Source of the DNA: Escherichia phage L27
Reading direction: 5' to 3' (one strand)
Sequence record: LC473039.1
DNA length: 64,000 bases
The notes below the pieces were generated by a model. That model searched no databases. It was not told where the DNA came from and worked only from the letters and a program-made list of their open reading frames with translations. Positions 1 through 64,000 of the stretch are shown piece after piece (within the stretch, counting starts at the first letter, position 1; every line of letters begins with the position of its first letter). A program made the position numbers and the translations under genes.

Positions 1-30
1 AATAAAATCCTTAAACTAGGAGATTCAAAA

Positions 31-303
31 ATGTACACTACTAACAACGGTCGCACCTTAAACGTAACCCTACGCCACTATGTAAACGGTGTAATGCACT
101 TCGAGGATTTACAAGCTGAACAGCACATTTTGGATTGGCAACTTGCAGGATTCCAAAAAACTGCTACCGGATACGGGAAAAAGATTCCAACTAGCTGGAA
201 AGTATACTACGAAGGCCGTTTGCGTAGAATTTATCAAGATGTATACAGCAATAGCGCAACAAGTTACATCATGGTAAAAGGTAAAAAATTACACTTAGTA
301 TAA
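31..303 (+). CDS. hypothetical early protein (90 aa)
   Basis: ORF with AGGAGA RBS 8 nt upstream of ATG; first of a same-strand array of small genes. Confidence 0.6.
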   Translation: MYTTNNGRTLNVTLRHYVNGVMHFEDLQAEQHILDWQLAGFQKTATGYGKKIPTSWKVYYEGRLRRIYQDVYSNSATSYIMVKGKKLHLV

Positions 304-389
304 AGTACTTTACAAGGGGCTTATAGTTCGATAAAGTAAGCCCCAGATAAAGAGCTTTACCACTAAATCCTAAATTGGAGAACTTAAAA
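304..389 (+). promoter_or_regulatory. intergenic cassette type 1: hairpin (ggggctta...taagcccc) plus conserved leader/RBS
   Basis: near-identical copy at 1101-1185; shares 3' leader 'actaaatcctaaa(c/t)tggaga..aaaaatg' with the type 2 cassettes. Confidence 0.5.
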
Positions 390-794
390 ATGGCTATTAA
401 TAACCGTGAATTATCAATCTTAAAAGCACGTTTGACCGTTAACCGGATTAATGTTATTACGTCATCAGCACCCGATGAAACATTGCACAACATTATTGGG
501 AAGATTCAAAGTATTATCTTAGACGTTGAAAATGTAAAAAGCTCATTGGCTGACGTTGCAGCAGGTATCACGCTAGACGGCGCACAATATGAAATGTCAG
601 ACATGTTAGGCAAATCTAAGGTAATGAATAAAGAGTTAGATTTGAAAATATTCCGATTTGCTGTTAAAGTGTGGCTATCTGTCGAGTATGATGCTAACTT
701 TGCAATCGCTGACTTTTTCGCCACTTGGTTGCAGCGTAATTTGACTAATCATGACTTCCGTGATATCTGTGATGCAATTTATGCAGAACTCTAA
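390..794 (+). CDS. hypothetical early protein (134 aa)
   Basis: ATG at 390 after GGAGA RBS; track ORF 375 begins at an upstream TTG. Confidence 0.6.
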   Translation: MAINNRELSILKARLTVNRINVITSSAPDETLHNIIGKIQSIILDVENVKSSLADVAAGITLDGAQYEMSDMLGKSKVMNKELDLKIFRFAVKVWLSVEYDANFAIADFFATWLQRNLTNHDFRDICDAIYAEL

Positions 795-803
795 AAAATT
801 TTG

Positions 804-896
804 TTGACACTGGTTTTTTAGATAGATTAAATTACACATCAACGGGGAGGGAATGACCTTCCCCACTAAATAAAGTCCTAAACTGGAGATTCAAAA
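804..896 (+). promoter_or_regulatory. sigma70-like promoter (TTGACA-17-TTAAAT) followed by 5' stem-loop (ggggaggg..ccttcccc) and conserved RBS leader (type 2 cassette)
   Basis: TTGACA at 804-809; hairpin and leader repeated at 2062-2137, 2625-2700, 3222-3297, 3553-3627. Confidence 0.55.
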
Positions 897-1100
897 ATGG
901 CTATTATTAATGGTTTAACCATTGAAACTACACACATCAAAGATATCAAAGTTGGCGATATAGTCCTTTCCCACGGCGTAGAAAAAACTGTCACTGCAAA
1001 AGATATCAAAGAGGATTCTTTCATGGGTAGGACTCTCTTCGGTGATTCTTATTGCTTAGGCTATCTTGCAGTTTTAAAAGTTGTCAAAAATAACAAATAA
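897..1100 (+). CDS. hypothetical early protein (67 aa)
   Basis: ORF directly after conserved cassette. Confidence 0.55.
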   Translation: MAIINGLTIETTHIKDIKVGDIVLSHGVEKTVTAKDIKEDSFMGRTLFGDSYCLGYLAVLKVVKNNK

Positions 1101-1185
1101 AGTACTTTACAATGGGCTTACAGTTCGATAAAGTAAGCCCCAGATAAAGAGCTTTACCACTAAATCCTAAACTGGAGATTCAAAA
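1101..1185 (+). promoter_or_regulatory. intergenic cassette type 1 (second copy)
   Basis: about 90% identical to 304-389. Confidence 0.5.
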
Positions 1186-1749
1186 ATGAAATGCTATCAC
1201 GGAACTACCCTCAAAAACTTTGTAAACCTGCTGAATGGTGGCGACAAGCCGGAAGGAATCTGGAACTGCTCCTACATGGACGATTGTTTCTACGTTTACC
1301 CAATGAACAAGGTTATCAAAACGGAATGTCTGGAAGATGAGGAAGATTCTTACATCCGTGAACGCTGCATTCAAAGCGCTTTAGAGTCTGGGCTTATCAC
1401 GGCAGCTTTCCAAATGGAGACGCAGGAAGTGATTGTTATTGAAATGGATATCCCAGAGGAAGAGCTAGAGGATGATTATTCTTGTGACAACATGAGCGAA
1501 ATTGCCAGCTTTACCGGATACTTTGATAAAAATTGGATTGTTAGCATACACTCAACGAAATTTAGTGCGATGTATGCACCTTTCTTTGTACCAGATGCAA
1601 CTAACCGCAATTTAGGCTATGTTGACGATGATTTGTTAAGTATGGCGAAAATTGTACAGAATAGCGGTGATAGTTCCGTGTTTTGTGACTTGCTGGATAA
1701 AATCACGGCAAACATCACAGAACGCAATCTAAGCGACTTTTTAGGTTAA
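1186..1749 (+). CDS. hypothetical early protein (187 aa), acidic
   Basis: ORF after cassette; no recognisable motifs. Confidence 0.6.
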   Translation: MKCYHGTTLKNFVNLLNGGDKPEGIWNCSYMDDCFYVYPMNKVIKTECLEDEEDSYIRERCIQSALESGLITAAFQMETQEVIVIEMDIPEEELEDDYSCDNMSEIASFTGYFDKNWIVSIHSTKFSAMYAPFFVPDATNRNLGYVDDDLLSMAKIVQNSGDSSVFCDLLDKITANITERNLSDFLG

Positions 1750-1812
1750 TCAATACAAAGACACCAACTTCCAACTTAAGGCCCATACAGGGCCATTTAG
1801 AGGGCTTAAACC

Positions 1813-2046
1813 ATGCTTACAACCATTTATCTCATCCTTTCCATTTGTAACGGCCATTCATGCGATTTTAAAGGGCTTGAAGAGTTCACAGGAAGTAAAG
1901 AAAATGCTATTCAAGTTTGCCAGATAGCAAGACAAGACTACCCCGCCAGTGATGACATACAATGCTACTTTAAGACAGAAGATGAAGACGGCGTCTATTT
2001 TGATAGTGTCGATGGTCAGTATGAAATTATCATTGAAAAAGACTAG
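1813..2046 (+). CDS. hypothetical protein (77 aa) with hydrophobic N-terminus
   Basis: ORF; N-terminal MLTTIYLILSICNG looks like a signal or membrane segment. Confidence 0.5.
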   Translation: MLTTIYLILSICNGHSCDFKGLEEFTGSKENAIQVCQIARQDYPASDDIQCYFKTEDEDGVYFDSVDGQYEIIIEKD

Positions 2047-2061
2047 ACAAGCCTGATAAAA

Positions 2062-2137
2062 GTCTGTAAATTATCAATCAACGGGGAGGGAATGACCTTC
2101 CCCACTAAATAAAATCCTTAAACTAGGAGATTCTAAA
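2062..2137 (+). promoter_or_regulatory. type 2 cassette copy (-10-like gtaaatt, 5' hairpin, RBS)
   Basis: repeat of 827-896. Confidence 0.5.
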
Positions 2138-2479
2138 ATGGCTTATGTAACTGTAATTACCAATAAAGAAGATTCATCTTGGTCAACTCAGGTCAGCGAT
2201 AAGATGTCACCTATGCAGTGCCTAAAATACTTTGAGCAGTGGAACAAAGGCGAGGATGTAAGCCCCTTTCAAGTGATGCAAATCATCCATACGGATAACG
2301 AAGGGAATAAAACGACACTGAATAGCGAGTACTACGCAAATCGTTTTGAGAGTCGAGTTGAAACGATGAAGGGGCTGCGTGAGGCCGGATATGGGCACAT
2401 TGCCGCCTTGTTATGGGATAGCCTACTAAAAAATCAGCGTATCAGCTATGTAAAACCTGAAAAAATATTCATCAGTTAA
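2138..2479 (+). CDS. hypothetical early protein (113 aa)
   Basis: ORF after cassette. Confidence 0.6.
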   Translation: MAYVTVITNKEDSSWSTQVSDKMSPMQCLKYFEQWNKGEDVSPFQVMQIIHTDNEGNKTTLNSEYYANRFESRVETMKGLREAGYGHIAALLWDSLLKNQRISYVKPEKIFIS

Positions 2480-2506
2480 TCAATAACTTACAAAAAACTT
2501 TAAAAA

Positions 2507-2700
2507 AGTGTTGACAACTCCCCTTGACATTGGTAACTTTGTTCGAGGGGGTTTATCTAAAAGGGATTAACTTAAAAGATTCTTTATAGATAAACTTAAA
2601 AAATTGCTTGCAATCAGCTATCAAAACAAGTAAATTACTCATCAACGGGGAGGCAATAACCTCCCTACTAAATAAAGTCCTTAAACTAGGAGATTCAAAA
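2507..2700 (+). promoter_or_regulatory. tandem TTGACA promoter-like motifs plus type 2 cassette copy
   Basis: 'gttgacaactccccttgacattgg' then conserved hairpin ggggaggcaataacctccc and RBS. Confidence 0.5.
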
Positions 2701-3231
2701 ATGAACAAGTTTAAAGCTATCAACTATATTCGTTCAAATAGTGTCATGTCTAAGCCTGTTAAAGATACCTATGAATTCCGTTGCAATGGTGTACACTTTG
2801 CAACCATCACTAAATCAGAAAACGGGGCTTATTACGTTCATCGTCGTAATGTTTCGACCGTTGTAGTCTCTCACTTTATGCAAGCTGTAGCAGAATTATT
2901 ACCGTTATTCTTAGAGATTTATCTAGATGAGTGTAAAAACGTTCACAACCACGTTAAAAACCTTTTAAACGGTTATAAAATGGCTTATGAACGTTCTATC
3001 AAGTCCTTAAACAAGTTCTATAAAGCCCCTGAAAATACTGTATCAATAGCTTATGATGTAAGCGGTGAAATGGTCAGCCTCTCTAATGTAGAACAAATTA
3101 GCCTTTATGATTTACGTCCTAGCGGTTACTCTAAGACTCTTGGTGAAGGCTTATCCTTCAATATCAAGAACTTAGAAAAAACTTTAAAAGATATTGAAAA
3201 AGATATTGACGAGACAATCAAAAGTCTGTAA
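2701..3231 (+). CDS. hypothetical early protein (176 aa)
   Basis: ATG at 2701 directly after conserved RBS leader; track ORF 2608 starts upstream inside the cassette. Confidence 0.6.
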   Translation: MNKFKAINYIRSNSVMSKPVKDTYEFRCNGVHFATITKSENGAYYVHRRNVSTVVVSHFMQAVAELLPLFLEIYLDECKNVHNHVKNLLNGYKMAYERSIKSLNKFYKAPENTVSIAYDVSGEMVSLSNVEQISLYDLRPSGYSKTLGEGLSFNIKNLEKTLKDIEKDIDETIKSL

Positions 3232-3297
3232 ATTGTCAATCAACGGGGAGGCAATAACCTCCCTACTAAATAAAGTCCTTAAACTAGGAGATTCAAA
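3222..3297 (+). promoter_or_regulatory. type 2 cassette copy
   Basis: repeat. Confidence 0.5.
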
Positions 3298-3561
3298 ATG
3301 GAACACGTCGAACTGACCACAATTTTACAAATTGCAACCGACAAAGAGGATGTAGCATTATTCCACCGCATCGAAAGTGATTTGTTCAATGGTGAAATCG
3401 TTAAAGAATCTTACGAAGTTGTCGGATTCAAAGATGGTAAATCATTTGGATTCTTTGACCTCGACAAAGGCAAAGCGGTTACAAAATATGATGTTTTATC
3501 TTGTGAGATTCTGACAAAATACAACGAAAAAAGGCTTGCAACATACGCCAATATGCAGTAA
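3298..3561 (+). CDS. hypothetical early protein (87 aa)
   Basis: ORF after cassette. Confidence 0.6.
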   Translation: MEHVELTTILQIATDKEDVALFHRIESDLFNGEIVKESYEVVGFKDGKSFGFFDLDKGKAVTKYDVLSCEILTKYNEKRLATYANMQ

Positions 3562-3627
3562 ATTACTAATCAACGGGAGGCGATAACCTCCCCACTAAAT
3601 AAAACCCTTAAACTAGGAGATTCAAAA
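3553..3627 (+). promoter_or_regulatory. type 2 cassette copy
   Basis: repeat. Confidence 0.5.
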
Positions 3628-3876
3628 ATGGCAACTATCCGCGCTACTGTTAACGAGTTCGGTTTTTCCTCTCTGGATGTTAAATTTGACATTGCATGCA
3701 CTGATAACGCCTTTGAAATGGTGAAAGGTCTTATCAGTCAGACCATCAAAGATTATAATCCTTCGGATGAGTTCTGGGAGGAAACAAAACAAGAAGTTCT
3801 CAAGGATGGTTATACTTATCACTATTGGGGAGAAAAAATCGTCTCCCTGTACTACAACAAACAAGATTATAACTAA
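3628..3876 (+). CDS. hypothetical early protein (82 aa)
   Basis: ORF after cassette. Confidence 0.6.
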   Translation: MATIRATVNEFGFSSLDVKFDIACTDNAFEMVKGLISQTIKDYNPSDEFWEETKQEVLKDGYTYHYWGEKIVSLYYNKQDYN

Positions 3877-3915
3877 TCGACGCAGCGGGGCTATTTAGCC
3901 CCAGATACCTTCAAA

Positions 3916-3940
3916 GCCCCTTTTCATAGGGGCTTTTTTA
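3916..3940 (+). terminator. rho-independent terminator
   Basis: stem agcccct/aggggct followed by TTTTTT; an additional hairpin ggggctatttagcccc lies just upstream. Confidence 0.7.
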
Positions 3941-3944
3941 CGTC

Positions 3945-5610
3945 TTATCGAATCTCTATACAATCCTTTCCCTTTCCTTTCCAGAATCTTCCCACTGATT
4001 CAATAGAATCTATCTCATACCTTAAAAAGTAATAACTCTATAGCTTACTCTATAGCCCCTTATCAAATCAACTTAAATATAAGCCCATAACCCGAAAGGG
4101 AAGGGCAACCATTTAATTGGTATTGTTACCAATCCCTAAACGCTCTATAAAGCTCTATAACAGCCTTATCAACCTAACTTAAGGGATTGCATTAACTCAC
4201 CCTTAAAAGCTCTTTACAGGGCTTTATAGAGGCTTAAAAGAATCTTATAAGGGTGTAAGCTTTACCATATCGTTAGTTCCTTGTGAATATCTATAAATGG
4301 CTATGAGATAGGACTCTATCGAATCCTCTTGTTAGTGTCTTAAAAGTATGTTATAGGGACTTAAAAGTTACTTCAAAGTTACGTGAAAGAGGCTATAAAG
4401 TTACGTAAATGCTAGCCCCCTTAACATTTTCTTAACAATTTCTTAACAATCCCTACATAGTTATACTTGTTAGCCCCTTGTTAAATCTCTGTTAAGACCA
4501 TGTAAAAGCCTTGTAAGAACCTTTGACATAGCCTTAAAAGCTCCTGTAAAGCCCTATAAAGAGCTATCCATACAGTTGAGGGGTAAATACTAGGGAGAGA
4601 CTAAAAAGAACCTATAAAGAGCCTATAGAGAGCTTTTAAAAGGTATGTTTAAGGAATCACTAAGAAAGGGAAGGGAACGATAAGAAAAGAGTAGTGACCA
4701 TGTTAACAGCTTGTTAAAAAGATTAAACACTTGTTAGGAACTTGTTAATTATCTTAACAAAATAACCCTTAAAAATTAACTTCTTAGACCTTGTTAGATA
4801 TCTGTTAAGCATCTGTAAAGACTATTCAGCAACTGTTAAGAAACTGTTACACCCCTGTTAGTTCTGTTAAGAATCTGTTAAGACCTTTGAAGAGTTGTTA
4901 AAAAGGTGTTAGAACTGTTAAGAGATTGTTAATGATATTTTAAGATTTTGCAAAGTACTTGTAAGGGAGCTGTTAAGGGCTACCAAGCAGATATACATCC
5001 TAATCAGATATTTTTCAGTTCCTTCAAAGACCCTAAAAAATGACTTGATAGTCCTATTTTATAAAAATTTTAAAATTCTGAATAATTACCTATACAGTCT
5101 TTCTAAAATACAGGTAGAAACAGGCTTATAAGATACCTTGTTAGTGCCGTGTTAGACCTTGTGAGATAAGGTCTGTAAAGATATTCCTGTTAAGTTTGTT
5201 AAAACAGTCTATATAGAGGCTTAGTATTTCCTAGTGAACACCTATAGAGGGTATCATAGCTGACATAATGGGTTACTGTTAAGTAACACAGATAACCTAG
5301 AGATTAAGAGGTGTATAGGAGCTTCTAAGAGGGTATAGAGAGATGGTTAAGGTGATTGTATAGGTTGTTAAGAAGGCTTGTTAGAAGAATGTTTAGAAGG
5401 CTTATTAAAGGGCTAGTTAGAAGGGTTATACAGGGGGCTATTAAGACCACTAGATAATTACTAAGATACTATATAGTACTATATAACTGTATATATATAG
5501 AGAGTAAGATTAAGAAGGTTGTTAAGAAGGATAGATATTTTATTCACATATGATGGTGACCCAGAGGTTGGGACAACCGATAAAATTTTATAAAAAATAT
5601 AAATTTCGTA
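3945..5610. repeat. ORF-free AT-rich region dense in short degenerate words ((c/t)tgtta(a/g), ctataaag, gttagaagg)
   Basis: no ORF of 60 aa or more in any frame over about 1.7 kb; lies between convergent transcription units. Confidence 0.5.
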
Positions 5611-5620
5611 AATTTTACTC

Positions 5621-5646
5621 AATAAAAAGCCCCCAATTAAGGAGGC
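5621..5646 (-). terminator. rho-independent terminator (minus strand)
   Basis: minus-strand hairpin gcctcc/gggggc followed by TTTTTATT. Confidence 0.6.
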
Positions 5647-5658
5647 TCTTAAGATATT

Positions 5659-6207
5659 TTAAATCAGGTTTTCTAAAACTGTTTTTAGTGATGACTTGGT
5701 TGTCTGATAAAAATGAGTAAACCTATTGTTGTTATCGAATATCTGCATCATAACAGCATCTCCCTTGATTGGGTACACTCGGATATCATAGTGAAACCCA
5801 TTAAAGACAGCAGAACCATTACAGAACACACTGAAATCATCCACTGAGATATACTCTTCATGCCCTGTGATTTTTATACAGACACCTTTACTCGGTCTCT
5901 TAGGGTTGGTATCTTCCATCACAGACATGCTCTGTCCACCAAGAGATACCATCGTGACCACTTTACGGTTCTTCTGTTTAAAGTACATTTTAACTTTCTG
6001 TAAAGTGTCTTCATAGAACGGATAAGACCTCTCTACAAAGATTCCTTCTAATGGCTCTTTACCATTTTCAACTTCTCTGTTATGTCGTACTGCAAAGATA
6101 ATTTGTTCGAACCAGTCAAGATTTTCTTCGGAGAGTGCTTCTCGAATATCACTCCAGTCAAGGACTAGGTAGTTACCTTCAACTTCTTTTAAGTTATCTT
6201 TTTCCAT
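5659..6207 (-). CDS. hypothetical protein (about 183 aa)
   Basis: ORF; ATG at 6207 chosen because the track start at 6252 is a TTG that overlaps the upstream gene. Confidence 0.5.
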   Translation of the reverse strand: MEKDNLKEVEGNYLVLDWSDIREALSEENLDWFEQIIFAVRHNREVENGKEPLEGIFVERSYPFYEDTLQKVKMYFKQKNRKVVTMVSLGGQSMSVMEDTNPKRPSKGVCIKITGHEEYISVDDFSVFCNGSAVFNGFHYDIRVYPIKGDAVMMQIFDNNNRFTHFYQTTKSSLKTVLENLI

Positions 6208-6220
6208 AGCTATCACACCA

Positions 6221-6685
6221 TTATCGTAAAACTTGATAATCTGGTACTGCAAACTTGTTGTTATTGTTTTTAATGAGGTCTTCTTCTGTTACTAAGAATG
6301 TAAGACCACACAAGTGTGTATAGTGGCTATCATACTCAAATATTTTAAGTAGGTATTTACCATCATGATAAACAAACTCTACAACACCTTTTGCAACAAT
6401 CTTTCCAGTCTTGAAGTCTTTAAGGTGGTATACATTACCAACTTTAGGGACTGTTTTCACTTCAGGTTCTTTTAGTTTCTCACCAACTTCTACATCACCT
6501 AGTAAGTGAGAACTTTCAAACGCTACATATTGCATATAAGCTTCTGAGCATTCCCAGATAAAACAATGTACAAGAACCTTAGCAGCATGTCTTGAGCAAT
6601 TCAACTTATCACAAATATCTTTGTACATTTCATCTTTAGTTGAGTTGTCAAGCATTGCTTTTTGGACTACTTCTTTAATTTTCAT
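6221..6685 (-). CDS. hypothetical protein (154 aa)
   Basis: ORF in co-directional array. Confidence 0.55.
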   Translation of the reverse strand: MKIKEVVQKAMLDNSTKDEMYKDICDKLNCSRHAAKVLVHCFIWECSEAYMQYVAFESSHLLGDVEVGEKLKEPEVKTVPKVGNVYHLKDFKTGKIVAKGVVEFVYHDGKYLLKIFEYDSHYTHLCGLTFLVTEEDLIKNNNNKFAVPDYQVLR

Positions 6686-6737
6686 TTCGCTACCTTCTAA
6701 GTTTCTACAAAGGGGCTATCAAGTAACCCCTAAGTTA

Positions 6738-6962
6738 TTACTCAGACTTTTCAGTCTTCTTATCGGATTTCTTACTAGTCTTCTTCTCAGCTTTCTGCTC
6801 AGGTTCCTTCTCAGAAGTTGCCTTGATAACCATATCAAGAAGCTCTGATAAGTCGCTCTTCAGCAGAGTAACAGGCTGCTCATTGTAGAAGTTTTTGTCA
6901 AGATAAACTTTAAACTCTTCAATAGAAGGGAATCCAAAAATTGGTACAGGTGTCTTAATCAT
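6738..6962 (-). CDS. hypothetical protein (74 aa), Lys/Glu-rich C-terminus
   Basis: ORF. Confidence 0.45.
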   Translation of the reverse strand: MIKTPVPIFGFPSIEEFKVYLDKNFYNEQPVTLLKSDLSELLDMVIKATSEKEPEQKAEKKTSKKSDKKTEKSE

Positions 6963-7038
6963 TACTTAGTTTCTCCATAGGCATCTTTTAAGATTGCCTT
7001 GTTAATCATTTCAGCGATTGCAAAACGAACACATACAG

Positions 7039-7572
7039 CTATAATTGTAGGTTGCATTCTTTACTTACCTCTTCAAGTTTAACCTCAGAATCCTTAAGAC
7101 GTTTCTTATGAACTCTGAATCTCATTAGTGCGATGATGATACCAACTAAAGGGACAGCATACAAGTACCAAACATCATATACCTTTGCAGTAATCTGTGT
7201 AATGGTTAAGTCTTGAGCTATGGAACTGATTGCTGATACTGCCAGTAACATTACTAAGAAGAACGCCAATACTATAACAATACTTAGGCAGCCTCTGGCA
7301 TGGTGTTCATGCTTAATACACTTGTTCTTTTCGTCAACAACCCTGTTGTAGTCGTTTGTAAAGTCTCTGTAGAAAGCTTTCAAGTATTCTTTATTGTAGC
7401 CTTCAAAGCAACCTGTACCGTACCAATAATCACCACCAAAATGTGCTATGATACCGGTATCTCCGTTTGGTTTGGTTACTCTCAAAGAAGTATGATGACG
7501 AGTATCCTGATAATCTATCTTATATCTTTCTTCGTAAATCATTTTCCAACCCCTCTCAATCGTTTGTTCCAC
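7039..7572 (-). CDS. hypothetical membrane protein (177 aa)
   Basis: long hydrophobic stretch (LSIVIVLAFFLVMLLAVSAI...). Confidence 0.55.
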   Translation of the reverse strand: MEQTIERGWKMIYEERYKIDYQDTRHHTSLRVTKPNGDTGIIAHFGGDYWYGTGCFEGYNKEYLKAFYRDFTNDYNRVVDEKNKCIKHEHHARGCLSIVIVLAFFLVMLLAVSAISSIAQDLTITQITAKVYDVWYLYAVPLVGIIIALMRFRVHKKRLKDSEVKLEEVSKECNLQL

Positions 7573-7757
7573 TCAAGGTCAACAAGCCTTTGCAGGACTT
7601 TCCCTCTAGGTGTTACACCTTTTAAATCTGCATCATAGCAACGGTAAAAGTCACCTTCAGCGTGTTTACCATAGCATTTTCTGATATTCTGGCTTCTACG
7701 GTATTGTTCTAATAGAGACAGTCTGTAGTAATCTTCAACTGTAGTTAGTTTTTTCAT
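7539..7757 (-). CDS. hypothetical protein (72 aa)
   Basis: ORF. Confidence 0.45.
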   Translation of the reverse strand: MKKLTTVEDYYRLSLLEQYRRSQNIRKCYGKHAEGDFYRCYDADLKGVTPRGKVLQRLVDLEWNKRLRGVGK

Positions 7758-7840
7758 TCTTTCACCATGTCTCTTATCTATAAACTAAAAAGGGAACTAC
7801 CTCTCGATAGCTCCCATCATAATCAGTGTTGTATACTTGG

Positions 7841-8422
7841 TCAAGAGTGTTTTTTAGGCAGTAATGCACTGCGCTTGTTGCTCTCTTCACTCAACAGTGC
7901 AATGAAATCGTCACCTTTGCCTTTCCACGGGCTGAATGAAGGGATATGTTCACGGATAGCCTCAATCACTGTTTTAAGTGCTGTGTTCTTCATCCACCAA
8001 TCAGAATCTGCTGATGCTACCACGTAGTATCCACCGTCATCAGTTAAAATTGGCTCTGAAATACATGGTGAAATCAAAGTGGTGATGATTGAACCGTTGT
8101 TCATGTAGTATGTGCGTTTCATAACCTTTTCAAGAAGTTTGTGAAGGTCACCAAACAGTGTTACAAGTTCTTTGTGGTCAATGTCTTTTTCGAGGTTTGC
8201 TCGATACTTCAATAGAGCAGCATCAACCTCTCTGTCATTGAACTTGAAATATTGAACTTCTTCAACAAGGCAAACACTGATGTTGTTAACATTCATAGTC
8301 AACTTACAAACTTTTGCAGGAGAGTTGATACTTGGTTGAAAAAGTGCAACACACCCTTCAATGTTTCCAAAATGCTGCACTAATGTCACTTGTGGAGTGA
8401 TATTCTGTTGCTCTTCTGACAT
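7841..8422 (-). CDS. hypothetical protein (193 aa)
   Basis: ORF. Confidence 0.55.
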   Translation of the reverse strand: MSEEQQNITPQVTLVQHFGNIEGCVALFQPSINSPAKVCKLTMNVNNISVCLVEEVQYFKFNDREVDAALLKYRANLEKDIDHKELVTLFGDLHKLLEKVMKRTYYMNNGSIITTLISPCISEPILTDDGGYYVVASADSDWWMKNTALKTVIEAIREHIPSFSPWKGKGDDFIALLSEESNKRSALLPKKHS

Positions 8423-8766
8423 TACAGTTTCCTCATTAAATATTTTTTAAGTTGTGTGTTAGGTTTCTCAAAAACTTCTATAGAAGATATCTTAACAGAT
8501 TCACCACGCATACCAGTATGTTTGAATATGTAATACTCTAACATCCCTATGGACTTTGCTGGTAAGTCATACTTGACATATACCGTCACAGAATCTTCAA
8601 ACTCAACAACCTTTGTACCATCTTTGTAGTTAAACTCTTTAGGATGGTTGTAGTTGTCTATATCATACATTAAAAAGAGTCTTTTACGTTGTAAGTCAAG
8701 CTTATTTGTTAAAGACTCTTTGACATCTGAGAAGTTTTTGTACACTGTGACATGGAGCTTACTCAT
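8422..8766 (-). CDS. hypothetical protein (114 aa)
   Basis: ORF, start overlaps stop of next gene. Confidence 0.55.
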   Translation of the reverse strand: MSKLHVTVYKNFSDVKESLTNKLDLQRKRLFLMYDIDNYNHPKEFNYKDGTKVVEFEDSVTVYVKYDLPAKSIGMLEYYIFKHTGMRGESVKISSIEVFEKPNTQLKKYLMRKL

Positions 8767-9052
8767 CGTTAAACTCTCTGACGAAGAAATAGTTGACTTT
8801 GTTATTGCCTACCATAAGGTCAAAGCAGGTATTCTCAAAAGGCTTGTTGTAGGCATCATATGAAACATATGGGTCAGCTACTTGCTTAGTGCTTAACTTC
8901 TTACTTGATGGTTTTAAGAGGCCACCATACAGCTTCTTGATAGCCTCTTCTACAACAGACCAGATAATTTCGTCAGTAATTTCTTCGTACAGGTCAAGTT
9001 CACGCTCTAGTGAGAAGTCACAAATAGGGAAAACAACCTGTACTTTACTCAT
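8759..9052 (-). CDS. hypothetical protein (97 aa)
   Basis: ORF. Confidence 0.5.
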   Translation of the reverse strand: MSKVQVVFPICDFSLERELDLYEEITDEIIWSVVEEAIKKLYGGLLKPSSKKLSTKQVADPYVSYDAYNKPFENTCFDLMVGNNKVNYFFVREFNDE

Positions 9053-9447
9053 TAACGAATAACCTGTGTGACTTGAATTGCTTCGGTTACTGACAAGTCA
9101 CCCACTTTCTCTTCTTTGATAAAAGTGAAGGTGAGTTCAACAGGTTCTTGCTCTTCTTGCTCAACTGGAACACCATTAAGCTCATCAAAGATTGACTGAG
9201 TTGTCCAGTCTTCTCCACCATCTGGATAGTGGATTGCATAAAGAGGAAACTCTAAATTATACCAAGCAAAAACAGGACAACCGTCGGCATCATCTCGGCA
9301 TCTGTGGAGATATGTGTTTGTACCTTCAAAATGTAAATGAAGATTACCATTCTTCTCAAATAGAAGAGCATCTTGCAGGTCTAGCTCCTCATTTTCGCTG
9401 TAACGACTAACATCAACTTTAACGTGGATATGACTGTTATTATTCAT
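9052..9447 (-). CDS. hypothetical protein (131 aa)
   Basis: ORF. Confidence 0.55.
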   Translation of the reverse strand: MNNNSHIHVKVDVSRYSENEELDLQDALLFEKNGNLHLHFEGTNTYLHRCRDDADGCPVFAWYNLEFPLYAIHYPDGGEDWTTQSIFDELNGVPVEQEEQEPVELTFTFIKEEKVGDLSVTEAIQVTQVIR

Positions 9448-9838
9448 AAAAACCTCTCTCTGCTTGTTCGATTTTTGCTCTTAAAACTTCGCATCGTTCT
9501 ATGTGGTATCTGGCCTCATGCTCATGTGTTGCCAAAGTCCTTTCAAGAACTGTTTTATAGTAACTCGCAAGCTGCCCTCTTGTCAATGGGTGTTCTGAAA
9601 TAATATCAAGGCCACTTTCCCCTAGAGTATTAAACTGCCCGTGTTCATTTACATGGTAAGTCTCAAACTTGAACAGGCCGTTGTTAGCAGATTCAATAGG
9701 TGAGAGTTCAGCCAACTCAACAGTGAACATTGTGTGCACTCTATCACCAATTGTAACAATGTTGCTCCCAATGATTCTCACCATTGAGCCATTGCGAGTG
9801 TACTTAAAAGTCCCAAAGTCACTAGCCCAAAGTTTCAT
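9440..9838 (-). CDS. hypothetical protein (132 aa)
   Basis: ORF. Confidence 0.55.
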   Translation of the reverse strand: MKLWASDFGTFKYTRNGSMVRIIGSNIVTIGDRVHTMFTVELAELSPIESANNGLFKFETYHVNEHGQFNTLGESGLDIISEHPLTRGQLASYYKTVLERTLATHEHEARYHIERCEVLRAKIEQAERGFYE

Positions 9839-9852
9839 AGTTTTCTCCTTAG

Positions 9853-9879
9853 AAAATAAAAAAGGCTCCCGAAGGAGCC
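9853..9879 (-). terminator. rho-independent terminator (minus strand)
   Basis: perfect hairpin ggctcc-cgaa-ggagcc with T-run on minus strand, downstream of the lysozyme gene. Confidence 0.8.
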
Positions 9880-9889
9880 TATGAAGATA

Positions 9890-10354
9890 TTACTTTGGAT
9901 ATACGCTGTCAAGATAAATGTCAGCTTCCATTCTACGTCTGTTTTTCAGGCCGTTTGAAGTGACCTTCTTACCTTTGACTGTAACCTTGTTCCACCACTG
10001 CATAGCTTCTGCACAACCGACCTTATTACCATCGTTGTGGCGCTTGATAAATGTAGAGTCCTGCATAGCTGTGATGCCAATGTTGTATGTTTCACTTACC
10101 AGTGCATCAAACTCATTCTGAGAAGTTGGAACCTTGACGGCTTTGTTCACTGCTGCAACGAACTTCTCAACATCTGCGAGAAGATACTGTTCAGCTTGTT
10201 CAGCGGTAATCTTCATACCCATCTTAACAGGCTTCCCACCAATACGAATTGTCCCATACCCAATTGTGGGGATTCCAGCAGAATCTTCGTAAGCCTCTAG
10301 CTTAAGACCTTCAAAGAACTTAATAGCTTCTAAACCTTTTCTTGAGAGTTGCAT
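9890..10354 (-). CDS. endolysin, lysozyme (GH24, P22 gp19/T4 e-like)
   Basis: 154 aa; N-terminal motif EGLKLEAYEDSAGIPTIGYG matches the lysozyme catalytic Glu/Asp/Thr region as recalled. Confidence 0.85.
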   Translation of the reverse strand: MQLSRKGLEAIKFFEGLKLEAYEDSAGIPTIGYGTIRIGGKPVKMGMKITAEQAEQYLLADVEKFVAAVNKAVKVPTSQNEFDALVSETYNIGITAMQDSTFIKRHNDGNKVGCAEAMQWWNKVTVKGKKVTSNGLKNRRRMEADIYLDSVYPK

Positions 10355-10986
10355 TAGCCCTCCCCTGCTGGGTTAACTGTAACTGTTGCTGCATTAGATG
10401 TTACAGAACCACCTACACCAGTAACTACACAAGTGTAGCTTCCTGCATCTGCTTGTAGAGCACCAGACTTGCTATAGGTAGCATTTGTAGCTGAAGGGAT
10501 GTCAGAGCCATCTTTCTTCCACTGATAACCTGTTGCACCTGTTGCAATAACGCTTAGGGTAAGTGTGCCACCTTCATTTACTGTTTGATTGGTTGGTTGC
10601 TGGGTGATTACTGGTGGCTTGATAGCATCCTTCAACTTAGCATTCAACATTGAGAATGGTTTAACTCTTGCCAGCCATTCACAATAAACTGTATCAACGT
10701 CTTTACCATTGATAATTGCATATTGTAAGTCCATGAAGAAGTCAGACGTTCTCATTTGAGCACCAACGCTGTAAAGCAACTCATCACTAAATGGAACTTT
10801 GTAGTCTGGTTTGTAGTCAAACTTCTTAACTTCTGCAATATCAGCTTCAGGCCAATACGAACTATAGGTAAGTGGTAAAATAGCCTCTTGATATGTTCTA
10901 AAATCATATCTCTTACCAGCCTTTACATTCGCAACGAAGCCCTTCACAAACTCTTTGAAGTCTGGGTAAGTCTTTGCTTTAATCAT
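10354..10986 (-). CDS. hypothetical protein with C-terminal Ig-like domain (210 aa)
   Basis: C-terminal about 90 aa has Ig-like pattern (TLTLSV...YQWKKDG...SYTCVVTG...TVTV); N-terminal domain is paralogous to 10983-11354. Confidence 0.6.
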   Translation of the reverse strand: MIKAKTYPDFKEFVKGFVANVKAGKRYDFRTYQEAILPLTYSSYWPEADIAEVKKFDYKPDYKVPFSDELLYSVGAQMRTSDFFMDLQYAIINGKDVDTVYCEWLARVKPFSMLNAKLKDAIKPPVITQQPTNQTVNEGGTLTLSVIATGATGYQWKKDGSDIPSATNATYSKSGALQADAGSYTCVVTGVGGSVTSNAATVTVNPAGEG

Positions 10987-11354
10987 TTCTTTTTAGCCTC
11001 TAAATGTGCGTTTAGTCTAAAATAACCTTTGTGATGCGGAGATACATCACCAACAACAATACCTTTAACCTTATAACCTTTACCAATTACATACTGGATA
11101 TCCATAAGGAATCTTCCAAGACCAACAATATGGAACATTGGGTATAATAGATTCTCAGAATCTGGAATATTGATTTCAGGTTTGTAGGTACACTGTTCGC
11201 TTGTTGGTGTAATATCTTCTTCAGGCCATTTGCTGAGTCTCCATGTCAAAGGTGTTGGGATAACATCATTAAGGTTGTACCTTTCACCATTTTTCACGGA
11301 ATTGATATAGGATTGTAGGAAGCAATAAAAGTCTTTTGCACTCTTAGCTTTCAT
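10983..11354 (-). CDS. hypothetical protein (123 aa), paralog of N-domain of preceding gene
   Basis: shared motifs (DF..F...VK.G.RY, WPE.DI, YKP, LLY, F.MD.QY.I..G). Confidence 0.55.
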   Translation of the reverse strand: MKAKSAKDFYCFLQSYINSVKNGERYNLNDVIPTPLTWRLSKWPEEDITPTSEQCTYKPEINIPDSENLLYPMFHIVGLGRFLMDIQYVIGKGYKVKGIVVGDVSPHHKGYFRLNAHLEAKKK

Positions 11355-11401
11355 TAAATATCCTTATAAATAGTTAAAGGGGCTGATGCCCCTATCCACA
11401 C

Positions 11402-11992
11402 TTAAGCTTTGGTCTTAAGTAGGTTCTTAAGTTTTTTAAGATTCATACTCTCATCAAACTTAAAACCAAATCCATTGACATAATCAATGAAATCGGATTT
11501 CTTACTGAGTGACAATGCGTAACTCATATCAAAGTTCTTACTTGTTTCTGCGTCTGGACTAGAGTTCACATCAAATGAAATTACTGTAGGCTCTTGCTTA
11601 CTTTTTCTCATATTATCAACCAACAAACATGTATAGTTTGCTGGATAGAAATTTACACTACCGTCAACGTAGCTGTACTTATTATTATGGATAAGATTGG
11701 AAAATACCTTAAGGAATGTTTCTGAGTCGTGGCAAACAAGTTTGAATTGGCTGCTCTCTCCAAGCGCAACTAATGAGTACGGACTTTCACTATCGAAGTC
11801 ATAGTTTGGATTCGATGTCGTCACTGTTACACGCATCAAGTTATTAGCAATAGTCTTCTGTTTAAAGGAATTTGGAACATAGTGAAGACCTCTATCACAC
11901 TGATTAACTAATTCTTTCAATAGGTCATTTGCATATGGTGAGTTAATTGATACAGAGCCATCACTATTGTAATTAAAACTTACTGTTAACAT
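11402..11992 (-). CDS. hypothetical protein (196 aa)
   Basis: ORF. Confidence 0.55.
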   Translation of the reverse strand: MLTVSFNYNSDGSVSINSPYANDLLKELVNQCDRGLHYVPNSFKQKTIANNLMRVTVTTSNPNYDFDSESPYSLVALGESSQFKLVCHDSETFLKVFSNLIHNNKYSYVDGSVNFYPANYTCLLVDNMRKSKQEPTVISFDVNSSPDAETSKNFDMSYALSLSKKSDFIDYVNGFGFKFDESMNLKKLKNLLKTKA

Positions 11993-12219
11993 TTTTCAGT
12001 TCTCCTGCGGTTTATAATTTTGCTGCAATAGAGAAACGAAGTAAACTCACTGGAAGAAACCATTAAGTGTTGTTCACTAGATTGAGCCATTGCCCTGAAA
12101 TACATTCCAGTCAAAGCATCATAGTGACTATTCTTTCCAATTGAGGTTATATAGCCATGACTCTTTGCAGTTTGATATAAATCTATAATATCTGCGATTT
12201 CTAATTGGGAACTACACAT
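11986..12219 (-). CDS. hypothetical protein (77 aa)
   Basis: ORF. Confidence 0.45.
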   Translation of the reverse strand: MCSSQLEIADIIDLYQTAKSHGYITSIGKNSHYDALTGMYFRAMAQSSEQHLMVSSSEFTSFLYCSKIINRRRTEKC

Positions 12220-12383
12220 AGATAATCCTCTTGTCTTCTGTAATTTTGAAAGAACAGGTACAGACCAATTTCAGAGGACGAATAGTAGATTAATTCTACC
12301 CTTTTTGATTCCTTACAGTGATTGGTATTCTTACCTTTCTTCGGTTTATTTGATTTTCTCATTAAGTCTCCTTTGTAGAACAA
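12201..12383 (-). CDS. hypothetical basic protein (60 aa)
   Basis: short ORF at head of minus-strand block. Confidence 0.35.
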   Translation of the reverse strand: MFYKGDLMRKSNKPKKGKNTNHCKESKRVELIYYSSSEIGLYLFFQNYRRQEDYLCVVPN

Positions 12384-12458
12384 GGCAGACCTACAGCTTT
12401 AAGTAAGATGGTACAGTAATCCATACAACAAGTCAAGAACTATTGCAAGTTAAAAAAG

Positions 12459-12502
12459 TTGTTGACAAAGCACTTGACAAGGTATAGGCTTATAAATACT
12501 TA
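12459..12502 (+). promoter_or_regulatory. divergent-region promoter motif with tandem TTGACA ('gttgacaaagcacttgacaaggtatagg')
   Basis: similar motif at 54403-54433 in the other divergent region; exact -10 uncertain. Confidence 0.4.
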
Positions 12503-12611
12503 GAAGATAACTTAAAAGGTTCCTCTAAAAAGGCTATTTAAACAGATATCTTTCTGGATATCTATCTTTTATCTTAAAAGCCTTTTAAGAGGTCTTATAA
12601 GAGGCATACCA

Positions 12612-12983
12612 ATGAAAAACAGAACAAACAAAGGCCAGTTTAAAAAAGGCCAGTCTGGAAACCCATCTGGAAGACCAAAAGGCTCTCGTAACAAAAGCTC
12701 ACTCGTAAAAGCTCAACTGACCATTGATAATTCTGCTGAGTTCGCTGCAAAGCTGTTTGAGGCGATTGTTACAAGGGACGCTGCTAAGCTTGCAGAGTTC
12801 GGTTTGACGACTGACGATGTAAACCTGAAGTCGATGATGGAAGCTGGTAAAACTATCATGACCCACTCAGCAGGTGAGATGAAAGCGATTGCAGCAGACA
12901 CTAAGAAGACCCCTGATAATGGTGGTCAACAACAGACAGATAACAAACCAACGTTCTCTGCTGTAGCGACTCTCAAAAAATAA
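12612..12983 (+). CDS. hypothetical basic protein (123 aa) with N-terminal KKGQSGNPSGRPKG motif
   Basis: ORF with RBS; first gene of operon with the vWA protein. Confidence 0.6.
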   Translation: MKNRTNKGQFKKGQSGNPSGRPKGSRNKSSLVKAQLTIDNSAEFAAKLFEAIVTRDAAKLAEFGLTTDDVNLKSMMEAGKTIMTHSAGEMKAIAADTKKTPDNGGQQQTDNKPTFSAVATLKK

Positions 12984-13063
12984 TTTTAAAAGGTGTTGAC
13001 AGACTCTACAAAGTTGCTCTAAAGTCTGTCACATCAAACAACAATGAGAGAAGAGAGTAAAAT

Positions 13064-14479
13064 ATGAGCGAGTTATTTAAACATGCGCACCTTCATGCAG
13101 GTCGAACTGAAAATGGTGCTGTAAACCATACTTCATCAATGTCTGCTCTGGTAGACTTCTACAAAGCCGCTGGCTCAAGCCGTAGCAATGTAGAAATCTT
13201 ACCAGACCTGTTCTACAAAGCTTTGCGTGAGGATGTTGATGTTGCAGTTCGTATTTTACTGCATATGCGAGATGTACGAGAAGGTATGGGTGAGCGTAAA
13301 GCTTTCCGAACTGTTTTACTTCAAGCGATTGAAGATAAGGTTTTAGAACCTACACAGGTTCTTCGCATTATGGATAAGATTGCAGAACTTGGTCGTTTTG
13401 ATGACTTCAAAATCTTCGTAGGTACTCGTTTCGAGACAGATGCCTTCAAACATTTAGAAGCAGCATTACTAGACCCTGCAACAGCAGGTTTAGCAGCTAA
13501 GTGGTTGCCACGAGTAAAACCACGCCACAAACAGTTTGTAAAACGTTTCTGTAAGTTTGCAAACTTAAGCGAGAAGGAGTATCGCACACTGCTATCTGCA
13601 CTGTCTGATACGGTTGAGCAAAAAATCTCTGCTAATGAGTTTGGTAAGATTGACTACAGCAAGATTCCTTCACTCGCTGCTGCACGTTACCAAAAGCTCT
13701 TTAACCGTAAAGATGGAGAGCGTTACAAAGCTTACATCGAATCATTATCAAAGGGTGAGGTTAAGATTAATGCTGGTGCTGTTTACCCATATGATGTGAT
13801 TAAATCTATTAAGTATGGTAATGCAGATGTTGCTAATGAGCAGTGGAAAGCACTTCCAAACTGGATGGCAGAAGGTGAAAACATCTTGTGTATGACTGAT
13901 GTTTCAAGCTCAATGTCTTGGGTGAATCTTGGTTCAATCACTGCCCTTGATATTGGTGTATCACTTGCCTTGTATGTAGCAGAACGCAATACAGGTTGCT
14001 TTAAAGATGAGTTAATGGTCTATTCAACAAACCCTCATTTCATTGAACTGAGTGGTGATTTACGAAACCGTCATCGTCAGGTAATGCGTCATGTTGAATA
14101 TGGTTCAACTAACTTACAAGCAGCTTTTGACCGTATTCTTGAGGTAGGTAAGAGAAACAACTTGACTCAGAAAGATATGCCAAGTAAGCTTATTATCTTC
14201 TCTGATATGGAGTTTAATCAGGTTGATGGTGCAAATGGTCGTACAAACTTTGAAGCAATTCAGAGTAAGTACAAAAAAGCTGGATACGAAATGCCACAAC
14301 TAGTATTCTGGTACTTAGCAAACCGTAATGGTACTTGCGAAGTATCTGTTAAGGATAATGGTGTAGCAATGGTATCAGGGTTCTCTCCAGCCACTTTAAA
14401 AGCTCTGCTTGGTGGTGAGAAGTTTGACCCAATCAGTGTAATGCTCAAAGCGGTAATGATTGACCGTTATATCTGGTAA
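13064..14479 (+). CDS. vWA-domain protein with MIDAS-like motif; candidate Ro60/TROVE-like (or DUF2828-like) RNA-binding protein (471 aa)
   Basis: DxSxS motif (DVSSSMS) about residue 280 followed by vWA-like pattern (IIFSDMEFN, VSGFSP); overall architecture resembles Ro60/Rsr as recalled, not searched. Confidence 0.5.
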   Translation: MSELFKHAHLHAGRTENGAVNHTSSMSALVDFYKAAGSSRSNVEILPDLFYKALREDVDVAVRILLHMRDVREGMGERKAFRTVLLQAIEDKVLEPTQVLRIMDKIAELGRFDDFKIFVGTRFETDAFKHLEAALLDPATAGLAAKWLPRVKPRHKQFVKRFCKFANLSEKEYRTLLSALSDTVEQKISANEFGKIDYSKIPSLAAARYQKLFNRKDGERYKAYIESLSKGEVKINAGAVYPYDVIKSIKYGNADVANEQWKALPNWMAEGENILCMTDVSSSMSWVNLGSITALDIGVSLALYVAERNTGCFKDELMVYSTNPHFIELSGDLRNRHRQVMRHVEYGSTNLQAAFDRILEVGKRNNLTQKDMPSKLIIFSDMEFNQVDGANGRTNFEAIQSKYKKAGYEMPQLVFWYLANRNGTCEVSVKDNGVAMVSGFSPATLKALLGGEKFDPISVMLKAVMIDRYIW

Positions 14480-14497
14480 AAAGTTTTAAAAAGGGTA

Positions 14498-14526
14498 TTG
14501 ACAATGTGTTTGATACCCTTTAATAT
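14498..14526 (+). promoter_or_regulatory. strong sigma70-like promoter (TTGACA-17-TAATAT) upstream of tRNA cluster
   Basis: consensus -35, 17-nt spacer, near-consensus -10. Confidence 0.7.
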
Positions 14527-14644
14527 GTTCTACATAGAAACGAAACGAGAGCTTTTCTAAGATACTGAAAAATATTTTAAAAAAGTTCTTGACAATCACT
14601 AAAAAATAATGTTAAAGTGGTTACATAGAGTTTGAAAAGTTTAT

Positions 14645-14721
14645 CTCTGTTTAGCTCAGCTTGGTAGAGCGTTCCGTTTGGGGCGGTAAGGCCGGAGGTT
14701 CAAGTCCTCCAACAGAGACCA
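14645..14721 (+). tRNA. tRNA-Pro (anticodon TGG)
   Basis: hand-folded cloverleaf; 7-bp acceptor ctctgtt/aacagag, T-loop ttcaagt, CCA encoded. Confidence 0.7.
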
Positions 14722-14728
14722 AATTAAT

Positions 14729-14806
14729 GTTCCAGTAGACAAAATGGTATAGTCACCACTCTTTCAAAGTGGATATTTGAGGGTTCAAATCCCTTCTGGA
14801 ACGCCA
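14729..14806 (+). tRNA. tRNA-Glu (anticodon TTC)
   Basis: acceptor gttccag/ctggaac, anticodon loop ctttcaa, CCA encoded. Confidence 0.7.
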
Positions 14807-14810
14807 GTTT

Positions 14811-14889
14811 TGACAGAAGACCAATTACAGCAAACTTAATCTTATTCATCTGAAGGTAAATCGGACAAAGAAGAGACTTGGTCTGGTCA
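14811..14889 (+). ncRNA. structured RNA-like element A (Y-RNA-like family)
   Basis: terminal helix tgac/gtca + AGAA/UG internal loop + GACCAA/TTGGTC helix; conserved 'tacagcaa' box. Confidence 0.5.
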
Positions 14890-14898
14890 TTAAGAATT

Positions 14899-14975
14899 GC
14901 GGGTATAGAGAAAGGGCGTCTCACATGTCTCATTAGCATGGTATCGGCAGGTTCGACTCCTGCACCCGCCTCCAA
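14899..14975 (+). tRNA. tRNA-Met-like (anticodon CAT), 1:72 unpaired
   Basis: anticodon loop ctcatta, T-arm gcagg/ttcgact/cctgc, CCA encoded; first acceptor pair mismatched. Confidence 0.6.
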
Positions 14976-14978
14976 ATT

Positions 14979-15049
14979 TACAGAAGACCGTTTACAGCAA
15001 AATTGAATGAAATTTTTAGCGGAAAAATTGAAAGATACGGTCTGGTAAT
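14979..15049 (+). ncRNA. structured RNA-like element B (Y-RNA-like family)
   Basis: terminal helix ttac/gtaa + AGAA/UG loop + GACCGT/ACGGTC helix. Confidence 0.5.
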
Positions 15050-15058
15050 ACTAAACAT

Positions 15059-15132
15059 GGTTAGGAAGCACATAAGGTATGTGCGGTCGCCTGTTAAGCG
15101 AATGGCACAGGGTTCGAATCCCTGACTAACCG
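15059..15132 (+). tRNA. tRNA-Asn (anticodon GTT)
   Basis: T-arm caggg/ttcgaat/ccctg, anticodon loop ctgttaa; CCA not encoded. Confidence 0.65.
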
Positions 15133-15144
15133 CAAAATTTAAAT

Positions 15145-15232
15145 GTGTCGTTATCCCGTAGATGGTAGCGGTGGGGACTGTAAATCCCTTGTCATTGAGA
15201 CTCGGTAGGTTCGACTCCTACACGGCACACCA
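15145..15232 (+). tRNA. tRNA-Tyr (anticodon GTA), long variable arm
   Basis: anticodon stem-loop gggga/ctgtaaa/tccct, T-arm gtagg/ttcgact/cctac, acceptor gtgtcgt/acggcac. Confidence 0.65.
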
Positions 15233-15254
15233 ACACTTAGCGAGATACTTAGTT

Positions 15255-15683
15255 ATGAGAGATGAAGTATACAAATCACAACTTGGTATGAGTTTGGGAA
15301 CTGCACAAAACAGACTAGTAAAAGATTTGCTATTCGATTTTATATGTAAGACAAATCAAAATAGATGTTTTCAGTGCGGAAAAGAAATGACTAGGGATGA
15401 TTTCTCTATCGAGCATAAGATTCCGTGGAGACATAGTGAGAATGCAAAAGAGCTTTTCTTTTCACTAGATAATATTTCTTATAGTCATCTTAAATGTAAC
15501 ATGAAAGCAGCAAGACCAGCACAGATAAGTGAAAGAAAACATAAAACAATTAAACACGGAACTGCGTATAGTTATTTTAAAGGCTGTAGATGCGATGAGT
15601 GTAGGTTGGCTAAGAATGCTGAGAGTAGAAGAAACTATAGTCCAGAAAGACGTAGGAAGAAGTATCTAAGAAATGGCACATGA
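15255..15683 (+). CDS. HNH homing endonuclease (142 aa)
   Basis: CFQCG...SIEHKIPW...N...H..CN HNH motif; basic C-terminus; embedded in tRNA cluster. Confidence 0.75.
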   Translation: MRDEVYKSQLGMSLGTAQNRLVKDLLFDFICKTNQNRCFQCGKEMTRDDFSIEHKIPWRHSENAKELFFSLDNISYSHLKCNMKAARPAQISERKHKTIKHGTAYSYFKGCRCDECRLAKNAESRRNYSPERRRKKYLRNGT

Positions 15684-15687
15684 ATTT

Positions 15688-15763
15688 GGGGTATTAGTTT
15701 AGACGGGTAAAATACGGGATTGTCTCTCCTGAGCCGCGAGTTCGATTCTCGCATACCTCGCCA
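15688..15763 (+). tRNA. tRNA-Asp (anticodon GTC)
   Basis: acceptor ggggtat/atacctc, anticodon loop ttgtctc, CCA encoded. Confidence 0.75.
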
Positions 15764-15821
15764 ATTTTGAGAGGGCTATTTAGCCCCTCCCTTAAAGGGT
15801 TCTTACGAGTATCTTTTAAAG

Positions 15822-15903
15822 GAGCAGAAGACCAAATACAGCAAGAACGTATGAAAATTTCAAGCCAATTTAATTTTGAAAAATTTAAAACTTGGTCTGG
15901 CTC
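15822..15903 (+). ncRNA. structured RNA-like element C (Y-RNA-like family)
   Basis: terminal helix gagc/gctc + AGAA/UG loop + GACCAA/TTGGTC helix. Confidence 0.5.
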
Positions 15904-15910
15904 AACAAAT

Positions 15911-16047
15911 TTACAGAAGACCGTTTACAGCAAAACTTAAACAATCTATTTCTCGGTAAAGAAAAGGCGAAGGTTCGATTCCTTCACTCGGCAGATGTCG
16001 AGTTGGTGTAATGGTAGCACTTAAGATGATAAACAACGGTCTGGTAA
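15911..16047 (+). ncRNA. structured RNA-like element D with circularly permuted tRNA-like module (candidate YrlA-type Y RNA)
   Basis: same terminal helices as A-C; interior has T-arm gaagg/ttcgatt/ccttc, then acceptor-3' actcggc, 4-nt linker, acceptor-5' gtcgagt (7-bp complement) and D-arm gtgt/aatggta/gcac. Confidence 0.5.
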
Positions 16048-16189
16048 TTATCTTTGTAGATAAGTTATTAAGCTTACCTGTGAGTATGCGACCACAAAGG
16101 GTGAAAGGGTAAATTCTAGATTTAAACCCAACAAGGCACATCGCTACAGACCTTAAGCAAGTCTGGGTAGCTTATCTACAAAGATAATT
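16046..16189 (+). ncRNA. structured element F bounded by a 19-bp perfect inverted repeat
   Basis: aattatctttgtagataag (16046-16064) is the exact reverse complement of 16171-16189; about 106-nt interior with internal hairpins. Confidence 0.45.
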
Positions 16190-16193
16190 TAAT

Positions 16194-16269
16194 GGAAGTG
16201 TAGCAGAATGGTGATGCGGTAGACTTTTAATCTGACAGGCGATGGGTTCGAATCCCTCCACTTCTACCA
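16194..16269 (+). tRNA. tRNA-Lys (anticodon TTT), atypical T-stem
   Basis: acceptor ggaagtg/cacttct, anticodon loop cttttaa; T-stem has A.C and U.U mismatches. Confidence 0.55.
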
Positions 16270-16273
16270 AAAT

Positions 16274-16350
16274 GGTTCAGTCGCAGATAAGGTAATGCAA
16301 GGGTCTCATAAGCCCTATGAATGTGGGTTCGATTCCCATCTGAACCTCCA
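16274..16350 (+). tRNA. tRNA-Met or Ile2 (anticodon CAT)
   Basis: acceptor ggttcag/ctgaacc perfect, anticodon loop ctcataa, CCA encoded. Confidence 0.7.
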
Positions 16351-16367
16351 ATTTATAGGTGATACTT

Positions 16368-16853
16368 ATGATTTGTGCCAACAAAGATTGCAGAAATGAA
16401 GCCGTTAAAGGTGGAAAATTTTGCTCACGCTCTTGTTCTGCAAAAGTGAACAACAAGAAACACCCAAAGAGAAGTCAGGAAGGCTCTTGCCATTCATGCG
16501 GAAAGGTAACGCCAAAAGCGAGAAAATACTGTGACGAATGTATTGCAGGTGGAGTCATGAAAAAACATAAGACCCATCATGAAAAAAGCAAAGCCAAATC
16601 ACTGCACGTTAAAAAGTCTCGTGACAGACTGAAGAAGGCTTTAGTTGATTACAAGGGTGGTTGTTGTTCAATTTGTGGTTACAATAGGTGCATAAAGGCT
16701 CTAGAGTTTCACCACTTAGACCCTAAGACAAAAGACTTCACAGTAAGTAAAAAACACTACTCACTGGCTACAATGCAGTCTGAAGTTGATAAGTGTGTCT
16801 TGCTTTGTGCAAATTGCCACAGAGAAGTACACGAAGGGGTAACAATGCTGTGA
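16368..16853 (+). CDS. HNH homing endonuclease (161 aa), Cys-rich N-terminus
   Basis: CSICGYN...LEFHHLDP...CANCHREVH HNH motif; stop codon lies inside the first bases of tRNA-Ile. Confidence 0.75.
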   Translation: MICANKDCRNEAVKGGKFCSRSCSAKVNNKKHPKRSQEGSCHSCGKVTPKARKYCDECIAGGVMKKHKTHHEKSKAKSLHVKKSRDRLKKALVDYKGGCCSICGYNRCIKALEFHHLDPKTKDFTVSKKHYSLATMQSEVDKCVLLCANCHREVHEGVTML

Positions 16854-16922
16854 AAGCACATATGGATGTGCATTCGGCTGATAACCGAAAGGCAGAAGGT
16901 TCAAATCCTTCTCACAGTACCA
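16847..16922 (+). tRNA. tRNA-Ile (anticodon GAT)
   Basis: clean cloverleaf: D-stem gcac/gtgc, anticodon stem ttcgg/ccgaa, T-stem gaagg/ccttc, CCA encoded. Confidence 0.8.
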
Positions 16923-16937
16923 ATTTCAATAAAGTTG

Positions 16938-16966
16938 TTGACATTGAGATGTGACTACTTTATAGT
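16938..16966 (+). promoter_or_regulatory. sigma70-like promoter (TTGACA-17-TATAGT) inside tRNA cluster
   Basis: consensus -35 and good -10 with 17-nt spacer. Confidence 0.65.
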
Positions 16967-17170
16967 AACCTTAGTTTTCGTTGCGTAGCGTCTATTTTGC
17001 AAATTTAAAATAAATGCAAACGACAATGTTTTTCTGGCAGTAGCTTGATAGGCTAAACACCAGTGAGGTCTTCCAATCCCTCATCAAAGAATTTGGCGTA
17101 CTCGCCCACGGTATGATTAATAAGGTGGGCATCTTTAAGGGCTTTCTAAGAGAGTCTTTAAAGATAATTA

Positions 17171-17252
17171 CGGGGCGTATCTCAGCGGTCTTCTAAACCG
17201 CCGTTAACCGAGTAAGTGGAGTATGCGGGTTCGAGTCCTGCCGCCTCGACCA
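17171..17252 (+). tRNA. aberrant tRNA-like gene (possible anticodon TCT), D-arm missing or unrecognisable
   Basis: good T-arm and 7-bp acceptor (cggggcg/cgcctcg) with CCA; stem-loop gcggt/cttctaa/accgc; only about 7 nt where the D-arm should be. Confidence 0.4.
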
Positions 17253-17395
17253 ATTTAGTTAGCAGATTACTTAGACGACCTAAGCGGGTCTTCCTGTAGG
17301 GAGGTGGTCTGTATCTCATGTTTTCCAGAACATGTAAATAATCTGAGAAGGGGCTTTACAGTGTTGAGATAATACGGTAAGCTTCGAATTATAGT

Positions 17396-17478
17396 ATGGG
17401 ACGATGTTAAGACTCTAAGGCATGAGCAACGGCTTCCAACACCGTTTCAAAGGGGTTCAACTCCTCCGTCCCATGCCA
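17396..17478 (+). tRNA. tRNA-Trp-like (anticodon CCA) with about 8-nt insertion before D-stem
   Basis: perfect 7-bp acceptor atgggac/gtcccat, anticodon loop ttccaac, T-loop ttcaact, CCA encoded; expanded D region. Confidence 0.45.
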
Positions 17479-17491
17479 AAGTCTTATTAGG

Positions 17492-17581
17492 GGTAGGTAG
17501 CGGCTAATGGTAGCCAAACAGTCTTGAAAACTGTTGCCACTGTAGAGATACGGTGAGGGTTCGACTCCTTTACTTACCGCC
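17492..17581 (+). tRNA. tRNA-Ser (anticodon TGA), long variable arm
   Basis: anticodon stem acagt/actgt perfect, loop cttgaaa, 20-nt variable arm. Confidence 0.75.
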
Positions 17582-17735
17582 TAATAAGATTTTACACCGT
17601 CCATGCTTGCTCGCATTTTCGGTTTATCCCTCGTGTATTGTCGTACACTGATAAAGCACCTAGTAGGTGTCACGGAGAAGAGATAATATCAAGCTCTCCA
17701 AAGGTTCTAGTCACCGGATTAAACAAGACTATGCA

Positions 17736-17758
17736 AAGACCAAATTAGGTCTTTTTAG
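17736..17758 (+). terminator. terminator-like hairpin with T-run inside tRNA cluster
   Basis: aagacc-aaatta-ggtctt followed by TTTTT. Confidence 0.45.
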
Positions 17759-17835
17759 AGGGCTTCTAAGGTTATTACAGCTTGTTGTGGAACCTTGTTG
17801 CTTAGGTTCTTAGAAGTTCTCTAAAAAGATTTAAT

Positions 17836-17913
17836 GGGAGATTGACGGTAATTGGTAAACCTATCTCGCTTAGAACGAGATGTTTGAGGGTTCGAATCCC
17901 TTGTCTCCTACCA
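17836..17913 (+). tRNA. tRNA with Leu-type anticodon TAG but short variable arm
   Basis: anticodon stem tctcg/cgaga, loop cttagaa, T-arm gaggg/ttcgaat/ccctt, CCA encoded. Confidence 0.55.
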
Positions 17914-17920
17914 AATTAAT

Positions 17921-17996
17921 GCAGGTGTAGCAAAATGGTTATGCGGCTGACTCTTAATCAGTAAGACGATGGGTTCAATTCCCTCCACCTGTACCA
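17921..17996 (+). tRNA. tRNA-Lys (anticodon CTT), atypical T-stem
   Basis: anticodon stem gctga/tcagt, loop ctcttaa; same unusual T-stem as the TTT Lys tRNA. Confidence 0.55.
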
Positions 17997-18002
17997 GACA
18001 TT

Positions 18003-18078
18003 GGGGATGTAGTTTACATGGTTAAAACATAAGTTTTGCAAACTTAAGTACAGGGTTCAATTCCCTGCTTCTCCACCA
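18003..18078 (+). tRNA. tRNA-Ala (anticodon TGC)
   Basis: G3.U70 wobble pair present; D-stem gttt/aaac, anticodon stem taagt/actta perfect. Confidence 0.8.
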
Positions 18079-18084
18079 ATTAGT

Positions 18085-18159
18085 GCATCCATAGTTTAAA
18101 CGGGAAAATTGCAGTCTTCCAAACTGAGGTTGAGGGTTCGATTCCCTCTGGATGCTCCA
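18085..18159 (+). tRNA. tRNA-Gly (anticodon TCC)
   Basis: perfect acceptor gcatcca/tggatgc, T-arm gaggg/ttcgatt/ccctc. Confidence 0.75.
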
Positions 18160-18165
18160 AATAAA

Positions 18166-18242
18166 GCTGCTTTCGTATAATTGGCTATTACACATCCCTT
18201 GTAAGGATGGAAATGCAGGTTCGAGTCCTGTGAGCAGCACCA
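18166..18242 (+). tRNA. tRNA-Thr (anticodon TGT)
   Basis: anticodon stem catcc/ggatg perfect, loop cttgtaa, CCA encoded. Confidence 0.75.
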
Positions 18243-18245
18243 ATT

Positions 18246-18333
18246 CAGAGGTCAAGTGAAAGACCGCTGGTGTCAACTGAAGACCGTAACAAATTCCACG
18301 GAGTTGAGTTAGCGGCACAACTTCAGACCTCTT
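18246..18333 (+). ncRNA. structured RNA-like element E (truncated family member with nested helices)
   Basis: outer helix agaggtc/gacctct; inner mini-element 18275-18307 has caac/gttg + ccgt/acgg helices and 'gaagaccgt' box. Confidence 0.4.
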
Positions 18334-18337
18334 TCAC

Positions 18338-18412
18338 ACTCGCTTAGTTTATATGGTAAAACATCACCCTTACAAGATGAAGAAAAAGGTTCAAGTCCTT
18401 TAGTGAGTACCA
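18338..18412 (+). tRNA. tRNA-Val (anticodon TAC)
   Basis: D-stem gttt/aaac, anticodon loop cttacaa, T-arm aaagg/ttcaagt/ccttt. Confidence 0.7.
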
Positions 18413-18413
18413 T

Positions 18414-18491
18414 GTTCCAGTATCCCAATTGGCAGAGGATGCAAGCTCAAACCTTGTATTAGTGACGGTTCGAATCCGTCTTGGAACACCA
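18414..18491 (+). tRNA. tRNA with Leu-type anticodon CAA but short variable arm
   Basis: anticodon stem gcaag/cttgt, loop ctcaaac, T-arm gacgg/ttcgaat/ccgtc perfect. Confidence 0.55.
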
Positions 18492-18510
18492 ATTTTAAGA
18501 GGCTATTTAG

Positions 18511-19068
18511 ATGAGATATTTGAAGTATGCTTCATGGATTTTCCTAGCTTTACTAGAGCCATTTGCAGCAACCCTAGCAGTCATCTTAGCACCTTTCGTA
18601 GTCCCATTCTACAGTGAGAAGAAAGGGCATCTACCTTTTGGATTCAGATGGATGGAGACCTATGACAACCCGATTGATGGTGATGAAGGCCACGTTAAAA
18701 GATGGGCTAAGATTAGAAAGATTGGTAAGCTGGGTGTCTACATGCAGAGAGTTGGGTGGCTCTGGAGAAACAAAGCTTATAACTTCTCTTACCATGTATT
18801 AGGAAGAGATGTAAAAGATGTTACTAAGTGGAAAGGTAATATCAACGTAAGTTCTAACCCTGAAGATAATCAAACAGGTTATCTCCTAATGTGGAACAGA
18901 AATGCTTGGGGTTTATTTGCTTTTATCCCATCAATTAAAGTCTTTGGTAAACAGTTTTACTGGAGAATTTATATTGGATGGAAACTAAAAAGTGTTGTCC
19001 CAGAAGAAAGAGCATTCTCAAGGGAAAGAGTTATGTTGGCATTCTTTATTCATCCACTGAGAAAGTAA
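18511..19068 (+). CDS. hypothetical membrane protein (185 aa) inside tRNA cluster
   Basis: N-terminal hydrophobic segment (WIFLALLEPFAATLAVILAPFVVPF); ORF between tRNA genes. Confidence 0.55.
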   Translation: MRYLKYASWIFLALLEPFAATLAVILAPFVVPFYSEKKGHLPFGFRWMETYDNPIDGDEGHVKRWAKIRKIGKLGVYMQRVGWLWRNKAYNFSYHVLGRDVKDVTKWKGNINVSSNPEDNQTGYLLMWNRNAWGLFAFIPSIKVFGKQFYWRIYIGWKLKSVVPEERAFSRERVMLAFFIHPLRK

Positions 19069-19076
19069 AGATTTAA

Positions 19077-19152
19077 AGGGGATTAGTTTACAAGGTTAAA
19101 ACCTCGGTCTTTGAAATCGAAGAAGTTGGTTCAATTCCAACATCCCCCGCCA
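19077..19152 (+). tRNA. tRNA-Gln (anticodon TTG), A1.C72 mismatch
   Basis: anticodon loop ctttgaa, T-arm gttgg/ttcaatt/ccaac perfect. Confidence 0.65.
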
Positions 19153-19154
19153 AT

Positions 19155-19233
19155 GCTCCATTACTCCAATTGGCAGAGAGGCCAGACTTAAAATCTGTGT
19201 TATGTATCGGTTCGAATCCGATATGGAGTACCA
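19155..19233 (+). tRNA. tRNA with Leu-type anticodon TAA but short variable arm
   Basis: anticodon loop cttaaaa, T-arm atcgg/ttcgaat/ccgat perfect. Confidence 0.55.
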
Positions 19234-19238
19234 AATTT

Positions 19239-19314
19239 AGCGGTATAGCATAACTGGCAATGCAGCAGTCTCTGAAGCTGTCCTATTAAGGTTCAAATCC
19301 TTATGCCGCTGCCA
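19239..19314 (+). tRNA. tRNA-Gln (anticodon CTG)
   Basis: anticodon stem gcagt/gctgt (two G.U), loop ctctgaa, T-arm taagg/ttcaaat/cctta. Confidence 0.7.
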
Positions 19315-19345
19315 CTTCTAAGGGTTCTTACGAGAGTCCTTAAAT

Positions 19346-19421
19346 GTGGCCTTATCATAAATGGTAATGACCCATGCTGTGAACATGGTCTATACGGGTT
19401 CAAATCCCGTAGGTCACCCCA
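19346..19421 (+). tRNA. tRNA-His (anticodon GTG)
   Basis: D-stem tcat/atga, anticodon stem ccatg/catgg perfect, T-arm acggg/ttcaaat/cccgt perfect. Confidence 0.8.
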
Positions 19422-19426
19422 ATTTA

Positions 19427-19502
19427 TAGTCCAAGTAGCTTATATGGTAAAGCGCGTGTCTGAAAAACATGAGAAGAGGGTTCAAATCCCACTGGACTAC
19501 CA
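19427..19502 (+). tRNA. tRNA-Phe (anticodon GAA), boundaries approximate
   Basis: D-stem gctt/aagc, anticodon loop ctgaaaa; acceptor tagtcca/tggacta. Confidence 0.6.
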
Positions 19503-19518
19503 ATTTCAAAGGTGCTTA

Positions 19519-20253
19519 ATGAAAGAGATGACAGAACAAGGTAAGGAGATTTTTAATCTCTTAAAAACCGGTAAAGGGTTTTCTAACCCACTTATTACTG
19601 GTGCAGCAGTTCTCGGTGGAACCGTAGCTGCCTCTACATCACTTGTAAACTCTATTAGTTCTGTAACAGACCCTACAATGAAGGATAAACTTGTTGCTGC
19701 TGGACTTACAACAGTCCTTCTAAACAGCTTTACAACAAGCCTTACAAGCACTACAGCAACTACTAAGACCCTAACAGACTACGGTCAAAAGTCTATTGAT
19801 GAGTTTTCATCACGTATGCAGGTAGCAAAGGGATACTCCAATGTTATGGGTGCAGCAGGAGAACAAGTTGGTTGTACACCATTCAGTGGTATTATGGGTG
19901 TTGCTACAGAGTATGGTCAAAAAGCTATTGACACGATTAACAGTACACTGGATAGTGTTAATGATGTGTTAAGTGACTTACAAGATGCTATTGATAAGGG
20001 TCTTGATACTGTTTCTGATTTAGCTAACCAAGCTGTAAGTAAAATTAATGAAGGTATTTCAAAGATTACAGCTTATGCAGATGAAGTTGTGCAGATGATT
20101 GAAGAAGAAGCTGCACTTATTGCAGAGTACCTTAAAACGAATATCAATGGGTTCTTAGCAGGTATCTTACCAGACTGGTTTGATGATGCTTGCAAAACTG
20201 GTGTAATTGACACTATTGCAACACCAGAAATGAAGAACGCATTACAGAAATAA
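19519..20253 (+). CDS. hypothetical Ser/Thr-rich protein (about 245 aa) inside tRNA cluster
   Basis: ORF from ATG at 19519; the upstream part of the track ORF overlaps tRNA genes and is discounted. Confidence 0.5.
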   Translation: MKEMTEQGKEIFNLLKTGKGFSNPLITGAAVLGGTVAASTSLVNSISSVTDPTMKDKLVAAGLTTVLLNSFTTSLTSTTATTKTLTDYGQKSIDEFSSRMQVAKGYSNVMGAAGEQVGCTPFSGIMGVATEYGQKAIDTINSTLDSVNDVLSDLQDAIDKGLDTVSDLANQAVSKINEGISKITAYADEVVQMIEEEAALIAEYLKTNINGFLAGILPDWFDDACKTGVIDTIATPEMKNALQK

Positions 20254-20254
20254 T

Positions 20255-20347
20255 GGAAGATTAACCCTAAAAGGTAAGGGAGCAGTTTGCTAAACTGCCA
20301 GTAGCTGAGAAATCGGTGTACCAGTTCAAGTCTGGTATCTTCCTCCA
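20255..20347 (+). tRNA. tRNA-Ser (anticodon GCT), long variable arm
   Basis: perfect acceptor ggaagat/atcttcc, anticodon stem gcagt/actgc, 21-nt variable arm. Confidence 0.8.
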
Positions 20348-20351
20348 ATTT

Positions 20352-20427
20352 GAATCCGTGACAGAAATGGCTATGTGCCTGTCTGCAAAACAGGTTTATA
20401 AGGGTTCGAGTCCCTTCGGATTCTCCA
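20352..20427 (+). tRNA. tRNA-Cys (anticodon GCA)
   Basis: perfect acceptor gaatccg/cggattc, anticodon stem cctgt/acagg. Confidence 0.8.
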
Positions 20428-20465
20428 AGTTATTTTACTCTCTCTCAATTAAAAATAATAATAAT

Positions 20466-20526
20466 GCCCTGCTATCAGTATTCTTCCTTTCGCTACCGAA
20501 GAGTATTTTTAGACAGGGCTTTTTTA
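20466..20526 (+). terminator. rho-independent terminator at end of tRNA operon
   Basis: long hairpin gccctg...cagggc followed by TTTTTTT. Confidence 0.7.
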
Positions 20527-20590
20527 CAGAGTTATACTTTATAAGAAGCCTTATACAGTATGTCTCTGACGTACATTGTGGTTTCTCCTT

Positions 20591-20614
20591 GACGGTCTCT
20601 GTACCGTCTTTTTT
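20591..20614 (+). terminator. rho-independent terminator
   Basis: gacggt-ctctgt-accgtc followed by TTTTTT. Confidence 0.7.
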
Positions 20615-20650
20615 AAGGGGAAACATGATTAACTATTTGGAGAAAACATA

Positions 20651-20851
20651 ATGAGCGAGACCGTTTATAAAGAACTTTATGAAGCTAATAAGAAGCTAGA
20701 ATTTATGCAGAATACTATCATGGCAATTGCAGACAGATTGTCTGTAGCAACAGGTATTGATATTAAAGAAGCATCTATGGATGCACTTCTTGATGCTGTT
20801 GATGCAAAGTTCGAAGTTAAGAAAGAAGAGACTGCTACAGACTCTGAATAA
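20651..20851 (+). CDS. hypothetical protein (66 aa); possible small terminase subunit by position only
   Basis: small ORF immediately upstream of large terminase. Confidence 0.4.
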   Translation: MSETVYKELYEANKKLEFMQNTIMAIADRLSVATGIDIKEASMDALLDAVDAKFEVKKEETATDSE

Positions 20852-20872
20852 TTCTATTTGCGGAGGCGCTTA

Positions 20873-22474
20873 ATGGACTTAAATGCTGTTAAGCAGAAGC
20901 GAGTGGAAGATGTTAGGAAAGTCCTAGCTGGAGAGTTGGGGCTTTCTGATGAAGTAAAAGAAATTATCAAATCATTCGGTAAAGACCCCTCTAAATTCCT
21001 TCCAACTCAAATTCTGACTTTATTAAGATACACACCAGACCAAGTTAGACTTATCTTCAAATTGATGACTGATAAGAACTATGTAGCCCCTCAGCCGGGT
21101 TCTCAAGAGGTCTTTTTAAATACTAATGCTGACTTGGTTCTCTATGGTGGTGCTGCTGGTGCTGGTAAAACTGCTGCATTGTTAATGGACTCTTTAAGAT
21201 TTATTGAAGACCCTAACTATAATGCTGTATATTTCCGTCGAAATACAACACAGTTACAAGGTGGTTTATGGCCTGCTGCAAAGAAACTGTTTGGTAAGTT
21301 TGGTGGGATTCCTCACGAGCAGAAAATGACTATCACATTCCCTTCTGGGGCAACTATCAAGTTTACCTACCTAGAACTTGAAAAGCACGCTGAAGGTCAT
21401 CAGGGTATTGAATACTCAGCTATTTACTTTGACGAAGGTACACACTTCTCTGCTTCACAGATTTCATACCTACAGACTCGTCTGCGTTCTGGTGCTGAAG
21501 GCGACTCATACATGAAGATTTCCATGAACCCAGACAGAGACCACTTTATTTATGATTGGGTAGAGCCATTCTTAGATGAAGAAGGTTACCCAGACCCTGA
21601 GAAGTGTGGTCGTATCCGTTGGTATGTTATGAATGATGGTGTGATGGTTTCTGATTGGGAGAGAGACAAGATTCTTGAAATGTTCCCTCTTGAGATTCCT
21701 CAAACATACACCTTCATCTCTGGTACGATTGATGATAACCCAATTCTTGACTTCTTAGAGCCAAAGTATCGCGGTAAGCTTGAAAACAACACTCCTGTAA
21801 ACGTTGCAAGACTTCGTTTCGGTAACTGGAAGGCTCGTGCAGAAGGTTCAAACTACTGGCAAAGACAATGGTGTGAGATTGTTGATTCACTCCCAGAAGA
21901 TGTATTCGATGTTAGAGCATGGGACTTAGCAGCAACTTTACCATCTGAGATTAACCCTAATCCAGACTGGACAGCAGGTGTTAAGATGGGTAAATCTAAA
22001 AAAGACGGTTGCTATTATATCATTGATGTAGTAAGATTTAGAGATAGACCCTCTGGAGTCGAAACACAAATTAATTTGACTGCTGAAAGTGACGGTAAGC
22101 GAACTGGTATTTTTATCCCTCAAGACCCAGGCGCTGCTGGTAAATCCTACGCAACATCCCTCATCAGGAAACTTGCCGAGAAAGGTTATCGCGCAAGAGC
22201 TAAACCAACAAATAAAGATAAAGTTACCCGCTTTGCGGGATTTTCTGCTGCTTCTGAAGCTGGACTTGTAAAAGTCTTGAGAGGTAGTTGGAATGAAGCT
22301 TACTTCCAAGAGCTTGAAGGCTTTTGTGGTGATGGCAAAACTAAAGATGACCAAGTGGATGCTACCAGTGATGCTTTCAACAGTCTTAACGAAGTTAAAT
22401 TATTCAAGCCACCATCAATGGGTGCTCACACAGACTTAGTGAGAGGAAACCCATATGAGGGGCTTAGACGTTGA
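20873..22474 (+). CDS. terminase large subunit
   Basis: Walker A (GGAAGAGKT) near N-terminus, C-terminal nuclease-like region; ATG at 20873 after GGAGG RBS. Confidence 0.85.
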   Translation: MDLNAVKQKRVEDVRKVLAGELGLSDEVKEIIKSFGKDPSKFLPTQILTLLRYTPDQVRLIFKLMTDKNYVAPQPGSQEVFLNTNADLVLYGGAAGAGKTAALLMDSLRFIEDPNYNAVYFRRNTTQLQGGLWPAAKKLFGKFGGIPHEQKMTITFPSGATIKFTYLELEKHAEGHQGIEYSAIYFDEGTHFSASQISYLQTRLRSGAEGDSYMKISMNPDRDHFIYDWVEPFLDEEGYPDPEKCGRIRWYVMNDGVMVSDWERDKILEMFPLEIPQTYTFISGTIDDNPILDFLEPKYRGKLENNTPVNVARLRFGNWKARAEGSNYWQRQWCEIVDSLPEDVFDVRAWDLAATLPSEINPNPDWTAGVKMGKSKKDGCYYIIDVVRFRDRPSGVETQINLTAESDGKRTGIFIPQDPGAAGKSYATSLIRKLAEKGYRARAKPTNKDKVTRFAGFSAASEAGLVKVLRGSWNEAYFQELEGFCGDGKTKDDQVDATSDAFNSLNEVKLFKPPSMGAHTDLVRGNPYEGLRR

Positions 22475-22490
22475 TAGCTAGGTGAGAAGA

Positions 22491-23957
22491 ATGGCAGATA
22501 TTACAGAAACACAAGAAAGCTTACCACCATTTAGAATGGGTGAAGTAGGCTCTTTGGGTCTGAAGGTTAAGAATGGAAGAATCTATGAAGAACCTCGTCA
22601 GGCACTAAGGTTCCCTGAAAGTATTAAAACTTTCCAATTAATGATGCGTGACCCTGCTGTAGCAGCATCTGTAAATATTATTAAGATGTTTGTCAGAAAA
22701 GTCAACTGGAGATTCGTACCTCCAAAGGGAAAAGAGCAAGACCCTAAAATGCTTGAAAGAGCAGACTTCTTTAATTCTTTAATGGATGACATGGAGCATG
22801 ATTGGGCAGATTTTATTAATTCTGTAATGTCATTCTGCACTTATGGGTTCTGTGTTAATGAGAAGGTTTATAAGAAACGTCAGGGTAAAAAAGGAAAGTA
22901 CCAGTCAAAATTTGATGATGGTCTAATTGGATGGGCTAAGTTACCAATCAGAAACCAATCAACACTTGATAAGTGGTATTTTGACGAAGACTTTAGAAAA
23001 GTTACTGGTGTCAGACAGAATCTGAGAAATGTTTCACATATTGCTGGAGCAATTAATCTTGGAGAAAGACCACTAACAAGAAAACTTCCACGAGCTAAAT
23101 TCATGCTGTTTAAGTATGATGATGAATATGGAAACCCAGAAGGTCGTTCACCATTACTCAATGCTTATGTACCGTGGAAGTATAAAGTTCAGATTGAAGA
23201 GTACGAAGCTGTTGGTGTCTCAAGAGACTTGGTAGGTATGCCAAAGATTGGTTTACCACCAGATTATCTGGATGAAAATGCAGAACCTGAAAAGAAAGCT
23301 TTCGTACAATACTGCAAAACTGTTGTTAATGATATGATTGCTAACGACAGAGCAGGTTTAATCTGGCCTAGATATATCGACCCAGATACTAAAGAGGATA
23401 TCTTTGAGTTCTCATTAGTTTCTAGACAGGGTGCTAAAGCATATGATACAGGTTCTATTATTGACAGATATTCTAAGCAGATTATGATGGCATTTATGTC
23501 AGATGTTCTTGCTATGGGTCAGTCAAAATATGGTTCATTCTCTCTTGCAGATTCTAAGACAAGCTTATTAGCAATGTCAGTAGATATTCTGCTGAAGCAA
23601 ATTAAGAACGTAATTAACCGTGACTTAGTTGCACAGACTTATGCTCTTAATATGTGGGATGATGAAGAACATGTGCAAATCACATATGATGATATCGAAA
23701 CCCCAGACCTTGAAGTAATTGGTTCTTATATCCAGAAGACTGTTGCAGTAGGTGCTTTGGAAGTTGACAAAGAGCTATCTAACAAGCTTAGAGAGCATAT
23801 TGGTCTTCCTCCTGCTGATGAGTCTCAGCCAGTATCTGAAAAGCTTTCTCCAAATAGCCAAAGCCGCTCAGGAGATGGTTATAAGACCGCTGGAGAAGGT
23901 ACTGCAAAGACACCTTCAGCGAAAGACCCAAGCACAGCAAATAAGGCAAATAAATAA
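22491..23957 (+). CDS. portal protein
   Basis: 488-aa ORF directly after terminase; acidic/Ser-rich C-terminus; by position and size. Confidence 0.7.
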   Translation: MADITETQESLPPFRMGEVGSLGLKVKNGRIYEEPRQALRFPESIKTFQLMMRDPAVAASVNIIKMFVRKVNWRFVPPKGKEQDPKMLERADFFNSLMDDMEHDWADFINSVMSFCTYGFCVNEKVYKKRQGKKGKYQSKFDDGLIGWAKLPIRNQSTLDKWYFDEDFRKVTGVRQNLRNVSHIAGAINLGERPLTRKLPRAKFMLFKYDDEYGNPEGRSPLLNAYVPWKYKVQIEEYEAVGVSRDLVGMPKIGLPPDYLDENAEPEKKAFVQYCKTVVNDMIANDRAGLIWPRYIDPDTKEDIFEFSLVSRQGAKAYDTGSIIDRYSKQIMMAFMSDVLAMGQSKYGSFSLADSKTSLLAMSVDILLKQIKNVINRDLVAQTYALNMWDDEEHVQITYDDIETPDLEVIGSYIQKTVAVGALEVDKELSNKLREHIGLPPADESQPVSEKLSPNSQSRSGDGYKTAGEGTAKTPSAKDPSTANKANK

Positions 23958-24457
23958 TGGCTGAAGTTATCTCTATTTCAAATGCTACACGAGTGCATTC
24001 GTATAGGGGTGTCCTTATCATTACTGATAAGTTATCTGTAGAGGCTGGCTCAAGGGTCAGCCTTTCAGGTTATGTTAGTGATGGTGGAATCTCTGACGTT
24101 TTCACTATTTGCAGGTTACTTGATGCACCAATGAGTGGAAAACCGTTTATTTCAGGAAATTGTAGTGAAATTGTTAAAATTCCATTTGACAGTTCATGCC
24201 TTTTGGGTGTAAAGTTATATAACTGCGAGAATAAACGTGTCAATGTTAATAGCATTGAAGCCGCTTTCATTACCCTCGATACTGCATTTCAATCTCCAAT
24301 GACAGTTAATAAAGAAACAAACAGACTTGAATACATTTTTTCACAAAATGATTACAAAGTACTTGTCAAAGGTAAAGTATATGATATGATTGTAAATGTG
24401 GTAGATGAATCTGGTAACCATTCAACAGTCCTTAAACAAAAAGTAAGGTTTAATTAA
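23957..24457 (+). CDS. hypothetical head-module protein (166 aa)
   Basis: ORF, translationally coupled. Confidence 0.5.
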   Translation: MAEVISISNATRVHSYRGVLIITDKLSVEAGSRVSLSGYVSDGGISDVFTICRLLDAPMSGKPFISGNCSEIVKIPFDSSCLLGVKLYNCENKRVNVNSIEAAFITLDTAFQSPMTVNKETNRLEYIFSQNDYKVLVKGKVYDMIVNVVDESGNHSTVLKQKVRFN

Positions 24458-24789
24458 TGGGAACATTAACTATTGATGGTAAGAATAAAATCCTCGCCAC
24501 GCTAACCCCAACGACTATTATTTTACACAATGTAGACCCAACGGCAGACCCTACAGCAAATAAGGTTACTCAGCCAGTGGCTATTTATTTTTCTGAACCG
24601 GATAATGGCTTAATTGCCTCAGAAGACACAGTTAATATTACTGTTCCAGCTTCTGCAACGGTCTCACACTATAGCTTGTGGGATGCTAACGATAAATGCG
24701 TGGCAACTGGTGCTCTTAGCAAACCTCAATTCTTTGCTGAAGAAGGTATCTATGTTATCTCTTCAGTCTCTGTAGATTTAAACAAATAG
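24457..24789 (+). CDS. hypothetical head-module protein (110 aa)
   Basis: ORF. Confidence 0.5.
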   Translation: MGTLTIDGKNKILATLTPTTIILHNVDPTADPTANKVTQPVAIYFSEPDNGLIASEDTVNITVPASATVSHYSLWDANDKCVATGALSKPQFFAEEGIYVISSVSVDLNK

Positions 24790-24800
24790 GGTGAGTAAAA

Positions 24801-26147
24801 ATGAGTTCGAATATCTTCAGACTTGCTGATAGATTATTCAACCAACCTTTACTAGCCACTGAATCATTAGCTCACTCAGCAGCAACTTATGTGAATAACA
24901 GATTGCTGGGTGATGTCCAAGCAGCAGTAAACTTTGATAAACCCAAAGGTGAAGCAAGAAGTCTTTTAAAAGTAAAAGATGATATTGCTATTATCCCTAT
25001 TATGGGTGGTTTAACCCATCGTATGACATTCATTGATGCAATGTGTACTGGTGGTTTAAGCTCTTATGAAGGTTTACGTAGAGGCTTTGACGAAGCTTTA
25101 GCAGATGAGTCAATCAAGACTATTGTTCTGCATATTGATTCTGGTGGTGGTGAAGCTTCAGGTTGCTTTGAATTAGCACGTCACATTATGGCTTCAAGAG
25201 GCCAAAAGAAAATTATTGCTTATGTAGATGAGTTCGCTTGTTCCGCTGCATATGCTCTTGCATCTTCTGCTGAAGAAATTATTGCATCACCAGATGCAGA
25301 TGTTGGTTCTATCGGTGTAATCATGGTTCATCAGGAATTAACTAAGGCATTTGAAAAGAATGGCGTGACAATTAACGTCATCAAAGCTGGTGAGTTTAAA
25401 GGTATGGGTTCACCATTCCAAGCACTTTCAGAAGAAAGCAAAGAAAGACTTCAAAAGAGAATTAATGATACCTACGCAACCTTTACAGGTTTTGTAGCTG
25501 AATCTCGTAATCTCTCTGAAGAAGCTGTAAAGAATACTGAGGCGAATGTTTATTCTGCTCAGGAAGCTCTTGAACTTGGTTTAATTAACTCAATCATGTC
25601 TCAAGATGATTTCTTAAATTACTTACAAGGTTCTGAAGAGGCTCCTGTAAGTTTAAACGTTAACAATTCAGGTGAAGAAATGACTGAACAAGAAAAGCAA
25701 GAACTAGAAGCTTTGCGTCTTCAGGTTGCTCAAATGAAAGCTAAAGAACAGGAAGCTGCTTTGTCAGATTTGACTAATAAGATTTCTGCTTCTGCTGAAG
25801 CTTTTGGATTTGATGCAAAAGAAGCTGCAACGACTATTTTAGGTGCTGGTCTTGATAACCCTCTGAGTGTTCTGTTTATGAATGCTATGGAAGGTGCTAA
25901 CCAGAAACTTAATGAAACTATCGCGTCCCACGCTTCTGCAATGGAAGAAAAAGAATCAGAAATTACCAAGCTGAAAGAAACTGCTGGTGCTGTTCTTGAA
26001 CATTCCAACGCTATGGAAGAAATGGGTAATGACGGCGAAGCTGATTTGGTTGAAGAAGAAAAAGAACCAGCTAAGAATGCTTCCGAAGACACCGCTGAAC
26101 AACGCAAACTGGCTCTCCAGAATGCTCTAAAATCTCTTATCAAATAA
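24801..26147 (+). CDS. prohead protease (S49/SppA-like) fused to scaffold-like coiled-coil region
   Basis: N-terminal S49-type peptidase pattern; C-terminal Glu/Ala/Lys-rich helical region. Confidence 0.75.
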   Translation: MSSNIFRLADRLFNQPLLATESLAHSAATYVNNRLLGDVQAAVNFDKPKGEARSLLKVKDDIAIIPIMGGLTHRMTFIDAMCTGGLSSYEGLRRGFDEALADESIKTIVLHIDSGGGEASGCFELARHIMASRGQKKIIAYVDEFACSAAYALASSAEEIIASPDADVGSIGVIMVHQELTKAFEKNGVTINVIKAGEFKGMGSPFQALSEESKERLQKRINDTYATFTGFVAESRNLSEEAVKNTEANVYSAQEALELGLINSIMSQDDFLNYLQGSEEAPVSLNVNNSGEEMTEQEKQELEALRLQVAQMKAKEQEAALSDLTNKISASAEAFGFDAKEAATTILGAGLDNPLSVLFMNAMEGANQKLNETIASHASAMEEKESEITKLKETAGAVLEHSNAMEEMGNDGEADLVEEEKEPAKNASEDTAEQRKLALQNALKSLIK

Positions 26148-26158
26148 GGAACACAATA

Positions 26159-26536
26159 ATGGCATATCAAGGTTTTACTAAGTTAGGTAAAAGAGAACCT
26201 CTGAATGATATCATTCTTTGGGAACAGGTTACCCCAACAGGCCACTCTCGTAAAGAGTACACTCCACAGGCATCTACAGAATATCGTGTAGGTGAAGTTC
26301 TGAAAGCAGATGGTACTAAAGTTGCAGCAGGGGAAGAAGCTCAGGCTGATTCTGTATGTATCGTTAACTTCTATGCAGACCTACAACTGTCTTACCACGG
26401 TCAGTTGAAAGTTGTTGGTATTTACCGTGATGCAGAACTAAAAGACCTGCTTACTCTTGAGTCAGGTGTTGATGCTGCCGCAGTCAAGAAAGCTCTGGCT
26501 GCTAAAGGCATTGATTTCGTACCAACTGGCCTGTAA
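26159..26536 (+). CDS. putative head decoration protein (125 aa)
   Basis: small ORF between protease/scaffold and major capsid genes; by position only. Confidence 0.45.
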   Translation: MAYQGFTKLGKREPLNDIILWEQVTPTGHSRKEYTPQASTEYRVGEVLKADGTKVAAGEEAQADSVCIVNFYADLQLSYHGQLKVVGIYRDAELKDLLTLESGVDAAAVKKALAAKGIDFVPTGL

Positions 26537-26569
26537 TAACAATAATAAGACATTCTGGAGAATTTTACA

Positions 26570-27673
26570 ATGTTGACTAATTCTGAAAAAAGCAGATTTT
26601 TCCTTGCTGACCTGACTGGTGAAGTCCAGTCTATCCCAAATACTTATGGGTATATTTCCAACTTAGGTCTGTTCCGTTCAGCACCAATCACCCAAACTAC
26701 TTTCCTTATGGACTTGACTGATTGGGATGTTAGCTTGCTTGATGCGGTAGACCGTGATAGCCGTAAAGCAGAGACTAGCGCACCTGAGCGTGTTCGTCAA
26801 ATCAGCTTCCCAATGATGTACTTCAAAGAAGTTGAAAGCATCACTCCTGATGAAATTCAGGGTGTACGTCAGCCAGGCACTGCAAACGAACTGACTACTG
26901 AAGCAGTAGTACGTGCTAAGAAGCTGATGAAGATTCGTACCAAGTTCGATATTACTCGTGAGTTCCTGTTTATGCAAGCTCTGAAGGGTAAAGTTGTTGA
27001 TGCTCGTGGTACTCTGTACGCTGACCTGTACAAGCAGTTCGACGTTGAGAAGAAGACTGTTTACTTCGACCTTGACAACCCTAACGCTGACATCGACGCT
27101 TCTATTGAAGAACTGCGTATGCACATGGAAGACGAAGCTAAGACTGGCACTGTAATCAACGGTGAAGAAATTCACGTAGTTGTTGACCGTGTGTTCTTCA
27201 GCAAACTGGTTAAGCATCCTAAGATTCGTGACGCTTATCTTGCACAGCAGACTCCGCTGGCTTGGCAACAGATTACTGGTTCTCTGAGAACTGGTGGTAC
27301 TGACGGTGTTCAGGCTCACATGAACACTTTCTACTACGGTGGTGTTAAGTTTGTCCAGTACAACGGTAAGTTCAAAGACAAGCGTGGTAAGGTTCACACT
27401 CTGGTGAGCATTGACAGCGTAGCAGACACTGTTGGTGTTGGTCATGCTTTCCCTAACGTTTCTATGCTGGGTGAAGCAAACAACATCTTCGAAGTTGCAT
27501 ATGGTCCATGTCCTAAGATGGGTTATGCAAATACACTTGGTCAGGAACTGTACGTATTCGAATACGAAAAAGACCGTGACGAAGGTATTGACTTTGAAGC
27601 TCACTCTTACATGCTGCCATACTGTACTCGTCCTCAGTTGCTGGTAGATGTTCGTGCTGACGCCAAAGACTAA
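26570..27673 (+). CDS. major capsid protein
   Basis: 367-aa ORF with strong RBS and high-expression codon usage, downstream of protease. Confidence 0.7.
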   Translation: MLTNSEKSRFFLADLTGEVQSIPNTYGYISNLGLFRSAPITQTTFLMDLTDWDVSLLDAVDRDSRKAETSAPERVRQISFPMMYFKEVESITPDEIQGVRQPGTANELTTEAVVRAKKLMKIRTKFDITREFLFMQALKGKVVDARGTLYADLYKQFDVEKKTVYFDLDNPNADIDASIEELRMHMEDEAKTGTVINGEEIHVVVDRVFFSKLVKHPKIRDAYLAQQTPLAWQQITGSLRTGGTDGVQAHMNTFYYGGVKFVQYNGKFKDKRGKVHTLVSIDSVADTVGVGHAFPNVSMLGEANNIFEVAYGPCPKMGYANTLGQELYVFEYEKDRDEGIDFEAHSYMLPYCTRPQLLVDVRADAKD

Positions 27674-27694
27674 TATTCTTAAGGAGGGTTATTA

Positions 27695-28144
27695 ATGTGT
27701 TATACAGGCGACCCAGCCAATAACCCTCTTGATAGAGTAAGAATCCTCTGCACAGACACTAATAATGATGAAATTCTTATTGAACAGTCTGTGCTAGAGT
27801 GGTTCTATCTAGAATCTGGAAAGGATGAAAAGAAAGCAGCCATCAAAGCTCTTAAATATTTACTCTTTCAAGTAGCCAAGATGGGAGATGAGAAGGTTGG
27901 TGGTGTTTATTTACGTAACTCTTCCAGATTCAAATCTCTGAAAGCTGTTTATGACGACCTTGTTAAAAGCTCTGTTTCAGGACTACCCTATGCAGGTGGT
28001 ATTAATCAGTGCGACATTGATATGCGTCGTCAGAATCCTTGCTCTGTCAAGAAATACACAGAATATGGTGATGCTGCCAGATACGAAGGCAGAGATTACT
28101 GCAACCGTGTTAATGGCGTATTTATTATCGAGCGAGATGAATAA
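27695..28144 (+). CDS. hypothetical head-completion or connector protein (149 aa)
   Basis: ORF in head-tail joining region. Confidence 0.45.
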   Translation: MCYTGDPANNPLDRVRILCTDTNNDEILIEQSVLEWFYLESGKDEKKAAIKALKYLLFQVAKMGDEKVGGVYLRNSSRFKSLKAVYDDLVKSSVSGLPYAGGINQCDIDMRRQNPCSVKKYTEYGDAARYEGRDYCNRVNGVFIIERDE

Positions 28145-28626
28145 TGGTTAAAAGGGTTATTCACCCCGCTAGAGCAAAATTAGTCGGGGCTATGAAGAAC
28201 TTGCAAACGGCTAATGCTCAAGTTGGGTATTTTCAAGAACAAGGTCAACATAGCTCTGGTTTTTCTTATCCTGCTTTAATGTATTTACAAGAAGTTATTG
28301 GGGTTCCTTCAGCTTCTGGTAAAGTATATCGTAGGTTGTTTGAAATCACTATGATGCTAAACAAACAGACCTTGTTAGAGCAGACTAAGAAGAATCTATA
28401 TAAGCAACTTAGCAGTCTCAACACAGACCCTTCAAATACCTTAGAAGCATTTGCAAAGAATACTCAAAAGGTAATTAAAAGAGGTTTTGGTAATTCTGCT
28501 ATTCTCCCTCCTAACGCACCTTCCACAGTCAAGAAAAAAGGCTTTAACGCACCTCTTGTTGAGACAGGTGACTTAAGGGATAACCTTGCTTATAAAATTT
28601 CTACTAAGAAGGGTATTAAGAAATGA
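28144..28626 (+). CDS. hypothetical structural protein (160 aa)
   Basis: ORF. Confidence 0.45.
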   Translation: MVKRVIHPARAKLVGAMKNLQTANAQVGYFQEQGQHSSGFSYPALMYLQEVIGVPSASGKVYRRLFEITMMLNKQTLLEQTKKNLYKQLSSLNTDPSNTLEAFAKNTQKVIKRGFGNSAILPPNAPSTVKKKGFNAPLVETGDLRDNLAYKISTKKGIKK

Positions 28627-29024
28627 GACTCTTAAACAGACACAGCTTTGTAGTAAAGCGTAAAGTCTCTGAAGACGGTTATTATAACGATGATGGTGAT
28701 TGGGTAGCTTCACAAGATATTGTAGAGGTTAACTGTAAAGGTAATATTCAGCCATATATCAAAGGTTCTGTAAAGAATGGTACACAGATTGCTTTACCGG
28801 AAGGTATCAGGCTTACCGATACAAGAATCCTGTATACCACATATAAACTTAGAACTTCAGATGATGTAGAGTGGAATGAGTCTGACATTGTTATGATTGA
28901 TGGTCATGAGTATGAAGTATTTATGACTATGGATTGGTCACAGCAATTAGCCCATACGTCCCATTATGAATATATCATTATTAGAAGGGATAAAATGAAT
29001 GCAGTTAGAAACAGCAGAACTTGA
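28623..29024 (+). CDS. hypothetical structural protein (133 aa)
   Basis: ORF. Confidence 0.45.
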   Translation: MRLLNRHSFVVKRKVSEDGYYNDDGDWVASQDIVEVNCKGNIQPYIKGSVKNGTQIALPEGIRLTDTRILYTTYKLRTSDDVEWNESDIVMIDGHEYEVFMTMDWSQQLAHTSHYEYIIIRRDKMNAVRNSRT

Positions 29025-29598
29025 AAAAGGTCTAGTTAGAGCCTTAGTGGATGTTATTGGTCACAGACTAGCTCGTGATAAGAATAATAGACCAAATGTA
29101 ATTAGAGCTTACCCTTCTGATAACTCAAATGACAAAGGTTTAAAACCTGACCAACCATTTATCACTGTATATTGTCAAGATGCCGCAACACCTTATGGTT
29201 GGGTTCTTGATAAGTTTGTTGAGGATGATGTAGTTTGCTACAGAATTGCTTTTCAGATTCCTGTATTGATTACGGTAAATGGTAAAGGTGCTCACAGTAT
29301 TATGCTTGAGCTTAAACAACGATTAGAGATGAGTTCAGTCAGAGATTTAATCCTTGAAGAAACAGGAGCTACAGTACTAGACACTGGAGCAATCCCAAAT
29401 GATTACACTTATCTCAATACAGATTTCGAAAATTCTGCGCCTCTTGTTGTAACTCTTGTAAAAAATTCAGTCCTGAAAGATGAACGTGGAAGTATTATTG
29501 AGCGTGTCATTGTTGATGGCGAGTTGGTTTATGAAGAAGGACAAGAGCCACCAGAATATACTATCCATCTAGATGTAGACTCCAAAGGGGTAAAATAA
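28999..29598 (+). CDS. hypothetical tail-completion protein (199 aa)
   Basis: ORF directly upstream of sheath gene. Confidence 0.45.
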   Translation: MQLETAELEKGLVRALVDVIGHRLARDKNNRPNVIRAYPSDNSNDKGLKPDQPFITVYCQDAATPYGWVLDKFVEDDVVCYRIAFQIPVLITVNGKGAHSIMLELKQRLEMSSVRDLILEETGATVLDTGAIPNDYTYLNTDFENSAPLVVTLVKNSVLKDERGSIIERVIVDGELVYEEGQEPPEYTIHLDVDSKGVK

Positions 29599-30951
29599 AT
29601 GTGGAATCCAATTGTTAATGTAGATATTACATTGAACACCGCAGGAACTACAAGAGAAGGTTTTGGTTTGCCACTATTCTTAGCTTCAACAGATAACTTT
29701 GAAGAAAGAGTACGTGGCTACACTTCCTTAACTGAAGTTGCTGAAGATTTCGATGAGAGGTCTGCTGCATATAAGGCTGCTAAACAACTTTGGAGTCAGA
29801 CTCCTAAAGTAACTCAGCTTTATATTGGTAGACGTACTATGCAGTACACTGTATCAATTCCTAATACTGTTACCGAAAGTACAGACTACTCAATTACTGT
29901 AGCTGTTGGTGGTGGAATTTCTCAACCATATCAGTACACATCAAAAAGCTCAGATACTGCTGAGAAAGTTTTGCAACAGCTTAAAACACAGATTGAAGCT
30001 GACCCAACAATCAAAGATAAGGTTTCTGTGAACGTAACTGGTAGTGGTGCTTCTGCCACAATGATTATTACCAAAGCTGGTGATAATGACTTTGTGAAAG
30101 TAACAACCACAGCACAGACTGTATATATTGCAAGTACAACTGCCGATACAGCAGCAACTGCTCTGGCAGCTATCGAAGCTTACTCTACTGACTGGTATTT
30201 CATTGCAGCAGAAGACAGAACTCAACAGTTTGTCTTAGCAATGGCTTCTGAGATTCAGGCTCGCAAGAAAATCTTCTTTACAGCTAACTCCGATGTATCA
30301 GCACTACAAGGTACAGAATTAAACAGTGCAAACGATGTTCCAGCACAGCTTGCTAAGAGTATGTATACTCGTACAGTTTGCTTGTGGCATCACGCAGCAG
30401 CAGAAGACTATCCAGAGATGGCATACATTGCTTATGGCGCTCCATATGATGCAGGGTCAATTGCTTGGGGTAATGCTCAGTTGACTGGTGTAGCTGCTTC
30501 TCTACAGCCAGCTAATAAGAGACCTCTGACAAGTATTCAGAAGTCTGCTTTAGATGCACGTCACTGTAACTTTATTGACCTTGATGGTGGTGTTCCAGTG
30601 GTTCGTAGAGGGATTACTTCTGGTGGGGAATGGATTGATATCATCCGTGGTGTTGACTGGTTAGAATCAGACCTGAAAACTTCTCTGAGAGACTTGCTAA
30701 TTAACCAGAAGGGTGGTAAGATTACTTATGATGATACTGGTATTACCCGTATTCGTCAAGTCATTGAAACCTCTCTGCAAAGAGCAGTCAACAGAAACTT
30801 CCTGTCATCTTACACAGTTAATGTTCCTAAAGCCTCTCAAGTTGCTTTGGCAGACAAGAAAGCTCGTATCCTGAAAGATGTTACCTTCGCAGGTATCTTA
30901 GCAGGGGCTATCTTGGATGTTGACTTGAAAGGTACAGTGGCTTACGAATAA
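29599..30951 (+). CDS. tail sheath protein
   Basis: 450 aa, position before tube and tape measure; C-terminal region resembles sheath proteins as recalled. Confidence 0.65.
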   Translation: MWNPIVNVDITLNTAGTTREGFGLPLFLASTDNFEERVRGYTSLTEVAEDFDERSAAYKAAKQLWSQTPKVTQLYIGRRTMQYTVSIPNTVTESTDYSITVAVGGGISQPYQYTSKSSDTAEKVLQQLKTQIEADPTIKDKVSVNVTGSGASATMIITKAGDNDFVKVTTTAQTVYIASTTADTAATALAAIEAYSTDWYFIAAEDRTQQFVLAMASEIQARKKIFFTANSDVSALQGTELNSANDVPAQLAKSMYTRTVCLWHHAAAEDYPEMAYIAYGAPYDAGSIAWGNAQLTGVAASLQPANKRPLTSIQKSALDARHCNFIDLDGGVPVVRRGITSGGEWIDIIRGVDWLESDLKTSLRDLLINQKGGKITYDDTGITRIRQVIETSLQRAVNRNFLSSYTVNVPKASQVALADKKARILKDVTFAGILAGAILDVDLKGTVAYE

Positions 30952-30966
30952 TAGAGGTAAATTGGA

Positions 30967-31413
30967 ATGGCTATGTATCAGCAATATTCCCCTAAAGACG
31001 TTGTGTGTAGCTGGAACGGCATTGCTATTGAAGGCTTTGCTCCAGATTCATTCTTACGTCTACAGAGAACATCACCACTTATTACACCAGTTGTAGGTGC
31101 AGGTGGTCAGGTTGCTCTGACAAGAAATGCAGACAAGACAGGTACTATTGAGATTGAGCTAATGCAGACTTCTCTCTCTAATCAGATGCTTTCTGCAATT
31201 CAAGCTAAACAAGACAATATGGAACTTGAAGAAGATATCTCTTCTAACTTCGTAATCTACGACCCATCAGGCTCTGTTCTGGCAACTGGTATTAATGCTT
31301 GGTTGCAGGAATTACCACAGATTGAACTTGGTCGTGACCAGAACTCTAAAACTTGGATTTTTGGTTGTGAGAAGCTAGACTACACTTCTACAATTCCAGC
31401 GTCAAGTGTTTAA
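30967..31413 (+). CDS. tail tube protein
   Basis: 148-aa ORF directly after sheath. Confidence 0.6.
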   Translation: MAMYQQYSPKDVVCSWNGIAIEGFAPDSFLRLQRTSPLITPVVGAGGQVALTRNADKTGTIEIELMQTSLSNQMLSAIQAKQDNMELEEDISSNFVIYDPSGSVLATGINAWLQELPQIELGRDQNSKTWIFGCEKLDYTSTIPASSV

Positions 31414-31425
31414 TAAATCCTATAA

Positions 31426-31457
31426 GGGGGAGACTTTAAAAGGTCTTCCCCTTTTTT
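31426..31457 (+). terminator. rho-independent terminator or attenuator after tube gene
   Basis: ggggagac...gtcttcccc hairpin followed by TTTTTT. Confidence 0.65.
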
Positions 31458-31486
31458 GTTTCTTTTAAAAGTATTAAGGAATCACA

Positions 31487-31885
31487 ATGAAAACAGAATC
31501 TAGAGTAATTAATGGCAAGAAAGTAAATATCGTTCTGCTTGGGGCAAGAGATGGTATTAAGATGTCTATGAAGTTGGGTAAGATTGTTGTTCCAACTTTT
31601 GCACAGATGCTGTCAAGTCTGACTGACAAGGGTAAGAAAGAAGCTCCAACGGTTCCATTTAAAGAACTTGTTGAAGCTTGTTTTGACAGAATTGAAGAAA
31701 TTAACCTTGAAGAAATGGCTACCCTGTTATTTCAAGGGGCAACTGTTGATGACTTCCCACTTAATATTGATACGTACTTCCAAGCAAACTATGGTGAATT
31801 TATTGATTACTTAGCATTTGCGCTGGAGGCAAACTTCGGAAGTTTTTTCGAAGCAAGCATTTTCAAAAGCCTAACTTCTCAGTAA
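31487..31885 (+). CDS. putative tail assembly chaperone (132 aa)
   Basis: position immediately upstream of tape measure. Confidence 0.5.
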   Translation: MKTESRVINGKKVNIVLLGARDGIKMSMKLGKIVVPTFAQMLSSLTDKGKKEAPTVPFKELVEACFDRIEEINLEEMATLLFQGATVDDFPLNIDTYFQANYGEFIDYLAFALEANFGSFFEASIFKSLTSQ

Positions 31886-31887
31886 AC

Positions 31888-32126
31888 ATGGGTAACACTC
31901 TACAGACACCACTAACTGATGCTGCTGTAGAGGCAACCTATGAAGAAGCAGACGAGATGAAATTTGTGCTTGCTATTTATGGTATGGAAGGGTGTAAAGA
32001 AACACTTGACCAACTCTTTGCTATGACATTCTCTGATTTATTATCATTGAGACAATTTCTTGAGATTCAGAGGTCGTATAAAGAGGAAATCGCTTACAAC
32101 GAACTTAGAAGAGCAGGAAAAATGTA

Positions 32127-32127
<1 letters not shown>
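31888..32127 (+). CDS. putative tail assembly chaperone (79 aa)
   Basis: position upstream of tape measure. Confidence 0.45.
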
Positions 32128-40122
<7,995 letters not shown>

Positions 40123-40124
40123 TA

Positions 40125-41312
40125 ATGGCGGTAGGTGAAATTCAAATTAGTGCCTTGCCTCAAGCAGCCTTACCAATTGACCTTAGTGATATCTTCCATC
40201 TTAAGCAGGGTATTGAGGATAAGAGATGTACTCTTGAGCAATTACTTGCTCCACACTCAAGCCTAAGAAATAACCCTCATGGTGTTACTAAAACACAAAT
40301 TGGTTTAGATAACGTCATCAATGCTCTTCAGTTAGTTGCTGCAAATAACTTATCAGACGTTACTAATGTAGCTCAGGCAAGAGCAAATCTACAGATTATG
40401 TCTTCAGAAGAGGTTAATAATCTTGTTCAACAGCATATTCAGGACAAGAGCAACCCACACAATACAACTAAGGCACAGGTAGGGTTGAGCAATGTCCAGA
40501 ACTGGACAACATCGAACCTTTATAACGAAGATGCAGACAAGTACGCTACAGCAAGAGCAGTAAATAACTTGTACAAGGCTGTTCAGGCTTCCTATCCAGT
40601 AGGTACTATCCATCTTTCCATGAACTCTGCAAACCCTTCTACGTATTTAATTTGTGGAGGAACTTGGGAGTTAGTTTCAAAAGGTAGGGCATTGGTTGGT
40701 TATGACTCTGACACAAGACCAGCAGGCTCTGTATTTGGTGCTTCAACTGTCACTTTGTCAGTTAATAACATGCCACAACACTCACACTCTGTGTCTCTTA
40801 GTGGTGGTGGTCATGCTCATAATGCAACTGTGTCAATTTCAGCTTTTGACTATGGAACTAAGACTACCAACTCTTTTGACTATGGAACTAAGACCACTAA
40901 CACAACTGGTAACCATAACCATGTTGGTAGTGGGTCAACAAGTTCTGCTGGTGCTCATAACCACAGATTGACCTATGAATCAGGTGGTGGTTTATCGGAA
41001 AGACCTGCAATGGTTTGGTCTTCAAGGAATGACCAATCATGGTACTCAGCAGATGCTGTCTGTGAAGTAGCTGGTGCACACACTCACTCTTTCAGTGTTA
41101 CCACTAACACAACTGGTAACCACAACCATACGGTTGGTATTGGTGCTCACAGCCACACAGTTGGTATTGGTTCACATACACACAATGGTACTGTAACAGT
41201 TTCTTCTTCTGAGCATACGCATAGCGGGAACACTAATAGTGTTGGTGGTGGACAAGCTTTCAACATTGAGCAGCCATCCTTTGTACTGTATGTATGGCAG
41301 AGAACAGCTTAA
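40125..41312 (+). CDS. tail fiber protein with His-x-His repeat tip
   Basis: tail-fiber repeats (NPHGVTKTQIGLDNV / NPHNTTKAQVGLSNV), Gly/Ser/Thr-rich HxH repeats, in-frame 27-bp tandem duplication (40846-40899). Confidence 0.75.
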   Translation: MAVGEIQISALPQAALPIDLSDIFHLKQGIEDKRCTLEQLLAPHSSLRNNPHGVTKTQIGLDNVINALQLVAANNLSDVTNVAQARANLQIMSSEEVNNLVQQHIQDKSNPHNTTKAQVGLSNVQNWTTSNLYNEDADKYATARAVNNLYKAVQASYPVGTIHLSMNSANPSTYLICGGTWELVSKGRALVGYDSDTRPAGSVFGASTVTLSVNNMPQHSHSVSLSGGGHAHNATVSISAFDYGTKTTNSFDYGTKTTNTTGNHNHVGSGSTSSAGAHNHRLTYESGGGLSERPAMVWSSRNDQSWYSADAVCEVAGAHTHSFSVTTNTTGNHNHTVGIGAHSHTVGIGSHTHNGTVTVSSSEHTHSGNTNSVGGGQAFNIEQPSFVLYVWQRTA

Positions 41313-41358
41313 TTTCTTTACAGGGGCTTTGTAGCCCCTTTTAAGAGGAAAATTTATA

Positions 41359-43719
41359 ATGGTAGATTACAAGTTGAGTGAATTAAACTCGATTGACACA
41401 ATTCGTTCAGATGACCTTCTCCATGTCAGAGTTAAAAAGAGACCTGAGATGTTGGGTGATGAAGACCGTCGAATGACCTATCAAGACTTCTTAGCATCTT
41501 TTAAACTTGAAAGATTTGTTCAGATTGCTGGTAGTACTATGACGGGTGACTTAGGGATTGTTAAGTTACTTTATGGTGGTAAGGCAGTCTTTGACCCAAC
41601 AGGCTCTTCTGAGATTACTGTTGGGGATGTTTTAAAGACTTTTAAAATTAACGCAAATGGCCTTAAACTAACTATTGCAGATGCTTCAAGGTCGGCAACT
41701 GTTTATCATACTCTGAATAAGCCAAGCCCTAATGAACTTGGGATGAGAACTAATGAAGAGAATGATGCAAGATACGCAAGGCTTGCTGTTACAAATAACT
41801 TCAGCCTTAGGCAAGCAATTGTAACTGATGGTGAGCAGTTAACCCTTAAGAAAACAACCAATGCAGGTGCTTCATATATTCAAGGTAGGGATGCTAATAA
41901 CCAGCAAACTTGGTATGTTGGACAAGGAAATGCAAGCAATACTAATGTTTATTTGTACAATCATGCTACTGGCTCAATGTTGACACTTGATGCAACAGCG
42001 TCATTTAACAAGACACTAAGAATTATGGGTCAAGTTCAACCATCTGACTTCTCTAACTTAGATGCTAGGTACTTCACCCAGACAGTAGCTAACCAGAGAT
42101 TTGCACAGTTAGCTGCTAATAACACTTTTAGTGGTGCAAACACATTCACTAATTCCGTCAGTGTGAACTCTGATGCTGCTGCTATCATTCTCAAAAATAA
42201 AACTGTTAATGATAATTTGTTCATCCTAGCAAGAGACAGTGAAAACAATAATTTGTGGTATATTGGTAAAGGTGATACAAACTCTAATGTCACATTATAT
42301 GATTATAAGGGTGGTACTGCTATTAAATTAGACTCATCTGGTGTAACATTCAATAAGGTTGTAAAAATCATTGGTCAAGTTCAACCTTCTGATTGGGCTA
42401 ACATTGACTCTAGATACATTCCAGCAGCTACTTTGAATAATCTTGCTAAACTTAATGTGGCAAACACTTTCGTGAATGTGCAGACTATCGTATCAAATAA
42501 CGAAGGTTTAGTATTAAGAAACTTGACACAGGGGCAACCACTATATATCCGTGGTGTGGATACCGCGAACGTATCGAGGTGGTGGTTAGGTGTAGGTGGT
42601 GCAAACTCTAATGTGGTAACCTTAAACAATAGTTACTCTGGTACTCAAATTGCCCTTGAACCATCAGTAATTGTTGCGAATAAGAATTTAGCCATTACTG
42701 GCCAAGTTCAACCATCTGATTGGTCTAACTTAGATGCCAGATATTACACGCAATCTACCGCAAACTCTAGGTATATGCTCGCTAATTCCTCTGGAGGTGG
42801 TACAGAGGTGGGTGATGGTGATGGTATTGCTTGGAATGCTAAAACTGGTCTGTATAATGTATATACTAAATCTGGTGGTTCAACACAACTAGTTTATCAG
42901 ATGTTTGTTGGTGGTGGCTCAACACCAACTGCACAGTTGAAGTTTAGCTACAGGAATGGTGGTTTTTGGTATAGGTCAGCAAGAGATGGGTATGGATTTG
43001 AGAAGGCTTGGGCTAAAATCTATACAGACCAAGATAAACCAACCCCTTCAGAGATTGGTGCATACACTAAAGCAGAAACTGACCAGAAAATTGCAACAGC
43101 AATTAGTGACTCCACAGACCTTAATAAAATCTATCCAGTAGGTATTGTAACGTGGTTTAACAGTAATGTTAACCCTAATACAGCACTTCCTGGGTTAACT
43201 TGGACGTACCTGAACAATGGTGTCGGTAGGACTATCAGAATCGCAGCAGCAAACGGTTCAGATGTTGCTACAACTGGTGGTTCAGATTCTGTGACGTTAG
43301 CTGTTGGTAACTTACCATCACACACTCATAGTTTCTCTGCTACCACTTCATCTTTTGATTATGGTACGAAGGGCACTAATAGTACTGGTGGTCACACACA
43401 CTCTGGTAGTGGTTCTACCAGCACAAATGGTGAGCACAGCCACTACATCGAGGCATGGAATGGTACTGGTGCAGGTGGTAATAGGACATCATCATATGCC
43501 GTAGCATATAGGGTGGGTGGGAGTAACACTAATGCGGCAGGGAACCACAGTCATACTTTCTCTTTTGGGACTAGCGGTGCTGGTGACCATTCCCACTCTG
43601 TAGGCATTGGTGCTCACAGCCACACAGTTAGTGGTAACACTGGTGGTACAGGTTCTGGTTCAGCATTTAGTGTTACTAACCAGTTCTACAAGTTAATGGC
43701 TTGGGTGAGAACTGCTTAA
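41359..43719 (+). CDS. long tail fiber protein with three internal repeats and His-x-His repeat tip
   Basis: three copies of '(I/T)GQVQPSD(F/W)(S/A)N(L/I)D(A/S)RY'; C-terminal HxH repeats and C-terminal motif shared with 40125-41312. Confidence 0.75.
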
Positions 43720-43798
43720 TCCCTTGTTGACTGATTGTTAAGATGGTGTTAATATTCTTTATGGGTATTCTCACCATCTTGGCTGATGAGGTGATTAA

Positions 43799-43996
43799 AT
43801 GCCTACAATCCTAGCAATTCTTATAAAAAATCTAGGTAGCTTCTTCTGGAAACTCATTTTATCCCTTCTAAGTGAATACATGATTGAGAAAGTGTTCTTT
43901 AGGCTTGCAAGATACCTTGCGAGTAAAACAGACACACCTATTGATGATGAGTTCGTAGATAACTTAGAAAAAGCTTTTAAGGGGGAGAATAAATGA
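43799..43996 (+). CDS. hypothetical small membrane protein (65 aa)
   Basis: hydrophobic N-terminus; ORF after fiber. Confidence 0.45.
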   Translation: MPTILAILIKNLGSFFWKLILSLLSEYMIEKVFFRLARYLASKTDTPIDDEFVDNLEKAFKGENK

Positions 43997-44364
43997 AGTG
44001 GCTAGAGGAAGCTTTTAAAAATAATATTGGTGCAATTGTAGTTGGTATTTTTAGTGTTATTGGGATGTATACCACTATGCAAGTTTCAAGTGGTAAGCAA
44101 GAAGTGTCTATCACAACAAAGCTACAGCAGTTAGATAATTATTCCAAAAGTAATTATTCAGCTATTCGTGATTTACAGTCTGATATGAGGCTACTTCAGT
44201 TAGGGATGGAGAACCAGAAAGTCCAGTTAGAGAATGTTAAGGGTGAGAACGCAAAACTTACTAAGACCCTTGATAAATTCTCTGATAGCGTGAACAATCT
44301 GGCTCAATCAGTATCAGCCCTCCAAGCTATTACTGAGAAGAACACAAAGAATACTGAAAAGTAA
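43993..44364 (+). CDS. hypothetical membrane/coiled-coil protein (123 aa)
   Basis: N-terminal TM-like segment then heptad-like region. Confidence 0.45.
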   Translation: MKWLEEAFKNNIGAIVVGIFSVIGMYTTMQVSSGKQEVSITTKLQQLDNYSKSNYSAIRDLQSDMRLLQLGMENQKVQLENVKGENAKLTKTLDKFSDSVNNLAQSVSALQAITEKNTKNTEK

Positions 44365-44371
44365 AGTTTAA

Positions 44372-44398
44372 GGCTCCCGTAAAAAAGGAGCCTTTTTT
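44372..44398. terminator. bidirectional rho-independent terminator between convergent blocks
   Basis: perfect hairpin ggctcc...ggagcc flanked by A-run and T-run. Confidence 0.8.
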
Positions 44399-44401
44399 GT
44401 T

Positions 44402-45301
44402 TTATTTACCTACTGACAAAGGTGCTTCAATCTTTCCTGCATGTTGGTAATTGTTAATACCACCAATAAAGTCACTTGCAGTGAGATGTTTTAAGTCACT
44501 TAAAGTGTTAAGTGGTACACCAATCTCAAAAGTAGGTGCATGGAACTCTTCATTGTTCATCAGTTCATAAACCTGCTTCATGTGGTTCTGATAAATCTGA
44601 GTATCTCCAAAGACACCTATCAAGTATCGTGGAGTATATCCAGTCATCTTACAAAGAACTTCCAGAATAAAACCATAAGATGCAATGTTAAACGGAAGCC
44701 CTAAAAAGGTGTCTACAGAACGCTGATACCATTGTAAGTCAACTTCACCCTCGTTAGTGATATAAATCTGAAACAGAACATGACAAGGTGCTAAAGCCAT
44801 TGAGTTTGCTGCAATATCTGCTGCATTCCAAGCATTAACAAGCATGTAACGGTCTGTGATATCACCTTTCATCTTCGTTACTAAGGTCTCTAACTGGTCT
44901 ACAACACAACCATTATGACCCTCAAAGTTTCTCCACTGAACCCCGTAGATTCTCCCACCTGCATCTTCTAACCAGTCTTGTTCAGAAGAATAATTAGAAC
45001 TCAACCAGCGTTTAAAATCATCTGACCAGATAGTCCAGCGTTCCCCATCATTTTCACCCCAAGTTCGATAACGAAGTTCACCAAGTTTATTCTCACCATT
45101 CAGGAACCATAAAGCTTCCCCAATAACTTGCCGTGTAAACACCTGTTTAGATGTTAAGAGTGGGAAACCAGTACGCATATCAAAACGAAACTGAGGTGGA
45201 GCAAATGCAGAGATAACATCTCCAGTTCGTGTAGTACGCAGTTCACCAACGGATAAAACATGGTTCAGGATATTTTTGTAACTCAAATCAGCTTGTGACA
45301 T
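44402..45301 (-). CDS. thyA: thymidylate synthase
   Basis: active-site motif 'LAPCHVLFQ' and 'DRYMLVNAWN' ThyA signature. Confidence 0.9.
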   Translation of the reverse strand: MSQADLSYKNILNHVLSVGELRTTRTGDVISAFAPPQFRFDMRTGFPLLTSKQVFTRQVIGEALWFLNGENKLGELRYRTWGENDGERWTIWSDDFKRWLSSNYSSEQDWLEDAGGRIYGVQWRNFEGHNGCVVDQLETLVTKMKGDITDRYMLVNAWNAADIAANSMALAPCHVLFQIYITNEGEVDLQWYQRSVDTFLGLPFNIASYGFILEVLCKMTGYTPRYLIGVFGDTQIYQNHMKQVYELMNNEEFHAPTFEIGVPLNTLSDLKHLTASDFIGGINNYQHAGKIEAPLSVGK

Positions 45302-45302
45302 A

Positions 45303-45848
45303 TCAAAAGTGTCCTTTTACTTGTGGAACATAAATCTCAAAGGTTGCTTTACCATCATCTGAGGGTCTTGACTGCACCTTTGCAAATATACGGCTATCAT
45401 ACAACTTATCGAAGAAGTTTTCAAAAGGTAAATACACAGTGGCCTCTTCAGTAACTTTATGGAAAACTGTATGGAAAACTACACCAGCATACGGCAAAGC
45501 ATCGACAAGAACACCTGCACCACCAATTACAAAGACATCTTCATCAATAGAGCTATCAAGATATTTCAAAAATGCTCCAAAGGTTTCTTTACTAGCCTTA
45601 GCATACATTACATCGTCTTTGTCAAAGTCTATACCCAAATATGGAACAGAGTTCGTTAAGACGAGGTTTGTACGTTCTGGTAAAGGTTTACTGCCCAGAG
45701 TCTTAAAAGTCTCATTACCCATGACTACTAAGTTGTCTTTAGTGAGTCTCTTAAACTCTTGCATATCTTGCTTATGTCGAGGCCACGGCATACCAGTTGG
45801 AGTACCAAACTCCCCATTTTCACCACTTGCAAAGATTAATTTAATCAT
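45303..45848 (-). CDS. folA: dihydrofolate reductase
   Basis: 'LVVMGNETFKTLGSKPLPERTNLVLT' matches DHFR signature; adjacent to thyA. Confidence 0.8.
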   Translation of the reverse strand: MIKLIFASGENGEFGTPTGMPWPRHKQDMQEFKRLTKDNLVVMGNETFKTLGSKPLPERTNLVLTNSVPYLGIDFDKDDVMYAKASKETFGAFLKYLDSSIDEDVFVIGGAGVLVDALPYAGVVFHTVFHKVTEEATVYLPFENFFDKLYDSRIFAKVQSRPSDDGKATFEIYVPQVKGHF

Positions 45849-46105
45849 TTTGTAAACCCTTTCTTAATGAACCAGTTGATAACATTCTTCACAGATTTAT
45901 TGCTGTGGTAGATTAAGTGTGGTGTGGGTTGGTATAAACCATAAGCCCAGAAAGCAATGATTTCATTACACCCTGTACACCTTGTACTCTCTTCAGCAAT
46001 ATGACCGTTGACTATTTCACTTACCTCACCTTGTAAGTCTGTACACCCGCAATGTGGACATCGGATAGGTGTTCCATCAGACTCATAGCAGTGTTCAATT
46101 TTCAT
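45845..46105 (-). CDS. hypothetical Zn-ribbon protein (86 aa)
   Basis: CPHCGC...CTGC paired Cys motifs. Confidence 0.5.
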   Translation of the reverse strand: MKIEHCYESDGTPIRCPHCGCTDLQGEVSEIVNGHIAEESTRCTGCNEIIAFWAYGLYQPTPHLIYHSNKSVKNVINWFIKKGFTK

Positions 46106-46621
46106 TTATTTAACCTCAAAAACTGGCTCAAGAACCAATATAAAGTCTACACAGTCATCCTCTTCATCCAGAATACCATCAAAGTTCTTAGGAACGAAGT
46201 CGAAGAGGCTCATAACAAAACAGTCAGAAGTGACCTTGATAGTTCCTCCCATGTTCTCTACAGTTAACACTGTACGACTTTCTTTTACCTCCCTCAGAAG
46301 ATTACCCACAAAGTCATCTAAGAAGTACTTCATCAGTGACTTAAAACCTTTAGGGTAATCTGTACCAGAGTATGTTTCAATCTGAGGCACAAGCTTAACA
46401 TTTATACTAGTCTTTGTTAAGAACGTTTTAGAGAACATACTATCAGGTAGCTTACAAACAGTCTTTCCAGTACCTTCATGTTCAATCTCAACAAAACCAG
46501 CTTCATCGCCACATGTAACTATTTTAAAAGATGCTTCATTAACATACTGTGAAGCCATAAACTTCTTAAGCATCTCTTTAAGGAAATCTGCATGAGCATC
46601 TTGTAAGTAGATATCAATCAT
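46106..46621 (-). CDS. hypothetical protein (171 aa)
   Basis: ORF. Confidence 0.55.
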   Translation of the reverse strand: MIDIYLQDAHADFLKEMLKKFMASQYVNEASFKIVTCGDEAGFVEIEHEGTGKTVCKLPDSMFSKTFLTKTSINVKLVPQIETYSGTDYPKGFKSLMKYFLDDFVGNLLREVKESRTVLTVENMGGTIKVTSDCFVMSLFDFVPKNFDGILDEEDDCVDFILVLEPVFEVK

Positions 46622-46634
46622 AGTTAATCACCTA

Positions 46635-46994
46635 TTATGGGAACAGACATTTGATGTCATCGTTTTTGAAAACAAAACTTGTGTAGTTGTGACCATCAAC
46701 ATCCAACCAAACAGCCTGAACATCTACACCATCAAGATTCTGGTAAAGCTCTTTGATGAAGTGGTCTTTTACAATCTGACTGCTAGTGGTTTCCAGCTTA
46801 ATGTTCGAGATTGCTGAGCCTACAGCCATATAGCCCATGACACGTTTCTTCTCAGTATGCTTAATCTTACCATCTTTGTAAGCCATAATGAGATTGGAGA
46901 GAATCTTTACACCATAATACTTTTCAAGGTGAGTAGGGACACCATAAAAGCCTAATGCGAAGTTTTCAGAGTGGATAATGTTTTCACGTTTCAT
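46635..46994 (-). CDS. hypothetical protein (119 aa)
   Basis: ORF. Confidence 0.5.
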   Translation of the reverse strand: MKRENIIHSENFALGFYGVPTHLEKYYGVKILSNLIMAYKDGKIKHTEKKRVMGYMAVGSAISNIKLETTSSQIVKDHFIKELYQNLDGVDVQAVWLDVDGHNYTSFVFKNDDIKCLFP

Positions 46995-46995
46995 A

Positions 46996-47325
46996 TTAAT
47001 CTGCCAACCTTAAATTGAAATTAACACCAAATTTTTCACATACTTCCAACATATACTCAAGGGAAACATTCCCGGTGAGGTGGATTATGTTGGATACACG
47101 AGCCTGAGAGATACCACAAATTTTAGCAACTTGCTCTTGAGAAAGACCTCTGGATTTAATCTCTCTCTTAAAACGATGTGCAACGAAGTCTCTCATTTCG
47201 TCTACATCCATTGGACAAATATAACTCTCCATTTCAGCCTCTCTATCAGCCTCCCAATCATCTTGTGGGGCATAAGGGTCAAAAACCTCATTCATCTTTC
47301 TTCTTCCGTTTGCGTGAAGTGTCAA
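46996..47325 (-). CDS. putative HTH DNA-binding protein (109 aa)
   Basis: 'EQVAKICGISQARVSNIIH' helix-turn-helix-like segment. Confidence 0.5.
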   Translation of the reverse strand: MTLHANGRRKMNEVFDPYAPQDDWEADREAEMESYICPMDVDEMRDFVAHRFKREIKSRGLSQEQVAKICGISQARVSNIIHLTGNVSLEYMLEVCEKFGVNFNLRLAD

Positions 47326-47500
47326 TCAGTGAATCTATGTTTGTAGCCCTAACCTTTTCACGTTCATCGTTAAGATAATCATCAAGAGCCTTTTCAATCT
47401 GTGAATCATCTTGACAGATAACTGTAAAGACTGTAAAGCCGTCTGTATCGTCAATTATCTTACCATAACCGCTTCTGGGATGTAACTTTTTAAGAGCCAT
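47288..47500 (-). CDS. hypothetical protein (70 aa)
   Basis: ORF. Confidence 0.4.
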   Translation of the reverse strand: MALKKLHPRSGYGKIIDDTDGFTVFTVICQDDSQIEKALDDYLNDEREKVRATNIDSLIDTSRKRKKKDE

Positions 47501-47501
47501 A

Positions 47502-47885
47502 TCAAATACCTGTGCAGCTTCTGTTTTCTAAGAAATATTCAACACCGTACATAGCTTTTTGCATCAAATCTTCTTTAAACTGGATACGATGGTTAAGCAT
47601 AGCCTGTACATCAATATCATCATGGTGCTTCTCTTTAATATTTGCAGATTGCAGGAAATACTCTGCAAGAACGCGATATTGATAGTCAGTCACCTTATCA
47701 GTCATCTCTGTCAAAGACTCTTCAGAGATTGGTTTAAGTAACTCACCATTAGCCAGAGCAACACCTTTAACAATCTGGCAAGTGTCTTCTGGAACACCTG
47801 ATAAGTCCACATTTGGAAGTTCTGTTGCATTGACTGGTAAATTCATTGCCATAACCATTGCAGCAGCTAATAAAATCTTTTTCAT
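47502..47885 (-). CDS. hypothetical secreted/periplasmic protein (127 aa)
   Basis: N-terminal signal-peptide-like segment MKKILLAAAMVMAMNLPVNA. Confidence 0.55.
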   Translation of the reverse strand: MKKILLAAAMVMAMNLPVNATELPNVDLSGVPEDTCQIVKGVALANGELLKPISEESLTEMTDKVTDYQYRVLAEYFLQSANIKEKHHDDIDVQAMLNHRIQFKEDLMQKAMYGVEYFLENRSCTGI

Positions 47886-48004
47886 AATGACCTCAAAGTT
47901 ATATTAAATTTTGTATTACGTTGAGTATAAAAATAAGCTATAACACCTGAATTGTCAACAGATTTTATAGCTTATTTGGCAGATTTTTTATAAGGCTACT
48001 GCCA

Positions 48005-48075
48005 TCCTTCCATACCAAACCACACCACACCAAACCCTGCCAAACCAGAGCCTACTAGACCATACCAAACCAAAC
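48005..48075. repeat. low-complexity C/A-rich tract (CCAAACC-type repeats)
   Basis: 'ccataccaaaccacaccacaccaaaccctgccaaaccagagcc...ccataccaaaccaaac' in a 440-bp intergenic gap. Confidence 0.6.
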
Positions 48076-48168
48076 ATCACTTAAAAACCCTTTTAAAAGA
48101 CTCTTAAGTGATGCTGGTGAGTACCCGTTGGTTTATGCTGCTCAGTATACTCACCAAATTTTCTATGT

Positions 48169-48324
48169 CAACAACTTTTATATAAAAGCCCTGATAACTA
48201 AATGTGTTACAAAACAGAAGATTGTGAACAAGAAACCCATTGCAAAGGGTGTGTTCAAAAGCTTACTTGTGATGTAAGACAATACAAAGACGACTAATAC
48301 AAATAGGATGATTGTGCTTAACAT
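48169..48324 (-). CDS. possible small hydrophobic protein (51 aa)
   Basis: ATG 3 nt after ligase stop; highly hydrophobic; below track threshold; no clear RBS. Confidence 0.3.
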
Positions 48325-48327
48325 AGT

Positions 48328-49428
48328 TTACTCATAATCCCTAATAACTAGCCCAACAGGGAACTGTAAAGACCCTTTACGAGTCATCTTCTGGAACTGA
48401 ACCGTTAAAGGTTTCCCGATAAACTCTTCAGGATGCTCAGCAAGATACTGTTTCTTCTCATGAGTAGTCTTCCATGAGACATCTACAAAGACATTAGGAA
48501 GAGTCTCTACAACGAACTTGCCATGACCACGTTTATCGGTCTTTACACCAGTCACTTTAAACTCTTCAGTGTGCATCTTCTTGTGCTTAATCAAGAAGTA
48601 TGAACGGTGACAACACTCGTAGAAAGATTCTTCAGAGATTGAGCGGTACATTGCACCTTCAAACTTAGCTTCAACCCACTTATCATGAGCTTCATCAAAC
48701 TCTTCCCAAGAGTTAACACGACGAGACTTGACAGGAACAACTTTACATCCGTCTCTAAAGTCATTCAATGGTGAAGTCTCAATAATATCTCTACGCTCAG
48801 GCCACGTCTTAGTGCTGTCACAGATATCGTACCAGTAGAACTGGAGTAGATGTCGGTCTGGATTGTCAGCATTCTTAATCATAGATACAATATCTTCTAA
48901 GTCCCAACCATGAGCATAAATCTCTCCATCAAAGTCTTCAACTTGTGGATGTAATTTAAGCAACAAAAGTAAGTCTGGGATTAGTTCTGCTGGAACGTTG
49001 TAAACAGTATTCTCACGAGAATAAGCTGTGAAACTGACTGAATCAGCATCTCTTGAAATTCTACAACGTACACCATCAAGTTTTGGTTGAGCATCAGCAG
49101 GGAATATCAAATACTTTGCATGACTAACCTTTGCAGCATCATGAGCAAGCTGTACACCTACCTTCTCAGTATTCTGTGCAGACTCTTTCGTGTAAGCATA
49201 GCCTTTACGGTCAACTTGCTTCTTGTACTTAGCAGCAACTTCAAAGAGAGCTTGCTGTTCAGCATTACGCTCATTCTTTTTGCCGATGTTTTTAGGTTCT
49301 GCTGTATACTCTTCAAACATCATCTTGCCATTTTCTTTACCATAGGTTGTAATAACTTTGTCACCTACAGCAGTACATGACCAGACGTTAAAAGAGCCAT
49401 CTTTATTTTGTTTGTATAGAATTGTCAT
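48328..49428 (-). CDS. ATP-dependent DNA ligase
   Basis: adenylation motif I 'PKLDGVRC' (KxDG). Confidence 0.85.
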   Translation of the reverse strand: MTILYKQNKDGSFNVWSCTAVGDKVITTYGKENGKMMFEEYTAEPKNIGKKNERNAEQQALFEVAAKYKKQVDRKGYAYTKESAQNTEKVGVQLAHDAAKVSHAKYLIFPADAQPKLDGVRCRISRDADSVSFTAYSRENTVYNVPAELIPDLLLLLKLHPQVEDFDGEIYAHGWDLEDIVSMIKNADNPDRHLLQFYWYDICDSTKTWPERRDIIETSPLNDFRDGCKVVPVKSRRVNSWEEFDEAHDKWVEAKFEGAMYRSISEESFYECCHRSYFLIKHKKMHTEEFKVTGVKTDKRGHGKFVVETLPNVFVDVSWKTTHEKKQYLAEHPEEFIGKPLTVQFQKMTRKGSLQFPVGLVIRDYE

Positions 49429-49507
49429 TTATTTCTAGCCTCACAAGCTATGCAGCCTTTTGAATAGAATGAGTGCCAAGCGCACCCACCAAAATCTTCT
49501 TCAATGA

Positions 49508-49756
49508 TTAAATTGAATTTATTGCTTTCATGTATCTTTCGTAATAGTCTAAACATTTTTTATCCATATCAGCTATATACTGTTCATAGTCATCCTCTAT
49601 CCGTGGTTTCACAAAGGATGCTTTTGCCTTGTAATAGTACTCCACGTATGAGTAATTATTCATCCAAGATTTGAATAATAATATATTTTCAGGACGCCTC
49701 GGAGGAATCTTCAAACTGTTTTCATATAGGGTTTTCATCTCTTTAGTTATCTTCAT
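49508..49756 (-). CDS. hypothetical protein (82 aa)
   Basis: ORF. Confidence 0.45.
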   Translation of the reverse strand: MKITKEMKTLYENSLKIPPRRPENILLFKSWMNNYSYVEYYYKAKASFVKPRIEDDYEQYIADMDKKCLDYYERYMKAINSI

Positions 49757-49959
49757 TTTCTCTTACCACCAATCTCTACGTCAATAACTTGAACATCGCC
49801 AGCAACATCAAACTTATGAATGATGCTTTCCACAGTGTAAGTCCAACCATCAATGCGAACCAACTCACCTTCTCGTGGGACGATTGGATTACGTTGAGCT
49901 ATGGTTGTAGTGGAGTGAACAACATCATAACGATAGATATAGTTTACTAATACTTCCAT
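49753..49959 (-). CDS. hypothetical protein (68 aa)
   Basis: ATG at 49959 with GAGG RBS; longer track ORF would overlap the upstream gene. Confidence 0.45.
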   Translation of the reverse strand: MEVLVNYIYRYDVVHSTTTIAQRNPIVPREGELVRIDGWTYTVESIIHKFDVAGDVQVIDVEIGGKRK

Positions 49960-49969
49960 CGTGAAAACC

Positions 49970-50227
49970 TCACTCAATAACCGTGGTATGTGATTGACCA
50001 TTTTTGCCATAGCTATAAGATGTTGTTGTTTGAGAGTTGGGGCATCTGACAACAACAATATCCCTGCTTATAGCGTCACCATTGAGTTTGTAGATTTTGC
50101 AGTCTTGCATCTCTGGAGGGAGGCTGTAAGAAGCATCTTTGTTTTCATAAGAAGGGTTGCAGCCAGCCAGAAAAATTACTCCAAGTGCAACCATTGCTTT
50201 CACACAACTCTTAACCTTATTGTTCAC
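49970..50227 (-). CDS. putative lipoprotein (85 aa)
   Basis: signal peptide with lipobox-like LAGC; GTG start with GAGAGG RBS. Confidence 0.55.
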   Translation of the reverse strand: MNNKVKSCVKAMVALGVIFLAGCNPSYENKDASYSLPPEMQDCKIYKLNGDAISRDIVVVRCPNSQTTTSYSYGKNGQSHTTVIE

Positions 50228-50359
50228 GATAGTCTACCTCTCTGTATGTTTTTAAATAGTGAGTGATGAGTTCTGGTAATTCACTACGTTTAACGTTTGA
50301 ACGAAGAAGTGTCCAGTCAAAACCTTTACCAACCCTTCCCCAGAGACTGTACATTTTCT

Positions 50360-50593
50360 TCATAGCAACTCCAGAATATCAATACGTTCACCCTTAAGGA
50401 CTCCGGTGCGGTCTCTTGCAATCTTACCGTCAACGATAAGGATATGCGCGACCTTTAAAGCCTCACGATTAAAACCTTTTAAGAACTTACTAGGCATCAC
50501 CACAATAAGCATCTCTTGAATCAACTCTGGAGTATAGCAATTGTCGTGAAGTTGCTGAATAACGTCTGCAAGTGTCATTTTTGATGTCTCCAA
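50360..50593 (-). CDS. hypothetical protein (77 aa)
   Basis: ORF. Confidence 0.45.
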   Translation of the reverse strand: METSKMTLADVIQQLHDNCYTPELIQEMLIVVMPSKFLKGFNREALKVAHILIVDGKIARDRTGVLKGERIDILELL

Positions 50594-50784
50594 TACTCAA
50601 TATCAATAAGTTCTTGTGCAATGCTTTTCAGATTACCTTTCAAGAAAACCTTCTCAGAACCTGAAAGAGATGAATTATCGATTAGCCTGTTCATTCTCTC
50701 AAACAACTTCTGCTTACGGTTCTTGATAGTTTCCTTTGAAGCACCTTTCATCATCGCTGCATGGGTTCTTCCACGGTGGCTCAT
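50575..50784 (-). CDS. hypothetical basic protein (69 aa)
   Basis: ORF. Confidence 0.4.
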   Translation of the reverse strand: MSHRGRTHAAMMKGASKETIKNRKQKLFERMNRLIDNSSLSGSEKVFLKGNLKSIAQELIDIEYWRHQK

Positions 50785-50835
50785 AAGTCCTCCTATACAA
50801 GATATAGTATAAGGTACTCTTCCCTGAGCACCTTG

Positions 50836-51369
50836 TCAACTTAGTTTTGCAAACTCTCCGTGGAGTTTAATAGCAGCTTCACAGTAAGCTTTATGGGCTT
50901 CTTCAGGTGTGTCATGGTGACCTAAAAACATCTTCTTACCTTTATAACTTATCTGTGCGACCCACTTACCAGACTTCTTCTTAAGACTTACACCCTTGTA
51001 CCCAGATTTATTGGTGACTGGTTTACCTTTATTCCAAGCACTTTGAAAATCATCTGCTTCCCTTAAGTTTACAATCCTGTTGTCAAGTGAGTCTCCGTTG
51101 ATATGGTCAATGATACCTTTTGGCATCTTGCCATACACGTAAAGCCATGCGAGTCTGTGTGCTTTATGTGCTTTCTTGTCAAAATAGATACTAATCTGTT
51201 TATGACCACTTGAATCAGTCTGGATATTACCTGCCACCTTTCCTGCATAATTACTGTTAAAAACACTAACAGCTCTTGATTTACCTTCTCTACGAAGCCA
51301 AGTAAAGACCCCTGTTTCGGGGTCATAGTGCAGCAGCTCCTTTAAACGTTTTTGTAAAATTAAATCCAT
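50836..51369 (-). CDS. HNH homing endonuclease with AP2-like DNA-binding domain
   Basis: 'IDHINGDSLDNRIVNL' HNH_3-type motif and 'YKGVS...KWVAQISYKGKKMFLGHH' AP2-like region; immediately downstream of intron-containing polymerase gene. Confidence 0.75.
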   Translation of the reverse strand: MDLILQKRLKELLHYDPETGVFTWLRREGKSRAVSVFNSNYAGKVAGNIQTDSSGHKQISIYFDKKAHKAHRLAWLYVYGKMPKGIIDHINGDSLDNRIVNLREADDFQSAWNKGKPVTNKSGYKGVSLKKKSGKWVAQISYKGKKMFLGHHDTPEEAHKAYCEAAIKLHGEFAKLS

Positions 51370-51372
51370 TAA

Positions 51373-51929
51373 TCAATGTACCTCATACCAGCTCTTACCA
51401 ACCTTTGCTGTACCAGTTACAAGTGTTTCTTTCCTCAAACCTAAGTTTTTTGAAGCTTGTCCATACATCCAGTCAGCAATTGCTTTCATATCCTGTGTCA
51501 TACCCTCTGGACATTCCCAACTATTTTCATCGTGATATGCCAGAAGTAACCTTGCTCCGATAGCTGGTTTTCGAGCATTCAGTTTTGTCAGGCCATCTTC
51601 ACAGGCTTTTCTTGCTGCTAGGTTGATGGCCTCATTCTGAATCTGTGCTTCCGAACTCATCAGGAGGTAGTTCAGTAGTTTATGTGGAGATTTGCACCAT
51701 ATCCATGCTCCAGCGACCCTGATATAACCACCTTTAGCAATTGAAGAATTCTTCCCAAAAACCTCTTCCAGAGCCTTTTTAGACGCCTTAAAATCGGCTT
51801 CTAAGCTATCAAGTAACTTCTTAATCTTTGGAAGACGCATATAGTAAGTTTGTTTAGTCAATGCACCTTCTTCCGTAGATGATGCTTTGATAGTTTTTGC
51901 AAACTTCTCGTCACCTGCACCGAACAATA
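51373..51929 (-). CDS. DNA polymerase (family A, T7-like), exon 2
   Basis: contains motif B continuation 'FGAGDEK' and motif C 'YHDENSWECPEG'; joins in frame to exon 1 after removal of intron. Confidence 0.8.
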
Positions 51930-52197
51930 CATCTGGTCAATACACTCGCAAGGTGTACCAGTTCTCTTATGAACTTCTCCGCATTTCTACGGAGTGTCGG
52001 ACTATATCACGTAGTAGTAATACTACCGTTGCACTTGGGAATGGTCATTAGCTTACCACCCTACTCTACTCAGTTCATACATTAAGTACGCTTTTCGATA
52101 GTCTCTGAACGTTCCTCTTAAGAGGCTTCGCTGCTGATTACCATATCTTTACAGACTTAGGCTTCCAGCAATTCACAACGTTTTACATGCGCCACTG
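51930..52197 (-). mobile_element. group I intron (268 nt, ORF-less) in DNA polymerase gene
   Basis: conserved P (tgctggaagc), Q (aatcagcag), R (gttcagagactatc), S (gatatagtcc) elements in correct order; P1 with U.G at 5' splice site; terminal G before exon 2. Confidence 0.8.
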
Positions 52198-54340
52198 ACG
52201 CATAGATACCATTCTTAGCCTTCTTACGACCTTTTGTAATCTCGTGAAGAAGTTCCTCATCCTGTGTCTCCCTACAACGAACAATATCTTCTTCCTTGTT
52301 CAGACCAAAGTAAATACTGTTCAGTGTATGTGCATCAGTCCCTGTGTAGACTTCATAGAGGTCGTTCTCAGCATCATAACGAAGATACTTGTCAGTTTCT
52401 GGATTAAGATACTTATCGAGATGCTTGCAATAGTATCTGCCATCCTCTTGCTTAGTGAACTCTACTGACTCTTTACCCTCAGTTACTGCTTTGGTGAAGT
52501 CTTCATCACCCATAAAGTTACAAAGAAGAACAAGCTGTGCAGAGTTCTGGTCAACTGAAACGATGTTAGTCCCCTCCTCACAAATCCACACCTCCCTCAT
52601 AGGTGCTCCATAGACAGCAGCACCAGACGGTACGTTTACAATACCATACTGTGTCATACGTCCAGTTGAAGTACCGAACACCATCGCACCAGCACTAAGG
52701 CGACCATCAGGACGAATCTGGTTCAACCAACCTTTTTCATCATCCTTTGAGTTCTCAATAGTTCTGCGTCGGTGCATCAAAGTGTAGTACTTAGCAATCT
52801 TCTGTCCAAGCTCACCTTCAATCGTATCATAAGATGATTCAGTAAGTTTTGGTGAAGTACGGATTAAGCAAGGCTCAAGCAAATCTGTGTACTTCTTCAC
52901 AGACCAGTTATGCTCAATGTACTGTACACCTTCATGTTCAACATAACTCAAACCACACCGCTCAACCATTTCCTGCCACTTAGGATGCTTTGTAATCATC
53001 TTTTTATTGTCTTTGAAACGACAAACTTTGACAGGGCGACCATCTGAGTCTTTCTTGTAGTTCCAGTCATCTGGAATCCAACCAACTGATTTCAAGTAGT
53101 CTTTAACAACTGCTACCTGAGTCATACGAGAAACTTCGAACTCAATTGGTGTATATGGTGCATCAATCAAACCTGTGTAGCGACTTGACTCAAGTTCAAA
53201 GTGGTTAACAACGTGACTGTTATAGTACTTCACAGTTTTGACTGTTTTTACTGGTTTCCAGTCTTTGCATTTCTTACCAATCTTTGCGTTCAACTCATTG
53301 CAAATTGCACGAGCATCCTTCATTGCTACAAAACCCTCCTTGTACTCTTCACCAGTTACAGAGTTGGTTGGCGTATAGCAATTTCTCTTTTCAATGTTAA
53401 AAATCTTTGTAGTTGGCTTACCAAATGGCTTGATTTCGTATGTCTGCATCTCACCGTTACGCACCTGCTGACGATACTTTGTCTTAGGATACTTGGTAAT
53501 TCTCTTCAGTCCATCTACATGACCAAATGTTTCAACATACTCATTCCAAGCTTTTGCAAACTCTTCTCCAGTAACTTTACCTTTGGTCTTAATAGTTGGA
53601 GGTAGATGTGGTTCAACCTCTGAAGCAAGCTCATTAGTCAACTTGTCAAGTTCCTTCACATGGAACTCCATAAGCTCCTTATCAGCTTTCCAACCATTAA
53701 TAGCTTGTTGACTCATCCAGAAAGATGTTTCTTTAGCTCGCATGTAGGTTTCATAAGTGTCTATGCCACACTTCTTAAGCTTGAGATACTCATTATCAAG
53801 TGCCCGTTTAGTTTTGGCGTTAATACGGATATCTTCTACAACACGAGTGAAGATTTCTGCATTCCACACACCCCAATACTCAATCTCTGGCTTACGAACA
53901 CCAACACGAGCACCCCATGCAGCCAAACCATGAGCACCTTTATAACCTTTTGGAGTTGGTCTATCCATCCACTGAACACGAGACTGGATAAGAGAATCCT
54001 GAAAGAAATTACTCCACGGTTTACACTTTGGATTATCAAAGTTCCATAAATCCGGTGCAATGTGATTGAAAACCCACCAGTCATAACCGAGACCGTTATG
54101 GATGCAAAGACGTTTTGCCTTTAACGCAAACTCAACACCTTCACGCAAACCCCCCTTAATGTACTTGGTATACTTGTGACCGAGGATAGGCTCATCTGTA
54201 AAGACCCATACAGGTGGCTCTTCATCGTCAGATTTATAGTCTGCGAAAGCCATTACGTGCACTTTAGTGAACTCAAGGAGTAAACCATCAGTTTCTGTAT
54301 CACCAACCAAATGTAAGTTTTTAAAATCTACGTTTTCCAT
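52198..54340 (-). CDS. DNA polymerase (family A, T7-like), exon 1
   Basis: 3'-5' exo motif 'DTETDGL', T7 gene 5-like segments, motif B start 'KKAKNGIYA'; track ORF continues 13 codons into the intron to an in-frame stop. Confidence 0.8.
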
Positions 54341-54402
54341 TTTTTACTCCCTCTAAAACCATTAACCTCATACATTACTGCAAAAAATTATAAAAAGCAA
54401 GT

Positions 54403-54433
54403 TGACAATGTACTTGACAAGGTGTTAATCTTT
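54403..54433 (+). promoter_or_regulatory. divergent-region promoter motif with tandem TTGACA
   Basis: 'gttgacaatgtacttgacaaggtgttaatc' resembles 12459-12490. Confidence 0.4.
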
Positions 54434-54598
54434 GCGAAGTGGGTTTTTACTTAAAAGGTTACTTAACAGTTTAACTATACAGATACTTTAAAACTCTTAA
54501 AAGATTATTTAATAGCTTTTAAAAAGCTTTAAAGTATAACGTATAGAATACGTTAAGATAAAAGATTAAAACTTAATAGTTACTTAAAAGAGGCTTAC

Positions 54599-55021
54599 AT
54601 GCAGAAAATGTTTGTTCACCCAGACATAGCTGACTTTGTTAGAGCTTTGCAGAAGTTGGAAGAACTTGACATTGCTGCTCAACGGGAATATGCTCACCAT
54701 CACAGGAGAATGGTTGATATACAACATGAAATAGAGTTGTCTGAAAACTATGAAGATGACTTAAAATGCTCTGTATTTGAGCATATGAAAGATGTTGCTA
54801 CAGCTAGACGTAAAGCCAAAGACACAGTTGCTTTACTAGATTCTCTTAAAAAGAGGTTGCAAAGTGGTACAGACCTGTGTAATCTAGCGTCACTGATTAA
54901 CGATGTTGAAACTTCTTGGGATAGGCACTATTATCCACGTTCTGAAAAGACACTTGACTTTTCTTCATCAGAAAACTTAAAATGTTCTAGAAAGAAACTT
55001 AACCAACTGAGAGAGAAATAA
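54599..55021 (+). CDS. hypothetical protein (140 aa)
   Basis: ORF. Confidence 0.55.
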   Translation: MQKMFVHPDIADFVRALQKLEELDIAAQREYAHHHRRMVDIQHEIELSENYEDDLKCSVFEHMKDVATARRKAKDTVALLDSLKKRLQSGTDLCNLASLINDVETSWDRHYYPRSEKTLDFSSSENLKCSRKKLNQLREK

Positions 55022-55022
55022 T

Positions 55023-55823
55023 ATGAATATTGATGTAGAAAAGATGCTTGAAGAAAAAGGTATTGACGAAGCGTTCTTAATCAATGCCGTAGAAAGCATG
55101 GCTATGATTCTTCGTGGGAACAACTACACAGAACAGTTTATGCCTGCAAGTTATAACCTACCTGAAGACAAGTCTGATAACGGTGCTTTTGCAGAACAGG
55201 TTAACATGATGCTTTGCGACAAAACACTTGCTCTGGCATCTATTGCGGTTGGTGTTGATGCTCTTGCAGAGTTCATTTTTTATGAGATGCAGAGAAATGA
55301 CTATATCAGGATGTCAGACGAAGATAAGGAACTGTTGCTGACTAAGGACACTGATTTCATTATTGATACACTTATCTCATCAACAAGTGCTGTTATGGCT
55401 GTTCTTGAGAAGCGTATGGAAGAGAAACTTTCACGATATGAAAAACTTGAATGGGGCGTAGAAGAATTAAGCCCACGAATCAAAGAAATTATCCAGCAAA
55501 CTAAAGAGTCTTTGGAAGAAGCTGTTGAAAATGACTCTGTAGCTGATATAGAACCTCTTCAGGTGAAAGTTGCACTGATGATTCCAGCTATCTCTACGAT
55601 GATGAATATTGTTGCACTAATCCAACTTTCACAGATGATGGGTGTGAGTATTGAGTTCATTGAAGAGATGACTGGTGGCGTCAGTATGCAAGCAATCAAT
55701 GATGTTTTGGTGAACATTGGTGCTTCAATCATTGAAGAGAAACTACGCATTAACTTCGGTGATGATTTTGTGAAGCAAATCTCAGCTATGGCTGAAAAAG
55801 AGTCTGCTGAGCAACTGCACTAA
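55023..55823 (+). CDS. hypothetical protein (266 aa)
   Basis: ORF. Confidence 0.55.
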   Translation: MNIDVEKMLEEKGIDEAFLINAVESMAMILRGNNYTEQFMPASYNLPEDKSDNGAFAEQVNMMLCDKTLALASIAVGVDALAEFIFYEMQRNDYIRMSDEDKELLLTKDTDFIIDTLISSTSAVMAVLEKRMEEKLSRYEKLEWGVEELSPRIKEIIQQTKESLEEAVENDSVADIEPLQVKVALMIPAISTMMNIVALIQLSQMMGVSIEFIEEMTGGVSMQAINDVLVNIGASIIEEKLRINFGDDFVKQISAMAEKESAEQLH

Positions 55824-55842
55824 GTCTTTATAAATCTTACAA

Positions 55843-55865
55843 GCCTCCTTAGTTGGGGGCTTTTT
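55843..55865 (+). terminator. rho-independent terminator
   Basis: gcctcc...gggggc hairpin followed by TTTTT; near-identical hairpin occurs inverted at 5629-5646. Confidence 0.65.
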
Positions 55866-55884
55866 AGTAATTAAGGGAGATAAA

Positions 55885-56628
55885 ATGAGTAATATTATTG
55901 CATTCACTGGAAAGGCACGTTCTGGAAAAGACACCTCGTGTTCTATTGTGAAGAACATCTTAGAGGATGAGTATGGCTACAATGTTGTAGTAATGGCCTA
56001 TGCAGACAACCTTAAGCTATCTGCATCAAAGATATTTGACCTGACTTGGAATGACCTGTATGGTGAAACTAAAGAGACTCCACAGGTTTTTGATTTATCA
56101 TATCCTGAACTGATGTTCAAAGTTACAGAAGCTATGGAGTTTACCTTCAAAGACGAACGTTACCATATGGATTTTAAGCTTATGTCAGAATTGACAGGAC
56201 GCTTAATCATGGAGCTTAAGAAGGTTGCTAAACCGACTCTATTAACACGTCTGGGATTTAGTAAAAAGTATAAATTCTCATCAAGGCAAATTCAACAGAT
56301 TTGGGGTACTGAAGTTATCCGTAAAGTTATGGGTGACAAATTCTGGGCTAAAGACCTCGAAAAACGAATGGCAAATTTCTTTGACGTTTGCTCACTTAGA
56401 AATCAAGAAGGTGTTGTTTTAATCAGTGACTTAAGGTTTGACTCTGAAGCTGAGTGGTTGAGCAGATTTGCACACCAAATTGTTGAAGTAAAAAGAGACA
56501 ATGTGGATAAGGTTTCATCACATGTTTCAGAAAATGGGATTTCTACCAAATATGCGCGTGACATTATCCATAATAATGGTACTCTTGCAGACCTTGAAAG
56601 CAAGTTAAGAGCTATCCTGAAAATTTAA
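55885..56628 (+). CDS. deoxynucleoside monophosphate kinase
   Basis: N-terminal P-loop 'IIAFTGKARSGKDT' resembles T4 gp1 as recalled. Confidence 0.7.
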   Translation: MSNIIAFTGKARSGKDTSCSIVKNILEDEYGYNVVVMAYADNLKLSASKIFDLTWNDLYGETKETPQVFDLSYPELMFKVTEAMEFTFKDERYHMDFKLMSELTGRLIMELKKVAKPTLLTRLGFSKKYKFSSRQIQQIWGTEVIRKVMGDKFWAKDLEKRMANFFDVCSLRNQEGVVLISDLRFDSEAEWLSRFAHQIVEVKRDNVDKVSSHVSENGISTKYARDIIHNNGTLADLESKLRAILKI

Positions 56629-56636
56629 AAGAGAGA

Positions 56637-56837
56637 ATGAAGATGAGAGTAAAAGATAATTTTAAAGTTATTGACCATCGTTTAGTGGAACTCTCATCTC
56701 TTTCCGATGAGGTAATGATTGAACGTCTTAAGAGAGTTGAATCACGAAGGAAAGAGATTGCAGATGAAATTCATGAACTGGACAAGATTGAAAACGGATT
56801 GAAGGCAGAACTACAACGAAGAGGTGCTAATGTCTAA
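56637..56837 (+). CDS. hypothetical protein (66 aa)
   Basis: ORF, stop overlaps primase start (ATG...TAA). Confidence 0.45.
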   Translation: MKMRVKDNFKVIDHRLVELSSLSDEVMIERLKRVESRRKEIADEIHELDKIENGLKAELQRRGANV

Positions 56838-58815
56838 AGGTCGTAAATTGAAAGAAGCTGGTCAGTTTATTGGTCATTGTGCATGTCCACGTTGTGGTTC
56901 ATCAGATGCTGGTTCAATCTACCACCATGACGATGATTCTTATTCGATGACTTGCTTTAGCTGTAACAAAGGTTTCCCAGAGTGGGATTTTGATAAAGGA
57001 CAAATCGTGAGCACTTATTCTACTGGTTCAGATAATAAAAACCGTACTTTCCGTGGAATGGATTTAGATGATGTAAAAGAAAACCTAGAAGCAATGGACT
57101 TGAAAGACAGGAAAATTCCTGCAAAAGTCCTTGAACGCTTAGGCATTAAGGTTGACATTGATAGTGATGGTGAAATTGATGCACATTTCTATCCAACTTA
57201 CAAACGTAATGAAGATGGCAAGCTAGAACATGTTGGCTACCGTGTTCGTCACCGTTACCCAGAAGACCACCCAAAAGAACACCTACGTGGTAAGCTAAAA
57301 GACTTTTCAGGTGGTGTTGGAGATATTAAAGGTGAACTGGCAATGTTCGGTTCATGGATTGCTCCAGAAGGTGGTAACCGTTTATTCATCTGGGAAGGTG
57401 AGATGGAATGTGCTACAGCAATCTACATGACTTCTCTGGCAATTAAAGATAAGTCTCGTCGCAAGAATTACTGTCACGTATCTGTTCCATCAGGTGCAAA
57501 CATTAAGTCTATCAAAGACAACTATCAGTACATCACATCATTTGATGAGATTTACTTGTGCTTTGATAATGATGAAGCAGGTGCTAAAGCTACCAAAGAG
57601 GCTGCTGGTATCCTACCTATTGAGAAGGTTCGTTTATTCCAGTATCCAGAAGGTGTAAAAGACCTTAATGAATGGTGGACAAAGTTCTATAAAGAGAAAG
57701 ATACAGTTCTGGAAGGATTTAAGCAGCGTATCTACAACGCACCTCGTTACTGCCCTGCTGGTATCAAGAACTTCGCAGATGGTTTTGAGGCAATGAAGAA
57801 TCGTGGTCAGATTCCATTGATTCCTTTCCCAGAATCTTTCGGAGATTTGAACAGGTTGACTTATGGTGGTTATGGTTTAGGTGAGATTACAACTATTGCA
57901 GCACCATCTTCAGTAGGTAAGTCAGCTTACACTCGTGAGATGATTTATTCAGCTTGGAAAGAAACCGATTACAATATTGGTGTAATTCCTGTAGAAGATA
58001 CCTATGAAGAGTTGATGGAGATGCTCTGTGCAATCCACCTGAGCAAACAGATTTCTGAGATTCCTTATGATGAACGCGATTGGGATGAATTGAAGGAAGC
58101 ACATGCAGAACTGTCTAAAGGTCGTCGTATCCACATAGTAGACCATCAAGGGGCAATTGACCAAGATAACCTGCTGGAATTTGTTGACTATCTTGTTAAC
58201 AGCTTGGACTGTAAGATTATAATTCTTGACCCTATTACGTTGGCTCTGTCACGTTCAGATACTGATGAAGAGGAAGTTTTATCTGAGCTATTGCGTCGTT
58301 GTAAACGCTACCAGTATGCACAGGTAAACGTCTGTCACGTTCGTAAAAGTGCAGGTGGTCAGAAGGCTAACTCTGAAGGTGGAGATATCTCTGAAGAGGA
58401 TATTAAAGGTTCTGGTGCGTATTTCCAGATTTCCATGAACAACATTCTGTTAATGCGTAACAAGGTTGACCCAGACCCTGTTAAGAAAAACTTGACAAAA
58501 ATCAAGTTAACTAAATGTCGTCGTCACGGTAAGTCAACGGGTATTGCTGGTCATACTTGGTACAATCCAGATACAGGGCGTCTTATCAAAGCATCTGGTT
58601 GCGGAGTTGACATTGATGGCGCAGCAGAAAATATTCGCCAACAGTTTGGTATTGGTGAAGCTGAAGACCATTACGATGACTCTTTACCACATTATGAGGA
58701 TGAAGTGTTTGACCGTGATACTGGTGAAGTCTATACTGAAGAGCAGCGTCAAAGCTCAACGATTCCACCTGTATTAAGTGAGGATGCAGATGACTGCCCA
58801 TTCGAAACTGAGTGA
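56830..58815 (+). CDS. DNA primase-helicase (T7 gp4-like)
   Basis: N-terminal Cys4 zinc ribbon, TOPRIM-like 'LCFDNDEAG', helicase Walker A 'APSSVGKS' and Walker B 'IIILDP'. Confidence 0.85.
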   Translation: MSKGRKLKEAGQFIGHCACPRCGSSDAGSIYHHDDDSYSMTCFSCNKGFPEWDFDKGQIVSTYSTGSDNKNRTFRGMDLDDVKENLEAMDLKDRKIPAKVLERLGIKVDIDSDGEIDAHFYPTYKRNEDGKLEHVGYRVRHRYPEDHPKEHLRGKLKDFSGGVGDIKGELAMFGSWIAPEGGNRLFIWEGEMECATAIYMTSLAIKDKSRRKNYCHVSVPSGANIKSIKDNYQYITSFDEIYLCFDNDEAGAKATKEAAGILPIEKVRLFQYPEGVKDLNEWWTKFYKEKDTVLEGFKQRIYNAPRYCPAGIKNFADGFEAMKNRGQIPLIPFPESFGDLNRLTYGGYGLGEITTIAAPSSVGKSAYTREMIYSAWKETDYNIGVIPVEDTYEELMEMLCAIHLSKQISEIPYDERDWDELKEAHAELSKGRRIHIVDHQGAIDQDNLLEFVDYLVNSLDCKIIILDPITLALSRSDTDEEEVLSELLRRCKRYQYAQVNVCHVRKSAGGQKANSEGGDISEEDIKGSGAYFQISMNNILLMRNKVDPDPVKKNLTKIKLTKCRRHGKSTGIAGHTWYNPDTGRLIKASGCGVDIDGAAENIRQQFGIGEAEDHYDDSLPHYEDEVFDRDTGEVYTEEQRQSSTIPPVLSEDADDCPFETE

Positions 58816-59071
58816 TAGTTATAAAAGAGAGGGGTTCACACCCTTCTTTGAAGAAAAAAGTTTAAATAAATTTCAGGAAGAGTGTTTGACAAAGATTGAT
58901 AGGTTCTATAGAATGCTCCACATGAAATGCAACGGGGAAGTTGAGATAAAAGAAGATTTCCACCAAAGCATGATTACAGTCATCATTGCGCTGCCTCAGT
59001 ATAATATTAGTTGGCTGTTTATAATTAAAGAAAATGTGTTTGAATATCAAGTATATCGGAGAATATCATGA
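58790..59071 (+). CDS. hypothetical protein (93 aa)
   Basis: ORF overlapping 3' end of helicase in another frame. Confidence 0.35.
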   Translation: MTAHSKLSDSYKREGFTPFFEEKSLNKFQEECLTKIDRFYRMLHMKCNGEVEIKEDFHQSMITVIIALPQYNISWLFIIKENVFEYQVYRRIS

Positions 59072-59217
59072 AACACTCTAAAGCGTTTGAAAAAGTTTTT
59101 GGGGATTCCTTAAAAGCCACTGCTGGAAAACCAGCAAAATACTATGAAGAAAAACGTGTAAGAGCTGGAAAAACTGCACGCAAAGCAGCTTCTAAAGATA
59201 AGCACAACTTCCAGTAA
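59068..59217 (+). CDS. possible small basic protein (49 aa)
   Basis: ATG with GGAGA RBS, ATGA overlap with preceding ORF; below track threshold. Confidence 0.35.
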   Translation: MKHSKAFEKVFGDSLKATAGKPAKYYEEKRVRAGKTARKAASKDKHNFQ

Positions 59218-59289
59218 TTAGTATTTGACAATAGAGTATCAACAAACTAGAATTGGTACTCTTCATAAATTGAGATAGAGGTTTAAATA

Positions 59290-60147
59290 ATGTCTAAAGT
59301 TGTTAAAATGAAAGCTCCGGTAGAGAAGTACAATGGTACTGAACGTCAAACTCTGCGTTACCTGCTGAAAGATGTCTGGTTTTATTACCTGAACACTTCA
59401 CCACGTCCGGGCAAAGGTAAATCTGTTGACAAGAAATTCCCAGGAAAAGATTGTAACTACAGCGTATCAATTCTGGCAGAAGACGGTAACAAGCTCTTTA
59501 AAGAGTTTACTAAGTCTAAGAAAAATCCAGAAGGCTGGGATAAAGTCACTACTGAAGCAGTTGATGCAGACGACTTCGAAGAGAAGTTTGGTTGTAAACC
59601 ACCTTTTGAAGCAGACACTTACTACATCTTGAAAGTAAGTCGTGCAGCAGCTTATAAAGATGGTGCTGTATGGACAGCTAAACAGTCATTCCCTGTTATG
59701 CTTATTGAAGAAGTAAATGGTAAGCGTGTAGCTGTTAAACAGCCAATGAAGAAAATCAAAGCTCAAGCATCTGATAAACATGAAGATGACAAGAACTATG
59801 ATGTAATTCACCCAGATATTGCAGTTGGTAACGGTTCTTTTGGTAGTGTGATTCTTTCTACTCACTTCTACACTTTTGAGAACAATGTTCTGACAAAACC
59901 TATTCAGGAACAGTTTATCATTGATACTCTTGTACCTTACACTGGTGGTAACGGCGCTAATGGTGAACCTGAACTGGATGAAGATGAACTGGCTATGCTT
60001 GGTCTTGATGGTGTTGAAGATAATGGTGAAATCACTGAAGAAGACGCAAAAGACCACAAACCTTCGAATGATTCTGATGATGGTGACGATGAAGACTTGC
60101 CAGACCCAGATGACGAAGAAGATGAAGACTTCGATACAGAAGACTAA
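59290..60147 (+). CDS. single-stranded DNA-binding protein (T7 gp2.5-like)
   Basis: 285 aa with strongly acidic C-terminal tail ending DEDFDTED; position in replication module. Confidence 0.65.
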   Translation: MSKVVKMKAPVEKYNGTERQTLRYLLKDVWFYYLNTSPRPGKGKSVDKKFPGKDCNYSVSILAEDGNKLFKEFTKSKKNPEGWDKVTTEAVDADDFEEKFGCKPPFEADTYYILKVSRAAAYKDGAVWTAKQSFPVMLIEEVNGKRVAVKQPMKKIKAQASDKHEDDKNYDVIHPDIAVGNGSFGSVILSTHFYTFENNVLTKPIQEQFIIDTLVPYTGGNGANGEPELDEDELAMLGLDGVEDNGEITEEDAKDHKPSNDSDDGDDEDLPDPDDEEDEDFDTED

Positions 60148-60209
60148 TCTCTAAAAGTTACTTTAAAGCCCTGTACTTAGTATGGGGCTTTTTCATATGG
60201 AGAGTCACA

Positions 60210-61250
60210 ATGGAGAAGTATACGCTAACAAAACTTCCCGATTCAGTTACACATGTCTTTATTGACTCTGACAGTATTGCCTATAAAGGTGCTTGTGTAG
60301 TTGAGAAAGCAAAGTATAAATATGTCAATAAACTCACAGCAGAAGAATCTGATTCGTTTGATAATGCGAAAGATGCTGCAAGATGGTTAGCAGACCAGAG
60401 AATCCTTGTGGAAGAGCTTGGCCTGACATTTGATGAAGATGAATGGGAAAGACAGACTTGGAAAGAAGCTAAGAGTGAAAAAGAAGCTATCATGGCTACT
60501 CAACAGGTGCTTCAAGAATGGCTTAAGGTTGTTGGTAAAGAAAGAACTTGGGTAGGTTACTTAACAGAGAAGGGTGTACATAAACATAAAGACATTAAAG
60601 GTCTTGAGCACCAATATCAAGGTAACCGTAAAGGTGCTGTCACACCAACACACTTGGTCGCTTGTCGTGAATATCTTCTGTCAAGACCAGAGTTCAAACT
60701 AATTCTTGATGGATTTGAAGCTGACTCTATCGTTATTGCTAAAGCTGAAAAGATGGGAAAAAAGGCTGCCTTAATGAGTATTGATAAAGACCTTCGCCAA
60801 GCTGAAGGGACTTACTGCATTGATATGACCTATGAAAAGTCGCCTTTGATTTTCATTGCTGATAACAACGTTGGTGAAATTTGGGATTGTCCAATAAAAT
60901 CGACACCAAAAGCTAAGAAGACAGTTGGGGTAGGTTTTAAATTTCTTTGTTACCAAGCTGTGGCTGGTGATAATGCGGATAATTATTTCGGTTTAAAGGG
61001 TGTTGGTAAGGTTACTATAATGAAAGCCCTTGAAGGTAAAAATACTTATAAAGAGTGCCTTGATGCTATCTATGAACTTTATGCTAAGAAAGAGTCATAC
61101 ACTTATGTATCATGGGATGGTCAAACAATTACCAGAACACCTTTAGAGTTGATGCAGCAACACTTTTTCTTAGCTTATCAGGAAAGAAACAAGAAAGACG
61201 ATTTCACTTTTAAGAAATATAATTGGGAGCCTTGTATGAATGAAGATTAA
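60210..61250 (+). CDS. 5'-3' exonuclease / flap endonuclease
   Basis: H3TH-like motif 'AVAGDNADNYFGLKGVGKVT'. Confidence 0.75.
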   Translation: MEKYTLTKLPDSVTHVFIDSDSIAYKGACVVEKAKYKYVNKLTAEESDSFDNAKDAARWLADQRILVEELGLTFDEDEWERQTWKEAKSEKEAIMATQQVLQEWLKVVGKERTWVGYLTEKGVHKHKDIKGLEHQYQGNRKGAVTPTHLVACREYLLSRPEFKLILDGFEADSIVIAKAEKMGKKAALMSIDKDLRQAEGTYCIDMTYEKSPLIFIADNNVGEIWDCPIKSTPKAKKTVGVGFKFLCYQAVAGDNADNYFGLKGVGKVTIMKALEGKNTYKECLDAIYELYAKKESYTYVSWDGQTITRTPLELMQQHFFLAYQERNKKDDFTFKKYNWEPCMNED

Positions 61251-61737
61251 AGGATTTGGTAATTGCCCCATCTATGGTCATTGGGTATCTTTATGTGGGG
61301 AAGTTGACCCCACTAAACATTTTGGCTTTGTCTATTTAGTACACTGTAAGAAGACTGGACAATATTATATCGGAAGGAAACAGTTTAATAGCGTGACCAA
61401 AAGAAAAGTTGCTGGCAAGACTCGGAAGAAGGTAGTCACTAAGGAAAGTGATTGGAGGACTTATGAGACTTCTTCTGAGTATATTAAAAAAGATATTGAA
61501 AGCTTTGGAAAGGAGTCTTTTGACTTTTACATTATCCAAACCTACTACACAAAAGGTGGCCTAGTCTATGGTGAAGCAAACCTTCAACATAAATTCGATG
61601 TAATGACAAAAAGGATTGACTCGAAGCTCAGACTCTTCTACAATGCCAATATTGCAGCAATTAAGTTTATTACTAAAGAAACTTATGAAGATGCTGAAAA
61701 AAGAATCCATAAGGTAATGAAAGCAAATTGTGCTTAA
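61240..61737 (+). CDS. putative GIY-YIG endonuclease
   Basis: 'FVYLVHCKKTGQYYIGRK' fits GIY-x10-YIG. Confidence 0.55.
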   Translation: MKIKGFGNCPIYGHWVSLCGEVDPTKHFGFVYLVHCKKTGQYYIGRKQFNSVTKRKVAGKTRKKVVTKESDWRTYETSSEYIKKDIESFGKESFDFYIIQTYYTKGGLVYGEANLQHKFDVMTKRIDSKLRLFYNANIAAIKFITKETYEDAEKRIHKVMKANCA

Positions 61738-61758
61738 CAACTATTGAGAGAGAATAAA

Positions 61759-62007
61759 ATGTTTAACAAAAGCAAAGCTGTGAGCCATGTAGCAAAAGTT
61801 GACAGCAAGATTGAAGAACTTGAGCGCATCCTTGCAAATGCTAGAGAATCAATAATTAAAGAAGTCGAAGCTGTTGAATCACAAATGCAGCACCTAATGC
61901 TTAAACGTCAAGAGCTACGTGAGCATCTAGAATATATTGAAACACGAGAGCTAAAGGTTAACAAATATTTTAAGGAGTCCGAATGTTTAACTCAAGAGAA
62001 TCAGTAA
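61759..62007 (+). CDS. hypothetical coiled-coil protein (82 aa)
   Basis: ATG at 61759 after GAGAGAG RBS. Confidence 0.45.
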   Translation: MFNKSKAVSHVAKVDSKIEELERILANARESIIKEVEAVESQMQHLMLKRQELREHLEYIETRELKVNKYFKESECLTQENQ

Positions 62008-62738
62008 AAAACTGGAACCTTCGTTGTGGAAACACTCAAAAGCAACCTTACAGTGATGAGTATTGGGAATCTTTAAAATCTCAATCTCTGTGTATGCTTG
62101 AAGAAGCAAAAGAGCTTGTAAAAGCAATTGAAGAGAAAGACCCCATTGAGACACTGGATGCTCAGGCAGATTTACAATATGTTCTTGACGGTTTGATTTA
62201 CCTGTCACAACATGACCATAATGGTGCTATGAAAGCTGTTTGCCATAATAATGACCTGAAGTACACAGATGACTATGAAGAAGCTTTAAAACGTCTTGCA
62301 GATATTGAGAAGCGTACTGGTCAAGAGTGTATTATCAGAATGTCAGTAGTTGATGGTAAAGAATGGTATGCCATTGTTCGTGTAGCAGATGGGAAGATTA
62401 TGAAGCAATCGAATCTCCCTAAAGTACAGCTTGGTGAATACATTGTAGAACTTGAAAGCCAAGAACTTTTTGTGGTAGTATCTGAGACATGCGTTATCTG
62501 CAAAGGTATTGTAGGTAGCTTAAAGGATTTGGGTGTAGATGGTTTTGTAGAAGTTAATCCAATTACCTCTAAAGCAGATAAAGACTTCTGTAAAGAGAAT
62601 GGACTATGGATTGCAGATATTGTCTACTATGATGGTGAGCAGTTCCATGTAACCTCATACCCGAAACTGAATTATGATGCTAATAACCTGAAGTGTTGGT
62701 TAAAAGGGGTTGGTTATAATGGATTCACAGAACATTAA
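61983..62738 (+). CDS. hypothetical protein (251 aa) with C-terminal CxxC motif
   Basis: 'SETCVICKG' CxxC, possible redoxin-like fold; N-terminal acidic helical region. Confidence 0.5.
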   Translation: MFNSRESVKNWNLRCGNTQKQPYSDEYWESLKSQSLCMLEEAKELVKAIEEKDPIETLDAQADLQYVLDGLIYLSQHDHNGAMKAVCHNNDLKYTDDYEEALKRLADIEKRTGQECIIRMSVVDGKEWYAIVRVADGKIMKQSNLPKVQLGEYIVELESQELFVVVSETCVICKGIVGSLKDLGVDGFVEVNPITSKADKDFCKENGLWIADIVYYDGEQFHVTSYPKLNYDANNLKCWLKGVGYNGFTEH

Positions 62739-63042
62739 TAAAGAATGTGTGGCTCAGAAGAGCCACTTCTCAAACTACAATATTTCTATGACGGTGTTTA
62801 TGTATGACCCGTTACTTGAGAAGTATGGTGAGACTCCAGATACACTTCTGGATAATGAACAAGTTTTAAAAGCAGTCCTGTACAAATATGGGATTGATGT
62901 CGAGAAAGAGTATTCTTTTGAAATCTGCCAACACAGGAATACTTTCGGTAAAGTCGTGATGGCTCCGCTCTTTATGGGTGTAGAAAGGACTGACTATGGT
63001 TGGCTGTATCTGAAAAGAAACTTGGAGAAATACCGTGTCTAA
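62710..63042 (+). CDS. hypothetical protein (110 aa)
   Basis: ORF. Confidence 0.45.
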   Translation: MVIMDSQNINKECVAQKSHFSNYNISMTVFMYDPLLEKYGETPDTLLDNEQVLKAVLYKYGIDVEKEYSFEICQHRNTFGKVVMAPLFMGVERTDYGWLYLKRNLEKYRV

Positions 63043-63370
63043 AACAAAAAAGCTATCTTATGATGACATTATCTCAGGTGCTAAGTTAGGTGTTGACAGT
63101 ATCGGACAAGATATCAAGCACGGAGACACAGTTATGTACTGTGATGACCGAAGAGGCAGAAGTGCAATATTGTTTGGAAGAATTCTTTGCAAGATACGAG
63201 GTAATTACGTTGTTGCAGACATGGATGAGAGCACTGCACAAGAGCTTGAAGCAATTATGAATGGTAATACACCATCGTGGTTCCTGAACTGTATGCACAC
63301 TTCTTCAGTCACAAAGGTAAGTGATAAGTTTTACGATATGTGGCAGAATGAGCAAATTTTCAAGATTTAA
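63035..63370 (+). CDS. hypothetical protein (111 aa)
   Basis: ORF. Confidence 0.45.
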   Translation: MSKTKKLSYDDIISGAKLGVDSIGQDIKHGDTVMYCDDRRGRSAILFGRILCKIRGNYVVADMDESTAQELEAIMNGNTPSWFLNCMHTSSVTKVSDKFYDMWQNEQIFKI

Positions 63371-63376
63371 ACTACG

Positions 63377-63398
63377 GAGCCTCTTCGGAGGCTCTTTT
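63377..63398 (+). terminator. terminator or attenuator hairpin upstream of nrdA
   Basis: gagcctc-ttcg-gaggctc followed by TTTT. Confidence 0.6.
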
Positions 63399-63416
63399 CA
63401 CCTGTAGGATTCAAAA

Positions 63417-64000
63417 ATGATTAAGACAATTAAAAAATCAAACGGTACAGTAGTAAGCTTTGACCCAGAAAGACTGAATAAATGGGCATCATGGGCAGAT
63501 AAACGTGGAATTATCTGGTCAGAAGTCACTATGGAAGCTATGAAACGTGTTTATGAAGGTTGCACTACAAAAGAGATGCACCAAGCCATGATTGATGTTT
63601 GTGTTGATAAACAAACTCAAGAGTACTCAGATATGGCTGGGCGGCTACTTTTGGGCATTATCTACAAAGAAGCCTTTGGAGGCTTTACTAAGGTTCCTAC
63701 GCTGATTACCTTCGTTAAAAATATGGAGAGAGCAGGACTTTGGGAGAAGATGGATTATTCACAGGAAGAGCTTGAATACCTGCAAGGTTACATCGTGCAC
63801 TCAAAAGATATCTCTTACGGTTATGCAGTATTGAAACAGTTCAGAGACAAGTATGGTATCCGTGATATTAAAACAGGAAGACTTTTTGAGTCACCACAAT
63901 TTATGTTTATGGGTATGGCTATGAAAGCCTTTGAGAAGCAACCAAAGCACCGTAGACTGCAAGATGTTATCAAGCTGTACACTTACCTATCTGACCTGAA
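63417..64000 (+). CDS. nrdA: ribonucleotide reductase large subunit, 5' part (runs off window)
   Basis: N-terminal ATP-cone-like segment 'IKKSNGTVVSFDPERLNKW'; ORF open to window end. Confidence 0.65.
   Translation, partial: MIKTIKKSNGTVVSFDPERLNKWASWADKRGIIWSEVTMEAMKRVYEGCTTKEMHQAMIDVCVDKQTQEYSDMAGRLLLGIIYKEAFGGFTKVPTLITFVKNMERAGLWEKMDYSQEELEYLQGYIVHSKDISYGYAVLKQFRDKYGIRDIKTGRLFESPQFMFMGMAMKAFEKQPKHRRLQDVIKLYTYLSDL

Follow-up and report, generated by a model that had tools for sequence, protein, structure and literature searches.

The tRNA array of Escherichia phage L27 (LC473039.1) includes two neighbouring elements, both on the + strand, which carry most of the parts of a tRNA in an unusual arrangement and thus raise the question of whether they are degenerate pseudogenes, non-canonical tRNAs or RNAs that mimic tRNA, the three options offered by the first-pass annotation of this DNA. 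The comparative evidence presented here favours the second option and speaks against pseudogenes, the stems being kept by compensatory substitutions across phages and metagenomes. We consider that element 1 (17171..17252, encoded CCA included) and element 2 (17396..17478, CCA included) are probably functional, non-canonical phage tRNA genes, the former a predicted tRNA-Arg(UCU) with a transposed D-segment and the latter a predicted tRNA-Trp(CCA) of the 8/4 type with an expanded connector between acceptor and D-stem. Positions are those of the window, that is, the whole 64-kb stretch of phage DNA that was analysed.

Detection of the elements in the tRNA array

In standard mode ARAGORN called 24 tRNAs in the array and missed both elements, which remained uncalled with lowered thresholds. 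In mitochondrial mode it gave Trp(cca) at 17397-17474 for element 2; element 1 was uncalled in every such mode, including those for D-armless tRNAs. The Rfam tRNA model (RF00005) matched element 1 at 31.7 bits (gathering threshold 29 bits), in an alignment that deleted the D-arm (15 model positions reduced to 4 nt) and placed a 20-nt insertion in the variable region; element 2 gave no tRNA match, and scored 16.9 bits (E ~1) with tRNA-Sec, for which the threshold is 47. A tmRNA or permuted-tmRNA reading of the region was rejected, the Rfam matches being weak (10–20 bits, threshold 47), as was a canonical cloverleaf with shifted boundaries for element 1, which neither ARAGORN (standard, lowered-threshold or mitochondrial) nor Rfam produced. 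The first-pass annotation had named automated recovery of canonical cloverleaves with different boundaries as the outcome that would overturn its account; because no tool, whether covariance-model scoring with Rfam or ARAGORN, recovered one, its description of both elements as aberrant stands.

The 24 canonical tRNAs called by ARAGORN represent 18 amino acids, with only Arg and Trp missing, in a complement counted within the 64-kb window, which is part of the genome, so that a further Arg or Trp tRNA may lie outside it. Matches were present in 262 phage records for element 1 and 235 for element 2 and, because of these numbers and the strong compensatory covariation described below, both elements are far above chance expectation. 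The best promoter-consensus match of the array (11 of 12 positions), a putative sigma-70-like promoter TTGACA-17-TATAGT at 16938..16966 (+ strand), precedes the two elements as well as the tRNAs downstream of them, and a promoter is annotated at the corresponding site in phage ASO1A; both elements would be transcribed with the tRNA array, probably from this promoter. The spacer between them (17253..17395, + strand) appears to be structured, with a minimum free energy of -39.9 kcal/mol (z = -2.46; equalled by 1 of 200 shuffles), and is conserved in relatives together with its flanks. The proteins encoded nearby are HNH endonucleases and members of DUF families only, and do not indicate a mechanism. 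A separate tRNA-mimic module lies near the two elements, at ~15900-16060. Treating elements 1 and 2 as a single family was rejected, as the covariance model of the element 1 family gives no match on element 2.

Architecture of element 1

Element 1 reads CGGGGCG-UAUCUCA-GCGGU-CUUCUAA-ACCGC-(23 nt)-GCGGG-UUCGAGU-CCUGC-CGCCUCG-A-CCA, in agreement with the layout reported at first pass, namely a 7-bp acceptor stem, 7 nt at the place of the D-arm, the anticodon UCU, 23 nt preceding the T-arm, and CCA. A family-specific covariance model scores it at 98 bits and every canonical tRNA in the window at no more than 32.5 bits. Three parts of the cloverleaf are all present. The 5' strand of the acceptor stem (17171..17177) pairs with 17242-17248, with covariation at 7/7 pairs and 97.9–98.9% of cells paired, and the 3' strand is followed by A73 and an encoded CCA (17242..17252), the latter being shared by about two thirds of the family and absent from the remainder. 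The anticodon arm GCGGU-CUUCUAA-ACCGC (17185..17201, anticodon UCU at 17192-17194) covaries at 5/5 stem pairs and has U33 and A37 in its loop, and the T-arm GCGGG-UUCGAGU-CCUGC (17225..17241), located by a T-arm scan, has 98–99% of cells paired, again with covariation. A canonical D-arm hairpin between position 9 and the anticodon arm is missing, only UCUCA being found there.

Element 1 nevertheless has a D-stem and a D-loop-like AAYUGGAG, but the 5' strand of the stem and the D-loop (together CGAG-U-AAGUGGAG) are located 3' of the anticodon arm. The report that this element has no recognisable D-arm is therefore correct superficially, but not in substance, since the covarying D-stem strand and AAYUGGAG sit within the 23-nt region that the same report had described. 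Reading from the acceptor stem, the connector U8-A9-U10 (17178..17180) is highly conserved: U8 and A9 do not vary in any set, and the third position is constant among the 38 sequences of one set and U in at least 90% of the 80 in another, while the linker of 97 family members is TAT in 89 and TAC in 7. It is followed by the D-stem strand CUCA (17181..17184), which is continuous with the anticodon stem, would correspond spatially to positions 22-25 and pairs with 17209-17212. Beyond the anticodon arm, a 7-nt bulge CGUUAAC (17202..17208) leads to the transposed strand CGAG (17209..17212, the proposed counterpart of positions 10-13), and then to the D-loop-like segment U-AAGUGGAG-UAU (17213..17224), which runs directly into the T stem. 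This last segment shows little or no variation in the viral-contig sets, for which the search pattern itself fixed TAA.TGGA(GTAT) only. The bulge is more variable (CGTTAA[C/A/T] in 63 of 97 family members, CATTAA[C/A/T] in 23, and a few others of 2–9 nt), and because members with CATTAA or a short bulge (2–3 nt) exist its GTTAA is not essential. GUUAA is present in both element 1 and element 2; it was rejected as a motif defining the two, given these same CAUUAA and 2–3-nt-bulge members.

The transposed D-stem is supported by an independent set of 80 metagenome members, which were collected by the D-loop and T-arm motif only and hence blind to the positions tested. The three core D-stem pairs were paired in 240/240 cells, with 49 compensatory double changes: 11:42 was CG78/UA1/UG1, 12:41 was UA44/GC18/AU15/CG3 and 13:40 was CG66/GC6/UA6/UG2. 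The fourth pair (14:39) was mostly A.C, leaving three D-stem pairs that are reliable. Among 38 viral-contig members, 94.7% of cells were paired compared to 65.5% in shuffles and 33–47% in slid registers, and double-sided changes were found at 18 of 21 pairs. Rival pairings fail precisely where the long-range helix covaries; for example, pairing of the linker CNC with the second GAG (in UGGAGUAU) is broken in 4/4 variant sequences. Two other interpretations were discarded. A permuted or split tRNA gene is inconsistent with the acceptor strands lying at both ends of the 82-nt gene, and no family member is arranged otherwise; and the 94-nt and 98-nt 'tRNA-Arg(tct)' called by ARAGORN at two other loci are family members forced into a misfold.

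Architecture of element 2

Element 2 reads AUGGGAC-GAUGUUAAGA-CUC-UAAGGCAU-GAG-CA-ACGGC-UUCCAAC-ACCGU-UUCAA-AGGGG-UUCAACU-CCUCC-GUCCCAU-G-CCA, which bears out the perfect acceptor, anticodon CCA, T-arm and 7–8 extra nucleotides between acceptor and D-stem described previously. The 'expanded D region' of that description was right, and covariation adds that the acceptor stem has 8 bp and the T stem 4 bp, and that the anticodon stem is shifted. The comparison comprises 9 distinct homologues from one subfamily (Ounavirinae), in which an 8/4 fold is 99.4% paired compared to 89.4% for a 7/5 fold, with double-sided changes at 8 pairs; true copies in viral contigs were likewise confined to Ounavirinae among the matches listed, many of which were chance matches.

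The 5' strand of the 8-bp acceptor stem, AUGGGACG (17396..17403), pairs with 17467-17474, and the 3' strand CGUCCCAU is followed by G73 and CCA (17467..17478). G8-C65 is paired in 9/9 homologues and the competing A49.C65 forms a standard pair in 0/9; G8-C65 has no covariation support, because both bases are invariant. The first acceptor pair is A1-U72 or G1.U72, and CCA, G73 and A1-U72 are conserved features; the acceptor stem is bulged in the Pectobacterium versions and contains a mismatch in that of REP8. A 9-nt connector, AUGUUAAGA (17404..17412), takes the place of the 2 nt of a canonical tRNA, and the GAUGUUAAG block is invariant in 9/9 distinct homologues, including those of Pectobacterium phages with ~76% overall identity. 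The D hairpin is present but follows this connector, and hence is not placed as in a canonical D-arm; it has a 3-bp stem CUC/GAG and an 8-nt loop UAAGGCAU (17413..17426), with 100% pairing and a middle pair that is UA in 6 sequences and AU in 3.

The anticodon arm (17428..17446, CCA at 17436-17438) is formed by AACGG/CCGUU, with covariation at 26:44 (AU5/GC3/GU1). Position 31.39 forms a standard pair in 0/9 sequences, giving a 9-nt loop C-UUCCAAC-A that contains U33 and A37. The variable region is 5 nt (UCAAA), and the T-arm (17452..17466) forms 4 of the canonical 5 pairs (GGGG/CCUC, loop UUCAACU), with 100% pairing and one compensatory change, from G-C to U-A, in Mijalis. The 8-bp acceptor and 4-bp T stem are those of an (8/4) tRNA. 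We rejected assignment to the allo-tRNA or tRNA-Sec-like subgroup, element 2 having neither a long V-arm nor a long D-stem with a tetraloop.

Probable arginine identity, genomic position and spread

In a search without anticodon constraint, the anticodons of 97 element 1 family members were UCU (85), ACG (5), CCU (4) and UCG (1), so that 95 of the 96 interpretable independent members (~99%) have an Arg anticodon, a single member having ACU; viral contigs also hold members with CCU and ACG. Most members have U33, A37 and a discriminator A or G. The family is also syntenic with canonical tRNA-Arg, since in the sister genera Mooglevirus and Suspvirus a canonical tRNA-Arg(TCT) lies between the same flanks as element 1. 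The 66 loci that carry a family member often have a canonical Arg(acg) as well, but practically never a separate Arg(tct) of the canonical type. AGA is the commonest Arg codon of the phage (43% of Arg codons, 18 per 1000 codons).

The element 1 family is present and conserved in at least six unrelated phage lineages, its carriers including Ounavirinae, Vequintavirinae, Stephanstirmvirinae, Demerecviridae, Asteriusvirus and other jumbo phages, and a Vibrio phage. No match to it was found in 5,426 E. coli genomes. A cellular origin was rejected, as 120 genome matches to a loose pattern were nearly all chance matches in AT-rich coding DNA; the true family members among them were on two short MAG contigs only.

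These data bear on the reading that the elements are not translational adaptors at all but tRNA mimics, either decoys or sponges for nucleases, modifying enzymes or synthetases, or regulatory RNAs. We regard this as unlikely, although it has several points in its favour. The architecture is unlike that normally met by EF-Tu, the ribosome and the synthetases, the mimic module at ~15900-16060 lies nearby, and the tRNA-Other of Bacillus cereus is said to be a tRNA-like RNA working outside translation. Phage tRNAs have moreover been implicated against tRNA-cleaving defences, and both colicin D and retron Eco2 cleave tRNA-Arg. Some irregular tRNAs, for example inactive allo-tRNAs, are charged but unused in translation, or are uncharged (PMC5389517). 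However, a decoy does not need the 7-bp acceptor, discriminator, CCA, U33, A37 and GG-A D-loop motif, all of which are kept; the family takes the place of canonical tRNA-Arg(UCU) in the same slot, and the two hardly ever occur together; and its isoacceptor variants UCU, CCU, ACG and UCG are sensible for decoding. The two elements would also supply exactly the two amino acids absent from the 24 canonical tRNAs, which with random anticodons has a chance of ~2 x (6/64) x (1/64) or ~0.003, as a rough estimate. Mimicry is thus the poorer fit to the anticodon and synteny data, and we favour non-canonical tRNAs.

Alternative folds and decoding roles

Element 1 could instead have no D-arm, as in some mitochondrial tRNAs, and a long variable arm that is structured in part and contains a class-II-like hairpin (CCG...UGG). 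Such a local hairpin is present in the single-sequence minimum-energy structure from RNAfold, RNAalifold yields the three classical stems only, and in the Rfam alignment the region is handled as an insertion in the variable loop. In the independent set, however, this hairpin (columns 38-40/47-49, the class II criterion) is 73.3% paired with 0 double-sided changes, compared to 100% paired and 49 double changes for the long-range core, and the ARAGORN modes intended for D-armless mitochondrial tRNAs make no call. The assignment was rejected in view of the covarying 3–4-bp D-stem and conserved AAYUGGAG, and we consider it very unlikely.

Similarly improbable, in our view, is that element 2 is a specialised decoder, active in UGA reading or frameshifting. 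It is suggested by the altered D region and by the 9-nt loop that results from the lack of a standard pair at 31.39, and there is precedent in the Hirsh suppressor, in which a D-stem mutation in E. coli tRNA-Trp permits UGA reading. Yet the central seven loop nucleotides (YUCCAAM) are those of a normal Trp anticodon loop, and the simplest reading of C31.A39 is a tolerated non-Watson-Crick closing pair.

Finally, the idea that both elements are degenerate pseudogenes, drifting relics of canonical tRNA-Arg and tRNA-Trp left by deletions or insertions, would account for the failure of ARAGORN to call them, for the marginal or missing match to the Rfam tRNA model and for the acceptor mismatch in REP8 element 2, and homing endonuclease genes do disrupt phage tRNA arrays (one copy is split by an HNH ORF), but it is scarcely credible and is effectively refuted by covariation, as compensatory double substitutions keep every stem across hundreds of phages and environmental contigs and occur even within a genus (GCGGU/ACCGC to GCUGU/ACAGC), the unusual segments are the most conserved parts, and the anticodons are held to Arg (element 1) or CCA (element 2).

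Proposed folding and function

We propose that element 1 is a tRNA-Arg(UCU) reading AGA and AGG, with standard acceptor, anticodon and T arms, in which the segment that normally follows position 9 (the 5' strand of the D-stem and the D-loop) now lies 3' of the anticodon arm. CGAG would pair back to CUCA beside the acceptor stem, forming a helix that can stack on the anticodon stem with the normal polarities of the D-stem strands. Within 17213..17224, AAYUGGAG may supply equivalents of A14, A15, G18, G19 and A20, and the U preceding the T stem that of U48. The D-loop base A20 is a determinant used by E. coli ArgRS. With the stacking preserved and these equivalents available, the L-shaped core and the A20 read by ArgRS could therefore still be presented, with the chain connected in another way; the assignment of AAYUGGAG as D-loop, and of its A20 as ArgRS determinant, draws on sequence resemblance and textbook knowledge. 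Element 2 would be a tRNA-Trp(CCA) with an 8-bp acceptor, 4-bp T stem, 9-nt connector and 3-bp D-stem, its anticodon stem shifted up by one pair. Both may be charged by the host ArgRS and TrpRS, respectively, and used by the ribosome, and the rewiring may carry a selective advantage. More tentatively, and less likely than not, element 1 may represent a natural, horizontally mobile class of tRNA-Arg with a non-cloverleaf topology that serves in normal bacterial translation, kept to evade a factor of the host or of a competitor that recognises canonical tRNA-Arg (e.g. a tRNA-targeting nuclease) while still being charged by ArgRS.

Comparison with known tRNAs

The closest canonical counterparts of element 1 are the 77-nt tRNA-Arg(TCT) of Shigella phage Sf17 and Mooglevirus, which occupies the same slot between tRNA-Ile and tRNA-Ser, and E. 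coli argU, all with the same anticodon loop CUUCUAA. The canonical anticodon arm of Sf17 (ACGGU-CUUCUAA-ACCGU) is identical in several family members, and the T arm is close. Canonical tRNA-Arg(UCU) and element 1 share a 7-bp acceptor, a discriminator that is A or G, CCA, and GG and then A in the D-loop motif. They differ in that element 1 has its D-loop and the 5' strand of its D-stem after rather than before the anticodon arm; instead of the 5-nt variable loop it has a bulge of 7 nt and a link of 3 nt to the T stem, and a three-way junction replaces the four-way one. Standard tRNA finders fail on element 1.

Metazoan mitochondrial tRNA-Ser(AGY/UCU) resembles element 1 in having few nucleotides between the acceptor and anticodon stems and an apparently absent D-arm. 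D-armless mitochondrial tRNAs have no D-stem and no G18-G19 elbow contacts and need co-evolved partners, whereas element 1 has a covarying D-stem and a GG D-loop motif and, if it works, would do so with unmodified bacterial machinery. The permuted and split tRNA genes of Cyanidioschyzon merolae and archaea also have a non-canonical order of segments. Processing of such genes restores a normal cloverleaf RNA, while in element 1 the acceptor strands lie at the gene ends, there is no evident bulge-helix-bulge, and the mature RNA would itself be rearranged. An artificial D-armless tRNA, 'mini HisT', is used by E. coli aminoacyl-tRNA synthetase, EF-Tu and ribosome (Edelmann et al., Nucleic Acids Res 2024, PMC11551756); it was engineered and needs a host pnp mutation for stability (PMC11551756), whereas element 1 is natural and widespread, with D-arm elements that are rearranged.

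Full-text literature searches found no description of a tRNA with a transposed D-arm, and neither phages nor viruses are mentioned in a 2020 review of the non-canonical tRNAs that occur in nature (PMC7609411). The architecture of element 1 is thus one for which we found no published description, whereas the 8/4 form of element 2 has precedent: phage tRNA clusters contain (8/4) tRNA-Ser and tRNA-His, and one (8/4) tRNA 'with an extra loop' has been described (PMC5389517). Element 2 resembles these (8/4) tRNAs (Mukai et al., Nucleic Acids Res 2017, PMC5389517) in preserving the 12-bp acceptor branch, and differs from them and from allo-tRNAs in its Trp(CCA) identity, 5-nt variable loop and invariant 9-nt connector between acceptor and D-stem. 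An 8/4 tRNA-Trp is unmentioned in that study, where 'tryptophan' and 'Trp' have 0 occurrences each (PMC5389517). Compared to tRNA-Sec, with its long D-stem and tetraloop, element 2 has a 3-bp D-stem and 8-nt loop.

Implications

Felix O1-like and phi92-like phages, Mydovirus, Sugarlandvirus, several jumbo phages and many environmental phages have been scored as lacking a tRNA-Arg(UCU) for their most-used Arg codon, and Ounavirinae as lacking a tRNA-Trp; for example, Sf14 is credited with '26 tRNAs recognizing 19 amino acids' (PMC12482277). If element 1 is charged and used, a systematic annotation gap would be closed, one that distorts analyses of codon adaptation and tRNA complement. In that case the L-shape would tolerate another order of strands, and the resulting RNA would be accepted by RNase P, by the enzymes for CCA addition and modification, by ArgRS and EF-Tu, and on the ribosome, making element 1 a natural experiment on what each of these factors recognises, as well as a ready scaffold for orthogonal tRNA design. 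Wide horizontal spread restricted to Arg isoacceptors would then point to a selective advantage, to which tRNA-targeting defence may be relevant. If the tentative evasion reading is true, element 1 would be the first case, in a bacterial system, of a natural topological isomer of the tRNA fold.

Two elements in a tRNA array without canonical tRNA-Arg or tRNA-Trp

The source phage is a Felix O1-like myovirus (Felixounavirus, Ounavirinae), and the 800 bases around the two elements match approximately 240 phage genomes end to end at 95–99% identity. ARAGORN predicts 24 canonical tRNAs in the window, in a dense + strand array at 14645–20427, which serve 18 amino acids; within this part of the genome, Arg and Trp are left without a tRNA. 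The anticodon-like triplets of element 1 (17171–17252, + strand) and element 2 (17396–17478, + strand) are UCU (Arg) and CCA (Trp) respectively. AGA, a rare codon in E. coli, is the top Arg codon of this 39% G+C phage (43% of Arg codons, 18 per 1000 codons).

About 200 nt upstream of element 1 is the array's strongest match to a sigma-70-like promoter (TTGACA-17-TATAGT, 16938–16966), which is annotated as a promoter in phage ASO1A. Downstream on the same strand follow element 1, a 143-nt structured spacer, element 2 and tRNA-Ser, with no terminator predicted among them. The spacer (17253–17395) is more stably folded than 199 of 200 shuffled versions (z = -2.46) and includes hairpins CUUAGACGACCUAAG and CAUGUUUUCCAGAACAUG; it may act as a processing signal or be a small RNA.

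Both loci are unannotated in most GenBank records; among the records listed, the REP series (REP8–REP12) and VivaForever label element 1 'tRNA-OTHER'. ARAGORN calls neither element, even at lowered thresholds; in mitochondrial mode it reports Trp(cca) for element 2 and still nothing for element 1. Element 1 reaches 31.7 bits with the Rfam tRNA model (threshold 29) only via deletion of the D-arm and a 20-nt insertion, and element 2 has a sub-threshold tRNA-Sec match in Rfam and nothing else. The possibility raised in the first-pass annotation, that automated prediction would recover canonical cloverleaves with different boundaries, was thus borne out for neither element by ARAGORN or Rfam.

A proposed D-stem strand 3' of the anticodon arm

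The first-pass outline of element 1 is accurate. Just 7 nt (UAUCUCA) separate the 7-bp acceptor stem from a 5-bp anticodon stem, whose loop reads CUUCUAA; a further 23 nt lead to a canonical T arm, and the gene closes with the 3' acceptor strand, A73 and CCA. The first-pass proposal that there is no recognisable D-arm holds for the usual place, which contains just the 7 nt, but not for the gene as a whole, as a covarying D-stem and a D-loop motif are found elsewhere.

Scans of viral contigs, using patterns from the conserved block only and never including the linker, yielded at least 41 distinct members of the element 1 family, in which the linker tracks the free positions of the block (CUC/GAG, CGC/GCG, CAC/GUG, CAGC/GCUG, CAUC/GAUG). 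In a gapless alignment of 38 sequences, the structure including the proposed transposed D-stem is 94.7% paired, compared to 65.5% for shuffles and 33–47% for slid registers; double-sided changes occur in 18 of 21 pairs, and the new helix keeps its three core pairs intact throughout. Pairing of the linker with the second GAG is disrupted in all variants.

An independent metagenome scan, whose pattern was limited to the D-loop-like motif and T arm (UAANUGGAGUAUG-NNN-GUUCRA), gave matches that, among those listed, lie on contigs of freshwater, marine, soil and gut origin. The 97 distinct sequences parsed from these listed matches carry Arg anticodons (UCU 85, ACG 5, CCU 4, UCG 1) apart from one ACU and one mis-parse. 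In the 80 of the listed matches that align without gaps, the transposed helix core is paired in 240/240 cells with 49 double-sided changes (alignment pairs 11:42, CG78/UA1/UG1; 12:41, UA44/GC18/AU15/CG3; 13:40, CG66/GC6/UA6/UG2), and the fourth pair, 14:39, is mostly A.C. The local hairpin suggested by single-sequence folding is 73% paired in this set, with zero double-sided changes. With a family covariance model, element 1 reaches 98 bits, divergent relatives 39–97 bits and all canonical tRNAs of the window 32.5 bits or less.

The strand CUCA (17181–17184) would run straight into the 5' strand of the anticodon stem, like positions 22–25/26 of a normal tRNA, and CGAG (17209–17212) would lead away from that stem into U-AAGUGGAG, like positions 10–13 into the D-loop, so that the strands of the helix, stacked on the anticodon stem, would run in the same directions as in a normal D-stem. 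The chain would pass from the acceptor through U8-A9-U10 to the '22–25' strand, from the anticodon stem through a 7-nt bulge to the '10–13' strand and D-loop, and from the D-loop through UAU to the T stem. We infer a transposition in which the segment equal to positions 10–21, normally 5' of the anticodon arm, now lies 3' of it. As read from the sequence, the proposed tertiary pairs would fit the canonical set: U8-A14, A15-U48 (the U right before the T stem) and G18-G19 with the T loop. Directly 3' of GG in the D-loop-like motif is an A, which we take to be position A20. Within the D-loop, A20 is what E. coli ArgRS chiefly recognises, and the presence of this A would explain the limitation of this design to arginine tRNAs.

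A defining feature of the canonical cloverleaf is a D hairpin placed after position 9 and ahead of the anticodon arm; element 1 has none there. Among known classes, a permuted gene is ruled out by acceptor strands at the gene ends, a class II tRNA by the lack of a variable-arm hairpin, and a D-armless mitochondrial-type tRNA by the presence of the D-stem and D-loop motif.

Distribution and putative role of element 1

BLAST identified relatives at 83–90% identity far outside Felixounavirus: in jumbo phages (SE_PL, fENko-Kae01, Asteriusvirus BF17), T5-like Klebsiella phages (Sugarlandvirus), Mydovirus and other Vequintavirinae, phi92-like Justusliebigvirus and one Vibrio phage. None of 5,426 complete E. 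coli genomes contains the element. Compensatory substitutions alter the acceptor, anticodon and T stems across the BLAST copies, while the 7-nt linker, anticodon loop and '23-nt region' are near-constant. Jumbo-phage copies are solitary, with their own -10-like sequence upstream. CCA is missing from the gene in approximately one third of family members, which is often the case in genuine tRNA genes too. Distant relatives lack the GUUAA bulge or have weaker stems, and all retain an Arg anticodon and UAAUUGGA 3' of the anticodon arm.

Some environmental phage contigs carry a pair of neighbouring rewired Arg tRNAs that differ in anticodon, as in L059 (12999–13077 and 13348–13426, CCU and UCU) and L083 (2689–2763 and 4029–4107, ACG and UCU); the architecture has therefore diversified over Arg isoacceptors inside single genomes. 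In Klebsiella phage vB_Kpn_K18PH07C1 (L013, 1499–2080) a rewired tRNA-Arg is split after ...UAAUUGGAGU by a ~490-nt insertion, with the 3' part (GGUUCGAAUCCUGCCGCCUUCGCCA) resuming downstream; an ORF starts at the junction, where overlapping 'HNH endonuclease' and 'tail protein' pseudo-CDSs are annotated. The insertion may be intron-like or may disrupt the gene. On a Neisseriaceae MAG contig (L146:1458), the T arm is interrupted in a similar way.

The sister genera Mooglevirus (Mijalis, Sf17) and Suspvirus (EcSzw_1) harbour a canonical 77-nt tRNA-Arg(TCT) between the same flanks (...CUUUAAAGAUAA / gene / A(A/U)UAGUUAGCAGAUUACUUAGACGACC...). At 66 loci with a family member, canonical tRNA-Arg(ACG) is common and a separate canonical tRNA-Arg(UCU) essentially nonexistent; ARAGORN's three 'tct' calls comprise the family member itself in a misfolded form, a second subtype that is also rearranged, and a neighbour whose anticodon stem is poor. 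Element 1 thus looks to work like a tRNA-Arg(UCU) of the phage. Right after the canonical tRNA-Arg(TCT) in EcSzw_1 (L253, ~545–665) and Mooglevirus is a ~120-nt tRNA-like element (GGUCAAG...GUAGG-UUCGACU-CCUAC-CUUGACU-G-CCA); its acceptor stem and T arm are well formed, its interior carries a very large insertion, and it has no counterpart in the window.

Element 2 as a variant of the 8/4 class

Element 2 was likewise described correctly, with a perfect acceptor stem, block GAUGUUAAGA, a short D hairpin, a CCA-containing anticodon loop, T arm, G73 and CCA. Its homologues, among the matches listed, are confined to Ounavirinae (Felixounavirus, Mooglevirus, Suspvirus and, at ~76% identity, Pectobacterium phages). 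In nine distinct sequences, an 8-bp acceptor, 4-bp T stem and anticodon stem 26–30/40–44 are 99.4% paired with 8 covarying pairs, compared to 89.4% paired for the standard 7/5 cloverleaf. G8-C65 is always paired and A49.C65 never; 26:44 covaries (AU, GC, GU), and 31.39 is never a standard pair, so that YUCCAAM sits in a 9-nt loop. Covariation is also seen in the 3-bp D-stem (CUC/GAG, CAC/GUG, UAC/GUG), and the connector block GAUGUUAAG is invariant. Element 2 has A1-U72 (or G1.U72), G73 and CCA, in agreement with the bacterial tRNA-Trp identity set.

The 8/4 configuration is already known, including in Ser and His tRNAs of phage tRNA clusters and in an 8/4 tRNA 'with an extra loop' (PMC5389517); that paper makes no mention of an 8/4 tRNA-Trp with the connector of element 2, which is a new member or variant of this class. 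Sf14, a relative, was reported to have 26 tRNAs for 19 amino acids, Arg_TCT among them (PMC12482277). It matches the full element 2 query at 90.6% identity, and element 2 would therefore supply its missing twentieth amino acid.

The two elements have in common a module, GUUAA-N-(4-nt D-stem strand)-U-AA..GG, at 17202–17221 (GUUAAC-CGAG-U-AAGUGG) and 17404–17423 (GUUAAG-ACUC-U-AAGG), with U.U and A.C layers flanking the D-stem in both. GUUAA is not universal within the element 1 family, and the likeness may reflect modular exchange or have arisen by chance.

Other features of the array

A conserved non-coding module at 15900–16060, present throughout Ounavirinae, encloses, within a long stem (AGAAGACCG...CGGUCU), a tRNA-like junction with a canonical T-arm (GAAGG-UUCGAUU-CCUUC, 15969–15985), hairpin ACUCGGCAGAUGUCGAGU and D-arm-like GGUGUAAUGGUAGCAC (16005–16020), without anticodon arm or CCA. 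The module looks like a tRNA mimic of the Y-RNA/YrlA type; it is probably 'element D', the tRNA-mimic RNA of the first-pass annotation. Just 5' of tRNA-Lys, ~24 consecutive bp close a branched structure at 16045–16191 in a single-sequence MFE fold, where Rfam returned only miRNA-type matches at chance level. Directly upstream of the array, a 471-aa ORF (13064–14479, +) with DUF2828 and DUF7788 domains, annotated as 'RNA-binding protein' in phage REP8, might encode a partner of the tRNA-like RNAs.

Two small + strand ORFs lie within the array, one (15162–15683) with a marginal HNH endonuclease match (21.1 bits, cut-off 21.4) and one (16359–16853) with no Pfam match, although HNH homing endonucleases are annotated there in relatives; the two ORFs are not present in all relatives, which suggests homing-endonuclease traffic in the array. 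One array position is annotated as an 86-nt tRNA-Thr(CGT) in REP8 (L001, 2775–2860) and a 78-nt tRNA-Asp(GTC) in ASO1A (L002, 2768–2845), which is either an annotation conflict or a further irregular tRNA.

Novelty and persistence of the rewired form

Element 1 is the more novel of the two. We found no description of its architecture in full-text literature, a body mostly without subscription journals, and a prior description is possible; a 2020 review of natural non-canonical tRNAs leaves phages unmentioned (PMC7609411). Phage tRNAs have been proposed or shown to oppose host tRNA-cleaving defences. The target of colicin D, which is among the host tRNA-depleting enzymes that phage tRNAs may counteract, is tRNA-Arg, and retron Eco2 has been reported to cleave host tRNA-Arg among others. 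While the alternative is a neutral 'frozen accident' spread via horizontal transfer, it is an attractive hypothesis that the rewired core could satisfy ArgRS yet escape a tRNA-targeting factor.

Follow-up and report, generated by a model that had tools for sequence, protein, structure and literature searches.

Three tRNA genes of Escherichia phage L27 (LC473039.1) raise the question of what a tRNA is that carries a leucine anticodon and a short variable arm. A sequence-only reading of this DNA had offered three accounts of them: unusual class I leucine tRNAs, tRNAs whose aminoacylation identity differs from the anticodon, or folds that are simply wrong. The analysis presented here covered the window, i.e., the whole 64-kb stretch of L27 DNA, which is of Felixounavirus (Felix O1-like) type and whose tRNA cluster is syntenic with that of Felixounavirus records. 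We consider it probable that the three genes encode functional type I leucine tRNAs of a Felix O1-like phage, which would be charged by the host leucyl-tRNA synthetase (LeuRS) and would read UUR and CUN codons.

The three leucine tRNA genes and their fold

ARAGORN identified 24 tRNAs across the whole window, three of which are tRNA-Leu, and no tRNA-Leu beyond these three was found by this program in the 64 kb. The cluster and the genes compared within it are as follows:

14645..20427, + strand: tRNA gene cluster holding the three leucine genes (24 ARAGORN tRNAs, small ORFs interspersed)
15145..15232, + strand: tRNA-Tyr(GUA), long variable arm, 88 nt (ARAGORN)
17492..17581, + strand: tRNA-Ser(UGA), long variable arm, 90 nt (ARAGORN; Rfam, with a 17-nt variable-region insertion)
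17836..17913, + strand: tRNA-Leu(UAG), type I, 78 nt (ARAGORN; Rfam, 44.5 bits)
18414..18491, + strand: tRNA-Leu(CAA), type I, 78 nt (ARAGORN; Rfam, 44.0 bits)
19155..19233, + strand: tRNA-Leu(UAA), type I, 79 nt (ARAGORN; Rfam, 47.5 bits)
20255..20347, + strand: tRNA-Ser(GCU), long variable arm, 93 nt (ARAGORN; Rfam)

The ARAGORN coordinates and anticodons (TAG, CAA and TAA) are identical to those given by the sequence-only reading, Rfam matches the same genes, and the arrangement it had described within the cluster was confirmed by ARAGORN, with no long-arm tRNA-Leu and with long arms on the tRNA-Tyr and both tRNA-Ser. A clearly aberrant tRNA-like gene is also located in this cluster, at 17171-17252.

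CCA is encoded in all three leucine genes, which measure 75-76 nt without it, and the ARAGORN drawings give each a 7-bp acceptor stem and A73. The anticodon loops are 7 nt in length (CUUAGAA for UAG, CUCAAAC for CAA and CUUAAAA for UAA), each with U33 and A37, and the T arm is in every case a 5-bp stem with a UUCGAAU loop. The variable regions are unpaired, comprising UGUUU (5 nt) in the UAG tRNA, AUUAGU (6 nt) in the CAA tRNA and GUUAUGU (7 nt) in the UAA tRNA, and each ends in U48; both the 5-7 nt lengths and the U33/A37 loops had been proposed from hand folds and are seen again in the ARAGORN drawings. The layouts of the three tRNAs are:

UAG: GGGAGAU / U G A / CGG U AAUUGGUAA ACC U / A / UCUCG CUUAGAA CGAGA / UGUUU / GAGGG UUCGAAU CCCUU / GUCUCCU / A / CCA
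CAA: GUUCCAG / U A / UCC C AAUUGGCAGA GGA / U / GCAAG CUCAAAC CUUGU / AUUAGU / GACGG UUCGAAU CCGUC / UUGGAAC / A / CCA
UAA: GCUCCAU / U A / CUC C AAUUGGCAGA GAG / G / CCAGA CUUAAAA UCUGU / GUUAUGU / AUCGG UUCGAAU CCGAU / AUGGAGU / A / CCA

All three have the cloverleaf features of Rfam family RF00005 and score above its gathering score of 29 bits, with merely 1-4 inserted bases in the variable region of the Rfam alignment. With 5, 6 and 7 nt and no extra stem-loop, the variable regions are those of type I tRNAs (less than ~10 nt, most often 4-5 nt) and not those of bacterial type II tRNALeu, in which the arm exceeds 10 nt and forms a stem-loop. A G1.U72 wobble is shared by the UAG and UAA tRNAs, the former with a C10.U25 mismatch and A37 and the latter with a C27.U43 mismatch. 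The D arm of the UAG tRNA (AAUUGGUAAA) is folded by ARAGORN with three Watson-Crick pairs, a C.U mismatch and one additional connector base between position 8 and the D stem, and this "UGA + 3-bp stem" variant recurs in the unrelated viral contigs L401 and L424. A standard 4-bp stem for this arm was rejected because of the A.A and C.U or C.C mismatches that it would entail. Some GenBank records label the UAG gene tRNA-OTHER or a pseudogene.

If the short arms were a product of misfolding or of misplaced boundaries, the genuine genes would be type II or pseudogenes. The sole hint in this direction comes from single-sequence folding, in which the UAG and CAA copies form the short-arm cloverleaf and the UAA copy reaches its energy minimum in a structure other than the cloverleaf; the Z-scores of this folding were only −1.4 to −1.8, and comparative evidence was therefore relied on. 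In an alignment of 72 distinct short-arm leucine tRNAs (the window's three and 69 others), 98.2% of the cells of the specified cloverleaf were paired, versus 59% in shuffled sequences and 34-47% with slid partners, and changes on both sides were seen at 19 of the 20 pairs. This covariation supports the conclusion that the short-arm cloverleaf is not a chance fold. The genes are moreover only 78-79 nt long including CCA and, because neighbouring tRNAs lie 1 to 7 nt away (e.g., the Val gene ends at 18412 and the Leu gene starts at 18414), there is no space for an arm of 10-20 nt. ARAGORN, Rfam and covariation are concordant and refute the artefact, to which we assign a negligible probability. 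The earlier suspicion of wrong folds falls with it on the evidence of two independent programs and covariation, automated folding having returned the same anticodons and no long variable arm on any leucine tRNA; the class I option is the one that the fold, the covariation and the leucine identity elements described below support.

Leucine identity, charging and codon usage

The three phage tRNAs were aligned by hand with leuV, leuZ, leuX, leuW and leuU of E. coli K-12. A73, U8, A14, A15 and U48 are present in all three, and their D arm is of the leucine type, with a 3-bp D stem, an AAUUGGYARA loop and A20a. In the host, the D arm has the sequence GYG R AAUYGGUAGA CRC. In the phage CAA and UAA tRNAs it is NNN C AAUUGGCAGA NNN, and both the stem length (3 bp) and the spacing on either side of G18G19 are those of the host. 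Leucine identity in E. coli has been reported to need A73, A15-U48, G18G19 and A20a and to be independent of the anticodon and of the long arm, such that armless variants remain active (Giege and Eriani 2023, PMC9976931). As judged from the alignment, the phage tRNAs have kept every sequence element reportedly needed by E. coli LeuRS (A73; U8-A14 and A15-U48; G18G19, A20a and the 3-bp D stem), a set that goes back to Asahara et al. (1993, 1998) and is summarised in PMC9976931 and PMC6614811, the long arm alone being absent.

The determinants of other synthetases are not found in these tRNAs. Serine or tyrosine identity is contradicted by the lack of a long arm and by A at positions 73 and 35; for alanine, the 3-70 pairs are G-C, U-A and U-A, with no G3:U70; and A35 is followed by G36 or A36, with no C36 after A35 for ValRS. 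Because the E. coli leucine set is carried and the determinants of other synthetases are absent, an aminoacylation identity differing from the anticodon, which the sequence-only reading had entertained, appears unlikely. In phage Sf14, a member of the same subfamily, three leucine tRNAs with these same anticodons have Leu as their top tRNAscan-SE isotype score (PMC12482277).

The tRNAs would be transcribed from the phage tRNA cluster and leucylated by the LeuRS of the host (E. coli or Salmonella). This enzyme would rely on the discriminator A73 and on how the elbow and core are shaped (U8-A14, A15-U48, where G18G19 lies, and A20a) while ignoring the anticodon and the long arm; the arm would be absent since bacterial LeuRS does without it. 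The UAA and CAA anticodons would decode UUA and UUG, and UAG would decode CUA and CUG, possibly also CUU. In the 44 long ORFs of the window, leucine is encoded by TTA (27.6%), TTG (13.8%), CTT (28.3%), CTA (10.4%), CTG (13.8%) and CTC (6.0%), and the trio would thus serve most of the leucine codons of this 39% GC genome, codons which in the host would be served by the minor, single-copy isoacceptors leuZ, leuX and leuW. In a search covering the 64-kb window of the roughly 88 kb genome, no match to a synthetase family was found in the six largest remaining ORFs (450-786 aa); three other ORFs of more than 450 aa comprise a DUF2828 protein and ORFs that align with the terminase and portal genes of relatives.

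Charging by the host enzyme is the step on which the literature is divided. With the type I tRNALeu(CAA) of Streptomyces coelicolor as substrate, E. coli LeuRS (EcLeuRS) gave no leucylation; the enzyme has been described as charging type II tRNALeu only, and its leucine-specific domain is said to favour large variable loops (Fan et al. 2019, PMC6614811). This is direct biochemical evidence against EcLeuRS charging of type I tRNALeu, and by analogy the published data conflict, as armless E. coli constructs are active (PMC9976931) and the Streptomyces type I tRNA is left uncharged by EcLeuRS (PMC6614811). The Streptomyces substrate, however, has C48 where the phage tRNAs have U48, and the failure of EcLeuRS may therefore not transfer to them. 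If it did, the host LeuRS would charge the phage tRNAs poorly, and they would be decoys, regulators, relics or the substrates of another synthetase. The non-canonical D arm of the UAG tRNA, with its tRNA-OTHER label in some records, would be in keeping with this, as would the aberrant gene at 17171-17252, on account of which not every member of the cluster need be functional. Nevertheless, the anticodon loop is intact in all three tRNAs (7 nt, U33, a purine at position 37), CCA is encoded and position 73 is A; compensatory change is seen across genera in the stems of these tRNAs; their anticodons fit the leucine codons most used by the phage; the identity elements of other synthetases (G3:U70, a long arm, C36 after A35) are absent; and each of 106 relatives has U48 and A73, bases that only leucylation and core folding require. 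Poor charging is for these reasons judged very unlikely, and we infer that the leucine tRNAs are charged by the host LeuRS and act in translation.

Short-arm leucine tRNAs in other phages and the loss of the arm

Comparison with related phages, a check that had been proposed together with the three accounts, found short-arm leucine tRNAs in Felixounavirus, Mooglevirus, Suspvirus and Kolesnikvirus. The CAA gene is 100% identical in records of the first three genera, and 248 of the 291 phage records matching it are at least 95% identical. The Kolesnikvirus phiEa21-4 carries three type I leucine tRNAs (CAA, AAG and UAA) with different stems and the same architecture. In relatives of the UAG gene in Si3 and in the IMG/VR contigs L393 and L422, the anticodon stem has been changed by compensatory substitutions, UCUCG/CGAGA becoming CCUCG/CGAGG and CCAUC/GUUGG with the remainder unchanged. 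The Ounavirinae, a whole subfamily of enterobacterial phages, encode short-arm leucine tRNAs only. Besides Kolesnikvirus, such tRNAs are found in Lactobacillus, Acinetobacter, Vibrio, Prochlorococcus and crAss-like phages; the hosts of phages with this form thus include Firmicutes, Proteobacteria, Cyanobacteria and Bacteroidota. In phages, tRNALeu often loses its arm: the type I share among phage leucine tRNAs came to 13% and ~20%, rough figures in that the search patterns fix a D-loop motif, each collection scan, the two of IMG/VR included, has at least 120 matches, and 16 re-used loci were taken as L009-L024. All 106 distinct viral type I leucine tRNAs have U8, U48 and A73, three positions that the search pattern left free. 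Position 13 is C in 93 of these 106 genes, whereas all 96 viral type II genes have G or A there.

Arm lengths were also compared by isotype in 120 viral loci, each with a short leucine tRNA. In these loci, tRNA-Ser is at least 80 nt without CCA in 92 of 92 cases and tRNA-Tyr at least 80 nt in 37 of 41, the other four being 79 nt, and 173 of the 195 tRNA-Leu are short; the loss of the arm is Leu-specific. SerRS and bacterial TyrRS need the long variable arm. Because LeuRS would need none, leucine would be the sole long-arm family able to lose its arm, and the loss in leucine tRNAs, but not in the serine and tyrosine tRNAs of the same clusters, constitutes a natural experiment that mirrors synthetase identity rules.

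As to its cause, the arm would have been lost either by neutral streamlining or by selection. Anti-phage effectors cut in long variable arms, and one selective explanation, compatible with the three genes being host-charged leucine tRNAs, is that a tRNALeu without the arm evades tRNA-targeting nucleases that cut or recognise it, the nuclease being the host's own or one encoded by the phage against host tRNALeu. This would accord with the frequency of the form in tRNA-rich viral contigs, where about one fifth of leucine tRNAs are short (12/64 pattern-matching genes and 23/108 of all leucine genes) in a sample selected by one D-loop motif and with its 16 re-used loci taken as L009-L024 (L009-L016 among those listed). 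It would also accord with the host phyla of the short-arm phages (those of Lactobacillus, Acinetobacter, Vibrio and Prochlorococcus, Bacteroidota crAss-like phages, and enterobacterial phages) being absent among the GTDB matches listed, and with anticodon loops that likewise differ from the host's, e.g., A37 in the UAG tRNA versus G37 in the host (PMC12482277). However, the literature search found no nuclease targeting the variable arm of tRNALeu, the long arms kept on tRNA-Ser and tRNA-Tyr in the same phages would remain exposed, and phage T5 encodes a type II tRNALeu. Lone chromosomal short-arm leucine genes are in addition common in Actinomycetota among the GTDB matches listed, and the type I form therefore exists outside a phage-defence setting. 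Nuclease evasion is thus regarded as an unlikely cause of the loss. A bolder proposition, which we hold to be quite improbable, is that armless tRNALeu is a widespread phage strategy, combining efficient charging by a "type II-specific" LeuRS with arm loss selected for invisibility to nucleases. If this were true, the evaded nucleases would be host defence effectors akin to retron-Eco7 or Septu, or enzymes by which phages shut off the host, and the phage would still translate its leucine codons during the destruction of host tRNALeu.

Whatever the cause, the phage trio would provide ready substrates for examining the arm requirement of E. coli LeuRS, the role of the long arm and protection against tRNA-targeting defences. 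Short-arm leucine genes also matter for annotation, because some pipelines label them tRNA-OTHER or pseudogenes. A literature search found no discussion of phage type I tRNALeu and nothing related apart from the Streptomyces study, a comment on a mycobacterial array and an analysis of codon usage in Sf14, in which the word "variable" does not occur (PMC12482277).

Comparison with known leucine tRNAs

The anticodons of the phage trio are the same as those of E. coli leuZ (UAA), leuX (CAA) and leuW (UAG), and the E. coli isoacceptors share with the phage tRNAs the D-arm design (3-bp stem, AAUYGGUAGA loop), A73, U8-A14 and A15/U48. The five K-12 tRNALeu genes are 85-87 nt in length with a stem-loop variable arm of 13-15 nt, as opposed to 5-7 unpaired nt in the phage. 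Further differences from the host are C or U rather than G or A at position 13, G1.U72 in two of the three phage copies, and the A37 of the UAG tRNA noted above. A search of 5,426 complete E. coli genomes found no match to the UAA gene. In phage T5, likewise an E. coli phage with a tRNA cluster, the tRNALeu(UAG) is of type II, with 85 nt and the long arm kept. The tRNALeu of T4 is also of type II. VspSw_1, a Vibrio member of the T5 family, carries type I leucine tRNAs, and both forms therefore occur within one phage family.

A type I tRNALeu has been biochemically characterised in S. coelicolor, where a bacterial LeuRS charges it with leucine (Fan et al. 2019, Nucleic Acids Res, PMC6614811). 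Like the phage tRNAs, this tRNALeu(CAA) has A73, U8-A14 and an otherwise canonical cloverleaf, with a variable loop of 5 nt. It coexists with four type II isoacceptors and with a LeuRS whose leucine-specific domain is adapted, whereas the phage leucine tRNAs are all type I and the host of L27, unlike S. coelicolor, has type II only among the genes read (the five of K-12). The phage CAA and UAA copies share with Actinobacterial type I tRNALeu the architecture, C13 and the AAUUGGCAGA D loop; the Actinobacterial gene is a lone chromosomal one, whereas the phage copies lie in a cluster and belong to a different host phylum. As only ~75 nt are compared, common descent with the Actinobacterial lineage is not separable from convergence. 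A short-variable-loop tRNALeu(TAG) has also been mentioned, in a passing remark only, in a mycobacterial tRNA array (PMC6582537). As in L27, the short-arm gene there lies in a horizontally mobile tRNA cluster, with normal type II host copies alongside; unlike the L27 copies, which are in a phage, the array sits in a bacterial chromosome, and in a host phylum with native type I tRNALeu. The description of the L27 genes as "unusual" in the sequence-only reading was in this light an overstatement, given how frequent short-arm tRNALeu is in phages and Actinomycetota and given its characterisation in S. coelicolor.

Animal mitochondrial tRNALeu (e.g., human mt-tRNALeu(UUR)) is likewise of type I shape, and its determinants include A73 and A14 (PMC9976931). 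In mitochondrial tRNAs, however, the D and T loops are degenerate and the LeuRS is a dedicated mitochondrial one, whereas the phage tRNAs have fully canonical G18G19 and UUCGAAU loops. Engineered armless E. coli tRNALeu (Larkin et al. 2002; Asahara et al. 1993, 1998) is leucylated by E. coli LeuRS provided that A73 and the D/T-loop tertiary contacts are kept (PMC9976931), and the determinant set needed in these constructs is exactly what the phage tRNAs retain. The armless E. coli variants are laboratory constructs, of which the phage genes would be the natural counterparts, and the short-arm tRNALeu of phages is an under-noticed variant rather than a new kind of molecule.

Three short-armed leucine tRNAs and their cluster

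The leucine tRNA genes of the window belong to a dense tRNA cluster, whose features are as follows.

Features of the tRNA cluster and its upstream neighbour
13064-14479, + strand: 471-aa ORF matching DUF2828 (1e-28) and DUF7788 (2e-43), directly upstream of the cluster
14645-20427, + strand: tRNA gene cluster with the three Leu genes; 24 tRNA genes, all on the + strand (ARAGORN)
15162-15683, + strand: small ORF in the cluster, borderline HNH endonuclease (21.1 bits against a cut-off of 21.4); the listed ORF overlaps tRNA-Tyr
17171-17252, + strand: tRNA-like gene, UCU (Arg); 31.7 bits in Rfam, no ARAGORN call
17836-17913, + strand: tRNA-Leu, anticodon tag, 78 nt (ARAGORN)
18414-18491, + strand: tRNA-Leu, anticodon caa, 78 nt (ARAGORN)
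18511-19068, + strand: small ORF in the cluster, DUF7338 protein (3e-61), annotated in relatives as a putative membrane protein
19155-19233, + strand: tRNA-Leu, anticodon taa, 79 nt (ARAGORN)

ARAGORN returned exactly the three tRNA-Leu intervals and anticodons (UAG, CAA and UAA) of the sequence-only reading and no further tRNA-Leu in the whole 64-kb window, in agreement with its failure to find a long-arm tRNA-Leu in the cluster. In the ARAGORN structures all three have 7-bp acceptor stems, A73, an encoded CCA, 7-nt anticodon loops (CUUAGAA in the UAG copy, CUCAAAC in the CAA copy, CUUAAAA in the UAA copy), 5-bp T stems with UUCGAAU loops, and unpaired variable regions of 5, 6 and 7 nt, respectively, which is the range that had been claimed. 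The Rfam tRNA model scored them at 44.0-47.5 bits against a gathering score of 29, with a variable-region insertion of 1-4 bases versus 17 nt in the neighbouring tRNA-Ser. Long arms are retained in the same cluster by tRNA-Tyr (88 nt) and two tRNA-Ser (90 and 93 nt), also as claimed, and the earlier description was right in every detail by ARAGORN and Rfam. The gaps from the Leu genes to their neighbours are 1-7 nt, so that a missed long arm would have no room; a missed arm or wrong fold is ruled out by ARAGORN, Rfam and this spacing.

A 2.2-kb stretch around the Leu genes matches 257 phage records, with 97-98% identity to many Felix O1-like phages, among them Salmonella phage SeKF_63 and Escherichia phage VpaE1; the relatives' records give the taxonomy as Ounavirinae, Felixounavirus. 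Cluster content is polymorphic among these 97-98% identical phages: in phage NBSal004 (4704-4776) and some relatives a tRNA-Arg lies between tRNA-Leu(CAA) and the DUF7338 ORF, and is absent from the window (18492-18510). Of the 291 phage records that match the CAA gene, 248 have it at 95% identity or more, across Felixounavirus, Mooglevirus and Suspvirus. Erwinia phage phiEa21-4 (Kolesnikvirus) carries three Leu tRNAs (CAA, AAG, UAA) of 74-75 nt without CCA, with A73 and 5-nt variable regions ending in U, and their D arm equals that of the window copies while the stem sequences differ. The anticodon stem of the UAG gene shows compensatory substitutions in Salmonella phage Si3 and in IMG/VR contigs L393 and L422, the remainder being unchanged. 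Si3 also carries (5001-5079) a chimeric tRNA-Leu(UAA), with CAA-gene sequence from the 5' end up to AAUUGGCAGAG and UAA-gene sequence thereafter; its acceptor stem contains one mismatched and two wobble pairs. This chimera implies a probable deletion by recombination between the CAA and UAA paralogues, removing the DUF7338 ORF and tRNA-Gln(UUG).

The tRNA-like gene at 17171-17252 has a 7-bp acceptor stem, a UCU anticodon arm, a normal T arm, discriminator A and CCA, but no D arm (UCUCA stands in its place), 23 nt between anticodon and T arms, and a fold z-score of 0.04. Its sequence is identical in Si3 and IMG/VR contig L381, and its NBSal004 counterpart has a compensatory anticodon-stem change (GCGGU/ACCGC to GCUGU/ACAGC). 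A canonical tRNA-Arg(UCU) is present in phiEa21-4 and in the Felix-like contigs L393 and L422, followed in both contigs by the flanking sequence found at 17171-17252. We read the element as a pseudogene or, alternatively, a rearranged tRNA. The Si3 gene at the position of the 471-aa ORF is annotated as an RNA-binding protein, and the ORF may be kin to TROVE/Ro60-type RNA-binding proteins; its place beside 24 tRNA genes may be no coincidence.

Distribution of type I tRNALeu in viruses and cells

Type I tRNALeu (short variable region, no extra arm) is widespread in viral sequences. An IMG/VR scan that combined a D loop and an anticodon of Leu type with a T loop at type I spacing returned at least 120 loci, and of the 124 matched tRNAs listed, 123 were tRNA-Leu with lengths of 73-79 nt. 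The D-loop variant of the UAG copy (AAUUGGUAAA) served for a second scan, again with at least 120 loci, and 117 of the 118 tRNAs listed were short tRNA-Leu. U8, U48 (the last variable base) and A73, positions left free by the search pattern, were invariant among the 106 distinct sequences listed from the first scan. When 72 distinct sequences, the three of the window among them, were aligned, 98.2% of cells were paired in the short-arm cloverleaf (shuffles 59%, slid partners 34-47%), and 19 of its 20 pairs showed changes on both sides.

Examples among cultured phages (lengths without CCA) are Lactobacillus phage LP65 (three short Leu tRNAs, 75 nt), Prochlorococcus phage P-SSM7 (one, 73 nt), Acinetobacter phage Acibel004 (two, 74 nt), the T5 relative Vibrio phage VspSw_1 (two, 74 nt) and crAss-like phage cr126_1 (one short, 77 nt, and one long, 88 nt). 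Contiguous BLAST matches annotated as tRNA-Leu were also obtained in many mycobacteriophages and in some phages of Streptomyces and Gordonia. When both arm lengths were accepted (at least 120 loci), 16 of the 120 viral loci listed were short-armed. At loci with at least five tRNAs, short genes made up 12 of 64 pattern-matching Leu genes and 23 of all 108 Leu genes among the matches listed, fractions that are rough, as the patterns fix the D-loop motif, the loci come from lists of at least 120 and the 16 re-used loci were assumed to be L009-L024. Among the viral matches listed (L009-L232), 93 of the 106 distinct type I Leu tRNAs have C at position 13, and the 96 type II (long-arm) Leu tRNAs with the same D loop all have G or A there; the type I sequences listed from GTDB have C in 91 of 91 cases. 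Either the short-arm form would be largely one lineage, or C13 would be structurally coupled to the short variable region.

In GTDB the type-I-only pattern matched at least 120 loci, those listed being mostly Actinomycetota, including Nocardia, Mycobacterium, Rhodococcus, Gordonia, Corynebacterium, Bifidobacterium and Arthrobacter. The Leu gene was the sole tRNA within 8 kb at 95 of the 120 loci listed, and the anticodons listed were UAA (61), CAA (28) and UAG (20). In Streptomyces coelicolor a type I tRNALeu(CAA) is charged by the species' own LeuRS (PMC6614811), and a tRNALeu(TAG) with a short variable loop is mentioned in passing for a mycobacterial tRNA gene array (PMC6582537); both agree with the GTDB matches, so that type I tRNALeu counts as a known kind. 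About a dozen of the GTDB genes listed are part of arrays with 7-26 tRNAs, as in Cylindrospermum, Asanoa, Acidobacteriota and Rhodocyclaceae; 17-26 tRNAs fall within 8 kb in Asanoa (L240), an Acidobacteriota MAG (L242), Cylindrospermum (L292), a Rhodocyclaceae MAG (L296) and two further loci (L316, L318). Such dense arrays may be phage-derived or mobile. The phage host itself is without type I tRNALeu: the five E. coli K-12 genes that were read are 85-87 nt long, and a search with the UAA gene across 5,426 complete E. coli genomes gave no match.

Leucine identity, charging and decoding

The five K-12 tRNALeu genes (85-87 nt) were read and hand-aligned with the phage tRNAs. The host D arm reads GYG R AAUYGGUAGA CRC, a 3-bp stem with position 13 facing A22, and the CAA (UCC C AAUUGGCAGA GGA) and UAA (CUC C AAUUGGCAGA GAG) copies have the same design and G18G19 spacing. 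The UAG copy departs from this design: it reads U G A CGG U AAUUGGUAA ACC U, with an extra connector base and a C10.U25 mismatch; this UGA-plus-3-bp-stem form recurs in unrelated viral contigs (L401, L424). U8, A14, A15, A20a, U48 and A73 are present in all three. E. coli LeuRS is reported to depend on A73, A14, A15-U48, G18G19 with U55/C56, and A20a, and to need neither the anticodon nor the long arm, armless constructs remaining active (PMC9976931, PMC6614811). The phage tRNAs therefore retain all reported needs and are without only the part reported as dispensable. Determinants of other synthetases are missing: there is no G3:U70 and no SerRS/TyrRS long arm, and the anticodons combine A35 with G36 or A36. 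In the Moogle-like phage Sf14, whose three Leu tRNAs have the same anticodons, leucine was the best tRNAscan-SE isotype score for all three (PMC12482277); Citrobacter phage Moogle and Shigella phages Sf13 and Sf19 carry the CAA gene at 100% identity.

Two further positions vary. The acceptor stems of the window UAG (17836) and UAA (19155) tRNAs start with a G1.U72 wobble, in contrast to G1-C72 in all five K-12 genes; G1.U72 occurs in 41 of the 106 distinct viral type I Leu tRNAs listed (L009-L128). The phage tRNA-Leu(UAG) has A37 (loop CUUAGAA, 17868-17874), whereas host leuW has G37 (UUUAGGU), the m1G37 site; the CUN-reading phage tRNA would therefore be without this modification. Among the viral type I Leu tRNAs listed, 63 have A37 and 41 have G37.

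The phage genome has a GC content of 39%, and in 44 long ORFs of the window the Leu codons are CTT (28.3%), TTA (27.6%), TTG (13.8%), CTG (13.8%), CTA (10.4%) and CTC (6.0%). In E. coli, CUG makes up about half of Leu codons, and UUR and CUA are read by minor isoacceptors from single-copy leuZ, leuX and leuW, the anticodons of which exactly equal those of the phage UAA, CAA and UAG copies. No synthetase family match was found in the six largest remaining window ORFs (450-786 aa), so charging would fall to host LeuRS. The three genes are best explained as leucine-accepting elongator tRNAs, probably charged by host LeuRS, that would supplement rare host isoacceptors; loss of the arm would be tolerable because it is not read by LeuRS. 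The chief reservation comes from the sole direct experiment, which points against charging: E. coli LeuRS failed to charge the Streptomyces type I tRNALeu(CAA) and was termed type II-specific (Fan et al., PMC6614811). That substrate has C48, whereas the phage tRNAs have U48 and keep the A15-U48 pair reportedly needed by E. coli LeuRS, and the failure therefore probably does not transfer to them.

Arm loss and comparison with known systems

Among the matches listed at 120 viral loci with a short Leu tRNA, 173 of 195 tRNA-Leu were short, while tRNA-Ser was at least 80 nt without CCA in 92 of 92 cases and tRNA-Tyr in 37 of 41, the other four being 79 nt. Bacterial TyrRS contacts the long arm. For SerRS the arm is the main determinant (PMC9976931). 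Loss restricted to leucine is exactly what the identity rules predict, since SerRS and TyrRS use the arm and bacterial LeuRS does not. Neutral loss or streamlining is the simplest reading. Selection for an armless tRNALeu immune to a variable-loop-cutting nuclease, which could coexist with the elongator role, seems unlikely to us: retron-Eco7 and Septu cut the tRNATyr variable loop, and T5 tRNATyr escapes retron-Eco7 via a different loop (PMC13096335), but the literature searched yielded no analogous Leu-directed nuclease, and the same phages keep their Ser and Tyr arms.

The three genes are already tRNA-Leu in hundreds of GenBank records, the UAG copy being tRNA-OTHER or a pseudogene in some pipelines' annotation, and the type I tRNALeu class is already published. 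Our literature search found no discussion of type I tRNALeu as common in phages, including a whole enterobacterial phage subfamily, of arm loss being restricted to leucine, or of phage type I tRNALeu in relation to the claimed specificity of E. coli LeuRS. Phage T5 has a type II tRNALeu of 85 nt, in contrast to the type I copies described here. The phage type I tRNALeu fits poorly with the claimed type II specificity of E. coli LeuRS, and the value of the finding lies chiefly in the direct biochemical test that these tRNAs offer.

Follow-up and report, generated by a model that had tools for sequence, protein, structure and literature searches.

What fills the 95-nt gap between tRNA-Thr and tRNA-Val in the tRNA cluster of a Felix O1-like phage? 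Phages of this type are widely used in typing and therapy, and the 64-kb stretch of DNA that we analysed (Escherichia phage L27, LC473039.1; hereafter the window) is that of a Felixounavirus, a Felix O1-like myovirus of the Ounavirinae. Its 24 tRNA genes lie on the plus strand (14645-20427; ARAGORN) and are mostly 1-8 nt from their neighbours, which makes the gap an outlier. The original prediction took it to hold a fifth, truncated member of a family of structured elements, A-D, found in the same cluster, and saw in this the sign that the family helix is the functional unit. Here we ask whether the gap sequence, element E, belongs to that family or stands by itself. Our analysis favours the latter: E is probably a separate conserved structured RNA within the polycistronic tRNA transcript, and not a truncated copy of an A-D element.

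Element E lies within the transcription unit of a tRNA cluster

The 401-nt stretch around E is 99.5% identical to Escherichia and Salmonella Felixounavirus records. E is present in one copy per genome and carries no annotation in any record inspected, with spurious ORFs overlapping it in some. The encoded CCA end of tRNA-Thr lies 4 nt before the first helix of E, and the E hairpin ends 5 nt before tRNA-Val (Table 1). Neither a sigma-70 promoter (-35/-10) nor an intrinsic terminator (GC-rich hairpin plus U tract) was found in 18243-18337; the surrounding transcription unit has predicted promoters at 14498, 14589 and 16938 and a terminator at 20591.

Table 1. Coordinates of element E, its predicted structural parts and neighbouring features in the window
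Feature	Position	Strand	Sequence	Remarks
Ro60-like ORF	13064-14479	+		DUF2828 + DUF7788; just upstream of the tRNA cluster
Element A	14811-14893	+		Candidate Y-type RNA
Element B	14978-15052	+		Candidate Y-type RNA
Element C	15822-15904	+		Candidate Y-type RNA
Element D	15911-16045	+		Candidate Y-type RNA
tRNA-Thr (UGU)	18166-18242	+		Upstream of E; ARAGORN; Rfam tRNA model, 54.7 bits
Element E	18243-18337	+		Full structured spacer RNA, 95 nt; whole tRNA-Thr/tRNA-Val gap
P1, 5' strand	18247-18257	+	AGAGGUCAAGU	Partners 18320-18323 and 18326-18332
P2, 5' strand	18264-18268	+	CCGCU	Pairs with 18311-18315; conserved part of first box
27-nt core	18272-18298	+	GUCAACUGAAGACCGUAACAAAUUCCA	Identical in Ounavirinae and Av-05/TH18 copies
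P3, 5' strand	18273-18278	+	UCAACU	Contains caac; pairs with 18302-18307
Bulge, 5' side	18279-18283	+	GAAGA	Unpaired; core of second box; MFE fold and RNAalifold consensus
P4, 5' strand	18284-18287	+	CCGU	Pairs with 18298-18301
Apical 10-nt loop	18288-18297	+	AACAAAUUCC	Identical in window and Av-05/TH18
P4, 3' strand	18298-18301	+	ACGG	Fold, alignment pairing
P3, 3' strand	18302-18307	+	AGUUGA	Fold, RNAalifold, alignment pairing
P2, 3' strand	18311-18315	+	AGCGG	Fold, RNAalifold, alignment pairing
P1, 3' strand	18320-18332	+	ACUU-CA-GACCUCU	2-nt CA bulge; fold and RNAalifold
tRNA-Val (UAC)	18338-18412	+		Downstream of E; ARAGORN; Rfam tRNA model, 60 bits
DUF7338 gene	18511-19068	+		Pfam DUF7338, E-value 3e-61

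Element E is predicted to form one hairpin with an invariant bulge

RNAfold folds E into a single irregular hairpin of ~87 nt with four helices, P1 to P4 (-30.7 kcal/mol, z = -2.96), and 1 of 200 shuffled sequences folded equally well. RNAalifold recovered the same four helices independently from the alignment of E. Over the 23 distinct sequences aligned, 96.4% of cells were paired, against 27-44% in slid controls, and the covariation score was 0.059, compared with 0.039 in shuffles, a value that none of the 500 shuffles reached. Folded alone, the copy from phage Av-05 preferred a partly different interior (z = -1.41).

Compensatory double changes arose twice independently, as G-C to U-A in P1 in the Av-05 lineage and as G-C to A-U in P2 (CCAC/GUGG) in the metagenome locus L191. 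Wobble-compatible changes add to these: A to G at 18254 and A to G at 18320 in P1 of other phages, U-A to U-G at the top pair of P3 in four distinct sequences, and G-C to G-U in P4 in the Av-05 lineage. Double changes in P3 and P4 were never seen among the 23 distinct sequences and most pairs of E are invariant; support for these two helices comes from conservation together with the wobble-compatible changes. All one-sided changes give G-U wobbles on the plus strand and A-C mismatches on the other, and since they pair on the plus strand only, they argue for a plus-strand RNA and not a DNA cruciform. The most conserved parts of E are unpaired, namely the GAAGA bulge, invariant in 23/23 distinct sequences, and the apical loop, in which two singleton changes fall at the same position.

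All the sequence features described in the original prediction are there. The caac/gttg helix (18274-18277 with 18303-18306), the ccgt/acgg helix, the 10-nt loop capping them and the outer 7-bp helix agaggtc/gacctct (18247-18253 with 18326-18332) were all found, as were both copies of the proposed family box, tgaaagaccgctgg at 18257-18270 and ctgaagaccgtaac at 18277-18290. The mini-element formed by the two inner helices exists too, but at 18274-18306, one base away from the 18275-18307 first given. The AGACC part of the first box varies, reading GAAAUCCGC in Av-05, GAAAAACCGC in L220 and GAAAGGCCGC in L041, so that it is not a conserved box, the only part kept being the CCGC of the P2 5' strand.

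Element E is conserved in two phage subfamilies

E is at least 94% identical in ~260 records of Felixounavirus and Mooglevirus (Ounavirinae). It is also present, at 81-83% identity (82.8% for Av-05), in the Vequintavirinae phages Av-05 and TH18, whose complete genomes (120.9 kb and 133.9 kb) we searched. There it comes after tRNA-Gly, and its start lies 4 nt past a tRNA CCA end in both phage groups. A covariance model of E scored 75-121 bits at 25 phage or metagenome loci, and its variants of 95 and 96 nt are a 1-nt indel apart. When viral contigs and metagenomes were scanned for exact patterns, every copy obtained was Ounavirinae-like or Av-05-like, the other matches being chance ones in coding sequence.

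The only other nearby sequences shared with the Vequintavirinae are tRNA-Gly, 86% identical between the window and Av-05, and the DUF7338 gene, whose protein has 78% amino-acid identity to the product of the Av-05 ORF just downstream of E. Between the window and Av-05, this gene is 48% identical at third codon positions and 27% identical at fourfold-degenerate sites, which is saturated. As neutral sites are saturated and an unconstrained spacer would be unalignable, E is under purifying selection comparable to that on a tRNA. Such tRNA-like conservation across two phage subfamilies makes it almost certain that E is functional.

The gene order in Av-05 and TH18 bears on what this function could be, because an ORF pair ending in DUF7338, and not a tRNA, comes after E in these phages. 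Once tRNA-Gly is excised, E would form the 5' end of the DUF7338 mRNA. This lends weight to a serious rival to our reading, if an unlikely one, in which E works purely in cis, as part of the transcript, and has no role once freed from it: RNase III or RNase E could cut there to separate tRNA sub-clusters, or E could be an ancestral 5'-terminal stabilising or regulatory hairpin for the DUF7338 mRNA. Either role would suit a long imperfect duplex of ~26 bp with an AU-rich single strand on its 5' side, and E and DUF7338 move jointly between phage subfamilies. However, the concentration of conservation in the unpaired bulge and loop is unexpected if E were a 5' stabiliser or a nuclease site defined by structure alone, E and DUF7338 are two tRNAs apart in the Ounavirinae, and DUF7338 homologues occur in T4-like tRNA regions that lack E.

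DUF7338 itself appears, from its distribution, to be a mobile 'tRNA-region' gene. It has a predicted N-terminal membrane helix. Besides the window copy, genes of this family were located at L003 3347-3889, L171 2501-3067 and L172 2501-3055. The T4-like phages KP15 and MX01 carry homologues of 57-60% identity in their tRNA regions, and no E-like element was found beside these. A DUF7338 gene 99.5% identical to that of the window is also present in GenBank MG065664.1, 'Campylobacter phage A132' (70.7 kb), a record that is probably mislabelled or contaminated.

Elements A-D are candidate Y-type RNAs of a Ro60-like protein

Whether E belongs with A-D depends on what these elements are. They share the layout NNNC-AGAA-GACCNN(N)-UACAGCAA ... 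NN(N)GGUC-UG-GNNN, and the pattern AGAAGACCNNNTACAGCAA matches exactly at 14815, 14982, 15826 and 15915. Their lower 4-bp helix covaries among members (TGAC/GTCA, TTAC/GTAA, GAGC/GCTC), and the variable upper-helix pairs covary too. Scanning viral contigs gave 46 distinct full members, all on Ounavirinae-like contigs, in which the UACAGCAA box directly 3' of the upper helix is invariant. The interiors, of 45-110 nt, vary freely. That of D is tRNA-like, with the order V, T arm, closed acceptor-like hairpin, D arm, and the acceptor-like hairpin of the D type covaries between phages; bacterial Y RNAs of the YrlA type share this interior architecture (PMC4201824).

The ORF just upstream of the cluster (Table 1) is homologous to 'Ro-like RNA binding proteins' of mycobacteriophages, and its AlphaFold model (pLDDT 89) matches Ro60 structures over its full length (TM 0.6-0.67). 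A preprint on the Felixounavirus Bas63 described a Ro60-like fold for a homologue, reported that the Ro60-like Bas63 gp130 counters the ppl defence system, and speculated that some 'tRNAs' are Y RNAs (PMC11482910), the only statement on Y RNAs of Felixounavirus that our literature search gave. A related arrangement is found in Klebsiella phage FBKp34 (Stephanstirmvirinae; L159, MW394390.1, 6001-8130), where a DUF2828 gene with 52% identity to that of the window is followed by a promoter, several elements made of a stem and UACAGCAA, and a tRNA cluster; one of these elements gives a YrlA match at 7707-7814 (39.6 bits, E-value 3e-7). The order gene, RNA, tRNA is conserved in different phage subfamilies, and UACAGCAA is the only motif common to the A-D family and the Ro60-linked RNAs of FBKp34. 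On the strength of these sequences and of the modelled fold, A-D are best read as Y-type RNAs of the neighbouring Ro60-like protein.

Phage FBKp34 also has a Y-type motif inside a tRNA: a 114-nt 'tRNA-Asp' (L159 8003-8116; 47.7 bits as a tRNA) has a 51-nt insert between its D and anticodon arms, consisting of a hairpin and GAAGUUUUACAGCA. We also observed sub-threshold matches to the Dictyostelium Class I RNA (RF01414), in the window at A (14819-14885, 19.8 bits) and D (15919-16043, 13 bits) and in FBKp34 at L159 7532-7594, 7621-7671 and 7689-7726 (25.2, 23.6 and 15.5 bits). Class I RNAs and the phage elements have in common a terminal stem of 5-6 bp starting with G, (U)UACAGCAA, a variable interior, and a 3' strand ending in C and followed by UG. 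DUF2828 is present in eukaryotes, and we know of no core protein partner of the Ro60-like kind for Class I RNAs; these may be Y-like RNAs of DUF2828-type Ro60-like proteins.

Element E resembles the A-D helix but falls outside the family

We built a family covariance model, R1, on 25 distinct sequences of the A, B and C types; its structure consists of the two helices. In the window it scored A, B and C at 77-79 bits and the held-out D at 27.6 bits (E-value 2e-4), and E went unreported at E-value <= 10 in a 7-kb search with filters off. When E was searched alone (111 nt), it obtained 2.4 bits (E-value 0.81). In the other direction, the model of E found none of A-D and nothing but E in the window. 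A helix-only model with interiors removed, R3, did not recover A-D of the window and is uninformative on E either way. Such a covariance-model comparison was the check that the original prediction had set for itself, and its outcome for E contradicts a fifth family member.

The differences between E and the family are specific. E has no UACAGCAA box, the site 3' of the upper helix being occupied by AACAAAUU, and it lacks the 3' GGUCUG strand of the family, a single A standing in place of the 3' UC-UG. Its upper helix is reduced from the family GACCNN/NNGGUC to the pairs CCGU/ACGG, with GA left unpaired, so that with this single A the bulge reads GAAGA rather than GAA; it corresponds to the GAA bulge plus the first two upper-helix bases of A-D. 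E further has a 10-nt loop instead of a long interior, a nearly invariant sequence where the family interiors vary freely, and a module that sits internally on top of P1 and P2 instead of at the ends of the RNA.

The likeness is nevertheless real. E and A-D each combine an NNNC/GNNN helix, a GAA-containing purine bulge, a GAAGACCGU 5' strand and a CCGU/ACGG helix, on the same strand of the same tRNA cluster. The 5' box of E, C-UGAAGACC, is identical to the family C-AGAAGACC at 8/9 positions, and its apical 5' strand CUGAAGACCGU is identical to B and D at 10/11. The window has four copies of GAAGACCGT, where 0.25 would be expected; B, D and E account for three of them, with identical sequence. 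CAAC/GUUG has the register of the family helix, although in E it is internal and never covaries among E sequences. A search of both strands of the 64 kb for a composite layout (4-bp helix, 1 nt, GAAGACC plus 2 nt, complement of CCNN, 0-8 nt, helix complement) returned five sites, exactly A, B, C, D and E, against 0.13 in random windows, an optimistic figure in that the pattern was designed after seeing E. The apical module of E thus resembles the family helix beyond chance, and the apical hairpin is a structural relative of that helix, by descent or by convergence.

Phages Av-05 and TH18 show how far E can be separated from its neighbours in the window. No DUF2828 homologue was detected in either genome by tblastn (best E-values 4.9 and 3.5) or by a profile search of all six-frame ORFs at E-value <= 10, and their tRNA clusters contain no UACAGCAA or A-D-type elements. 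With both the Ro60-like gene and the A-D RNAs missing from these phages, E is maintained independently of the two. 

This bears directly on a distinctly unlikely explanation, in which E would belong to the A-D family as a minimal Y-type RNA, stripped down to the protein-binding helix and bound by the product of the Ro60-like ORF. The confinement of the composite layout to A-E and the 10/11 match of the 5' strand to B and D speak for it, as does the ORF modelling as a Ro60 fold. The Ro60-like gene is on the same strand as E, 3.8 kb upstream, and Chen et al. 2014, whose predicted Y RNAs lay no further than ~4 kb from the Ro60 gene, pointed out that Ro60 touches mainly the 5' strand of its site (PMC4201824). 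Against this, the family model scores E at chance and the model of E misses A-D, E lacks both the 3' GGUCUG strand and UACAGCAA, the sole motif shared with the FBKp34 RNAs, its module stands atop ~20 further bp and does not form the ends of the RNA, and the core is invariant in the two phages that have no Ro60-like gene.

We therefore retain the similarity in helix module from the original prediction and depart from it on membership and truncation. E is not degraded, evolves as slowly as a tRNA and persists where A-D and the Ro60-like gene are missing, so it lends no support to the idea that the helix is the functional unit of the family. Sequence and predicted fold point instead to a distinct conserved structured RNA outside the A-D family.

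Other identities of element E

No Rfam family matched E, either at the gathering threshold or at E-value <= 10, in searches of the 64 kb, a 6.2-kb segment and a 105-nt segment. A tRNA or tRNA pseudogene was ruled out, with no cloverleaf found by ARAGORN or the Rfam tRNA model. The Y RNA and YrlA models (RF00019, RF02553) gave no match at E-value <= 10, and of the YrlA tRNA-like domain (V, T, AS and D arms) E has no T or D arm. E has in common with bacterial and phage Y RNAs (YrlA, RF02553; YrlB) that it is a small structured RNA with paired 5' and 3' ends, close in the window to a Ro60-like gene, and its purine-rich CUGAAG is reminiscent of the proposed Ro60 site GNCGAAN0-1G (PMC4201824). It differs from them in having no tRNA-like domain, in carrying the motif in the middle of the hairpin and not near the 5' end, and in occurring in phages without any Ro60 homologue. 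Class I RNA (RF01414), defined by a 6-bp terminal stem, CCUUACAGCAA and a 3' CUG(U), gave no match for E.

Ribozymes were considered as well. CUGAAGA fits the CUGANGA box of the hammerhead and is directly followed by a short hairpin at the position of stem II, but AGU comes after this stem instead of GAA, no NUH site or stem III is correctly arranged, and Rfam gave no match. HDV-like 'theta' ribozymes are located immediately 3' of phage tRNAs, as E is; the nested pseudoknot is impossible in E, whose 5' end pairs with its very 3' end, and again there was no Rfam match.

A small ORF starting with GUG at 18256 (18 codons) is excluded as a conserved frame by the 1-nt indel among variants. A host homologue or long antisense target was rejected, a search of 5,426 E. 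coli genomes returning one 24-nt chance match. Among bacterial contigs, the eight 19-mer matches were due to chance, and the model of E scored at most 19 bits against 75-121 bits for real copies. A pairing partner for GAAGACC inside the tRNA cluster was rejected as well: GGUCUUC sites exist but have no counterpart in Av-05.

Finally, it is highly improbable that E has no RNA function and is either a DNA-level element, such as a cruciform or the target or scar of a homing endonuclease, or a copy of a tRNA or repeat that has decayed: HNH endonuclease genes do lie between tRNAs of the cluster (15162-15683 in the window), an endonuclease gene separates tRNA-Gly from tRNA-Thr in Felix O1 and SP22, and the minus strand of E folds about as well as the plus strand (-31.3 kcal/mol), but E stayed 83% conserved while neutral sites became saturated, its compensatory changes and its G-U changes keep pairing, the latter on the plus strand alone, none of 263 records has an endonuclease insertion that splits E, and both tRNA searches were blank on it.

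Possible maturation and function of element E

Returning to E as a separate conserved RNA of the tRNA transcript, its position between two tRNAs suggests that tRNA processing probably excises it. It would be set free as a small RNA of ~90 nt by the enzymes that mature its two tRNA neighbours: the RNase P cut at 18337/18338, the 5' end of tRNA-Val, would create its 3' end, and on the tRNA-Thr side RNase E would cut before 3' trimming. These steps are modelled on established E. coli tRNA processing. The paired ends would then make the released RNA stable.

In kind, the nearest analogues of E would be the small stable RNAs of T4, species 1 and species 2 (rnaC and rnaD), which are likewise small RNAs encoded inside a phage tRNA cluster. 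They are stable, co-transcribed with tRNAs and matured from a tRNA precursor and, to our knowledge, went without an assigned function for decades. The analogy does not extend to homology of sequence or structure; rnaC has a tRNA-like 3' domain that E lacks, and in the T4 tRNA region the model of E did not rise above noise (7.9 bits at most). If matured in this way, E would add to the small group of non-tRNA RNAs that derive from phage tRNA precursors.

The active part of E would be the nearly invariant apical 27 nt, comprising P3, the GAAGA bulge, P4 and the 10-nt loop. As nothing in E varies less than the unpaired bulge and loop, this region can be seen as a protein recognition site, and we regard a sequence-specific protein-binding module as its most likely nature. 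The Ro60-like protein is a possible, putative partner in the Ounavirinae; as E is kept in phages without such a protein, it cannot be the only one. Binding of E to this protein would bear on what a Y-type RNA requires, the bulged helix or the UACAGCAA box.

More doubtful still than a minimal Y RNA is a further view of E as a new class of phage small RNA, in which a free-standing minimal form of the bulged-helix module with which the Y-type RNAs would bind their Ro60-like protein, released from the tRNA precursor, serves in trans as ligand or decoy for an RNA-binding factor. This factor would be the Ro60-like protein where there is one and a host factor in Av-05-like phages, and such an RNA could take part in quality control of tRNA or RNA, or in counter-defence.

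Additional features of the tRNA cluster and the window

The heptamer GAAGACC occurs 20 times on both strands of the window against 6 expected. Its exact complement GGUCUUC, complementary to the box of A-E, is found on the plus strand between tRNA-Ile and tRNA-Ser at 17067-17073, 17187-17193 and 17287-17293. One of these copies falls within the D-loop region of a tRNA-like sequence that has a CCA end (17171-17249, plus strand; Rfam 31.7 bits), which ARAGORN misses and whose syntenic gene is annotated as tRNA-Arg in Citrobacter phage Mordin. Weak tmRNA-like matches lie just upstream of it (16933-17169). Close by, GAUUACUUAGACGACC...GGUCUGUAUC at 17268-17320 (plus strand) resembles the A-D helix through its lower helix GAU(U)AC/GUAUC and its 3' GGUCUG; AGACGACC stands where the family has AGAAGACC, UACAGCAA is missing, and the family model did not detect the element.

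Two ORFs lie between tRNA genes on the plus strand, at 15162-15683 and 16359-16853, the first with a weak HNH match (E-value 3.5e-4), and another such ORF is at L001 375-788. The site of the putative endonuclease gene of Felix O1 and SP22 is a 6-nt spacer in the window. Further long hairpins are found in tRNA spacers at 16039-16187 and 17741-17840 (both on the plus strand); one is an inverted repeat of ~18 bp, ATTATCTTTGTAGATAAG / CTTATCTACAAAGATAAT, around ~110 nt, the other spans ~90 nt before tRNA-Leu, and Rfam yields only spurious microRNA matches for both. Outside the cluster, the minus strand carries a group I intron at 51977-52209 (Rfam RF00028, 64.9 bits, above the gathering score).

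Follow-up and report, generated by a model that had tools for sequence, protein, structure and literature searches.

A crystallised segment of T4 gp37 (PDB 2XGF), for which PMC12609058 and PMC6957217 cite Bartual et al. 2010, shows the receptor-binding tip to be made up of a collar, a six-stranded needle and a head. Along the trimer axis of the needle, seven Fe ions are bound by as many HxH motifs (PMC6957217). The T4 collar D10 consists of residues 811-881 plus 1010-1026, and the tip subdomain of residues 932-959 (PMC6957217). The folding of gp37 requires gp38 and gp57A (PMC6957217, PMC3157838). Duplicating a small domain of gp37 expands the host range of T4, according to the title of Tetart et al. 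1996, and PMC3157838 refers to Tetart et al. (1996, 1998) for conserved-motif recombination in T-even adhesins.

The same tip architecture was subsequently published for vB_EcoM_VpaE1 (2015, PMC4690856) and for Bas63 (JohannRWettstein; 2025, PMC12609058). For VpaE1, whose host range is limited to E. coli with the B-type truncated LPS core, homology of both gp74 and gp75 to the gp37 adhesin was reported, with the T4 homology of gp75 aa 584-780 given as an overall 54% identity (PMC4690856). [quoted passage not shown] The HxH-tip architecture, the metal sites of spike and fibers and the similarity to gp37 have, in sum, already been published for Bas63, VpaE1 and the sister genus (Sf14).

Genomic setting of the two fiber genes

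The window, i.e., the whole stretch of DNA analysed here, covers 64 kb of a ~87-kb genome. Megablast of the window matched 255 phage records, nearly all of them Felixounavirus-like, and by sequence its source is a Felixounavirus, i.e., one of the Felix O1-like myophages that infect E. coli and Salmonella. Two adjacent + strand ORFs were found where an earlier, sequence-only reading had placed two fiber genes, and very probably they encode an STF and an LTF, each ending in a metal-binding needle tip of the T4 gp37 type. The genes that enter the comparison are the following.

36449-37072, + strand: central spike (puncture apparatus), HxH at aa 188-190 (37010-37018); 99% identical to 9NDY_G
39820-40122, + strand: LTF-platform protein, 100 aa, Bas63 gp25 orthologue; length and position as bas63_0025, PHROG 4141
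40125-41312, + strand: STF, 395 aa, orthologue of Bas63 gp26 and VpaE1 gp74; ORF, PHROG 2097, synteny
41359-43719, + strand: LTF, 786 aa, orthologue of Bas63 gp27 and VpaE1 gp75; ORF, full-length PHROG 4277, synteny

The STF shows 99.7% aa identity to the tail fiber of phage KhF3 and matches PHROG 2097, 'tail fiber', with E 7e-137; its 5' 720 nt are 87%, 96% and 94% identical to Bas63, VpaE1 and CRP22, respectively. The genes run in the order wedge 2 (489 aa), wedge 1 (285 aa), LTF platform, STF, LTF and two small ORFs, followed on the opposite strand by thymidylate synthase and DHFR as in Bas63 and VpaE1. Both gene order and gene lengths match Bas63 gp23-gp27 and the VpaE1 annotations, and Bas63, a member of the same genus, shares the domain plan of its gp26 and gp27 with the window fibers. 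The ORFs downstream of the fibers belong to PHROGs without assigned function, and a promoter and terminator scan of 39700-44450 gave counts not above those of shuffled sequence. The His cluster that had been pointed out in the spike candidate is borne out as a single HxH, H188-T-H190, in a protein whose PDB counterpart, 9NDY chain G, comes from the Bas63 puncture apparatus.

Collar, needle and head of the fiber tips

In a phmmer search of the PDB, STF aa 146-367 matched 2XGF residues 18-228 (E 8.5e-27), and the LTF matched the same structure with E 1.2e-51. The C-terminal modules of the two fibers are also homologous to each other, with 38% identity over 195 aa (E 1e-26). The Pfam domain Gp10_C (PF21939) was found in STF aa 154-261 (E 1.1e-18, 68.9 bits, cut-off 27) and, at 26.5 bits (E 1.3e-05) and so slightly below the 27-bit curated cut-off, in LTF aa 589-718; the STF collar also matches the T4 gp10 structures 2FKK and 5HX2. 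Phage_fiber (PF03335) was found in LTF aa 688-701 (33.9 bits, cut-off 20); at E <= 0.01, the STF gave no entry for this family. The C-terminal 29 aa of the STF align to the C-terminal strand of gp37 (NIAFNYIVRLA) and to the C-terminus of the LTF. An AF2 model of the STF, a monomer of moderate confidence (pLDDT 71), shows a long two-stranded hairpin, in which model residues 83-135 form the strand of the ascending needle, and a low-confidence loop at the head, aa 283-312. The STF tip is divided as follows.

40560-40778, + strand: STF collar, N-terminal part, aa 146-218; Gp10_C, 2FKK, 5HX2, 2XGF
40779-40964, + strand: STF ascending needle strand, aa 219-280, HxH at 219, 230, 264 and 278; 2XGF alignment, AF2
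40965-41078, + strand: STF head, predicted receptor-binding, aa 281-318; hypervariable, corresponds to T4 932-959, AF2 loop
41079-41222, + strand: STF descending needle strand, aa 319-366, HxH at 319, 333, 342, 351 and 364; 2XGF alignment, AF2
41223-41309, + strand: STF collar, C-terminal return, aa 367-395, with SFVLYVWQRTA; alignment to T4 gp37 and the LTF

In such a tip, the collar domain would be interrupted by a long insertion, the needle. The ascending strand would run outward along the fiber axis and lead into a small receptor-contacting head in mid-sequence, and the descending strand would return, with the final 20-30 residues rejoining the collar; in the trimer, six strands would make up the needle. 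Because this collar-needle-head fold doubles back on itself, the Gly/Ser/Thr/His-rich sequence and the C-terminal motif that the two fibers share would be scaffold. The motif had been taken for part of a receptor-binding tip, but since the chain ascends the needle, makes the head in mid-sequence and returns, it would be part of the collar, from which the needle rises.

The T4 gp37 tip resembles the window fibers in its collar, its inserted needle and head, its chain doubling back, its axis-lining GxHxH motifs, its DxGTK units, its 9-residue GxHxHTV units and its C-terminal return to the collar. We also note several differences. First, each window fiber consists of one short protein attached directly to a Mu-like baseplate, whereas in T4 gp37 is the distal part of a four-protein jointed fiber. 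Second, the STF has nine and the LTF six HxH motifs, whereas gp37 has seven, and the LTF is without one DxGTK and one HxHTV unit. Third, the collars are only remotely similar, at about 40% at the nucleotide level.

The HxH motifs exceed expectation in both fibers, with nine observed in the STF against 1.4 expected and six in the LTF against 0.26; none of 20,000 shuffles of either had as many. Every His of STF aa 210-395 (18 residues) and of LTF aa 646-786 (12 residues) lies inside an HxH motif. The ascending and descending strands carry 4 + 5 motifs in the STF, 3 + 3 in the LTF and 3 + 4 in T4, and in the alignment to 2XGF seven of the nine STF motifs each have their own counterpart among the seven gp37 motifs. 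Across 53 homologues, a number of HxH columns show either no variation or conservation of at least 90%, with a conserved Gly before each. The peptides quoted in the sequence-only reading were all located, i.e., GNHNH (aa 262 and 331), GAHSHTVGIGSHTH (aa 340) and SFVLYVWQRTA (aa 385) in the STF, and the HxH string (aa 742) and the C-terminal motif (aa 775) in the LTF.

In a trimer, each HxH would contribute, over three chains, six His holding one metal on the three-fold axis (Fe in T4, with octahedral coordination). Nine metal sites would be expected in the STF and six in the LTF, compared with seven in T4; the axial position of the His residues and their occupancy by metal are extended to the window fibers by homology. 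The suggestion that the repeats are of the metal-coordinating kind agrees with this class of site, with the match of both tips to 2XGF and with the description of the orthologous STF and LTF of Bas63 (PMC12609058). Alternatively, the motifs could be structural relics or serve some other purpose, for example sensing pH or scavenging metal at the surface, with no axial metal. A Foldseek search of the PDB with the AF2 monomer did fail to recover the gp37 tip (2XGF absent, nothing at E <= 0.001), as such a role would allow. However, the confinement of every His in these regions to HxH, the high conservation of the Gly-preceded columns and the ~92% identity between the LTF cassette described below and the crystallised iron-binding segment make this alternative very improbable.

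Conservation is lowest in the head. The mean identity of the STF head is 34% (48 homologues), compared with 72-88% in the other regions, and the STF and LTF heads are identical at 5 of 34 aligned residues. The earlier proposal of a shared tip, and the alignment of the two tips suggested for checking it, hold for the homologous collar and needle scaffold and fail for the heads, which are unrelated. The head, in which specificity is predicted to reside, lies midway through the HxH region rather than at the C-terminus; since the heads differ, the STF and LTF probably bind different receptors. This placement would be of practical use for engineering receptor-binding proteins and predicting host range. 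The heads also differ between related phages: the Bas63 STF has another distal needle and head, with three FDYGTK-type units and seven HxH motifs, and the VpaE1 STF has a different head and 390 instead of 395 aa.

A T4 gene 37-like cassette in the LTF

The LTF contains, ahead of its collar, a domain resembling the Mu tail fiber protein S (PDB 8JU3, E 4e-22) and, within its tip, a segment closely similar to T4 gene 37.

42790-43116, + strand: LTF internal Mu S-like domain (Pfam gp37_C, aa 478-586); PF12604, E 1.4e-22
43123-43320, + strand: LTF collar, N-terminal part, about aa 589-654; Gp10_C just under cut-off, STF collar alignment
43336-43629, + strand: T4 gene 37-like cassette, distal needle and head, LTF aa 660-757, corresponding to gp37 aa 896-992
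43354-43383, + strand: single FDYGTK-type unit of the LTF, at the 5' cassette junction; family D6, alignment
43444-43545, + strand: LTF head, aa 696-729, T4-like; alignment to T4 gp37
43630-43716, + strand: LTF collar, C-terminal return, aa 758-786, with the C-terminal motif; Bas63 nucleotide match, alignment

Megablast aligned 284 nt of the cassette to T4 with 90.8% identity, and at the protein level the cassette is ~92% identical to gp37. In a codon-wise profile, nt identity to T4 is 0.84-0.98 within the cassette and 0.31-0.53 outside it, with sharp boundaries, and the breakpoints were also placed by a three-way profile. On the 5' side, the N-terminal collar is Felixounavirus backbone by nucleotide comparison; on the 3' side, the collar return has 97-100% nt identity to Bas63 and is unrelated to T4 at the nucleotide level. 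The Bas63 LTF head is not T4-like, with nt identity of 0.13-0.67 over 43443-43580. The junctions fall within the FDYGTK and GIGAHxHTV units, and at 43354-43383 identity is high to both Bas63 and T4. A cassette of the same type is present in the LTF tip of VpaE1, where the last 420 nt are 93% identical and the head residues differ at several positions. The aa differences from T4 are concentrated in the 28-aa tip (6/28, compared with 2/69 elsewhere in the cassette; Fisher P 0.007).

The distal needle and head of the LTF were very probably exchanged fairly recently with a T4-type gene 37, and 43336-43629 gives the nucleotide-level limits of this naturally exchanged T4-type head cassette. In the papers of Tetart et al., GxHxH 'His boxes' reportedly are the junctions. 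Unlike recombination among T-even adhesins, the exchange here crosses families, from Straboviridae to Ounavirinae.

Among the head residues with receptor roles in T4 (PMC6957217), the LTF head keeps I933, N937, G938, G940, G942, G943, S947, Y949 and Y953 and carries the substitutions K945R and I951V; two of the three residues of the T4 OmpC patch are changed. Because the head keeps the residues that in T4 are implicated in contacts with the terminal LPS-core glucose, an LPS-core receptor like that of T4 and VpaE1 is, by analogy, likely for the LTF.

The sequence-only reading had considered a shared or exchanged tip. On a rival explanation, the STF and LTF would have swapped tips recently by intragenomic gene conversion and would recognise the same receptor. 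The collar-needle architecture and C-terminal motif are indeed common to both, and a 24-nt exact match joins STF 41139-41162 and LTF 43606-43629 at IGAHSHTV. However, overall aa identity is just 38%, the LTF distal needle and head are ~91% identical at the nucleotide level to T4 and not to the STF, and the orthologous pairs of Bas63 and VpaE1 diverge equally. An STF-LTF exchange was rejected because the heads are unrelated, and we hold it to be very unlikely; the recent exchange that is visible is that of the LTF with T4 gene 37. Overall, the original observation was partly confirmed and its first interpretation partly supported.

A further difference from T4 concerns the chaperone. A tblastn search with T4 gp38 found no significant match in the 64-kb window (best E 0.23), so the fibers may fold differently from those of T4.

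Repeated units of the needle

The following repeats lie in the STF needle.

40845-40904, + strand: two tandem 30-nt units, FDYGTKTTNS and FDYGTKTTNT, aa 241-260; TRF, aligned to T4 gp37
40893-40922, + strand: dispersed 30-nt direct repeat, copy 1, TTNTTGNHNH, ascending strand; family D4
41100-41129, + strand: dispersed 30-nt direct repeat, copy 2, descending strand; family D4
41114-41184, + strand: second tandem array, period 27 nt, GxHxHTVGI units, descending strand; TRF 41114-41171 and 41133-41184

The first array had been described as an exact 27-bp tandem duplication (40846-40872/40873-40899) and a likely slippage site that would change fiber length. TRF gives a period of 30 instead, with 2.0 copies and 93% matches at 40843-40901: in frame, FDYGTKTTN occupies 40845-40871, a Ser codon 40872-40874 and the second FDYGTKTTN 40875-40901. 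The two 30-nt units match at 26/30 nt, and the 27-mers differ at two synonymous sites.

Nearly every STF homologue, over a range of 56-99% identity, has its units at aa 241 and 251. The repeat holds this position in all relatives checked, among them Salmonella Felixounaviruses and, at the far end, Mooglevirus Sf13, and a degenerate pair of the same motif in T4 gp37 aligns with it. Unit-to-unit identity ranges from 16/30 to 27/30 across eight genomes including Mooglevirus Sf13. All 41 close relatives listed (four close clusters) have two units, the 38 full-length ones among them have 395 or 390 aa, and a length difference of one 10-aa unit was not found among them; the copy-number variation anticipated earlier is absent from this set. 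All thirteen STF clusters at 93% identity or above have 395 aa. Copy number is one in the LTF, two in the STF and T4, and 3-4 in other STFs.

Could the pair nevertheless be a recent slippage duplication and a polymorphic, contingency-like site? The two units do encode identical 9-aa peptides and match at 26/30 nt, where most relatives have 16-24/30, and copy number spans one to four in distant family members. However, the window units match the orthologous units of REP8 and CRP22 at 26-30/30, closer than a fresh duplication requires, and 7/9 codons are identical where 4.2 are expected from codon bias given the same peptide, which is non-significant (P about 0.06). A recent DNA-level duplication of FDYGTKTTN was rejected because the codon identity does not significantly exceed what codon bias predicts and both units have orthologues. 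The shared position of the units in nearly all homologues and of the pair in T4, the constancy among the 41 relatives and the coupling to the descending array described below also weigh against slippage, which we judge highly unlikely. On sequence evidence, the repeat is an ancient, fixed structural unit, whose two copies in the window clade stayed, or were made, unusually alike.

Both the 27-bp array and the dispersed repeat had been missed in the first reading. The dispersed copies are identical at 29/30 nt and are lineage-specific. The number of FDYGTK units equals the number of 9-spaced HxH pairs in 89/110 homologues and lies within one of it in 108/110 (Spearman 0.87); 21/110 fail the strict regex count and the sequences are phylogenetically related, so this is a correlation only. 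The counts of units and pairs are 1/1 in the window LTF, 2/2 in T4 and 3/3 in the Bas63 STF. FDYGTKxTxx would form a His-free 10-residue needle layer beside the 9-residue GxHxHTVGI layers of the opposite strand, a pairing that we infer from sequence. Because copy number covaries with the array of the returning strand, a single slippage event would put the strands out of register. For design, the analysis suggests the rule that ascending and descending needle units be added or removed pairwise.

We tentatively propose, as a reading that we rate less likely than not, that matched layer modules (30-nt FDYGTK and 27-nt GxHxHTVGI) would have to be gained and lost jointly, giving needles with six, seven or nine sites, and that the conserved units and the direct repeats bracketing the head serve as junctions for cross-family swaps of head cassettes (T4-like to Felix O1-like), with occasional deletion of the head. 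If this matched-module reading were true, a T4-type head cassette would fold in a phage without a recognisable gp38 chaperone. The head deletion is seen in a relative on metagenome contig L009, which is head-less through a 207-nt deletion exactly between the dispersed repeat copies.

Fiber genes and the gp37-type tip

The window is part of the genome of a Felixounavirus, i.e., a Felix O1-like myophage of E. coli and Salmonella. By megablast, 40125-43719 matched 255 phage records, nearly all of them Escherichia and Salmonella Felixounaviruses, and the matched records annotate "tail fiber protein (x2)" under the match. The lengths and order of three upstream ORFs, followed by ORFs of 395 and 786 aa, are those of gp23 to gp27 of the related phage Bas63 and of ORF071 to ORF075 of VpaE1. 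A cryo-EM study of Bas63 identified the corresponding genes as wedge 2, wedge 1, long tail fiber (LTF) platform, short tail fiber (STF) and LTF (PMC12609058). Because the gene order is that of Bas63, fiber 1 of the sequence-only reading is the STF and fiber 2 is the LTF. The STF shares 99.7% identity with the annotated fiber of phage KhF3.

Fiber genes and upstream features
36449-37072, spike candidate, 99% identical to PDB 9NDY chain G, Bas63 puncture apparatus
37491-38960, ORF of 489 aa upstream of the STF, wedge 2
38963-39820, ORF of 285 aa upstream of the STF, wedge 1
39820-40122, ORF of 100 aa upstream of the STF, LTF platform
40125-41312 (+), STF, 395 aa
41359-43719 (+), LTF, 786 aa

Both fibers had been said to carry related C-terminal segments with HxH repeats of a metal-coordinating kind. 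Every peptide string quoted for them is found in the window fibers, and the two C-terminal modules are indeed homologous (38% identity over 195 aa, E 1e-26). The STF contains nine HxH motifs against a mean of 1.4 in residue shuffles, and the LTF six against 0.26, counts equalled in 0/20,000 shuffles for either fiber. All His residues in STF aa 210-395 and LTF aa 646-786 belong to an HxH. Both modules match PDB 2XGF, the crystal structure of the T4 gp37 receptor-binding tip (STF aa 146-367, E 8.5e-27; LTF, E 1.2e-51). In Pfam, the Gp10_C collar fold, which is common to T4 gp10, gp11, gp12 and gp37, scored 68.9 bits in the STF, above the cut-off, and 26.5 bits in the LTF, slightly below the 27-bit cut-off; the LTF also contains the Phage_fiber GxHxH repeat.

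In T4 gp37, the collar comprises residues 811-881 and 1010-1026, the stem 882-931 and 960-1009, and the tip 932-959, and the needle coordinates seven iron atoms along its length (PMC6957217). In the alignment, seven of the nine STF motifs each have a single counterpart among the seven of T4, whereas those at 219 and 364 make up an additional pair next to the collar. The homology of both VpaE1 fibers to the gp37 adhesin was reported in 2015 (PMC4690856), a gp37-like distal tip was noted in the Sf14 paper, and the Bas63 paper described the collar-needle-head plan in both Felixounavirus fibers (PMC12609058), in agreement with counts that we made on the Bas63 fiber sequences. This strong homology to a solved structure, together with what has been published on these genes in other members of the genus, supports the metal-binding reading, under which the HxH motifs of both window fibers would belong to the metal-binding class. 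Both the structural class of the fiber tips and the genus are thus already known, and the tips are of little interest in themselves; the boundaries of the T4-like cassette and the rule of paired units, described below, are modest refinements.

The "His cluster" noted in the spike candidate amounts to a single HxH (HTH, 37010-37018, aa 188-190) followed by one further His. It is the counterpart of H188/H190 of the Bas63 puncture apparatus, which the Bas63 study reads as an iron site (PMC12609058).

Needle repeats and their pairing

The sequence-only reading treated the shared C-terminal motif as part of a receptor-binding tip, a topology that does not hold. The head lies midway through the HxH region (STF aa 281-318, LTF aa 696-729), and the motif (...VWQRTA in the STF, ...AWVRTA in the LTF, ...YIVRLA in T4) is the strand going back to the collar. 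The AF2 prediction for a monomer of STF aa 140-395 (pLDDT 71) was, as expected, a long hairpin, its loop at the head being of low confidence; a Foldseek search with this model gave no informative match. Across 48 STF homologues, the head averages 34% identity to the window STF, whereas all other segments reach 72-88%, and the head of the STF has only 5 of 34 aligned residues in common with that of the LTF. What the fibers share is therefore the scaffold and not a receptor-binding surface, which leaves the proposed shared tip unsupported.

Largely correct as an observation, the earlier reading erred on the STF tandem repeat, which it described as an exact 27-bp duplication. The repeat exists; however, its period is 30, its copies are inexact and its coordinates differ, TRF reporting 2.0 copies with 93% matches at 40843-40901.

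Tandem FDYGTK units in the STF (+)
40845-40871, first FDYGTKTTN
40872-40874, Ser codon between copies
40875-40901, second FDYGTKTTN

The two 27-mers differ by two synonymous changes; given that the peptides are identical, the agreement of 7/9 codons is not clearly above codon bias (P ~0.06). TRF also detected a second tandem array, of period 27, at 41114-41184, which had escaped the earlier reading.

The repeat had been proposed as a replication-slippage site. However, FDYGTKxTxx units are found at aa 241-250 and 251-260 in almost every STF homologue between ~56% and 99% identity, and T4 gp37 has a degenerate pair at the aligned position, its first member being DLGTKTTSS. When compared in the DNA of eight genomes, Mooglevirus Sf13 among them, the two units agree at between 16/30 (Bas63) and 27/30 positions (CRP22) and at 26/30 in the window, and the window units are closest to their positional orthologues (30/30 and 26/30 against REP8). 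All 13 protein clusters at >=93% identity are 395 aa long, two units occur in 41/41 listed members of four clusters, and the 38 full-length cluster members measure 395 or 390 aa, none being off by one 10-aa unit. This conservation of position, with no copy-number change among close relatives, speaks against slippage and argues that the duplication is old and fixed. Within the window clade the likeness of the copies is unusual, and a short conversion tract is a possible cause.

The LTF has one FDYGTK unit, and three or four occur in some STFs. In 89/110 homologues there are as many DxGTK-type units as HxH pairs with a spacing of exactly nine residues, and in 108/110 the two counts differ by at most one (Spearman 0.87), a correlation that is suggestive rather than proof as these homologues are phylogenetically related. 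The exceptions to equality are mostly degenerate units overlooked by the pattern.

Classes of DxGTK units/9-spaced HxH pairs
0/0, various homologues
1/1, LTFs of the window, Bas63 and VpaE1
2/2, window STF and T4 gp37
3/3, Bas63 STF
4/4, other STF homologues

The simplest, still suggestive, reading of this correlation is one of paired layers, in which a 10-residue His-free unit on one strand would lie alongside 9-residue GxHxHTVGI units on the other, and needle length would change only when the 30-nt and 27-nt arrays gain or lose units together. Two STF homologues of one lineage (P0049 and P0052) carry one FDYGTK unit on each strand, ascending and descending, each facing 9-spaced HxH motifs; here the His-free and His-bearing units of a layer seem able to swap strands.

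A T4 gene 37-like cassette in the LTF

The distal needle and head of the LTF (aa 660-757, 43336-43629) form a cassette with sharp boundaries and ~92% aa identity to T4 gp37 aa 896-992 and, by megablast, 90.8% nt identity to gene 37 over 284 nt. Codon-wise nt identity to T4 is 0.84-0.98 within the cassette and 0.31-0.53 in both flanks. A three-way profile of the window LTF against the Bas63 backbone and T4/VpaE1-like sequence gave Felixounavirus backbone to ~43355, T4/VpaE1-like sequence from ~43340 to 43625, and backbone again from ~43610. Identity to Bas63 is 80-100% in the backbone stretches and only 0.13-0.67 in 43443-43580. Only 18 phage records, among them VpaE1, AYO145A and REP8 to REP12, cover >=80% of the last 420 nt of the LTF, and most Felixounaviruses match just its final 120-140 nt. 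This mosaic points to a recent exchange with T4. The overlap zones at the cassette edges coincide with the FDYGTK unit and the GIGAHSHTV unit, a placement that fits the conserved-motif mechanism put forward for the adhesins of T-even phages (Tetart et al. 1996 and 1998, summarised in PMC3157838).

An identical 24-nt stretch, ATTGGTGCTCACAGCCACACAGTT (peptide IGAHSHTV), occurs in the STF (41139-41162) and the LTF (43606-43629), although the two modules have only 38% aa identity; the LTF copy is at the 3' edge of the T4-like cassette.

Six of the eight aa differences from T4 fall within the 28-residue tip subdomain (Fisher P 0.007). The residues assigned in T4 either to the patch shared by LPS and OmpC or to the LPS patch (I933, N937, G938, G940, G942, G943, S947 and Y949; PMC6957217) are all kept in the LTF, and two of the three OmpC-patch residues are altered (K945R and I951V; residue roles from PMC6957217). 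VpaE1 has a cassette of the same type, and its host range is limited to B-type strains of E. coli whose LPS core is truncated (PMC4690856). The retained LPS-patch residues and the VpaE1 host range make the LPS core a reasonable candidate receptor for the LTF.

Further upstream, an internal domain of the LTF (42790-43116, aa 478-586) is a homologue of the C-terminal part of Mu tail fiber protein S (PDB 8JU3, E 4e-22; Pfam gp37_C). It is preceded at ~41800-42790 by three ~110-aa repeats (Pfam gp37_trimer x3), which appear as DNA repeats at 42007, 42352 and 42679 and are weakly similar to the T7 gp17 fiber (4A0T, E 6e-4). Judging from these sequence matches, the Mu S-like domain and upstream repeats may constitute a second, lateral binding module. 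Two conserved small ORFs adjoin the LTF downstream, where T4 has its gp38 chaperone. They show no similarity to gp38, and no gp38 homologue was found in the 64 kb searched.

Small ORFs downstream of the LTF
43799-43996, 65 aa, PHROG 402, conserved
43993-44364, 123 aa, PHROG 4038, conserved, weak DivIC-like coiled coil

Direct repeats bracketing the STF head

A 30-nt direct repeat occurs twice in the STF, on the ascending and descending needle strands, and thereby brackets the distal needle and head.

Direct repeat copies in the STF (+), 29/30 nt identical
40893-40922, encoding TTNTTGNHNH
41100-41129, encoding TTNTTGNHNH

The repeat is confined to the window/CRP22 lineage (27-29/30, vs. 14-19/30 in five other genomes). 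Its copies share 9/10 codons, vs. 4.5 expected under codon bias (P ~0.004), an excess which suggests either recent intragenic conversion or acquisition of a cassette with repeated ends. On a metagenome contig with 98% nt identity to the window (L009; MEGAHIT contig ena:ERZ27253092:k141_386089, 1211-2191), the STF measures 326 aa. This variant, which may represent a defective genome or have arisen as an artefact of assembly, is the sole length variant among the close relatives examined; a clean in-frame deletion of 207 nt (69 aa), precisely between the 30-nt repeats (window 40923-41129), takes out the head and distal needle.
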